Assembly (NCBI GenBank): GCA_022646745.1
Contig: CP060262.1
Coordinates: 2,220,001-2,252,000 of the forward strand
DNA length: 32,000 nucleotides
Reading direction: 5' to 3'
Source of the DNA: Planctomycetales bacterium
Lineage (GTDB): Bacteria; 4484-113; JAFGCY01
Part shown: piece after piece, positions 1-32,000 of the stretch
Numbering within the stretch: position 1 is the first letter of the stretch
Layout of the letters: each line of letters begins with the position of its first letter
Position numbers and translations under genes: made by a program
Notes under the pieces: model-generated
Databases searched by the model: none
Seen by the model: only the letters and a program-made list of their open reading frames with translations
Told to the model about the DNA's origin: nothing

Positions 1-16
1 ATATTTTGCGCGCTGC

Positions 17-331
17 TCAGCGGCCCGTCATCCGGCGAAACAGCACCATCAGGCCGACGATCACGAACATCGCCGGGCCAAACAGGATGAGCAGCAGGTC
101 GGCGATGCGCTCCACGATCCAGGGTGTCGGTTCGTCATCCTCATCAGCCGGGCCGAAGATCGAGCTGACCGTCTCATAGCCGATCAGCCAGCCCAGCCAG
201 TGCTGGTAGAGGCTCTCTGAGGCGTCATCATCCCCGAGGCCATATCGGTCGGCGAGGCGCATGCCGAGCACCATCGCGATGCCGAAGCCGAAGTAGAGTG
301 CCACGAGGATTGCGGAAGCGCCGGTGCCCAC
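17..331 (-). CDS. hypothetical small membrane protein (104 aa)
   Basis: ORF with GTG start preceded by GAGAGG. Two hydrophobic segments flank an acidic loop. It lies 24 nt downstream of the preceding minus-strand ORF. No family recognised. Confidence 0.45.
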   Translation of the reverse strand: MGTGASAILVALYFGFGIAMVLGMRLADRYGLGDDDASESLYQHWLGWLIGYETVSSIFGPADEDDEPTPWIVERIADLLLILFGPAMFVIVGLMVLFRRMTGR

Positions 332-355
332 CCAGAGAGGATAACGGACGCCGGC

Positions 356-913
356 TCAGCGCAGCCTGGCCCCCGCGGCGATTGCAGCCTGGCTGATCTC
401 CTCTATCTCCGCATGGTCGGACAGTGGCAGGGTGACCGCCGGGCCGGCCATCTGGCGGATGTATATCCGCACGGCCGGCCGCCTGCCAAGCTGCACTGCC
501 TCCAGCCGGGTGATGTCAGCCAGCCGGATCTCGCTTTGGCGGCGCTTCTCACGAAAGGCCATCCGCCGGTCGGTCAGCACGGCGGACAGTCCACCACGCT
601 TGAGGATGATGACGTACACCACTGCGCCGATTGCCATGCAGATGGCAACGGAAATCGCGATCCAGTCACCCATGTCGCGTGTCCTGGCAACATGCTGGCT
701 GGATTGCCCGGCAAAGATCGTCCCGCTGGCCGCTGCGATCGCGCCGATCACCGCCGCGCCGTTGTTCTGCTTGCGCTTGCCGCCGCAGCAGGACCGGCCC
801 CAGCTGCGGAGGAACTGTTCACCGGGCTGCAGGCTGAGCCAGCCCGGGGGACCCTGGCCGGCCCCCCGGACTGCTGATGACAATGGTACTAATATCGACA
901 TTGCTTGCTCCAT
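356..913 (-). CDS. hypothetical membrane protein (185 aa)
   Basis: Minus-strand ORF 44 nt downstream of the SPFH gene with hydrophobic helices (AAVIGAIAAASGTIF, WIAISVAICMAIGAVVYVIIL). The overlapping plus-strand ORFs have shadow-frame composition. Start codon uncertain. Confidence 0.45.
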   Translation of the reverse strand: MEQAMSILVPLSSAVRGAGQGPPGWLSLQPGEQFLRSWGRSCCGGKRKQNNGAAVIGAIAAASGTIFAGQSSQHVARTRDMGDWIAISVAICMAIGAVVYVIILKRGGLSAVLTDRRMAFREKRRQSEIRLADITRLEAVQLGRRPAVRIYIRQMAGPAVTLPLSDHAEIEEISQAAIAAGARLR

Positions 914-957
914 CGGCCCGCTGAAACCGTTGCCAACGACGGGCCCGCGGCTGCTGA

Positions 958-2106
958 TCAGCCCTTGCCGCCCTGCGGCGGGTTGTTTGTCACATTTGCG
1001 TGGTGCTGCATGCCCATCGAGGCCATGCCGCTCAGCCCGCCGAGGTTCATGCTGTCAATTGCGCTGGAGGGCACGATCATCAGGCTGCCCTTCTCCTTGA
1101 GGCCCTCGAACAGCATGTTCATCGCACGCAGGTGCAGGGCGGTCGGGTTGTCAGCGTACTGCTCGGCGGCCTCGGCGAATGACTTGGCAATCTGCTTCTC
1201 GGATTCACCGAGGATCACACGCGCCTGGCGCTCACGCTCGGCCTGGGCCTGGCGGCTCATGGAGTCCTGCAGGTTCTGCGGGATGCGGATCTCACGGATC
1301 TCGACGGACTGCACGGTCACGCCCCAGGGCTCAGTGCGGCCGTCGATGATCTCCTGCAGCTGGGCGTCCAGCACGTCGCGGCCGACCAGCAGTTCCGCGA
1401 GCTGCGTCTTGCCGATCAGGTCGCGCAGGGCTGTCTGGGCAGCCCAGGTGACACTCTCCTCGAGCTTCTCCACCTCAAGCGCGGCCTTCTTGGCATCGTA
1501 GACCAGCCAGAACATCACGGCGTCGACATCGACGGGCACGGTGTCCTTGGTCAGCGTCTCCTCCGCCAGCAGGTCGGCAGTCTTGACGCGGGTGTCAATC
1601 CACTTGGCAACCTGGTCCACGAAGGGCACGAGGAAGAACATGCCGGCCTTGTAGGTGGCATGGTACTTACCGAGCTTGAGCACGATCACGTGGTCCCACT
1701 GGTCGGCGACCTTGAGGCAGGTCAGCATGATCATCGAAAGGATGAACAGCACGACGAAGGCCACGATGCCGAAGGCGATCGCGCCCAGCGCCAGGCCGGT
1801 GACGAGGCCCACCACGCTGCCAAGCAGCAGCAGGATGAACCAGAACACGGCGATCGGGTGGATCTTGCCGCTCTCCGAGGTGGCGGACTGGATGCCACCG
1901 CCGGTCTGAGGTATGTGAACGTATGTCATTGCCATCTCCTTTTGTCTGTTGTTTCCCCCGCCTGTGCGGAGACTTGCCATCTGCTTGCGCTTCTCCACCG
2001 AGACCGCGACAGCGATCATGATGACTGCAAAGGCGACAATCGCCGAAACCACAATCGCCGCCTCATCATCACCGCGCAGCAGCGCCGGTTGCCAGTAAAA
2101 GCCCAT
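958..2106 (-). CDS. SPFH/band-7 (stomatin/prohibitin-like) membrane protein
   Basis: N-terminal TM helices are followed by a typical SPFH core (VIVLKLGKY...FLVPFVDQV...TKDTVPVDVDAVMFW...ALRDLIGK...WGVTVQSVEIREIRIP...AERERQARVI). The ATG at 2106 lies 2 nt after the GntR stop, which suggests coupling. Alternative internal start near 1929-1935 behind AAGGAG. Confidence 0.85.
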   Translation of the reverse strand: MGFYWQPALLRGDDEAAIVVSAIVAFAVIMIAVAVSVEKRKQMASLRTGGGNNRQKEMAMTYVHIPQTGGGIQSATSESGKIHPIAVFWFILLLLGSVVGLVTGLALGAIAFGIVAFVVLFILSMIMLTCLKVADQWDHVIVLKLGKYHATYKAGMFFLVPFVDQVAKWIDTRVKTADLLAEETLTKDTVPVDVDAVMFWLVYDAKKAALEVEKLEESVTWAAQTALRDLIGKTQLAELLVGRDVLDAQLQEIIDGRTEPWGVTVQSVEIREIRIPQNLQDSMSRQAQAERERQARVILGESEKQIAKSFAEAAEQYADNPTALHLRAMNMLFEGLKEKGSLMIVPSSAIDSMNLGGLSGMASMGMQHHANVTNNPPQGGKG

Positions 2107-2108
2107 GC

Positions 2109-2507
2109 TCAGGCCTCCCGTCCGAGGATTTCCCCGGTCAGTTCCTGGATCTGCCGCGCGCTGTAGCCGAGGTTGCGCAGCTGGCGCACGGTCTCGCGCA
2201 GCTGCGCGATGCCGGGCAGTTCATCCAGGCCGTTGCCAGCGCTGCCCTCGTTCGGGTCGACGGCGAAGGTGCCGACGCCCCGCTTGCGCGAGAGGTAGCC
2301 CTCGCGCTCGAGGTCGGAATAGATCCGGCTGACGGTGTTGGCGTTGATCCCCAGCTGCAACGCCATGTCCCGCACCGTTGGCAGCTGCATGCCGCTGGGC
2401 AGCTTGCCACGGTCGATCAGGTACCTGATCTGGTTCTTCACCTGTACGTAAATCGGCACTTCGCTCTCCAGGTTCACGCGGATGGTGAGTTTCTCAGTGC
2501 TTTCCAT
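2109..2507 (-). CDS. GntR-family transcriptional regulator, short YtrA-like type
   Basis: Winged-helix motif VPIYVQVKNQIRYLIDRGKLPSGMQLPTVRDMALQLGINANTVSRIYSDLEREGYLSRKRGVGTFV with only a short C-terminal tail. Start chosen at MESTEK behind GGGAGGAGG; the tracked ORF extends to 2555. Confidence 0.85.
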   Translation of the reverse strand: MESTEKLTIRVNLESEVPIYVQVKNQIRYLIDRGKLPSGMQLPTVRDMALQLGINANTVSRIYSDLEREGYLSRKRGVGTFAVDPNEGSAGNGLDELPGIAQLRETVRQLRNLGYSARQIQELTGEILGREA

Positions 2508-2570
2508 GAATCCTCCTCCCGGCGGGACCGGTATCCATGGCTGGTTTCCTCGCAATGGTCAGCATGGCGA

Positions 2571-2753
2571 TCAGTCCAGTGGGCGCTTGAACCACATGTG
2601 GATGTAGGTGCTGCCGGATTCGACGATGCCGGTCAGCTCCCAGCCCTGCAGGCCGAGCTCGCGCAGGCTTTCATCGCAGGACTTGATCTTGGAGTTCTCC
2701 ACCTGCATGCGCAGGTACTCCCAGCGCGTTCCCTTTGTATCTGATCTGGCCAT
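2571..2753 (-). CDS. DUF4177-like small protein (60 aa)
   Basis: WEY...LRELGLQGWEL...FKRP pattern typical of DUF4177. GGAGGAG RBS lies 5 nt upstream of the ATG. First gene of the minus-strand operon. Confidence 0.7.
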   Translation of the reverse strand: MARSDTKGTRWEYLRMQVENSKIKSCDESLRELGLQGWELTGIVESGSTYIHMWFKRPLD

Positions 2754-2765
2754 TGTTCTCCTCCA

Positions 2766-2809
2766 CTAGACAAACGGTGTACTAGTGAACTAGGACAATA
2801 TTAACCTAG
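2766..2809. promoter_or_regulatory. candidate GntR operator: four symmetric CTAG half-sites around a TGTnCTAGT-N2-ACTAGnACA palindrome
   Basis: CTAG occurs at 2766, 2782, 2790 and 2806 (spacing 16-8-16), mirror-symmetric about 2787/2788. The core palindrome 2778-2797 overlaps the -10 and predicted +1 of the promoter above. Confidence 0.5.
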
Positions 2810-2826
2810 AAGATAGTGGAAGTCAA
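2798..2826 (-). promoter_or_regulatory. sigma70-like promoter of the DUF4177-GntR-SPFH operon
   Basis: On the minus strand: TTGACT (2826-2821), a 17-nt spacer, then TAATAT (2803-2798), about 45 nt upstream of the DUF4177 ATG. Confidence 0.65.
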
Positions 2827-2852
2827 GTGGATTTGCAGCTAAAGCCGCAAAT

Positions 2853-3410
2853 CAGGGAACAGGGAACTGGGAGCAGGGAACTGGGAACAGGGAACTGGGA
2901 ACAGGGAACTGGGAACTGGAGTGGTCAGTGGGCAGTGGGCAGTGGGCAGTGGGCAGTAGCTGCGACTTCCAGTCGCCGGGGAGAGGTTTAAGGTTGGAGT
3001 TTGGAGTGGGGAGGTGCGCAACTTGTTTGCGCACAATGGGAAGGGGTGGAGAAGGCAAAGGGCAGGAGCAGAAACAGAATCAGAAGCAGAAACAGAATGA
3101 GAAGCAGAAACAGAATGAGAAGCAGAATGAGAAGCAAGAGGATGCAGCAGCGCGCCCCGGGCGCGATTGGGAAAGGATGTGGCGAGGTGGGCGCGGCGTC
3201 GATGAAGACGGGCGGCGGTAATACCGCCGCCGGGATGGGGTGTTACTCCATCCCTATGTCATGCAATTGGCATGCATGGCAAACGCCAAGCTTACAGCTT
3301 GGCCTCCTGGCGGGACTGGCCTCCCTCCGTTGTCAGCTTTACAGCTGACCTCCCTCCGTTGTGCGACCTGCGCCGCACATCCGTTGTCAGACTGTCGTCT
3401 GGCCTCCGGG
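2853..3410 (+). repeat. mosaic intergenic element, copy A (modules a-b-c-d-e-f-g-h-k)
   Basis: Contains CAGGGAA/CTGGGAA x9 and GGGCAGT x4 heptamers, a GTAG hairpin (2956-2976) and GTTGGAG-type heptamers. It also has the hairpin GTGCGCAA-CTTGT-TTGCGCAC (3014-3034), an 18-mer GAAGCAGAAACAGAATGA array (3066-3140) and a CGCGCC/GGCGCG hairpin (3151-3165). The 54-nt double hairpin is at 3201-3254, GCCAAGC-TTACA-GCTTGGC at 3285-3303, and there are three TCCGTTG-hairpin units (3326-3410). Homologous to 5038-5205 and 6256-6745. Confidence 0.85.
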
Positions 3411-3455
3411 TAAAAAAATCCTCGCCCTGTCACCATTGTGACTCTCAGGCGAGGA
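3411..3455 (-). terminator. rho-independent terminator of the transglutaminase-like gene
   Basis: On the minus strand the stem TCCTCGCC...GGCGAGGA (3455-3448 / 3426-3419) is followed by a run of seven T (A-run 3412-3418 on the plus strand). Confidence 0.7.
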
Positions 3456-3549
3456 CTCTCGGGTGGTGCGCCGCACTGCCAACTGCAGTGCTGTGCCCGA
3501 TGCGGGCAGGGCTACACCTGCGGGAAGCAAGGACCTGCTTCCCGAAGGG

Positions 3550-4527
3550 TCAGAGGTCGCGGTAGCTGAAGTTTTTGTCAAAGCCGTCGCGGGCCTTGCC
3601 ATCCACTTCAACATAGGGGTAGATCAGGAAGTTCAGCGGTCCGTCCTGCACGCCGGGGATGGCGAGGTCACGGCCCATCACGAACTCGATGCGGTCGTTG
3701 TCAAGGTTGCCGAACAGCTCTTCACGGCGCTCCGGTGCCTTGGCGACCTCACTGGCGTCGATCGGGATCCAGCCCTCGCCGTCCACGTAGAACTCCGCCC
3801 AGCAGTGGTAACCGCCGACAACTCCCGCGGGGGCGTCATTCGGGATCGGGAAGCCCATCAGGAAGCGGGCCGGCACGCCGAGGCTGCGGCTCTCGCCGAT
3901 GAACAGGCTGTGGAAATCCGTGCAGTTGCCATAACGGGCATCGCAGGCCCAGGCAGCGTCACCGCGGCCCCAGCCATCACGGCTCTTGTCGTAGACGACG
4001 GTCGTGACGATGTTGTCATACAGCGCGCGGGCGATGCCGTAGTCGTCGGTCTGGCCGGCGGCGATGCGCTTCGCTTCATCGGCCACGTCACCCTCGAGCG
4101 AGACCATGTTGTCAGGCTTGAGGAAGCGGTCCAGCATCGAGGCGTCGGTGTCATAGCCGTTGGCATAGCCGTAGCGCTCGACCTGGTAGGTCACGTTGAC
4201 CGGCAGGCGGCCCTCGCTGTCCGGCTCGATCGCCAGCAGGTCAACCTGCAGGAAGCTGTTGCCGTACTCCGGGTCCTTGACCATCTCGTAGGAGAGGTCA
4301 CCGGCATCCCAGCCCAGCACCGTCTGGCGCTCATTGCTCGGCGGCACGGGGATCCAGACATAGGCCGACTGGGCTCCCTCGTCCACGGCGGGGATGAACA
4401 CGCCGTAGGTGAATTCCATCTTGCGCGGCTTCAGTGCGCCGTCCATCTCATCCTGCTGGGCCTGGGCCTGGCCGAGCAGTCCGATGGACAGTGCAAGCAG
4501 CGCAAGGGAAAGCAGCTTGCGTTTCAT
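3550..4527 (-). CDS. secreted transglutaminase-like (Cys-His-Asp) protein
   Basis: Signal peptide MKRKLLSLALLALSIGLLGQAQA. Transglutaminase-core motifs YGNCTDFHSLF ... GGYHCWAEFY ... WIPIDAS. AAGGAG RBS. The antisense ORF 3463-4554 is a shadow frame. Confidence 0.85.
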   Translation of the reverse strand: MKRKLLSLALLALSIGLLGQAQAQQDEMDGALKPRKMEFTYGVFIPAVDEGAQSAYVWIPVPPSNERQTVLGWDAGDLSYEMVKDPEYGNSFLQVDLLAIEPDSEGRLPVNVTYQVERYGYANGYDTDASMLDRFLKPDNMVSLEGDVADEAKRIAAGQTDDYGIARALYDNIVTTVVYDKSRDGWGRGDAAWACDARYGNCTDFHSLFIGESRSLGVPARFLMGFPIPNDAPAGVVGGYHCWAEFYVDGEGWIPIDASEVAKAPERREELFGNLDNDRIEFVMGRDLAIPGVQDGPLNFLIYPYVEVDGKARDGFDKNFSYRDL

Positions 4528-4644
4528 GCTTACTCCTTATATATATGGGATTAAACGGGACGTGTCCGGTCCCGGATAGTAATGTAGCCTACCGTCGGAC
4601 GCGATTTGTTGATTTAGTGTTCTCATTTGAGGAGAGGGCTGAGC

Positions 4645-5037
4645 ATGGAGCTGCAGAAATTCTGGAAGTACACGGTCTACAAGGAGGTGGAATTCGCCGC
4701 CTCGCATTTCCTGCGCGAGTACCACGGCAAGTGCGAGCACCTGCACGGGCACAACTACGTGGTGCGGGTCTACGTCAGCGCGAATGAGCTGGACGGCGAG
4801 GGTATGGTGTACGACTTCGTGAAGCTCAAGCAGGTGATGAATGATGTGTTCTACGAGCGCTTCGACCATAAGCACCTGAATAACATCCCGCCCTTTGACG
4901 AGATCAACCCTTCGGCGGAGAACATCGCGACCTGGATCGGCGAGCAAATGGGCGGCCTGCTGGACGACGGCCGGGTGCGGGTGACGGAAGTGCGGGTCTG
5001 GGAGACGGCTCGCAATGGGGCGATTTACAGGAGGTAG
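4645..5037 (+). CDS. queD: 6-carboxy-5,6,7,8-tetrahydropterin synthase (PTPS family)
   Basis: EFAASHFL...CEHLHGHNYVVRVYV...FDHKHLN motifs of QueD/PTPS. ATG at 4645 behind GAGGAGAGG; the tracked ORF starts at a TTG at 4627. Confidence 0.88.
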   Translation: MELQKFWKYTVYKEVEFAASHFLREYHGKCEHLHGHNYVVRVYVSANELDGEGMVYDFVKLKQVMNDVFYERFDHKHLNNIPPFDEINPSAENIATWIGEQMGGLLDDGRVRVTEVRVWETARNGAIYRR

Positions 5038-5205
5038 TTGTCAGTGGTCAGAGGTCAGTGGTCAGTGGGCAGTAGCGGCGGCTTCCAGCCGCCGGGGTAG
5101 GTTGGAGGTTGGAGGTTGGAGTGAGGAGGTTGGAGGATAGGCAGTAGGCAGAAGGTAGTAGGCAGAAAGCAGGGGGCAGGGGGCAGGGGGCTATGATGGG
5201 CAGGT
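5038..5205 (+). repeat. mosaic intergenic element, copy B (modules a-b-c-d), 24 consecutive heptamers
   Basis: Starts at the nucleotide after the queD TAG. Contains GGTCAGT/GGGCAGT heptamers, a GTAG hairpin (5072-5094), GTTGGAG x5, AGnnnGC heptamers and AGGGGGC x3. Colinear with 2923-3065. Confidence 0.85.
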
Positions 5206-5223
5206 CACATCGGGGAGTGGAAC

Positions 5224-6255
5224 ATGGACAGAAAGATATTCGTCGGGATGTGCTCGGCACTGCTGGTGCTTGTGCTGGTGGTGATCGGCATGCTGCTGTG
5301 GATGCAGCAGAAGGGTACGTTCAGCCTTGCCAACCTGATCCTGGCACCGCAGCAGCAGGATGCAATGCAGCTGCAGAACAGTTCAGACTGGCAGCTGCGC
5401 GAGGATGCGGTCTGGATGTACTACGGCATCGGCCAGCCGGTTGACGACGAACAGGCCGAGCAGATGCTGCGCCGGGGCTACGCACAGGGGGACATGCTGG
5501 CCGGTGGGCACCTGTACACCCTGCTGGTTGGTGCGGACGACGGACCGAACAGGCTGGTGGAGGCGGATGAGATCTTCTACGAGTCATACCCCGTCCTGTA
5601 CGAGCTGTCGGAGAATGGCAACGTGGAGGCCAGCTTCCTGCTGGCATGGATATACTTCGGCAGTGATGACCCGCAGTGGAGCGATTTCTGCCGGAACGCC
5701 GCCCGCAATGCGGCCCAGGCGCATTACGTTCCGGGCCTGCAGCTGTATGGCTACATGCTGCGGGAGGGCAAGCATGTCGAACGGGATCCGGCGGATGCCA
5801 TGCAGTGGTACCGCATCAGCGCACAGCAGGGCTGCATCTACGGACGGCTGGGAATGGCGGAGGTATATGCGGATGTGGACTACCCCAACTATGACGTGAC
5901 TGAGGCGCTGAGGATCCTCGACGAGGTGGTGCAGGAGGGGGAGCTCAGTGCACACAAGCAAATAGGCGAGATTCATGAACTTGGCAACGGTGTGGCGGTG
6001 GACCGTGAGCTGGCGCGCCAACACTATGAGCTGGCGATCGCTGATGGCGACGTGGAAGCACGGCTGAAGCTGGCGCGCTGCCTGCTGCGCAGTGATGCAC
6101 CGAGTGCCGCGGACATCGAGGAAGCCGCGGAGCTGTTGCTGCAGGTGGATGAACTGTGGTCGCTGGTACCGGAGGATCGCAGGGGTGATACGGATGAGCG
6201 CAAGCTGCTGGTGGAGCTGCAGGCGGAAGTTGAGAAGCTGGAAAGCGGGCAGTAA
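5224..6255 (+). CDS. Sel1-like repeat (SLR/TPR-like) protein with N-terminal membrane anchor
   Basis: Hydrophobic N-terminus (FVGMCSALLVLVLVVIGMLLW). Several Sel1-type repeats (AMQWYRISAQQGCIYGRLGMAEVYA; GNGVAVDRELARQHYELAIADGDVEARLKLARCLL). Confidence 0.8.
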   Translation: MDRKIFVGMCSALLVLVLVVIGMLLWMQQKGTFSLANLILAPQQQDAMQLQNSSDWQLREDAVWMYYGIGQPVDDEQAEQMLRRGYAQGDMLAGGHLYTLLVGADDGPNRLVEADEIFYESYPVLYELSENGNVEASFLLAWIYFGSDDPQWSDFCRNAARNAAQAHYVPGLQLYGYMLREGKHVERDPADAMQWYRISAQQGCIYGRLGMAEVYADVDYPNYDVTEALRILDEVVQEGELSAHKQIGEIHELGNGVAVDRELARQHYELAIADGDVEARLKLARCLLRSDAPSAADIEEAAELLLQVDELWSLVPEDRRGDTDERKLLVELQAEVEKLESGQ

Positions 6256-6745
6256 AGGAGAGGTAGGAGGTTGGAGTGGGGAGGTTGGACAGAAGGCAGG
6301 AGGCAAAACGAGATTGAGAAGCAGAATGAGAATGAGAAGCAGAATGAGAAAGATAAGCAGGTGGATGTAGCGGTGCGCCCCTGGCGCGATTGGTAGAGGA
6401 TATGGCAAAGCGGGAGATGGCGGTGATGAAGTAGGGCGGCGGTGATACCGCCGCCGGGATGGGGTATTACCCCATTTCTACGTAATGCCATAGCGTGACT
6501 GGCACTTGCCAGGCTTACAGCTTGGCCTCCCCTAAGCAATGAGTTGTGAAGAGTGAGCAATGAGTGTTTTGCAGGTCGAAGTTTCCACCAGCCCATCTCA
6601 GGTTCATGGTTCATTGCTCATCACTAGCCAGCCCGGAATGTTCCGGCTGCATCCTGCTGCGCGGGACTGACCTCCATCCGTTGCCAAGCCTACAGCCTGG
6701 CCTCCGTGCGAGCTTGTACCCAAGCACAACGTAGTGCCTGGGCTA
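6256..6745 (+). repeat. mosaic intergenic element, copy C (modules c-d-e-f-g-h-i-j-k)
   Basis: Starts at the nucleotide after the Sel1 TAA. Contains nnnGGAG heptamers (6256-6304), a GAGAAGCAGAAT array (6313-6355) and GTAGC plus a CGCGCC/GGCGCG hairpin (6367-6395). The 54-nt double hairpin is at 6425-6478, GCCAGGC-TTACA-GCTTGGC at 6508-6526 and the AGCAATGAG/CTCATTGCT long hairpin at 6531-6625. The CCGGAATGTTCCGG hairpin is at 6629-6650 and one TCCGTTG unit at 6677-6706. Confidence 0.85.
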
Positions 6746-6775
6746 ACGATAGTCCTGTCTCAGTTGCGATTCTTA

Positions 6776-6804
6776 TTGAAATAAAGCTTAATTGACTGTA
6801 TGGT
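6776..6804 (+). promoter_or_regulatory. sigma70-like promoter of the 901-aa lipoprotein gene
   Basis: TTGAAA (6776-6781), a 17-nt spacer, then TATGGT (6799-6804), inside the only AT-rich patch of this gap and 65 nt upstream of the ATG. Confidence 0.55.
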
Positions 6805-6868
6805 TTATCTAGCCGGAATCTAATGCGGCCGGCCATGTGCTGCCGTCCGTACCGGAAAGGAAGCTCAT

Positions 6869-9574
6869 ATGGCCAGAACAGTGCTCATTGCATTACTGTG
6901 CTGCCTGATCCTCGTCTCCTGCGGTGGCGGGGGCGGAAATACCCCTGACCCTTCCACTGACAGGCCACTCCTCGATAAGCTGCCCGAGGAGCTGCGCAAT
7001 CCCGAGACCCCGGCCGGGGTCGACCCCGTCATCTTCGGGAAACTCGTCGCCCGGCTCCAGCAGGTGGTGCTGGAGAACCCGCGCGGTGCAGCCGCCACGG
7101 CGGAGGATGCAGCATCCGCGGTGCAGCTGGAATGGGATCAGTCCATGTCCCGCCTGCACTGGATGCACCGCATGAAGGGCGACTATGACAACAACGGGGA
7201 GGTGAACATCTCCGACATCACACCGATTGCTCTGTACTTCGGCCAGAGCGGGCCCTTCGCTGACGACAGCCCGCAGAAGGTCGTGGACGGAGATGGCAAC
7301 GGGGAGATCAACATCGCGGACGTGACACCGATCGGAATCAACTTCAGCCGGCGGATCACCGGGTTCAGGCTGTTCACCAGCAACGATGGCGACGACCTCT
7401 CCCTGCCGGCGATCCAGCTGCCTGCGGTGCAGACCATCGCCTTCGCCGACGGCACTGTGCTGCCCGGCGGCCTGCGCGAATTCGAGCTGCCGGTCACGCC
7501 GGACAGCAGCGGTCACTTCTTCTGGCTGCGCCCGACTGACGGCGAGGAGCTCGGCATTGCCAGCAACATCGCCGGCCCCGGACGCTTGCCAATCGCCGTG
7601 CTGTCGGTGCGCCCCTGGATCGGTGAGCCGGCCGGCGCTGACTTCAACGGCGGCAGCAGCTCATCGCCACTGGGGCTCGTGCTCAGCTACGAGTTCGACG
7701 TCCAGGATGACGGCACCTTCGAATTCAACGGGCCAGCGTCCGTTGTCAGCAGCGACCTGCCCGGACTGGGCAGTTACACCGCCAGGCTGCGCGTGACTGA
7801 CCAGAACGGCACGATGGCAAGCGTGCGGCGCCAGTACAGCGTGCTGGCGGTGAGCGGCGGCGTGGCCGAGGTCGGCATCGGCGGCGGCCAGCTCACGCTC
7901 GGCGACGTCAAGGTGCATGTGCTGCCGGGTGTGCTGCTGGGCGACGTGAATGTCAGCGCGGAACCGGCGGAACTGCCGGCGGGCCTGCCGGAGAGCTTCA
8001 ACACCAGCGGGGGCGCGACCCGCATCGAGCTGTCCGACGAGGACCTGCTGAATGCACCGCTTTTGCTGGAGCTGCCCTACGATGACAGCGGGATGGAGGA
8101 CGAGCGGACGGTCAGCGTGCTGTTCTTTGACGAGCAGGGCGGCTGGCTGCCGACGACACCCGTCGAGGTCAACCGGGAGCTGAACCGCATCACCGTTGAC
8201 AGCCGCCGCTTCGGCGTGTTCGTGGTGGGCTGGTTCGACATCTCCAAGATCATCGGCTTCCTGCAGTCCAGCCTGCCGTTCGACCCCGAGCTGCACGGCT
8301 GGAACATCAACAACTTCGGCAACTACTTCTCACCAGGTGGCAACTGCCTCGGGATGTCAGGCTACTGCCAGTGGTTCTATACCGAGGGCCCGCATGAGAT
8401 CCTGAACGGCAAGTACAGCAGTGCAGGCGGCAACCCCGTCAGCATCGCGCACCTGACCGCCGCCCGGGCCCACCTGGCCCAGAGCCAGGCCTGGGCCTTC
8501 CACTACTGGGACGGCCAGATGGCCAGTTCCGAACCGCTGGTCGGCCTGATGATGAAGGTCTACCTGTCGGTGTTCGAGGACCCGCTCGTGCTGCTGCTCG
8601 GTGTCAACGGCAGCGGACGGCACGCCTGCGTGGTGTATGACTACGACGACACGGGCTTCACCTTCTACGACGTCAACAGCAAGGACAACGAGCAGTTCCT
8701 GCCCTTCGATGGCAACGCTGGATTCGGCAGCTACGGCAGCTACAACTCCTTCGGATTCGTCGGCCTGCCCTCGCTCGGGCGCGCCGAGGACTTCAACCAG
8801 CTGACGGATGAGGCGGAAAGCGGCTTCGCGCTGTCGCAGGACATCGCGCTGACAAGCCCCGTGCCGGACCAGCTGGTGGCCGGTGACACCGTCAGCGTGA
8901 CCGGCAACCTGCTGAGCGGGCTGAACGGGCAGTCGGAGGTGATTGCCTATGTCAATGGCGTGCTGTACACCCTGCCTGTCGCCAGCGGCTTCTTCAATGG
9001 CAGCGTGCCGGTGTCGACGGGTGAGAACACCATCATCCTGATGGCGGGCACGATGAGCCAGAGCGACTGGAAGCGCAACGGGGCGACGCTCGTACGCAAT
9101 GTGAGCGGCATCATCGCGCTCAACAAGGTGGCGTTCTACAACTGCTGGGCCAAGAACCAGTCGGACCTCGACCTGTACGTGATCGAGCCCCAGGGTGAGG
9201 CGGTCTGGTCGCAGCGCCAGCGCAGCAAGAGCCTGCTGAGCATGGTGATGGACAACGAGAGCGGCTACGGCCCGGAGGCGATCATGCTCAAGCCTGACAA
9301 CGACGGGCAGGTGCTGCCGGGCCAGTACCTCGTCAGGGTGCACTACCGCGCGGACCTCGGGGGCTTCACGCCGACGGGTCCGGTGGTCGGTCGCGTGACC
9401 GTGGTGCTCAATGAGGGCAGCGAGGACATGCAGCTGTACGCGATCCCCTACGAGCTGAAGGTATCCAACCCGGACAACATCAGCCCGGACGGAGAGGGGG
9501 ATGACTGGGCGGACATCGCGCTGATCGATGTCGCCAACGGCGTGGTCACTCCGCTCACGCCCGGCGGCATGTAG
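6869..9574 (+). CDS. large multidomain lipoprotein: dockerin-like Ca-binding pair, Ig/PKD-like region, Cys/His papain-fold-like module, DUF2135-like C-terminus
   Basis: Lipobox LILVSC followed by GGGGG. Two dockerin-type segments (DYDNNGEVNISDITPIALYF and DGDGNGEINIADVTPIGINF, nt 7181-7345). PKD-like segment TARLRVTDQNGTMASV. GGNCLGMSGYC (Cys codon 8345) and GRHACVVYDYDD..FYDVN (His codon 8621). C-terminal DLDLYVIEPQGE...DNESGYGPEAI...GQYLVRVHY. Confidence 0.85.
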   Translation: MARTVLIALLCCLILVSCGGGGGNTPDPSTDRPLLDKLPEELRNPETPAGVDPVIFGKLVARLQQVVLENPRGAAATAEDAASAVQLEWDQSMSRLHWMHRMKGDYDNNGEVNISDITPIALYFGQSGPFADDSPQKVVDGDGNGEINIADVTPIGINFSRRITGFRLFTSNDGDDLSLPAIQLPAVQTIAFADGTVLPGGLREFELPVTPDSSGHFFWLRPTDGEELGIASNIAGPGRLPIAVLSVRPWIGEPAGADFNGGSSSSPLGLVLSYEFDVQDDGTFEFNGPASVVSSDLPGLGSYTARLRVTDQNGTMASVRRQYSVLAVSGGVAEVGIGGGQLTLGDVKVHVLPGVLLGDVNVSAEPAELPAGLPESFNTSGGATRIELSDEDLLNAPLLLELPYDDSGMEDERTVSVLFFDEQGGWLPTTPVEVNRELNRITVDSRRFGVFVVGWFDISKIIGFLQSSLPFDPELHGWNINNFGNYFSPGGNCLGMSGYCQWFYTEGPHEILNGKYSSAGGNPVSIAHLTAARAHLAQSQAWAFHYWDGQMASSEPLVGLMMKVYLSVFEDPLVLLLGVNGSGRHACVVYDYDDTGFTFYDVNSKDNEQFLPFDGNAGFGSYGSYNSFGFVGLPSLGRAEDFNQLTDEAESGFALSQDIALTSPVPDQLVAGDTVSVTGNLLSGLNGQSEVIAYVNGVLYTLPVASGFFNGSVPVSTGENTIILMAGTMSQSDWKRNGATLVRNVSGIIALNKVAFYNCWAKNQSDLDLYVIEPQGEAVWSQRQRSKSLLSMVMDNESGYGPEAIMLKPDNDGQVLPGQYLVRVHYRADLGGFTPTGPVVGRVTVVLNEGSEDMQLYAIPYELKVSNPDNISPDGEGDDWADIALIDVANGVVTPLTPGGM

Positions 9575-9585
9575 TCAGTTGCAGG

Positions 9586-9637
9586 AAAGGCAGTGGCCGG
9601 CTGCGGGTGCACAGCCCGTGGCTGGCCACCGGCCTTT
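9586..9637. terminator. long imperfect hairpin flanked by AAA/TTT (possible bidirectional terminator)
   Basis: AAAGGC.GTGGCC ... GGCCAC.GGCCTTT with an inner CGGG-TGCACAG-CCCG stem, 12 nt after the lipoprotein stop. The T-run is short, so termination efficiency is uncertain. Confidence 0.45.
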
Positions 9638-9893
9638 GTCAGAAATGAGTACTGAAGAGTAAGCAATGAGAGTCGAGGAGGTCGAAGTAATCTCCGATCC
9701 TTGTCAGGCTCATTGCTGATTCCTCATTGCTCATCACTTGCCAGGCCGGAATGTTTTGGCTGCATCCGGCTGCACGGGGCGGAGCTCCATCCGTTGCCCG
9801 AATGACATCGGGCCTCCGACTACCGCTGAAGCGGGTAGCTCCGTTGTCAGACTTTCGTCTGACCTCCGTTGCCAAGCTAACAACTTGGCCTCC
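9638..9893 (+). repeat. mosaic intergenic element, copy D (modules i-j-k)
   Basis: AGCAATGAG/CTCATTGCT long hairpin (9643-9737), the CCGGAATGTTTTGG hairpin (9742-9762) and TCCGTTG-hairpin units at 9790, 9840 and 9865. The final CCTCC (9889-9893) abuts the complement of the phoU stop codon. Homologous to 6531-6706. Confidence 0.85.
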
Positions 9894-10574
9894 CTAGCCG
9901 TCGCGGACGACTTCGAGCTTGATGTGCTGGTGGCGGATGATCTCGCCCTCCACCATGAACACCACGTCCTCGGCGATGTTCGTCGCCTGGTCCGCGATGC
10001 GCTCGAGGTGGCGGCTGGACATCATCAGCTCAATGTTCTGCTGGGAGTTCTGCGGGTTCGCCAGCAGGTTGGCGGTCAGTTCATTGATGATGCGCTCATT
10101 GGCGGCGTCGATCACGTCGTCACGCGCAATCACCACGCGCGCCAGGTTGGCATCGAGGTTGACTAGCGCTTTCAGGCAGTCCGACACCATCGAGCGCACC
10201 TGCTCCGCCATGCTCGTCAGCTCCGGACGCGGGATCGGGTTGGGCATTTCGCCGAGGCGCAGCGAGCTGCGGGCGATGTTGCAGGCCAGGTCGCCCATCC
10301 GCTCCAGCGTGCTGTTGACCTTGATCGAGGCCACGATGAAGCGCAGGTCGGTTGCCACCGGCTGGTGCAGGGCCAGAAGCTTCAGGCAGTTCTCCTCGAT
10401 TTCCACTTCCATGTCATCGATCGCGTGGTCCAGCGCAAGCACGTCATGCGCCAGTTCGGGGCGCTGGCTTGCCAGCGAGGCGATCGCCTTCTGGATGCTC
10501 ATCTCCACGAGGCCGCCGATCTCGAGGATGTGGCGCTCGATGGAGCTCATGTCGCGGGTCAGGTGTCTGTTCAT
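9894..10574 (-). CDS. phoU: phosphate signalling complex protein PhoU
   Basis: Two PhoU repeats (ERMGDLACNIA, ERIADQATNIAEDVVF), 226 aa, directly downstream of pstB. Confidence 0.93.
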   Translation of the reverse strand: MNRHLTRDMSSIERHILEIGGLVEMSIQKAIASLASQRPELAHDVLALDHAIDDMEVEIEENCLKLLALHQPVATDLRFIVASIKVNSTLERMGDLACNIARSSLRLGEMPNPIPRPELTSMAEQVRSMVSDCLKALVNLDANLARVVIARDDVIDAANERIINELTANLLANPQNSQQNIELMMSSRHLERIADQATNIAEDVVFMVEGEIIRHQHIKLEVVRDG

Positions 10575-10599
10575 TTAATTGCTCCCCTGGGCAGGCGGA

Positions 10600-11481
10600 T
10601 CAGCCGAAGCGGCCGGTGACGTACTCTTCCGTCTGCTTCTGGCTGGGACGGGTGAAGACCTGCTGGGTCTCGCCGAACTCGATAAGTTTACCGAGAACCA
10701 TGAAGGCGGTGTAGTCCGACACGCGCGCGGCCTGCTGCATGTTGTGGGTCACGATCACGATCATGTAATCCTTGCGCAGCTCAAGCAGCAGGTCCTCGAT
10801 GGCAGCGGTGCTGATCGGGTCCAGCGCCGAGCATGGCTCGTCCAGCAGGATCACCTCGGGGCGGATGGCAACGGTGCGCGCGATGCACAGGCGCTGCTGC
10901 TGGCCACCGGAGAGGCTCATGCCGTTGGCATGCAGCTTGTCCTTGACCTCCTCCCACAGTGCGCTCTTGCGCAGGCAGTCCTCGACGCGGGCGTCAATCT
11001 CGCTCTTGGGCAGCTTCTCGTATAGCTTGATGCCGAATGCGATGTTGTCATAGATGCTCATCGGGAATGGCGTCGGCTTCTGGAACACCATCCCAATCCG
11101 GGAGCGCAGCAGGTTGAGGTCAAGGCCCTGGCGCAGGATGCTCTCGCCCTCCAGCGTCACCTCGCCCTCGGCACGCTGGCCGGGGTAGAGGTCGTACATC
11201 CGGTTGAGCACGCGCAGCATGGTGGACTTGCCGCAGCCGGAGGGGCCGATGAAGGCGGTCACGCGGCGGTCGTAGAGCGGCAGGTTCAGGTTGAACAGTG
11301 CCTGGCTGCTGCCATAGAAGAAGTTCAGGTTGCGCAGGGACATCTTCTCGTGCAGGTCCTGTGACGTGCTGTCATCCTCGCCGGTGTCGCGCACCATCAG
11401 CTCCGCCTTGATCGTCGGCAGCTTCGGGCGCTCGCTGAGTCCGGGGGCGCTGCCAGCGGACTCCATCTTGATCCTATCCAT
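10600..11481 (-). CDS. pstB: phosphate ABC transporter ATP-binding protein PstB
   Basis: Walker [10 protein letters not shown], signature LSGGQQQRL, Walker B ILLDEP, and the PstB-typical [22 protein letters not shown]. Start taken at MDRIK (ATG 11481), which overlaps the pstA stop (ATGGATAG); the tracked ORF extends to 11514. Confidence 0.93.
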
Positions 11482-12400
11482 TCTTGCTCCTTTGCGTGCC
11501 GAGCGTGCGGGCAATGATGCTCAGCAGCAGCACTGCGGTGGTGATCAGCAGGGCGCCGACCCAGGCCAGGCGTTGCCATTCCTCATAGGGACTCATCGCA
11601 TACTGGAAGATCACCACCGGCAGGTTGGCCAGCGGGTGGTTCAGCTCCAGGCTCCAGAACTGGTTGTTTAGTGCGGTGAACAGCAGCGGGGCGGTCTCGC
11701 CGCTGATCCTGGCAACGGCCAGCAGCACGCCGGTGATGATTCCGGCACGCGCGGCGCGGTAGGCCACATGGCGGATCACCAGCGAACGCGGCATGCCGAG
11801 CGCCGAGGCCGCCTCACGCAGGTGCACCGGCACCAGGTTCAGCATGTCCTCAGTGGTGCGCACAACGACCGGGATCACGATGATCGCCAGCGCGACGGCA
11901 CCGGCCAGGCCGGAGAAGTGCCCGCCGAGCTCGATCTCGATCGCGCCGCCGAACAGCTTGCCGGGCATTGGGATCGCAAACTCAATGTGCGGGGCCACGA
12001 GGATCGTGTAGACGAACAGTCCGATCACGATGCTCGGTGCACTCAGCAGGATGTCATTGATGAAGCGCACGAACATCGTCAGCTTCGAGTTGCGCCCGTA
12101 CTCCGCCATGTAGGTGCCGGCGAGGATGCCGATCGGCGTACCGAGCAGCGTACCGAGCACGGTCATGAACAGGCTGCCGACGATTGCGTTCAGCAGGCCG
12201 CCGGAGTCGCCCGGGGGCGGGGTCATCTCGGTGAAGACCTTCAGTTCGACGCCGGTCACACCCTCGAACAGCAGGGTGCCGAGGATCAGCGCCAGCCACA
12301 TCAGGCCGATGCCGGCGGCGGCGACGCACAGCGTCATCATCACCGTGTTGCGCAGCTTGCGGCTGGCGTAGAGGCGCATGTCCATGTTCGTGGCTGACAT
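11474..12400 (-). CDS. pstA: phosphate ABC transporter permease PstA
   Basis: Six-TM permease with the EAA-like loop ([11 protein letters not shown]). Its ATG overlaps the pstC stop by 1 nt. Confidence 0.92.
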
Positions 12401-13395
12401 CAGTTTCCAAGCCTCCGCTCAATCCGCATCAGCATCAGGCGGGCGGCTGCCAGCACGATGAAGGTGATCACGAACAGGATGAAGCCCAGCGCGAACAGGG
12501 TGCTGGAGTACAGGCCGGGGTCTGCCTCGGTGAACTCGTTGGCAATGGTTGCCGAGATGGTTGTGCCGGGGTCGAGGAAGGACGGGTTGATGCGGTGCGC
12601 GTTGCCGATCACGAAGGTGACGGCCATCGTCTCACCGAGCGCACGGCCCAGTGCCAGCATCCCGCCGCCGATCACGCCGACACGGGTATGCGGGATCACC
12701 ACCTTGCGCACCACCTCCCAGGTCGTGCAGCCCAGCCCGTAGGCGGCTTCCTTCAGCACGGCGGGGACGGTCTCGAACACGTCGCGGCTGACGGAGCTGA
12801 TGAAGGGGATGATCATGATTGACAGAATCAGCGAGGCCGTCAGCACGTTGGTGCCGTACGAACCGTTGGCAAACAGCGCATTGAGCAGCGGGATCGGCGC
12901 GAAGAACTTCACCAGGGAGGGGTTGACATGCTCGGCGAGGAAGGGGGCGAAGATGAACAGGCCCCAGATGCCGTAAATGATGCTCGGTACACCTGCCAGC
13001 AGCTCGACGGCGATGCCGATCGGCTTACGCAGGGCCATCGGGCAGGTCTCGGTCAGGAAGATGGCAATCCCGAGCCCGATCGGCATGGCGATCGCCATGG
13101 CGATGAGCGAGCTGATCAGCGTGCCGTAGATCGCAGGCAGGCCGCCGAAGATCTCCTTGGGCGGGCTCCAGCGCTGGCTGATGAAGAACTCCCAGCCGAA
13201 GGCCTGGAAGGCGGGCAGGGCGCCGCGGAACAGCGCGACCATCACCCCGGTGAGGATGATCACCACGGTCCAGCAGGCAATCAGGGTGGTGAGCGAGAAT
13301 GCGCGGTCTCCCCTGGCGAAGCCGCGCAGCACCTTGCTGCGCTGCTCGGTCAGTTGCGCCGCATCCAGGCCCACATTCAGCATGGTTCCAGACAT
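12400..13395 (-). CDS. pstC: phosphate ABC transporter permease PstC
   Basis: PstC-type permease ([15 protein letters not shown]..., [12 protein letters not shown]). Start chosen at MSGTML behind GGAAGG; the tracked ORF extends to 13491. Confidence 0.88.
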
Positions 13396-13497
13396 CTGCC
13401 TTCCGTTGCTTGTCCTCGCCGTTGCCGGCGGGCGGGCTGCGGCTGCCAGACAATTAACATCTGGTTGAGCCGGCTGCAGATATTGAATCAAACCAGC

Positions 13498-13513
13498 ATG
13501 AAGATTGTGTGAA
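13498..13513 (-). promoter_or_regulatory. candidate Pho box upstream of pstC
   Basis: On the minus strand TTCAC-acaatc-TTCAT (GTGAA 13509-13513, ATGAA 13498-13502), 11-bp period, between the pstS terminator and pstC. No clear -10 at the 21-nt distance seen at the other boxes. Confidence 0.4.
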
Positions 13514-13536
13514 GATAGCCGTCGGATTGCGTAAAT

Positions 13537-13575
13537 ACAAAAAGGACTCCCCCCACCGCCAGGCGGGGGAAGTCC
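13537..13575 (-). terminator. rho-independent terminator after the lipoprotein-type pstS
   Basis: On the minus strand GGACTTCCCCCG-loop-GGGGGGAGTCC is followed by TTTTTGTATTT. Confidence 0.75.
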
Positions 13576-13605
13576 TCATGCGTCTAGGGGTAGCTCTGTT
13601 TGGGG

Positions 13606-14814
13606 CTAGACCAGCGGCTGGCCGTCCTCGCCCTTGATCTCACTGGACCACATCGCCTCGACGCTCTCCACCACGGAGGCCGGCATCGGGATGTAGTCGA
13701 GGCCGAGCGCTTCCTCACTGCCGTACTCGAAGGCCCACTTGAAGAACTTGAGCGCTTCGGTGGAGGAGGCGTCATCCTCGGGGGTCTTGTACATCAGGAT
13801 GAAGGTGGCGGCGGTCATCGGCCAGGTGGCGTCACCAGGCTGGTTGGCGAGGATCACGCCATAGCCGGGCACGCTGTTCCAGTCAGCGCTGGCGGCCGCG
13901 GCGGCGAATGCGTCTGCATCCGGGCTGACGGTCTTGCCGGCCTGGTTGATCATGTTGCAGTGCGTCATGTTGTTCTGCTTGGCATATGCGTACTCAACAT
14001 AGCCGATGCTGTTCTTGGCGCCGGCCACGTTCTGGGCCACGCCTTCGTTGCCCTTGGCACCGATGCCGACCGGCCACTCAACGGCCTTGTCAACACCGAT
14101 CCCGGTCTTCCAGGCCTCACTGACCTCTGCCAGGTAGTAGGTGAAGTTGTAGGTGGTGCCGGAACCGTCTGAACGGGTGACGACGTTGATGCTGGTCTCG
14201 GGCAGGCTGACACCCTCGTTGAGGGCGGCGATCGCGGGGTCATTCCACATCGTGACCTTGCCCATGAAGATGTCGGCGAGGGTGCTGCCATCCAGGGTGA
14301 GCTGGCCGGCCTCGATGCCCTCGAGGTTGATGACGGGGACGATGCCGCCCATCACCATCGGCCACTGCACGAGGCCGCTTTCCGCCAGCTCCTCGCCGCT
14401 GAGCGGGGCATCGGTGGCACCGAAGGTGACGGTCTTCGCCTGGATCTGCTTGATGCCGCCGCCGGAGCCGATGGACTGGTAGTTCAGGCCGATGCCGGTT
14501 TCCTTCTGGTAGCTGTCTGCCCACTTGGAGTAGACCGGGTAGGGGAAGGTCGCACCGGCACCGGAGATCTGGCCGACGCTGCCGGCTGAAGCGGTGTCAG
14601 TGGCGGATGTGTCCGTTGCCGAGCTGTCGGTGCTGCCGCTGGCGCTGCCGTTGTCGGAAGTGCCGGACGTGCTCGTGCTGCTGGAGTCGGTGGACGTGCT
14701 GTCGCTGCCGGACGGGCAACCCGCTGCGAACGCTGCCAGGCTGGCAAGGGTTGCCAGCAGGACCAGCGCGCGGAGCGGGAAGAAGTTATTCAGGGTGATG
14801 CCTGTGCGATTCAT
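13606..14814 (-). CDS. pstS: phosphate-binding protein PstS, lipoprotein form with Ser/Thr/Asp-rich tether
   Basis: Start at MNRTG behind GGAGGT (7-nt spacer). Lipobox FAAGC, then a low-complexity S/T/D linker of about 45 aa (nt 14581-14715), then the PstS core (GAGATFPYPVYSKWA..., TRSDGSGTT). The tracked ORF extends to 14985. Confidence 0.9.
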   Translation of the reverse strand: MNRTGITLNNFFPLRALVLLATLASLAAFAAGCPSGSDSTSTDSSSTSTSGTSDNGSASGSTDSSATDTSATDTASAGSVGQISGAGATFPYPVYSKWADSYQKETGIGLNYQSIGSGGGIKQIQAKTVTFGATDAPLSGEELAESGLVQWPMVMGGIVPVINLEGIEAGQLTLDGSTLADIFMGKVTMWNDPAIAALNEGVSLPETSINVVTRSDGSGTTYNFTYYLAEVSEAWKTGIGVDKAVEWPVGIGAKGNEGVAQNVAGAKNSIGYVEYAYAKQNNMTHCNMINQAGKTVSPDADAFAAAAASADWNSVPGYGVILANQPGDATWPMTAATFILMYKTPEDDASSTEALKFFKWAFEYGSEEALGLDYIPMPASVVESVEAMWSSEIKGEDGQPLV

Positions 14815-14841
14815 TGATATACCTCCGTAATAGGCAGGGAG

Positions 14842-14884
14842 AATGTACTGAGGCTGTATGTGGATTTCGTGAAGATAACGTGAA
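14842..14884 (-). promoter_or_regulatory. Pho box plus -10 of the lipoprotein-type pstS
   Basis: On the minus strand TTCAC(14884-14880)-N6-TTCAC(14873-14869)-N4-TCCAC(14864-14860), then TACATT (14847-14842) 21 nt after the second repeat. Confidence 0.65.
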
Positions 14885-14987
14885 TCCACATGAAATCTTG
14901 ACAAATCCGCTGTGCTGGCAACCACCTGGATTGCCAGGCGGTCGTTTATCTGGCCAGCGGCTCCGCTGGATGGACTGGCCGGCAAAG

Positions 14988-15030
14988 TGAAAAGGCTCCC
15001 CCGTCGGCACTTTGCACCAGCGGGGGAGCC
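14988..15030 (-). terminator. rho-independent terminator after the upstream pstS copy
   Basis: On the minus strand GGCTCCCCCG (15030-15021), a loop, CGGGGGAGCC (15003-14994), then TTTTCAC. Confidence 0.7.
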
Positions 15031-15051
15031 TCATCTCTTCGAACCTTGGGG

Positions 15052-16140
15052 TTAGATCAGCGGCTTGCCGTTGGCGCCCTTGATCTCCTTGGCCCACATC
15101 GCCTCGACGCTGTCCACGACGGACTTCGGCATCGGGATGTAGTCAAGGCCGAGCGCTTCGGTGTCACCCTTCTCGAAGGCCCACTTGAAGAACTTCAGGG
15201 CCTGGGCGGAAGCGGCGTCATCCTCGGGGCTCTTGTACATCAGGATGAAGGTGGCGGCGGTCATCGGCCAGGTGCTGTCACCGGGCTGGTTGGCAAGGAT
15301 CACACCGTAACCGGGGACGCTGCTCCAGTCGGCACTGGCAGCGGCAGCAGCGAAGGCGTCGGCATCCGGGCTGACGGCCTTGCCGGCCTTGTTGATCATC
15401 CTGGTGTAAGTCAGGCCGTTCTGCTTGGCATAGGCGTACTCGACGTAGCCGATGCTGTTCTTCGCGCCGGCCACGTTCTGGGCCACGCCCTCATTGCCCT
15501 TGGCACCGATGCCGACCGGCCACTCGACGGCCTTGTCAACACCGATCTCGCTCTTCCACGCACTGCTGACCTCGGCCAGGTAGTAGGTGAAGTTGTAGGT
15601 GGTGCCGGAACCGTCGGAACGGGTGACGACGTTGATGCTGGTGCCCGGCAGGCTGACGCCGCCGTTGAGCTTGGCAATCGCGGGATCGTTCCACTTCGTG
15701 ATCTTGCCCATGAAGATGTTGGCAAGGGTCGCGCCATCGAGCACGAGCTGGCCGGGCTTGACACCATCGACGTTGATGACGGGGACGATGCCGCCCATCA
15801 CCATCGGCCACTGCACGAGGCCGGACTCACTGAGCTCCTGGCCGCTGAGAGGGGCGTCGGTGGCGCCGAAGGTGACGGTCTTGGCCTTGATCTGCTTGAT
15901 GCCACCGCCGGAACCGATGGACTGGTAGTTCAGGCCGACACCGGTCTCCTTCTGGTAGCTGTCCGCCCACTTGGAGTAGACCGGGTACGGGAAGGTCGCT
16001 CCCGCGCCGGCGATCTGCTCGGCGGAATAGGCCGGGGAGCCGTTGAATCCGGCTGCCACTGCTGCAAACATGACGATTCCGATGAAGACCATGATGGCCT
16101 TCAGGGGACTGTTCTTCAGGTTCTTACCTGTGCGCTTCAT
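15052..16140 (-). CDS. pstS: phosphate-binding protein PstS, signal-peptide/anchor form
   Basis: Paralog of 13606-14814 with a long, near-colinear nucleotide match by eye. N-terminus is MKRTGKNLKNSPLKAIMVFIGIVMFAAVAAG, with no lipobox Cys and no S/T linker. GGAGGT RBS. Confidence 0.93.
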   Translation of the reverse strand: MKRTGKNLKNSPLKAIMVFIGIVMFAAVAAGFNGSPAYSAEQIAGAGATFPYPVYSKWADSYQKETGVGLNYQSIGSGGGIKQIKAKTVTFGATDAPLSGQELSESGLVQWPMVMGGIVPVINVDGVKPGQLVLDGATLANIFMGKITKWNDPAIAKLNGGVSLPGTSINVVTRSDGSGTTYNFTYYLAEVSSAWKSEIGVDKAVEWPVGIGAKGNEGVAQNVAGAKNSIGYVEYAYAKQNGLTYTRMINKAGKAVSPDADAFAAAAASADWSSVPGYGVILANQPGDSTWPMTAATFILMYKSPEDDAASAQALKFFKWAFEKGDTEALGLDYIPMPKSVVDSVEAMWAKEIKGANGKPLI

Positions 16141-16167
16141 TGTTATACCTCCGTTATAGGCAAGGAG

Positions 16168-16210
16168 AATGTACTCAGGCAGTGTGTGAAACGGATGAAG
16201 AACGGGTGAA
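16168..16210 (-). promoter_or_regulatory. Pho box plus -10 of the upstream pstS copy
   Basis: On the minus strand TTCAC(16210-16206)-N6-TTCAT(16199-16195)-N4-TTCAC(16190-16186), then TACATT (16173-16168) 21 nt after the second repeat. The leader is nearly identical to that of the other pstS. Confidence 0.65.
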
Positions 16211-16250
16211 CCCCGCTAATTTCGGGGAGAAACCGGGTGCATTGCCAGTT

Positions 16251-18035
16251 TCAGGCGCGTTGTCCGGGGAAGATCAGGCTGAATTCCGAGCCCTTGCCGG
16301 GGCTGCTCTTGAGGCGCACCTCGCCGCCATGCGCGATCATCACGTGCTTGACGATCGCAAGCCCCAGTCCGGTACCGCCAAGCTGGCGCGAGCGCGCCTT
16401 GTCAACGCGGTAGAAGCGCTCGAAGATGCGCGAGTGGTGCTCCTCGGGGATGCCCTGGCCGTAGTCGCGCACACTGACGCGTGGACGGTCTCCATCGATG
16501 TCGATGCGGACCTCGACGAGCCCCTTGGTGCCGGCGTACTTGATCGCGTTGTCCACCAGGTTGCCGATTGCCAGCAGCAGGTTCTCCTGGTCTCCCATCA
16601 CGGTGATCGGGCTGTCCGGCAGCTCCAGCTGGACATCGACCCCGGCGGCCTCGGCCTTTGAGCTGAAGTTGTCGATTGCGAGGCGCACCGTGCCGGCGAG
16701 GTCCAGCGGCTCATCCTCGCGCTCGTGGAAGCCGTGCTCGACACGCGAAAGCGAGAGCATGTCGTTGACAAGCCCGCTGAGGCGCAGGGATTCATCGAGG
16801 ATGCTGCCCATGAAGCGGTCGCGGATCGAGTGCTCCATTTCAGGGTCGTTGAGGATGGTTTCCGCCAGCCCGCGGATGGCTGTAACCGGGCTCTTCAGCT
16901 CGTGGCTGGCGTTGGCGATGAACTGCGTGCGCATGTGCTCGAACTCATGCGTGCCGGTGATGTCACGGATGATGCCGACGGCGCCGAGCACCTGGCCGCC
17001 TGTGTCCCGCCAGGGGGTGACCACGAAGCTGATCCAGCGGTTGTTGCCGGTGCCGACCAGCTCCAGCTCGCGCTGGATGGTGCTGCCGTTGGAGATCGCG
17101 GCGGACAGGGACTGCACAAGCTCGGGGACCGCGAGGCATTCCCAGGCGTGGCGGCCGGCGATGTTGTCGAACTCCTGGCGGCAGTAGCTGGCGGCCACCC
17201 GGTTGACATGCACCACGCGTTCCTGGCCGTCGACGGCGATCAGGCCCTCGCTCATGCTGGCGAGGATCGCCTCGAGCTGGCTGCGGTCGCGGGCGATGAT
17301 CTGCATTCGCTGTGAAAGGTTGTCAGACATGTTGTTGAGCATCTCAGCGAGCTGTCCCAGCTCGTCATGGGTCATCACCTCGGCGCGCTGGCTGTAGTTG
17401 CCGCCGCTGATGCCGCGGGCGACCTCCATCATGCGCGTGACCGGCCGGGTTACACGGCGGGCGAAGTACAGCCCGAGTGGCAGGCTGACAAGCAGGGTGA
17501 AGCCCATCCCGACGAGCACCGTCAGGCGCAGGGCCTGCAGCTGGCTGTCAATGTCGCTTAGCGGCAGGGCCGTGCGCACGTAGCCCAGCAGCCGGTCCCC
17601 GTCCTTCACGGCGATCGCGTAGTACATCATGCGCTCATGCACACTGCGGCTGAAGCGCCGCGAGACGCCGCTGCCGGAGCTGCCCGCTGCCTGCAGTTCC
17701 GGGCGGTTGGAATGGTTCTCCATCTCGCTGGCCGCCATTTCGGAGTCGGCCAGCACGACGCCATCCTCCCTGACAACGGTGAAGCGGGTGCCGGTCTGGT
17801 CGCCGAGCAGGTGCAGCTGGGTGTCGAGCCCGGACAGTGCCGTGCCCGCGCGCAGTGAGTCGGCCGCGATTGCATCAAGCATCTGGCACTGCTGCTCGAG
17901 CGAGTGCTCAATGCGCTGCAGGGAGTCACGTGTGATCCTGAGCTGGATCAGCAGTCCGACGGTCAGCGCCGTGATCACGATCAGCACCGCGTACACGGAG
18001 TAGAGCTTCCAGAAGAACTGCGTGCGCAGGGCCAT
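16251..18035 (-). CDS. phoR: PhoR-type sensor histidine kinase (TM-HAMP-PAS-HisKA-HATPase)
   Basis: H-box FIANASHELKSPVTAIRG, N-box LVDNAIKY, G-boxes RDYGQGIP and GGTGLGLAIVK. Overlaps the phoB stop by 1 nt. Confidence 0.88.
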   Translation of the reverse strand: MALRTQFFWKLYSVYAVLIVITALTVGLLIQLRITRDSLQRIEHSLEQQCQMLDAIAADSLRAGTALSGLDTQLHLLGDQTGTRFTVVREDGVVLADSEMAASEMENHSNRPELQAAGSSGSGVSRRFSRSVHERMMYYAIAVKDGDRLLGYVRTALPLSDIDSQLQALRLTVLVGMGFTLLVSLPLGLYFARRVTRPVTRMMEVARGISGGNYSQRAEVMTHDELGQLAEMLNNMSDNLSQRMQIIARDRSQLEAILASMSEGLIAVDGQERVVHVNRVAASYCRQEFDNIAGRHAWECLAVPELVQSLSAAISNGSTIQRELELVGTGNNRWISFVVTPWRDTGGQVLGAVGIIRDITGTHEFEHMRTQFIANASHELKSPVTAIRGLAETILNDPEMEHSIRDRFMGSILDESLRLSGLVNDMLSLSRVEHGFHEREDEPLDLAGTVRLAIDNFSSKAEAAGVDVQLELPDSPITVMGDQENLLLAIGNLVDNAIKYAGTKGLVEVRIDIDGDRPRVSVRDYGQGIPEEHHSRIFERFYRVDKARSRQLGGTGLGLAIVKHVMIAHGGEVRLKSSPGKGSEFSLIFPGQRA

Positions 18036-18727
18036 CAGTCCTCCCGGAAGCGGTAGCCCACGCCGCGCACGGTCTCCACCAGGTCGCGGAAATCACCGAG
18101 CTTCTTGCGGATGGACTTCACATGGGTGTCAATGTTGCGCTCGATCACGATACCGCCGCTGTTTCCGGTGAGCGCGAGGATCTCCTCACGGGTGAAGACG
18201 CGGCCGGGGCTGCGCATCAGCAGGCTCATGATCTGGAACTCGGACGGGGTCAGTTCGACCTGCTCGTCGCCAACATAGAAGCGGTGGCGTTCGATGTCAA
18301 TCCGCAGGCCACCGGCGTTGTGCACGCTGCGGTCACCTTCGCTGGCCTGCTGCAGGCGGCGCAGCGAAGCCTTGACGCGGGCCACCAGCTCACGCGGGCT
18401 GAAGGGCTTGACGATGTAATCGTCGGCACCGATGCCGAGACCGAGCACGACGTCCGATTCCTCGGAACGTGCGGTCACCATCAGCACCGGGATGTGGCGC
18501 AAGGAGACGTCGGTCTTCAGGTTCTGGCAGATCTGGATGCCGTCCATGCCGGGCAGCATGATGTCCAGCAGTGCCAGGTCCGGCTTCTCACGGCGGATCA
18601 TGTCGATGCCCTCGACGCCGTCACGGGCCTCGAGGACACGGTAGCCTTCACGGCGCAGGTTGTAGGAGATCACTTCGAGGATGTTGTTCTCATCCTCGAC
18701 GACGGCGATGCGGTACTGTCTGCTCAT
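18035..18727 (-). CDS. phoB: OmpR/PhoB-family response regulator
   Basis: Receiver domain (DLALLDIMLPGMDG, K at VKPF) plus a winged-helix output domain (LTPSEFQIMSLLM..., RGVGYRF). Genomic context next to phoR and pst. Confidence 0.88.
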   Translation of the reverse strand: MSRQYRIAVVEDENNILEVISYNLRREGYRVLEARDGVEGIDMIRREKPDLALLDIMLPGMDGIQICQNLKTDVSLRHIPVLMVTARSEESDVVLGLGIGADDYIVKPFSPRELVARVKASLRRLQQASEGDRSVHNAGGLRIDIERHRFYVGDEQVELTPSEFQIMSLLMRSPGRVFTREEILALTGNSGGIVIERNIDTHVKSIRKKLGDFRDLVETVRGVGYRFRED

Positions 18728-18816
18728 TTCAGATTCCTGTTGTGGTTTTCAGGACAGGTGCCTATCAGTCTGTCCAGCCGTATACCGGAAAATGCAGACG
18801 GGGTATAACACCGCAC

Positions 18817-18824
18817 ATTATACA
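18817..18824 (-). promoter_or_regulatory. extended -10 (TGTATAAT) upstream of phoB
   Basis: The minus strand reads TGTATAAT about 90 nt upstream of the phoB ATG. No good -35. Confidence 0.5.
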
Positions 18825-18860
18825 GGCGATTTCCACAGTCCCCATCTATGTTCTCGCCAA

Positions 18861-18888
18861 TCCACACGCAATCTTCACATGATCCACA
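18861..18888 (+). promoter_or_regulatory. Pho-box-like repeats in inverted orientation relative to phoB
   Basis: The plus strand reads TCCACA-N7-TTCACA-N3-TCCACA. The segment TTCACatgATCCACAT matches TTCACgaaATCCACAT of the pstS box but lies on the opposite strand from phoB. Confidence 0.4.
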
Positions 18889-18910
18889 TGATTGCCAACG
18901 GAACGGAGAA

Positions 18911-18943
18911 AAGCAAAACGGGGAGGCCTGGGCGGGCCTCCCC
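18911..18943 (-). terminator. rho-independent terminator of the phosphoesterase gene
   Basis: On the minus strand GGGGAGGCC-loop-GGCCTCCCC (18943-18920) is followed by GTTTTGCTTTTCT. Confidence 0.75.
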
Positions 18944-19000
18944 GGATGCTGGTGGTCCCCGGTGTCTTTTCACCGGAATGAGGATGGTAAAGCGAGGGAT

Positions 19001-22000
19001 TTACTCCGTCACGTTGAGCACCCAGCTGACCACGGTTCCGCTGTCCTCACATGCATAGAGAATCAGCGGCTTGCCGTAGGGGTTCATGTCAGCCGGGATG
19101 AACTGGAAGCCTTCGGGAGCGATGTCAACCATCGTTCCGTCGGGGTTGGTTGTCACGTAGTCTATGCGGGAGGCGCTGGCCGGGTTGGAGATGTCGTAGA
19201 TGAACATCCCGCCCTGGCGCTCGAGGCCGATGAAGCCGAAGGTCGTGCCGCGGTAGGCTCCGACGCACAGCCCCTCGGGCTCGCAGCCCTTGTCATCACT
19301 GCGGGCATCGAACTCGCCGATGTCACCATCGTTCATGTTGAAGATCGAGGCGTAGTTGGCCGCGAGGTACTGCTCGAACTCATCGCCGCTGTCATAGACC
19401 TGCGAACCGGAGTTCCAGATGCTGAAGCTGCGGCCGCCGTAGCCGTAGATCTCGTCGTAGTCACCGTCATTGTCAGTGTCGCCGTTGGCAAGCGTCACCT
19501 TGAAGCGGCCGAGCATGCCGTCCTCGAGCAGGGTCGCCTCATCCGGCCACAGCGTGTCGTCCAGGTCGAGGTCCTTGGCACGGGCCTCCTCGGAGTAGGC
19601 GCTGTAGTCACGGGAGTCGCCCTCGTTGGCGCCGATCGTGTAGAACACGCCGTTGGCAGCGAAGCTCTTCACCGTGTCGGGCATGTAGAAGGTCTTGACC
19701 GGCCAGTTGCCGAGCTTGATCGAGGGAGTGTCGCCCGGGCCGTCACGGTCGGAGACGTCGAGCATCGGGCCGCCGGTGGACCAGTCCTTGGTGCCCAGCG
19801 CATACAGGTTTGTGATGCTGTAGTCCGAGAGGTCGATCTCCAGCAGGGCGTTGTTCTCCTGGCAGGCGACCCCGGCCATGCTGTTGTCAGGGGCGATGGC
19901 GATGTACTCGGGCTCGAGGTCCTCCGCCAGGTTGCTCGGCACGTCGCCGGGCTGCTTGATGCCGAACACACGTACGCCGGCTGCCTCGTAGGCGGCCTGC
20001 CCGGCGTTCAGGCCGGTGAAGGGGATCTGGGTGACGACGGGGCTGGCAAGGTCGCCGGTCACGTCAATCACGGTCACGCTGCCCTCGGGGTCGATGGTCC
20101 AGTCGTCGCTGGGCTGGCCCTCGTTGGCGGTCAGCAGCAGGCGGTGGTCGTTGGTCAGCACCACGTTGTCAGGCAGCACGCCGGTCGGGTTGCTGGAGAC
20201 CAGCGCAAGCGTCATCGCATCGTAGATGTTGCAGACGCCGGGGTCAGTCTCCGGGTCGGCGGCGATGGAGACGGCGACGTAACCCTCCCAGGCCACGCAG
20301 CTGGTCGGGCTGCCGTAACTGCTGGTGTCGATGCCGGAGCCGGTATCCAGCGGGGTGGCCGGGTCGGAGTAGTCAACCACGCTGACGCTCTTTGCTCCGG
20401 CGTTGGTCAGGAAGATCCGCCTGCTGTAGGGGTCGTAGGTCACGATCTCGGCCGAACCGGCACCAAGGCCGGTGTCGAAGGTCGACAGGTAGTCGATGCT
20501 CCAGCCGCCGGGGTTGACGGTCTGGATGCGGCGCTCGGCGGGCAGGATGTTCATGTCGCCATCCTCACCCTCATACGGGTACTGCTCAGCACTGACAACG
20601 CCGCCGAGGCCGTCCTCGATGTAGTTGCGCAGCGCCTGCTGGTAGCTGACGCCCAGCGTGTAGAGCTTGTCACCCTCGAACGGGCTGCCATCGCCGCCGC
20701 GGGCGAGGAAGTCGATCGTCGCCAGGTTGATCTTCGTGCCCGGGTTGAGCACGATGCCGTCGCTGATGAACTGCGTGCCATCCCTGAACCATGCGTTCTG
20801 CACGCGGGTGCCGCTGCCGGGGCTGCCGAACACGTAGGGGTCGCCGTCCTTGTCGTAGACGAAGCGCAGGCCGCTGACCTGCAGGAAGCCGCCACTGGTG
20901 CCCTGCACGCCGTTGACGGCGCTCTCCAGGATGTCACGCAGGGTGCTGTGGGTCACGCCTTCGAGGATCGTGACGAAGTTCGGGAAGGCGTTGATGTCGA
21001 AGGTGTCCAGCTCGGTGATGTTGCCGGGCTCGATGATCGCGTCATTGCGCATGCCGCCGCCGTTCTGGAAGGCGACATCAGCACGCGGCGCGCTGAAGCT
21101 GTCCGCCAGCTCGTTGGCCTGCCAGAGCAGGGCATCGGCGTCGAGGTTGCCGAGGTTGGTCTCGGAGTTGCGCACGCCGACGATCGAGGGTTTGTCATCC
21201 ACGTCATCCCAGCCGCCGCGGCGGCCGTTGAGCGGGACCTCGGTGGTGCCGATCACGTTGGCTGCCAGCGCCGCCAGGCTGTTGCTGACGGGAGTGGTGA
21301 CACTGCCCTCGATGGCGGCGTTGCCGATGACGGCGTCCGGGTAGTCGCTGTTGGCGACGCGCTGCAGGCCGGAGTGGCCGGCATCCACGCCGGTCACTTC
21401 GCCTGCGTCATTGAACTCGACGGTCAGCTGGCCGACGTACTTGTAGTTGCCGGGGGTGGTGACGACCGGGATGTCCCTGCCGTCCGCATCCTGCAGGATC
21501 ACGGGGTAGCTGCGGCCTGCCACCGGCTCGTCGCCCGGGATCAGGTTCTCACTGGAACCGCCGTTGGCAAGCAGCTCATCGCCGCCGCCGGCAACCGCGA
21601 CGTCAATGCCTCGCAGGGTGGAGATCAGGGCCTCATCCTCGCTGATGCCCTGCATGTGGGAGATCAGGATGATGATGTCAACGCCCTGGCCCTGCAGGCT
21701 GTCAACCTCGGCCTGGATGCTCGCCTGCGCGCTGAGCACGCTGACATTGCGCGGGTTGGAGAACTCGCGGCCATAGCCGGCTTCGCTCACACCGCGCGGG
21801 CTGGAGATGATGTTCAGCAGCTCGGTGGTGGCACCGACGATGCCGATCCTGCGGCCGCCCTTCTCGACGGTCACGCTCTTGAACAGGCGGTCGCCGACCA
21901 GCGCCTGCAGGTCCGGCTCGTCAGAGTAGTCCAGGTTGCTGGAGAGGTAGGGCACGTTGCTGGAGAACTCGCCGATGAAGTCCGCGAGCACGTCCGGGCC

Positions 22001-23131
22001 GAAGTCGAAGTCGTGGTTGCCGAGGCAGATCGCGTCGTAGCCGATCGCGTCGAGCACCAGCGCATCATAGTAGGTGCCGTCCTGCAGGCTGGCGTTGAAC
22101 TCCGCGCCGGCGAGGAAGTTGTCACCACTGGAGACCGTCACGCTGGCATCCGCGAAGCTGCCGGCCTCGCTGCGAAGATCGTTGAGCTTCGTGATGAAGT
22201 TGGCAGCGCCGCCGAAGCTGGACAGGTTGCCGTTGTCGGGCAGTTCCTCACTGCCGGCGTTGAGCAGCTGGCTCTCGCCGTCGTTGTTGTGGAACAGGGT
22301 CAGCTTGAAGGGCTCGGGCTCGACATCGAGCGGGGCCACCGTGAAGCTGCCGCTGACACTGTCACCGTTGCCGTTGTCATCAAGCACGGTGACGTTGTAG
22401 GTATAGGTCTTGGCGGCGGTGGTGCTGTTGAGCATCACGACGCTGCGGCTGTCGGGGCTCACAGCACTGCTGGACTGCGCGGTGTTGGGGTCCGCGCCGC
22501 CACCGAAGTTCCACTCGATGCTGTAGGGGGCAGTGCCGCCGCTCCAGCTGGCCTGCCAGCTGGCGCTGTCACCGGCCTTTAGCCCGCTGGGCACGGTCAC
22601 CGTGAGCTCAGGCATGCTGACTTCAAGCTCACTGCCGGCCACGAAGGAACCGAAGCGGGTGGTGCTGACCGTGGCGGTGCCGCCGGAGACGTTAACCTTG
22701 CCGAGGCTGGTCCAGCCCGGCACGGCGGAGACGGAGCTGTCGTTGTAGCGGTAGACCTCAACCTCTCCCGTCGCGCTGCCGGCTGGCACGCTGACGCTGA
22801 CCGCGCGGTCGAATACGCAGTCGGAGGGGCCGAAGGCCACGCTGCCGAAGCGGGTGGCGGTGAAGGTGTCCAGCACGGCCTGGCTGACGGCGCTGCTGCT
22901 GAACAGGATGGAGCCGTTGCTGACTGAGTCACTGGTGACGGTGCTGCCGGCCGGGATGTTGGCGACGGCACCGTTGTTGCCCGTGACTGTCTCGGCCTGG
23001 CTGATGGTGGCTTCGTTGTCCGGCGGGTCCGGCTGTCCGTTGCCGCCACCGCAGGCCGTGCAGAACAGCAGCAGCATGGCGGGGACGATCAGCGAGGCCA
23101 GCAGCTGGCCCGCATTGCGATTCCTGGTCAT
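19001..23131 (-). CDS. secreted lipoprotein phosphoesterase fusion: PKD-like + metallophosphatase/5'-nucleotidase + C-terminal beta-propeller-like (choice-of-anchor-I / phytase-like) domain
   Basis: Lipobox LLFCTAC followed by GGGNG. PKD-like APYSIEWNFGGG...YNVTVLDDNGN. Metallophosphatase motifs LFHNNDGES and GNHDFDFG. 5'-nucleotidase C-domain GNLDADALLW...FQNGGGMRND. The C-terminal ~500 aa has GANEGDSRDYSAYSEE. GAGGAGG RBS. The 1244-aa antisense ORF is a shadow frame. Confidence 0.85.
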   Translation of the reverse strand: MTRNRNAGQLLASLIVPAMLLLFCTACGGGNGQPDPPDNEATISQAETVTGNNGAVANIPAGSTVTSDSVSNGSILFSSSAVSQAVLDTFTATRFGSVAFGPSDCVFDRAVSVSVPAGSATGEVEVYRYNDSSVSAVPGWTSLGKVNVSGGTATVSTTRFGSFVAGSELEVSMPELTVTVPSGLKAGDSASWQASWSGGTAPYSIEWNFGGGADPNTAQSSSAVSPDSRSVVMLNSTTAAKTYTYNVTVLDDNGNGDSVSGSFTVAPLDVEPEPFKLTLFHNNDGESQLLNAGSEELPDNGNLSSFGGAANFITKLNDLRSEAGSFADASVTVSSGDNFLAGAEFNASLQDGTYYDALVLDAIGYDAICLGNHDFDFGPDVLADFIGEFSSNVPYLSSNLDYSDEPDLQALVGDRLFKSVTVEKGGRRIGIVGATTELLNIISSPRGVSEAGYGREFSNPRNVSVLSAQASIQAEVDSLQGQGVDIIILISHMQGISEDEALISTLRGIDVAVAGGGDELLANGGSSENLIPGDEPVAGRSYPVILQDADGRDIPVVTTPGNYKYVGQLTVEFNDAGEVTGVDAGHSGLQRVANSDYPDAVIGNAAIEGSVTTPVSNSLAALAANVIGTTEVPLNGRRGGWDDVDDKPSIVGVRNSETNLGNLDADALLWQANELADSFSAPRADVAFQNGGGMRNDAIIEPGNITELDTFDINAFPNFVTILEGVTHSTLRDILESAVNGVQGTSGGFLQVSGLRFVYDKDGDPYVFGSPGSGTRVQNAWFRDGTQFISDGIVLNPGTKINLATIDFLARGGDGSPFEGDKLYTLGVSYQQALRNYIEDGLGGVVSAEQYPYEGEDGDMNILPAERRIQTVNPGGWSIDYLSTFDTGLGAGSAEIVTYDPYSRRIFLTNAGAKSVSVVDYSDPATPLDTGSGIDTSSYGSPTSCVAWEGYVAVSIAADPETDPGVCNIYDAMTLALVSSNPTGVLPDNVVLTNDHRLLLTANEGQPSDDWTIDPEGSVTVIDVTGDLASPVVTQIPFTGLNAGQAAYEAAGVRVFGIKQPGDVPSNLAEDLEPEYIAIAPDNSMAGVACQENNALLEIDLSDYSITNLYALGTKDWSTGGPMLDVSDRDGPGDTPSIKLGNWPVKTFYMPDTVKSFAANGVFYTIGANEGDSRDYSAYSEEARAKDLDLDDTLWPDEATLLEDGMLGRFKVTLANGDTDNDGDYDEIYGYGGRSFSIWNSGSQVYDSGDEFEQYLAANYASIFNMNDGDIGEFDARSDDKGCEPEGLCVGAYRGTTFGFIGLERQGGMFIYDISNPASASRIDYVTTNPDGTMVDIAPEGFQFIPADMNPYGKPLILYACEDSGTVVSWVLNVTE

Positions 23132-23190
23132 GTATTCCTCCTCATAGGGGCGCCCAACCGGGCGCCGCGGCAGTGGCTGCCGTCAGCGGA

Positions 23191-23233
23191 ATGCTATTAC
23201 CGTGATGTGTGCTTGCGGTGAACCGCCCGTGAA
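23191..23233 (-). promoter_or_regulatory. Pho box plus -10 of the phosphoesterase gene
   Basis: On the minus strand TTCAC(23233-23229)-N6-TTCAC(23222-23218), then TAGCAT (23196-23191) 21 nt after the second repeat. This is the same geometry as at both pstS genes. Confidence 0.6.
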
Positions 23234-23314
23234 GGTGCGGCAGGATCGGGGCCGATCACCAGATCGTTGCCAGAATGTCCGGGCTTTGCACATCGCTTCC
23301 TCACAGGACAGGGA

Positions 23315-23343
23315 TTGACCGGCCGCAGCCGGGCTGATACATT
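23315..23343 (+). promoter_or_regulatory. sigma70-like promoter of the BtrH-like gene
   Basis: TTGACC (23315-23320), a 17-nt spacer, then TACATT (23338-23343). This implies a leader of about 165 nt. Confidence 0.55.
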
Positions 23344-23516
23344 ATTAACGGGTGCGCCCTGCACCCGACCTCCAGACCGTCCGCCTGCGCCGGACGGCGA
23401 TGCGGAGGCGAAGGGGGCCGCTGTCCTCGGGGTGACTGCCTTTTGTATCATTCATTCGGTCCGCTGCATGGGCCGGGACCGCGCAGGGGTGTGAGTCCGT
23501 GCGGCAAGTGGAGTGA

Positions 23517-24818
23517 ATGATGACGAAACGAAGCAGTTTCAAGAAGCTCGTACGCGAGCGGATGAAGAAGACGGGCGAGAGCTACAGCTCGGCCCGGCGG
23601 CAGGTGATCGCCGCAGCAGCCCCGCAGGCGGGCATCACGCATTACCCCGGCATCAATCCCGCGACCTCGGCACTGCGCATCATGCTGGCCGCGGCCGGGG
23701 TCACGAATCCGGTCACGAAGCAGCCATTCAGCGAGGCGATGCTGCTGGGTATCGCGGGCGGGCTGGGAGCCGGAGTGTTCACCTTCCGTTACGAGAAGGA
23801 GGACTTCAGTTCGTTCTTCGCCGCCGGCCGGCACCTGTGGCATGACAACCTTGAGTTCATGCAGGCTTGCCTCGGGCGGCTCGGGGTGGAATGCAAGGTC
23901 TGGGAGAGCAGTGCGGCGAAGAAGGGCTGGGAGCAGCTGCGCGAGGCGCTGGCGCATGGCCCGGTGGCGGCCTGGCTGGACATGGCGGAGCTGCCCTACC
24001 ACGGACTGCCAGCCTGGATGAGTGGTGGCGGCTACCACGTGCTGGTGGTGCAGTCGCTGGATGAGGCGCGGGAAGTGGCCGTGCTGAGCGACCTGATGGA
24101 CGAGCCGCTGGAAGTGCCGTTTGGGGACCTTGAACGCGCGCGGCTGCGGATCAAGAAGGATAAGCAGCGCCTGCTGGCAGTGACTGGCGGAGGCAATGCG
24201 GCGGACCTGACTGCGGCAATCGGCAGCGGGCTGCAGGCCTGTGCGGATGGATTGACAACGGGGCGGATGAAGAACTTCACGCTGGCGGCCTTCGAGGACT
24301 GGGCGAAGCAGCTGCATGGCAGCACCGGAAAGTCGAGCTGGGCCGTGCTGTTCCCGGCGGGCCGGCACCTCTGGACGGCGCAGACATGGGCCTATGACTG
24401 CATCGAGCATTACTTCAGCGGGGGCGGGATGCTCAGGCCGCTGTATGCGGACTTCCTCGCGGAGGCCGGCCAGCAGACTGGCAACAAGGGACTGGCCGCA
24501 CTGGCAGATACATACCGCAGTATCGGCGCGCAGTGGACTGAACTGGCGGATACCCTGCTTCCGGCTGGCAAGGGACTGCTCGGGCAGGCGCGTGAGCTGT
24601 ATGAACTGCGGGCGGAAAGCTACAACAGCCCGGCGGAAGTGGAGCTGGCGCGCAGCGAAATCTGGCAGCGGATCGGCGAACTCAAGAAGCAGGCCTCCGC
24701 GCAGTATCCGCTGGATGGATCACAGGTTGACAGCATGCTGGCCAGCGCGCAGCAGCAGCTCGCGGCGATCTGCATAGCTGAGCGTGACGCGCTGGCAACA
24801 CTGCGGGAGGTGCTGTGA
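23517..24818 (+). CDS. BtrH_N/DUF4872-like protein (papain-fold-like) with Lys/Arg-rich N-terminal helix
   Basis: The N-terminal KRSSFKKLVRERMKKTGESYSSARRQV is followed by LLGIAGGLGAGVFTFRY and GGYHVLVVQSLDE, which resembles BtrH N-terminal-domain proteins. Recognition by eye only. Confidence 0.55.
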   Translation: MMTKRSSFKKLVRERMKKTGESYSSARRQVIAAAAPQAGITHYPGINPATSALRIMLAAAGVTNPVTKQPFSEAMLLGIAGGLGAGVFTFRYEKEDFSSFFAAGRHLWHDNLEFMQACLGRLGVECKVWESSAAKKGWEQLREALAHGPVAAWLDMAELPYHGLPAWMSGGGYHVLVVQSLDEAREVAVLSDLMDEPLEVPFGDLERARLRIKKDKQRLLAVTGGGNAADLTAAIGSGLQACADGLTTGRMKNFTLAAFEDWAKQLHGSTGKSSWAVLFPAGRHLWTAQTWAYDCIEHYFSGGGMLRPLYADFLAEAGQQTGNKGLAALADTYRSIGAQWTELADTLLPAGKGLLGQARELYELRAESYNSPAEVELARSEIWQRIGELKKQASAQYPLDGSQVDSMLASAQQQLAAICIAERDALATLREVL

Positions 24819-25276
24819 TGGAAGGAAGCAAAAGCGGCGGCCGCAACGCCGTGACGATCCTGCGCAGCATCGGGGCGGTTGTGGCAGGCTACCTGGTGGA
24901 GGGCCTGCTGGTCATGACCCTGGTGGTTTTAGCAGTGATAATCGTGCCACAGTGGCAGGAGACGGCTGACGGCGCCTACCTGGCAACGAACATGATGCTC
25001 AATGTGATTGCGGCAATCGCCGGTGGATATGTCTGTGCCCGGCTCTCACCGGACAGGCCGCTGGGACATGCGCTGGCGCTTGGACTGGTAACGCTGCTGC
25101 TGGGTGTGCTGTACGCGCTGAACATGCCAACGGAAGCGGGCCGGCCGGCTCCACCAGACTGGTACGGTCCGGCGATTGCCGTGATTGCCCTGCCATCGGT
25201 ACTGCTCGGGGCACTGGTGTTCACACGCACGCGCCGTAGAACAGGGGACACCCAGCAGCCGTCCAGAGAAAGCTAA
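24818..25276 (+). CDS. hypothetical 4-TM membrane protein
   Basis: The ATG overlaps the upstream TGA (TGATG). Four hydrophobic helices. No family recognised. Confidence 0.6.
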   Translation: MEGSKSGGRNAVTILRSIGAVVAGYLVEGLLVMTLVVLAVIIVPQWQETADGAYLATNMMLNVIAAIAGGYVCARLSPDRPLGHALALGLVTLLLGVLYALNMPTEAGRPAPPDWYGPAIAVIALPSVLLGALVFTRTRRRTGDTQQPSRES

Positions 25277-25305
25277 AATAGAGACATCTGGTAAAGGGGT
25301 TTGAA

Positions 25306-26028
25306 ATGTCCATTTTCAGTATTCGTGGTATTTCCGTGCTCCTGGCGGCACTGCTGCTGGGGCTTGTCATTTCCGGCAGGGCGCTGGCACAGGACGAGGC
25401 CGCTGACCGTTCATTCATCTTCGGCACCCGCCTGGTGCTGACCAGCAGCACGCAGCTCAGCCAACCGCCGAACTACAACTGGTGGGGCGACAAGCTGCCG
25501 ATGGAGTACAACTACGCGGTCGGCACGATCGTGAAGACAGTCAATGAGGCCCGCAGTGCGCGTGGCGATGAGCGGATGATCCAGTACCGTGACTACCCGG
25601 TGTCAATCGGCGGCGACGTGCAGAACGGCGACAAGTGGGAGTACTGGATCGACTTCATGAAGATGAGCCCGGCGGACGTGCAGGTGGTGATGGAGGCCTT
25701 CCCGCTCACGGGTGAGTTTTCCGACCTGCCGACCGAGCTGCGCCCCGTCAGCTCCGGTTACTTCTGGAAGAATTCACAGGATGGCAGCGCCGTGTCGATC
25801 GACCTGCCGGGCGGCACCCTGGAGGTTTCCCCCTCGATGGCATTCGAGGATGCCTGGCAGGCTGTGAACGGCAACCTGAAGGATTACTTCGGGATGGATG
25901 TGAAGTTCGACCTGTACCTGAGCCACTCGCGTACGGCAGGCGGCTACAACAGCTTCGATGTCAGCGTGACCGTCTACATGGACGATTCCTGGCAGAACAA
26001 TGGCGGCTACCCGGTCGAGTACGACTGA
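25306..26028 (+). CDS. hypothetical secreted protein (240 aa)
   Basis: Signal peptide MSIFSIRGISVLLAALLLGLVISGRALA. Coding-like composition. No family recognised. Confidence 0.6.
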   Translation: MSIFSIRGISVLLAALLLGLVISGRALAQDEAADRSFIFGTRLVLTSSTQLSQPPNYNWWGDKLPMEYNYAVGTIVKTVNEARSARGDERMIQYRDYPVSIGGDVQNGDKWEYWIDFMKMSPADVQVVMEAFPLTGEFSDLPTELRPVSSGYFWKNSQDGSAVSIDLPGGTLEVSPSMAFEDAWQAVNGNLKDYFGMDVKFDLYLSHSRTAGGYNSFDVSVTVYMDDSWQNNGGYPVEYD

Positions 26029-26071
26029 CTGGGCTGCTGAATCAACGGATTCAGGCCGGGGTGGGCAATGC

Positions 26072-26707
26072 TCACTCCGGCTCCTTGTTTTCTGGTGATG
26101 ACGGTCGACGGAACATTCCGCGCAGCCTGCGGCCATGCGCTTCGGTGGCCTCACCGATGCGGGATGCGGTTTCACCCCCGGCCTGCTGCAGGCGCTCCAT
26201 CTGCTCCCGGCTGCTTTCCTGCATGCGCTGCAGCTGTGCGTCCGTCGCGGCCCCGATGCTGGCATGGCCCTGGCGGATGTTGCTGGCCGTGCTCTGTGCC
26301 AGGCGGTTCAGGTTGGCGGATTCCTCTTGGGCGAAGCGGTGCAGCATGCGCACCTTGGCGGCATAGTGGGCGGCGAGGATGAACAGGGGAGACCAGAAGC
26401 AGGCGATTGACAACACGAACTCCGTCCAGGCCAGCCAGAGCGGATGAGGCCGGAAGATGAATTCGACGAGGCATGCGATGAACAGCGCAATGCTGGCCAG
26501 CAGCAGCAGGACGGAAAGGATGATCAGTGGTACGGGCGGCCACCAGTTGACCGCCTCGTCGGCGGTATCGAGGTAGCGCAGCACCACTTCCAGCTGGGCG
26601 GAGCGCACCAGGCCGAGGCGTACTGCGAGGCCCAGCGCGGGCCGGGCGAAGGCCGGCAGGCTCGGAGTGAGGCTGATCAGCCTGAGCAATGATTGATGGA
26701 CGGGCAC
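26072..26707 (-). CDS. hypothetical membrane protein with C-terminal coiled-coil-like tail
   Basis: GTG start. Two or three TM helices, then a Q/E/R-rich tail (QLQRMQESSREQMERLQQ). The overlapping plus- and minus-strand ORFs are Arg/Pro/Ala-rich shadow frames. Confidence 0.5.
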   Translation of the reverse strand: MPVHQSLLRLISLTPSLPAFARPALGLAVRLGLVRSAQLEVVLRYLDTADEAVNWWPPVPLIILSVLLLLASIALFIACLVEFIFRPHPLWLAWTEFVLSIACFWSPLFILAAHYAAKVRMLHRFAQEESANLNRLAQSTASNIRQGHASIGAATDAQLQRMQESSREQMERLQQAGGETASRIGEATEAHGRRLRGMFRRPSSPENKEPE

Positions 26708-26770
26708 ATTTCCCCCGCAGGATTTGCTGCTGCCTCCAGCTTAGCATGCCCGCTGCGCTAGGATAGTCAG

Positions 26771-27727
26771 GTGAATTCCACCCTGCCCCCTGAGCTGCGC
26801 ATCGCCAGCCTGCTGCCATCCGCCACTGAGATCATCTGTGCGCTGGGCGGCCGGGACAACCTGGTCGGTGTCAGCCATGAATGCGACTACCCGGCCGGGG
26901 TGGGAGAGCTGCCGAAGCTGACCAGCCCACGCTACCGGATCCCGGACTCAAGCGCCGGGATCGACGGCGCGGTGCGCTCCGTGCTGGAGTCGGCGTTGTC
27001 AATCTACAACGTGGACACTGAGCTGCTGCGTGGACTGAAGCCCGACATCGTGTTCACGCAGGACCTGTGCCGGGTATGCGCCCCGAGCCTGGATGACGTG
27101 CAGCAGGCGGTGCGGCAGTGGTGCGGGCCGGACACCGTGCTTGTCAGCCAGTCGCCGCAGGACCTGCAGCAGGTGCTGCAGGATTTCGAGGATGCTGGCT
27201 GCGCGCTGGGAAGTGAGCAGGCGGGGGAGCGCCTCAAGCAGCAGACCGCACGCTCTATGCTGGCCCTGCAGATGAACTGGGTCCGGTCGGGGCGTCCGGC
27301 GGTGCCCGTGCTGACGGTGGAGTGGATCGAGCCGCTGATGGCGGGCGGCCTGTGGATGGCGGAGCTTATTAAGATGGCCGGGGGCGAACCGCTGCTGACA
27401 GAACGGGGACAGCACAGCAAACCGCTGACGGATGAAGAGCTGGCTGACATCGCCCCGGAAGTGGTGCTGGTGCACCCCTGCGGTTTCGACCTGACGCGCG
27501 GGCTGCGGGAGGCGGACATCCTGATGAAGCGGTTGCCGGCGCACTGGCCAGCCGTTGCCAACAAGCAGGTCTGGTTCAGCGATGGCAGCCATTTCTTCAA
27601 CCGTCCCGGTCCGCGGCTGTATGAATCAATGTGGCTGCTCAACCTGGTGCTGCACCCTGAGCTGCATGATGACCAGCGGGCGATGTTCAGCAAGTCATTG
27701 ATGAAACTGGGAGGACTGCCATGGTAG
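26771..27727 (+). CDS. BtuF/FhuD-like (Peripla_BP_2 fold) binding protein lacking a signal peptide
   Basis: RIASLLPSATEIICALGGRDNLVGVSHECDYP is the typical N-terminal strand-helix of cobalamin/siderophore binding proteins. The GTG start is followed directly by this motif, with no hydrophobic leader. Confidence 0.75.
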   Translation: MNSTLPPELRIASLLPSATEIICALGGRDNLVGVSHECDYPAGVGELPKLTSPRYRIPDSSAGIDGAVRSVLESALSIYNVDTELLRGLKPDIVFTQDLCRVCAPSLDDVQQAVRQWCGPDTVLVSQSPQDLQQVLQDFEDAGCALGSEQAGERLKQQTARSMLALQMNWVRSGRPAVPVLTVEWIEPLMAGGLWMAELIKMAGGEPLLTERGQHSKPLTDEELADIAPEVVLVHPCGFDLTRGLREADILMKRLPAHWPAVANKQVWFSDGSHFFNRPGPRLYESMWLLNLVLHPELHDDQRAMFSKSLMKLGGLPW

Positions 27728-28401
27728 ACGGAGCGAGACAGAAGGTGGCCGTGGCCTGGAGCAGCGGCAAGGACAGCGCATGGCTGCTGTCGGAGCTGAT
27801 GCGGGACGAGCGCTATGAGGTGGCTGCGATCATGACAACGGTGCGTGAGGACGACGGATCAATCGGGATCCATGGCACGAGCCGTGAAGTGCTGTATGCG
27901 CAGGTTGCGGCTATCGGCCTGCCACTCTACGAAGTGAACCTGCCCTGGCCCTGCCCGAACGAGGACTATGAACAGCGCATGCGTGAATGTGCATACCTGC
28001 TGCTGGGGAATGACATCACGGCGCTGGCCTTTGGCGACCTGCACCTGGCGGACATCCGTGAGTACCGGGAGAAGCTGTTTGCCGAAACGGGGCTGGACCT
28101 GCTGTTCCCACTCTGGCAACGTGACACGGGGGAGCTGGCACAGGAGATGATCGCGGGCGGGTTGCAGGCGGTGGTCTGCTGCGTACAGCATGACCGGCTG
28201 CCGGCGGAACTGCTGGGGCGGCGGTTTGATGCGGAGCTGCTCAGCGCCCTGCCGGAGGATGTGGACCACTGTGGGGAGTCCGGAGAGTTCCACACGATCG
28301 TGACCGCCTGCCCGGCGATGTCAGTCGAGCTGGAACTGGAGCGCTGCGAGATGCACGCGGATGATCAGCACAGCTGGCTGGATTTCAGCGAAGTGGAGTG
28401 A
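27721..28401 (+). CDS. PP-loop ATP pyrophosphatase, Dph6/MJ0570 (DUF71)-like
   Basis: VAVAWSSGKDSAWLL PP-loop variant, GDLHLADIREYRE, and GESGEFHTIV, which is characteristic of the diphthine-ammonia-ligase-like family. The ATG overlaps the upstream TAG (ATGGTAG) behind GGGAGG. Confidence 0.78.
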   Translation: MVDGARQKVAVAWSSGKDSAWLLSELMRDERYEVAAIMTTVREDDGSIGIHGTSREVLYAQVAAIGLPLYEVNLPWPCPNEDYEQRMRECAYLLLGNDITALAFGDLHLADIREYREKLFAETGLDLLFPLWQRDTGELAQEMIAGGLQAVVCCVQHDRLPAELLGRRFDAELLSALPEDVDHCGESGEFHTIVTACPAMSVELELERCEMHADDQHSWLDFSEVE

Positions 28402-28460
28402 TTCCACACTTCGGCCATACTTTCCAAGCAGTTTGGCCAGCACTGGAGGCTATCTTTTCC

Positions 28461-28679
28461 ATGACGGGAACTGGAGGAGATATGCAGTACGGAGACAGCT
28501 GGATTACGGAAAATGAACACCTGCTCGGCGGCGGACAGCCGGATCGGCCAGTCCTAGACCCGACTCCCCCGTGCAAGCACCATTCCGGATTTGCCAGCGT
28601 GGAAATCCTGCGCCGGTTCGCGGCTGAATGCAGGGCTCTCAATGCGCGCATGATGCTGGACAAGGCCTTGCAGGCCTGA
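28461..28679 (+). CDS. small hypothetical protein (start 28461 or 28482)
   Basis: In-frame ATGs at 28461 (GGAGG 11 nt upstream) and 28482 (GGAGGAG 2-4 nt upstream). No family recognised; it may not be expressed. Confidence 0.3.
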   Translation: MTGTGGDMQYGDSWITENEHLLGGGQPDRPVLDPTPPCKHHSGFASVEILRRFAAECRALNARMMLDKALQA

Positions 28680-28721
28680 CAGGGAAACGGCGGACATTAC
28701 ACATATGGAATTGGAAGTACA

Positions 28722-30161
28722 TTGAGCACCAGGCCAGCAACCCTCATTCTCCTCAGGCGCGACCTGCGCCTGGCGGACAATCCGGCGCTGGTGGAAGCCG
28801 CGCGCATCGGCCTGCCGGTGCATGCAGTTCTTGCGTGGCCCGATGCCGGCCAGCCAACGCGGCCGGGCAATGTGGCAGCAGCCTGGTACCTGCAGAATGC
28901 AGCTGAATTCGCGAGCGAGCTACAGGAGGAATGCGGACTGCAGCTGGACATCCAGCGGGGCAGCCTGGCGGAGATCTTCGCCCGCCTGCAGGGGAAGCAG
29001 GACTATGCACATGTGCTGCTGAATGCCGGGCATGACCCGCCGGCGCTGGCAGAGGAAGTTGAACTGCAGGGGGCCTGCCGGGAAGCCGGGGTGGACTGCC
29101 GGCTGCTGCCAGCGAACACCCTGCTGCCAACCGGCGCGGTGCTGAACAAGGATGGCAACAGCTTCAAGGTGTTCACGCCTTATTACAAGCGCTTCCTTGA
29201 ACGCTACCGGCATACTCCGCCACGGGGCATGCCCGGCCGGCTGCGTAACGCTGGCTTGCACAGAGCGGGTGTGCCATTCGAGATTTTGCTGCAGGAGATC
29301 CCCGAGCCACAGCGCAGTGCGGCGGCACGCTGGGAACCCGGTGAGCAGGCAGCCCGTGACGGTATGGAGCATTTCATCGCCCGGCACCTGCAGGAATATG
29401 GCAGCGACCGCCACAGCCTGGAGATCAGCGGCACATCGCGGATCTCAGCCTGGCTGCAGGCCGGTGTGATCAGCACCAGGCAGGTCTGGGAGCTGGTGCA
29501 GCAGGCCCGGGAACGGGATGCCGCGCTGGCGGACGGCGCAGCGATCTTCCAGCGCCAGCTGATCTGGCGCGAATTCGCGATGCAGGTGCTGGATGACCAC
29601 CCGCAGCTGCCGGACAGGCCGCTGCAGGAGAAGTTCGCGGCATTCCCCTGGCAGGATGATGCAGCAGCACTGGAAGCCTGGAAAGATGGACGCACCGGCT
29701 ACCCGGTGGTGGATGCTGCGATGCGCCAGCTCACGACAGTGGGCTGGATGCCCGGCCGGGCGCGGATGGTGGTTGCCAGCTTCCTCGTGAAGCACCTTCT
29801 GCAGCCCTGGCAGCAGGGCGAAGCATGGTTTGCGGACTGGCTGATTGACTACGACCTGTCCTGCAATGCCTTCAACTGGCAGTGGGTGGCGGGCTGCGGG
29901 ACGGATGCCGCGCCTTACTTCCGCATCTTCAACCCGATCCTGCAGGGCCGCAAGTTTGACGCAGACGGCAGTTACGTCAGGCAGTGGCTGCCGGAACTGG
30001 ATGGCCTGCCGGACAAGGTGCTGCACAGTCCGTGGGAAGCCTCGCCGCTGGAGCTGCAGGCTGCCGGGGTGCAGCCGGGCCGGAACTATCCGAAGCCGCT
30101 GGTGGAGCACAGCTTTGCGCGCACGCGCGCGCTGGCTGCGCTGAAAGCCGTGAGCAACTGA
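28722..30161 (+). CDS. phrB: deoxyribodipyrimidine photolyase (class I CPD photolyase/cryptochrome family)
   Basis: LRRDLRLADNPAL N-terminus and FAD-binding signature GYPVVDAAMRQL...GWMPGRARMVVASFL...DYDLSCNAFNWQWVAGCGTDAAPYFRIFNP. TTG start. Confidence 0.92.
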   Translation: MSTRPATLILLRRDLRLADNPALVEAARIGLPVHAVLAWPDAGQPTRPGNVAAAWYLQNAAEFASELQEECGLQLDIQRGSLAEIFARLQGKQDYAHVLLNAGHDPPALAEEVELQGACREAGVDCRLLPANTLLPTGAVLNKDGNSFKVFTPYYKRFLERYRHTPPRGMPGRLRNAGLHRAGVPFEILLQEIPEPQRSAAARWEPGEQAARDGMEHFIARHLQEYGSDRHSLEISGTSRISAWLQAGVISTRQVWELVQQARERDAALADGAAIFQRQLIWREFAMQVLDDHPQLPDRPLQEKFAAFPWQDDAAALEAWKDGRTGYPVVDAAMRQLTTVGWMPGRARMVVASFLVKHLLQPWQQGEAWFADWLIDYDLSCNAFNWQWVAGCGTDAAPYFRIFNPILQGRKFDADGSYVRQWLPELDGLPDKVLHSPWEASPLELQAAGVQPGRNYPKPLVEHSFARTRALAALKAVSN

Positions 30162-30205
30162 ATGCGCACGCAGCTGCCCTGCAATAGAATTGGGGTGGAG
30201 GCAGC

Positions 30206-32000
30206 ATGGACGATTCGCAGAAGCAGATACCGGACCCTGGTGTATTCGAGAAGCTCGGGGTGTTCTACCTCGGAGCCGAGCGGGACAGCGTGGCCAGCGG
30301 GACGATGGAGCCCGTACTGTACGACTCGCGGGACCTGACGACGCACGCGGTCTGTGTCGGGATGACCGGCAGCGGCAAGACCGGGCTGTGCACTTGCCTC
30401 TTGGAGGAAGCCGCGCTGGATGGCGTGCCGGCGATCATCATCGACCCGAAGGGCGACCTGGCCAACCTGCTGCTGAGCTTCCCGGACCTCTCGGCGGAGA
30501 GCTTCGAACCCTGGGTTGATCCTGGCAACGCTGAGCGCAAGGGCCAGAGCGTGGCGGAGTATGCCGCAGCCACCGCTGAGCTGTGGCGCAAGGGCCTGGC
30601 CGGCTGGGGCGAGGACGGTGAGCGGATTGCCGCCCTGCGACGCGCCGTCGAGATGCGCATCTACACCCCGGGCTCTGACAGCGGCCTGCAGTTGTCGGTG
30701 CTGAAATCATTCAGTGCGCCGCCTGCTGAGATAGTGAATGATGGCGACGCCTTCCGCGAGCGGATCTCAGGCAGTGTGAGCGGGCTGTTGACCCTGCTGG
30801 GCATCGATGCTGACCCGCTGCGCAGCCGCGAGCATATCCTGCTGGCAAGCATCCTCGAACATGAATGGAAGGCCGGGCGCGACTGCGGCCTGCCGGAGCT
30901 GATCCGCATGATCAGCACGCCGCCCTTCACGCAGGTCGGCATCCTCGACCTGGAGAGCTTCTTCCCCGGCAAGGAGCGGATGGACCTGGCGGTGACGCTC
31001 AACAATCTGCTGGCCTCACCGAGCTTCGGGGCCTGGGCCGTCGGTGAGCCGCTGGATGTGCAATCGCTGTTGTGGTCGCCGGAGGGAAAGCCGCGCCTGT
31101 CGATCCTCTACATCGCGCACCTGAGCGAGGCGGAGCGGATGTTCTTCGTGACCCTGCTGCTCAACGAGGTTGTCAGCTGGGTGCGCCGCCAGACCGGCAC
31201 CGGCAGCCTGCGGGCGCTGCTTTACATGGACGAGGTGTTCGGCTACCTGCCGCCGGTTGCCAACCCGCCGAGCAAGGCGCCGATGCTGACCCTGCTCAAG
31301 CAGGCCCGTGCCTTCGGGCTGGGGCTGGTGCTGGCAACGCAGAACCCGGTGGACCTGGACTACAAAGCCCTGTCCAACGCCGGCACCTGGCTTTTGGGCC
31401 GGCTGCAGACGGAACGTGACAAGCAGCGCATGATAGACGGACTGATCGGGGCGCAGGGTGGCAGCGGGCTGGACCGCGAGGCATTGCTGGCAACGATCAG
31501 CGGACTGGACAGCCGCGAATTCCTGCTGCACAACGTGCATGATGACGGGCCGCAGGTGTTGGCGACGCGCTGGGCGATGAGCTACCTGCGCGGCCCGCTC
31601 AGCCGCGACCATGTGCGCAGGCTGATGCAGGGTGCTGAGCCGGATCCGGTGGAACAGTCCCCAGTGCAGGCTCCGGCACCGGAGAAGCATGCGGTGCAGG
31701 AAGCGGCGGATATCGAGCAGGCCGGAGTCGCTGAACGGCCACTGTTGCCTAAGGAGGCCGGTGAGTGCTTCCAGCAGGGCGCACTGCCGGAAGGTGCCGC
31801 TGTGCATTATGCACCGGCGCTCTGGGGCAGCCTGACCCTGCACTACGTTGACAGCAAGCGGGGCTGGGATGAATGGCGCGAGTGTGATGTGCTGGCCAGG
31901 ATCAACGAGGACTCCGGGGCGGACCCCTGGGACGACGCGGTCCTTAGTGAGAAGCTGGATTGCAGTGACCGGCCGGCCAGCGAGGCTGGATATGGCGAGC
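30206..32000 (+). CDS. HerA/FtsK-like (DUF87-type) P-loop ATPase, 5' partial, runs off the window
   Basis: Not in the ORF track because no stop occurs before 32000; I translated the frame by hand and it is open from the ATG at 30206 (GGAGG 5 nt upstream). Walker A GMTGSGKTGL, IIDPKGDL, Walker B ALLYMDEVF, GLGLVLATQNPVDLD. All minus-strand ORFs here are shadows. Confidence 0.8.
   Translation, partial: MDDSQKQIPDPGVFEKLGVFYLGAERDSVASGTMEPVLYDSRDLTTHAVCVGMTGSGKTGLCTCLLEEAALDGVPAIIIDPKGDLANLLLSFPDLSAESFEPWVDPGNAERKGQSVAEYAAATAELWRKGLAGWGEDGERIAALRRAVEMRIYTPGSDSGLQLSVLKSFSAPPAEIVNDGDAFRERISGSVSGLLTLLGIDADPLRSREHILLASILEHEWKAGRDCGLPELIRMISTPPFTQVGILDLESFFPGKERMDLAVTLNNLLASPSFGAWAVGEPLDVQSLLWSPEGKPRLSILYIAHLSEAERMFFVTLLLNEVVSWVRRQTGTGSLRALLYMDEVFGYLPPVANPPSKAPMLTLLKQARAFGLGLVLATQNPVDLDYKALSNAGTWLLGRLQTERDKQRMIDGLIGAQGGSGLDREALLATISGLDSREFLLHNVHDDGPQVLATRWAMSYLRGPLSRDHVRRLMQGAEPDPVEQSPVQAPAPEKHAVQEAADIEQAGVAERPLLPKEAGECFQQGALPEGAAVHYAPALWGSLTLHYVDSKRGWDEWRECDVLARINEDSGADPWDDAVLSEKLDCSDRPASEAGYGE

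Follow-up and report, generated by a model that had tools for sequence, protein, structure and literature searches.

Four intergenic gaps in the window, the 32-kb stretch of DNA analysed here, are very probably BIME-like REP/RAYT patchworks, in which two known kinds of repeat occur in a new lineage (record label UBP7). One kind is the REP hairpin. Modules b, f and g of the gaps are GTAG-headed REPs or REP doublets, and modules h and k are REP hairpins that read GGAGG-stem-loop-stem-CAACGGA on the minus strand. The other kind is the tandem array of G- or purine-rich heptamers, hexamers or 18-mers, which makes up modules a, c, d and e. These repeat identities and the covariation of the hairpins are directly observed. 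The first-pass annotation had placed the gaps outside any described REP or BIME family. That placement falls for b, f and g with their GTAG-headed REPs and doublets, and for h and k, since exact copies of h flank a RAYT gene in inverted orientation at locus L006 of a related genome.

The four gaps (copies A to D) and their modules were recovered by TRF, direct-repeat search and alignment at the positions first reported. Alignments also bear out that the gaps share homologous, colinear, non-coding stretches, with values of 79% over 232 nt for A and C, 85% over 96 nt for A and B, and 75% over 150 nt for C and D. Direct-repeat search and alignment pair 2920-2981 with 5036-5097 (87%), 3081-3191 with 6304-6414 (73%), 3195-3267 with 6419-6491 (84%), 6535-6621 with 9641-9727 (74%) and 6611-6685 with 9724-9798 (88%), both partners being on the plus strand each time. 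The initial view that everything lies on the plus strand thus holds for the shared stretches; copy A also carries a REP of the opposite orientation, with its head on the plus strand, at 3010-3042. Three heptamer arrays (2855-2957, 5036-5191 and 6260-6289) and two arrays of 18-mers (3067-3127 and 6310-6360) were detected by TRF. The window contains six copies of the k unit TCCGTTG-N15-19-CCTCC, always on the plus strand (0.03 expected), and four of module h (0 expected). Window scans confirmed that modules a to k are absent from the gaps between 9.9 and 32 kb, which hold ordinary promoter and terminator sequence. The mosaic gaps are not an assembly artefact, because the separately assembled Logan contig L001 equals window positions 6446-9872 at 100% identity and the same kinds of sequence occur in three other MAG assemblies. 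A search for contigs encoding the lipoprotein gave only a 3.4-kb contig identical to the window. The window is about 95% identical to a MAG with the record label UBP7 HKST-UBA01.

Copy A begins with a (CWGGGAA)n heptamer array (module a1, 2853-2919, plus strand; TRF), which in a regular-expression scan fits the canonical G3N4 G-quadruplex motif. It continues with a (GGKCAGT)n array (a2, 2920-2957, plus; TRF and comparison with relatives) and a GTAGC-headed REP hairpin, GCGACT-tcc-AGTCGC (b, 2956-2981, plus; GTAG-hairpin scan). The plus-strand GGAGG-headed REP at 3010-3042, GGAGGTGCGCAA-cttgt-TTGCGCACAATGG, was found by hairpin scan and is followed by a purine-rich array of GCAGAA hexamers and 18-mers (e, 3062-3136, plus; TRF). 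Next come a degenerate GTAGC-type REP, GCAGC-AGCGCGCC-ccg-GGCGCG-ATTGG (f, 3140-3171, plus; alignment), and an inverted, REPIN-like REP doublet, GTAGGG-hairpin-CCGGG-hairpin-CCCTAC, whose head is degenerate here (g, 3204-3264, no strand assigned). Modules h and k form four head-to-tail GGAGG-headed REP hairpins (3279-3410, minus) with heads on the minus strand, sense to the transglutaminase gene (DNA fold z = -3.85). The intrinsic terminator of that gene, a hairpin and then U7, lies between gene and REP array (3411-3460, minus); a consensus terminator scan missed it because of its long loop, and folding revealed it.

Copy B starts from the queD stop codon with a (GGTCAGT)n array (a2, 5036-5073, plus; TRF). 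The REP GTAGC-GGCGGCT-tcc-AGCCGCCG (b, 5072-5097, plus; GTAG-hairpin scan) and arrays of the heptamers GGTTGGA, AGGCAGN and GCAGGGG (c and d, 5099-5191, plus; TRF) follow. The heptamer and 18-mer arrays of copy C start 5 nt past the Sel1 stop codon (c, d and e, 6260-6360, plus; TRF). They precede a GTAGC-headed REP, GTGCGCC-cct-GGCGCGA (f, 6362-6393, plus; alignment), an inverted GTAGGG REP doublet (g, 6428-6488, no strand assigned; pairing analysis) and a GGAGG-headed REP of the same type as the RAYT-flanking REPs of L006 (h, 6508-6530, minus). Beyond these are a dispersed palindromic element with inverted GCAATGA/TCATTGC heptamers around a core (i, 6532-6626) and the palindrome CCGGAATGTTCCGG (j, 6633-6646), neither with an assigned strand, and a further GGAGG-headed REP (k/h, 6677-6705, minus). 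Copy D consists of paralogous modules i and j, 75% identical to those of copy C (9638-9759, no strand assigned), and of four head-to-tail REP hairpins, three with GGAGG heads and one with GGAGC (9790-9893, minus). The latter abut the phoU stop codon, sense to phoU (DNA fold z = -4.33).

The head of h and k is GGAG(G), not the canonical GTAG. CTCC sites are preceded by a perfect hairpin of at least 6 pairs in 5.7% of cases, against 0.5-1% for most control tetramers. When units are defined by their flanks alone, stems of at least 5 pairs are present in 15 of 24, as opposed to 1.9% of shuffles, and 21 distinct hairpin bodies are represented. Hairpin-CTCC units number 257 in about 450 kb, with few in divergent gaps. 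In window copies A, C and D the REPs run head to tail on one strand, not as inverted or alternating pairs; inverted GGAG...CTCC doublets are present at L018 and L024. Three MAGs labelled UBP7 or AC1.30 contain 63 matches to the exact h pattern (26, 26 and 11 per genome); elsewhere among 185,579 species genomes the pattern gave only two chance matches, both inside coding sequence. G:T and A:C stem mismatches on the head strand are equally frequent (13 versus 13), and this lack of strand asymmetry lends no support to a role at the RNA level.

The canonical GTAG is carried by module b, by f in copy C and by g, and its combination with a hairpin is enriched about threefold. Across eight copies of module g, 97.6% of cells pair and five pairs show compensatory changes, a level reached by 0 of 500 shuffles and by no slid control. 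A metagenome scan with the core of g gave two chance coding matches only.

Tandem repeats most often have a period of 7; 461 kb of sequence contain 141 such arrays. The array units differ from GGGNATC and many contain GG tracts only; the pattern (G3N1-7)x4 fits just three stretches of the window, namely a1 (2855-2913), the GGGCAGT array (2930-2953) and the GCAGGGG array (5172-5200). An origin of the arrays as by-products of GTAGC REP heads, through the CAGT|AGC junction, was considered and rejected. Only four of 28 CAGT-type arrays directly precede such a REP, only six of 31 REPs have arrays before them, and no obligatory link exists.

The search for RAYT genes was positive in related genomes, and in a related genome the association of REPs with a RAYT holds. 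An ORF of 200 aa at 3030-3632 of L006 scores 95.2 bits against the NCBIfam model REP_Tyr_transpos (NF047646; cut-off 80), and has a single inverted copy of h to its left and four copies of h to its right. Two further RAYTs, at L026 and L046, score 94.8 and 89.1 bits against the same cut-off; inverted GGAGG REPs flank one of these and k-type REPs follow the other. No RAYT gene lies within the 32-kb window, and the association is known from the related genomes.

Both repeat types are polar relative to genes across three genomes. At related loci, 128 of 178 REP heads (72%) share the sense of the upstream gene, and arrays are sense in 58 cases versus 21 antisense (73%, p = 4e-5); these counts are not independent, because the loci were selected by their h content and include orthologues of each other, and their gene calls come from a crude GC3 heuristic. 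Orientation had at first been described as independent of the flanking genes; these counts replace that description with polarity towards the gene whose 3′ end precedes the repeats. Sense orientation holds without exception for the 17 arrays directly next to a stop codon, and divergent gaps contain only two arrays. The REPs of copy C are antisense to Sel1 and obey the rule only on the assumption that the lipoprotein gene is a later insertion. A replication-strand model was rejected, as it fits only 74 of 178 REP units (42%) against the 72% explained by gene direction. Separately, the GC skew of the window is uniformly positive, and the orientation of h at first appeared to track it.

Module order is colinear in all four gaps, and two more e-f-g-h copies lie at HKST-UBA01 locus L012, as expected of one composite non-coding mobile element of 0.6-0.7 kb, running from a to k and moved or copied whole, with the gaps as truncated copies. 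Such an element is very unlikely. The composite is local: e-f-g-h is limited to copies A and C of the window and two copies at L012, and stretches of more than 200 nt are confined to the window and the orthologous HKST-UBA01 neighbourhood among the 23 h-containing loci of the closest genome. Away from this neighbourhood the modules are dispersed singly and independently, in other orders and in both orientations, which does not support the master element first proposed. Copies A to D end at different modules and share neither common ends, terminal inverted repeats nor target duplications, and, as judged for a MITE or composite, several dispersed full-length copies were not found. The orthologous gaps of HKST-UBA01 and HKST-UBA03 also differ in order and content: the HKST-UBA03 gap reads a-e-b-c-X-REP-c-d, and in AC1.30 the arrangement is palindromic, a-d-e..e'-d'-a'. 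Exceedingly improbable is a structured ncRNA or cis-regulatory RNA, such as a riboswitch, a GGA-motif protein-sponge RNA or a large ncRNA. The hairpins are conserved with compensatory changes, the GGA-rich heptamers CAGGGAA and GGTTGGA recall CsrB-type repeats, and the repeats, being polar to genes, are probably transcribed. Rfam, however, returned no match at gathering thresholds and only noise below them (E 0.47-0.76, searched to E ≤ 1), in keeping with the earlier remark that no described ncRNA family was recognised. Moreover, content is not conserved at orthologous positions of genomes that are 89-95% identical, copy A comes after a terminator and ahead of a promoter, and recognition of hairpin DNA by a RAYT would explain the covariation equally well.

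Gene turnover at the gaps raises a different reading, in which the mosaics are portable homology or recombination sites that exchange gene cassettes (kptA, Sel1 and the 901-aa lipoprotein), and the c-d and i-j-k duplicates are scars of Campbell-type integration. In both relatives, HKST-UBA01 and HKST-UBA03, kptA is present and the gene for the 901-aa lipoprotein is absent; the a2 array lies just downstream of the plus-strand kptA gene, beginning about 4 nt past its stop codon in HKST-UBA01, and kptA is missing from the window. Direct i-j-k copies flank the lipoprotein gene, c-d copies flank Sel1, and the presence or absence of kptA maps to a mosaic. Nevertheless, this reading is quite unlikely: the flanking copies are only 75-88% identical, and the events number only three and would be just as likely if dispersed repeats of any sort underwent ordinary homologous recombination. 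Pfam found no integrase or recombinase among the 20 largest ORFs of the window and the genes stand in both orientations, which also speaks against an integron or cassette array. Unlikely, to a slightly lesser degree, is cassette exchange driven by a RAYT or by recombination, with REP and heptamer modules as portable homology and with strict transcription polarity. It fits the swapping of REP bodies at fixed sites with conserved flanks, the homogenised arrays, and the turnover of kptA and lipoprotein between directly repeated modules. Between close relatives, hairpin bodies are indeed swapped at orthologous sites; that of module b (2956-2981) differs at the HKST-UBA01 and HKST-UBA03 sites.

As REP/RAYT patchworks, the gaps would be places where both repeat kinds fill the 3′-side intergenic DNA of the lineage. 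The REPs comprise a GGAGG class (h, k and the hairpin at 3010), a class with GTAGC and a GC-rich hairpin (b and f) and the inverted GTAGGG doublet (g). They are probably non-autonomous REP/REPIN-type elements that, by analogy with known systems, would be spread and replaced in trans by RAYTs (HUH/Y1) acting on single-stranded hairpin DNA; the differing hairpin bodies at orthologous sites are indirect evidence of such mobilisation. The arrays start at or near stop codons, and may grow and be homogenised by slippage. Repeats of either kind lie downstream of genes and present their G-rich or head strand in the same sense as the preceding gene. In a convergent gap such polarity gives the layout (+)gene - arrays/REP heads ... 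REP tails - (-)gene, and this layout yields uniform strand polarity. The uniform plus polarity of the window probably stems from convergent-gap architecture together with gene gain and loss. The colinear likeness of copies A to D would be local paralogy produced by module duplication and recombination, shaped also by gain of the 901-aa lipoprotein gene between C and D and loss of kptA before A. The repeats may be transcribed into 3′ UTRs and may serve in mRNA 3′-end protection or termination.

To our knowledge, nearly all work on REP/REPIN-RAYT systems concerns Proteobacteria. The repeats described here resemble these systems in their 20-30 nt hairpins, whose unpaired head is conserved, in their dozens of extragenic copies per genome, several classes per genome and inverted doublets, in their location within unidirectional and convergent gaps on the downstream side of ORFs and, in related genomes, in a RAYT flanked by inverted copies of the same REP. 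Unlike those systems, the main class has the head GGAG(G) instead of GTAG, the units are mostly head to tail with overlapping junctions (CAAC-GGAGG), polarity is markedly sense to the upstream gene, and the host is an uncultured lineage labelled UBP7. In layout the gaps are like E. coli BIMEs, being intergenic mosaics of REPs and other short motifs whose combinations differ by locus. In E. coli BIMEs, REPs of opposite orientation (Y/Z) take turns and are joined by defined linker motifs, whereas those found here are tandem, do not alternate and are mixed with long heptamer arrays. The GTAG super-family of REPs was described by Di Nocera et al. 2013 (PMC3733652); most of those REPs follow ORFs, in gaps that are unidirectional or convergent, and REPs also flank RAYT genes.

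Similar 7-nt repeats include the cyanobacterial STRR heptamers. The G-rich heptamers GGGNATC of Xanthomonas and Nostoc (Rehm et al. 2015, PMC4692102) share with the present arrays their abundance in non-coding DNA, their rarity between divergent ORFs and, for some units, a fit to the G3N4 quadruplex motif. The present units are different and much more varied (GGKCAGT, CWGGGAA, GGTTGGA, AGGCAGN and GCAATGA), often have GG tracts only, and are interleaved with REPs. Intergenic direct repeats of the heptamer TAACTGA are known from Beggiatoaceae, Cyanobacteria and Bacteroidetes (MacGregor 2015, PMC4679880), and likewise form tandem arrays in many gaps per genome. Those lie just upstream of start codons and have a single unit type; the arrays here follow stop codons and have diverse units.

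These gaps provide a documented REP/RAYT case in an uncultured lineage (label UBP7), with three or more RAYT genes and several classes of REP. Its other features are the GGAG(G) head in place of GTAG, the head-to-tail REP arrays and the close mixing of REPs with G-rich heptamer arrays placed directly at stop codons. Both repeat types are strongly polar in the sense direction, which points either to transcription-linked insertion or to selection on 3′ UTRs. The repeats break short-read assemblies of the lineage, and they mark places where close strains have gained or lost genes.

Between 2.85 and 9.9 kb of the window, ordinary chromosomal genes separate four repeat-filled non-coding gaps (copies A, 2853-3410; B, 5038-5205; C, 6256-6745; D, 9638-9893). 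The genes encode, in order, a 60-aa small ORF (-; named DUF4177 in the first-pass annotation), a transglutaminase-like protein (-), QueD/PTPS (+), a Sel1-repeat protein (+), a 901-aa protein (6869-9574, +) and PhoU (-), followed by pstBAC, two pstS, phoR/phoB-like genes and others. The 901-aa product, previously labelled a lipoprotein, has weak, sub-threshold PKD and dockerin matches. The tandem pstS paralogues (PBP_like_2; 13606-14985 and 15052-16140) share stretches that are 86-87% identical and 1446 nt apart. TRF places arrays of heptamers at 2855-2957, 5036-5191 and 6260-6289 and of 18-mers at 3067-3127 and 6310-6360. By direct-repeat search, MAFFT and BLAST, A and B share colinear, same-strand homology at 85% over 96 nt; the figures are 79% over 232 nt for A with C, and 75% over ~150 nt for C with D. 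TCCGTTG-N15-19-CCTCC occurs six times in the window, always on the plus strand (0.03 expected), and module h, one of the ordered pieces lettered a to k, four times (0 expected). No module is present in the gaps past 9.9 kb, which contain plain terminators and promoters. The original description of four look-alike gaps sharing modules that are lacking further on is thus sound. Assembly artefact in these low-complexity gaps is ruled out, because 6446-9872 is matched at 100% identity by a Logan contig, and three independent MAG assemblies carry sequence of the same kinds.

The module h pattern GCCARGCYWACARCYTGGCCTCC was scanned in 185,579 species, one genome each, giving 55 loci. Fifty-three of these contain 63 matches, all from MAGs whose record titles read "UBP7 HKST-UBA01", "UBP7 HKST-UBA03" or "AC1.30"; the remaining two lie within coding sequence of unrelated MAGs and are chance matches. 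A metagenome scan with the module g core added nothing. The window is ~95% identical to HKST-UBA01 contigs and ~89% to HKST-UBA03. Related-genome counts rest on 8-kb pieces around module h matches (loci with L-numbers).

The gaps probably represent a BIME-like REP/RAYT-plus-heptamer mosaic, REPs being short extragenic palindromes with a conserved head and RAYTs the REP-associated tyrosine transposases, rather than one new element. Modules h and k prove to be REPs, with RAYT genes beside such REPs in related genomes. A RAYT search, as the first-pass annotation had suggested, recovered three genes from the related-genome loci. In AC1.30, a 200-aa ORF (L006 3030-3632) carries the HUH motif NHVHLI and the tyrosine motif YVHYNPV, scores 95.2 bits to NCBIfam NF047646 "REP-associated tyrosine transposase" (cut-off 80) and also matches Pfam Y1_Tnp. 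Its left flank, GGAGGCCAAGCTGTAAGCTTGGC, and its right flank, 4x GCCAAGCTTACAGCTTGGCC(T/C)..., are module h inverted, heads pointing outward. Inverted REPs with outward heads around the gene are the classical RAYT arrangement. Inverted REPs, GGAGGTCGAGCGCCAGCTCGGCG and GGAGGTCTGGCGCAAGCCAGGCG, lie on either side of the second RAYT (L026, 94.8 bits), and the 3' end of the third (L046, HKST-UBA01, 89.1 bits) continues into k-type REPs. The final ~15 codons of the latter (L046 2100-2154) are made of REP sequence, so that REPs abut or overlap its stop codon. In ~450 kb of DNA from UBP7 loci, 5.7% of CTCC sites have a perfect hairpin directly before them, versus 0.5-1% for most control tetramers (n=257 hairpin-CTCC units). 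The h/k consensus, in head orientation, is GGAG-G-stem-loop-stem-CAA(C)GGA, with dozens of distinct stems. Stems of at least five pairs occur in 15 of 24 units picked by flanks alone, versus 1.9% of shuffles; flank-defined REP units show 21 distinct hairpin bodies, and, when folded, the runs of REPs in A and D give rows of independent hairpins (z = -3.9 and -4.3). At L017 3080-3230, four consecutive GGAGG-type REPs apparently lie within a minus-strand ORF, possibly an intragenic REP insertion such as other species are reported to carry.

Modules b, f and g are REPs with GTAG heads. Hairpins directly following GTAG are ~3-fold enriched. Class 1, GTAGC-GGCGGC-N4-GCCGCC-GGG, takes in module b, with f as a variant; class 2 is module g, GTAGGG-CGGCGGT-aat-ACCGCCG-CCGGG-ATGGGGT-gtt-ACCCCAT-CCCTAC, two inverted REPs forming a REPIN-like doublet. 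Hairpin covariation is evident in eight copies of g from five loci: 97.6% of cells pair, both-side changes occur in five pairs, and this pairing level is reached by 0/500 shuffles and no slid control. Together with h and k and the inverted h units around the L006 RAYT, these classes do not support the first-pass reading, in which no described REP or BIME was recognised.

Modules a, c, d and e are microsatellites of heptamer type. In the DNA sampled, tandem repeats most often have period 7 (141 arrays, versus 87 of period 9, 62 of period 12 and 40 of period 6). The units include a graded family (GGTCAGT, GGGCAGT, AGGCAGT, AGGCAGA, GCAGAA) as well as GGTTGGA, CWGGGAA, GGGACCN and GCAATGA. Module i consists of GCAATGA/TCATTGC arrays inverted around a core and is dispersed in its own right. 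The window has four canonical G4 motifs, three of them within arrays a1 (CWGGGAA), a2 (GGKCAGT) and d. A ~75-nt sequence, GAAACCGTTACCTATGTTCTGAACCTAAACCATTACCTATGTATTGAACCTGTACC, is common to three HKST-UBA01 contig ends (L012 1-75, L012 3328-3402, L018 5342-5462), inserted within arrays d and e; probably it is one end of an IS or MITE, itself unassembled, that either targets heptamer arrays or tolerates them.

A single master element had been proposed, and its composite form proves to be only local. Stretches of e-f-g-h longer than 200 nt are confined to copies A and C and to L012, which has two and is the orthologous neighbourhood in HKST-UBA01; elsewhere there are single modules only. Orthologous gaps differ in content, and turnover among these close relatives is rapid. 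In HKST-UBA03 the queD/Sel1 gap reads a-e-b-c-doublet-REP-c-d, and the gap after Sel1 runs b-c-doublet...h-i-j-k directly up to phoU; in HKST-UBA01 the latter holds c, other REP doublets and REPs of the L026 RAYT type, then phoU. The 901-aa gene is missing from this gap in both relatives and therefore, by parsimony, looks like a gain in the window lineage. It now lies between orthologous h-i-j (90% to HKST-UBA03) and paralogous i-j (75%), the pattern that recombination between dispersed modules would leave. The gene has its own promoter-like site (6776-6804) and a hairpin downstream. Conversely, kptA/Tpt1 RNA 2'-phosphotransferase (Pfam PF01885) precedes copy A in both relatives (L012 2229-2885, -; L024 ~615-1175) and is missing from the window (site 2840-2853), so that a1 and a2 lack the (+) gene that would normally lie upstream of them. 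At orthologous REP sites (window 2915-3215; L012 1995-2235; L024 1180-1330) the flanks are kept and the hairpin bodies are entirely different variants: that of module b is TGCGAC/GTCGCC in the window, GGCGGCG/CGCCGCC in HKST-UBA01 and GGCGGCA/TGCCGCT in HKST-UBA03. The adjoining array has been homogenised as a whole, with GGGCAGT as its unit in the window and GGTCAGT as its unit in HKST-UBA01. GTGGAAGTCAAGTGG, single in the window (2818-2836) within the promoter region of the 60-aa ORF, is repeated in tandem as a 20-mer in HKST-UBA03 (L024 366-410).

Copy A lies outside its neighbours' transcription signals, beyond the transglutaminase terminator (3411-3460) and before a promoter-like site (2826-2798). 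Orientation had been thought independent of flanking genes; the related loci show a clear polarity, with counts that are approximate, resting on a crude GC3-based gene call. Heptamer arrays follow the 3' end of a gene with their G-rich strand in that gene's sense in 58 cases versus 21 antisense (p = 4e-5), and in 17/17 where the array lies within 12 nt of a stop codon; two arrays lie in divergent gaps. REP heads are likewise sense in 128/178 units; of the 81 units in convergent gaps, 61 have the sense of the nearer gene, and divergent gaps contain seven units. Convergent gaps of AC1.30 are large palindromes (stop-a2-d-e-centre-e'-d'-a2'-stop). The simple reading of the all-on-plus pattern in the window is therefore that arrays follow (+) queD, Sel1 and the now-missing kptA, while REP tails (CCTCC on +) follow (-) transglutaminase and phoU. 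Replication-strand polarity of the REPs, suspected from the uniformly positive GC skew, fits only 74/178 units. Skew in the window is slightly negative before ~2.8 kb and positive in nearly all 400-nt bins thereafter, whichever the gene strand, although the minus strand holds more of the coding sequence.

Both halves of the mosaic have clear precedents, since GTAG-tagged REPs are known in eight phyla (Di Nocera et al., PMC3733652) and G-rich heptamers in Xanthomonas and Nostoc (Rehm et al.). The known REPs form several classes and dimers within one genome, lie mostly 3' of ORFs where the gap is unidirectional or convergent, and flank RAYT genes (PMC3733652). Here, by contrast, the head is GGAG(G), runs are head-to-tail with overlapping junctions, heptamer units are diverse, REPs and arrays are intimately mixed, and the host lineage differs. 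Direct array-REP coupling was tested and is unsupported. By analogy with established REP/RAYT biology, RAYT would spread and replace REPs on single-stranded DNA; arrays would grow and homogenise through slippage, as microsatellites do; and recombination between modules could account for local duplication and gene gain or loss. A search for RNA-level selection via G:U wobble asymmetry gave no signal. The repeats would be transcribed into 3' UTRs, where they may affect mRNA 3'-end stability or termination.
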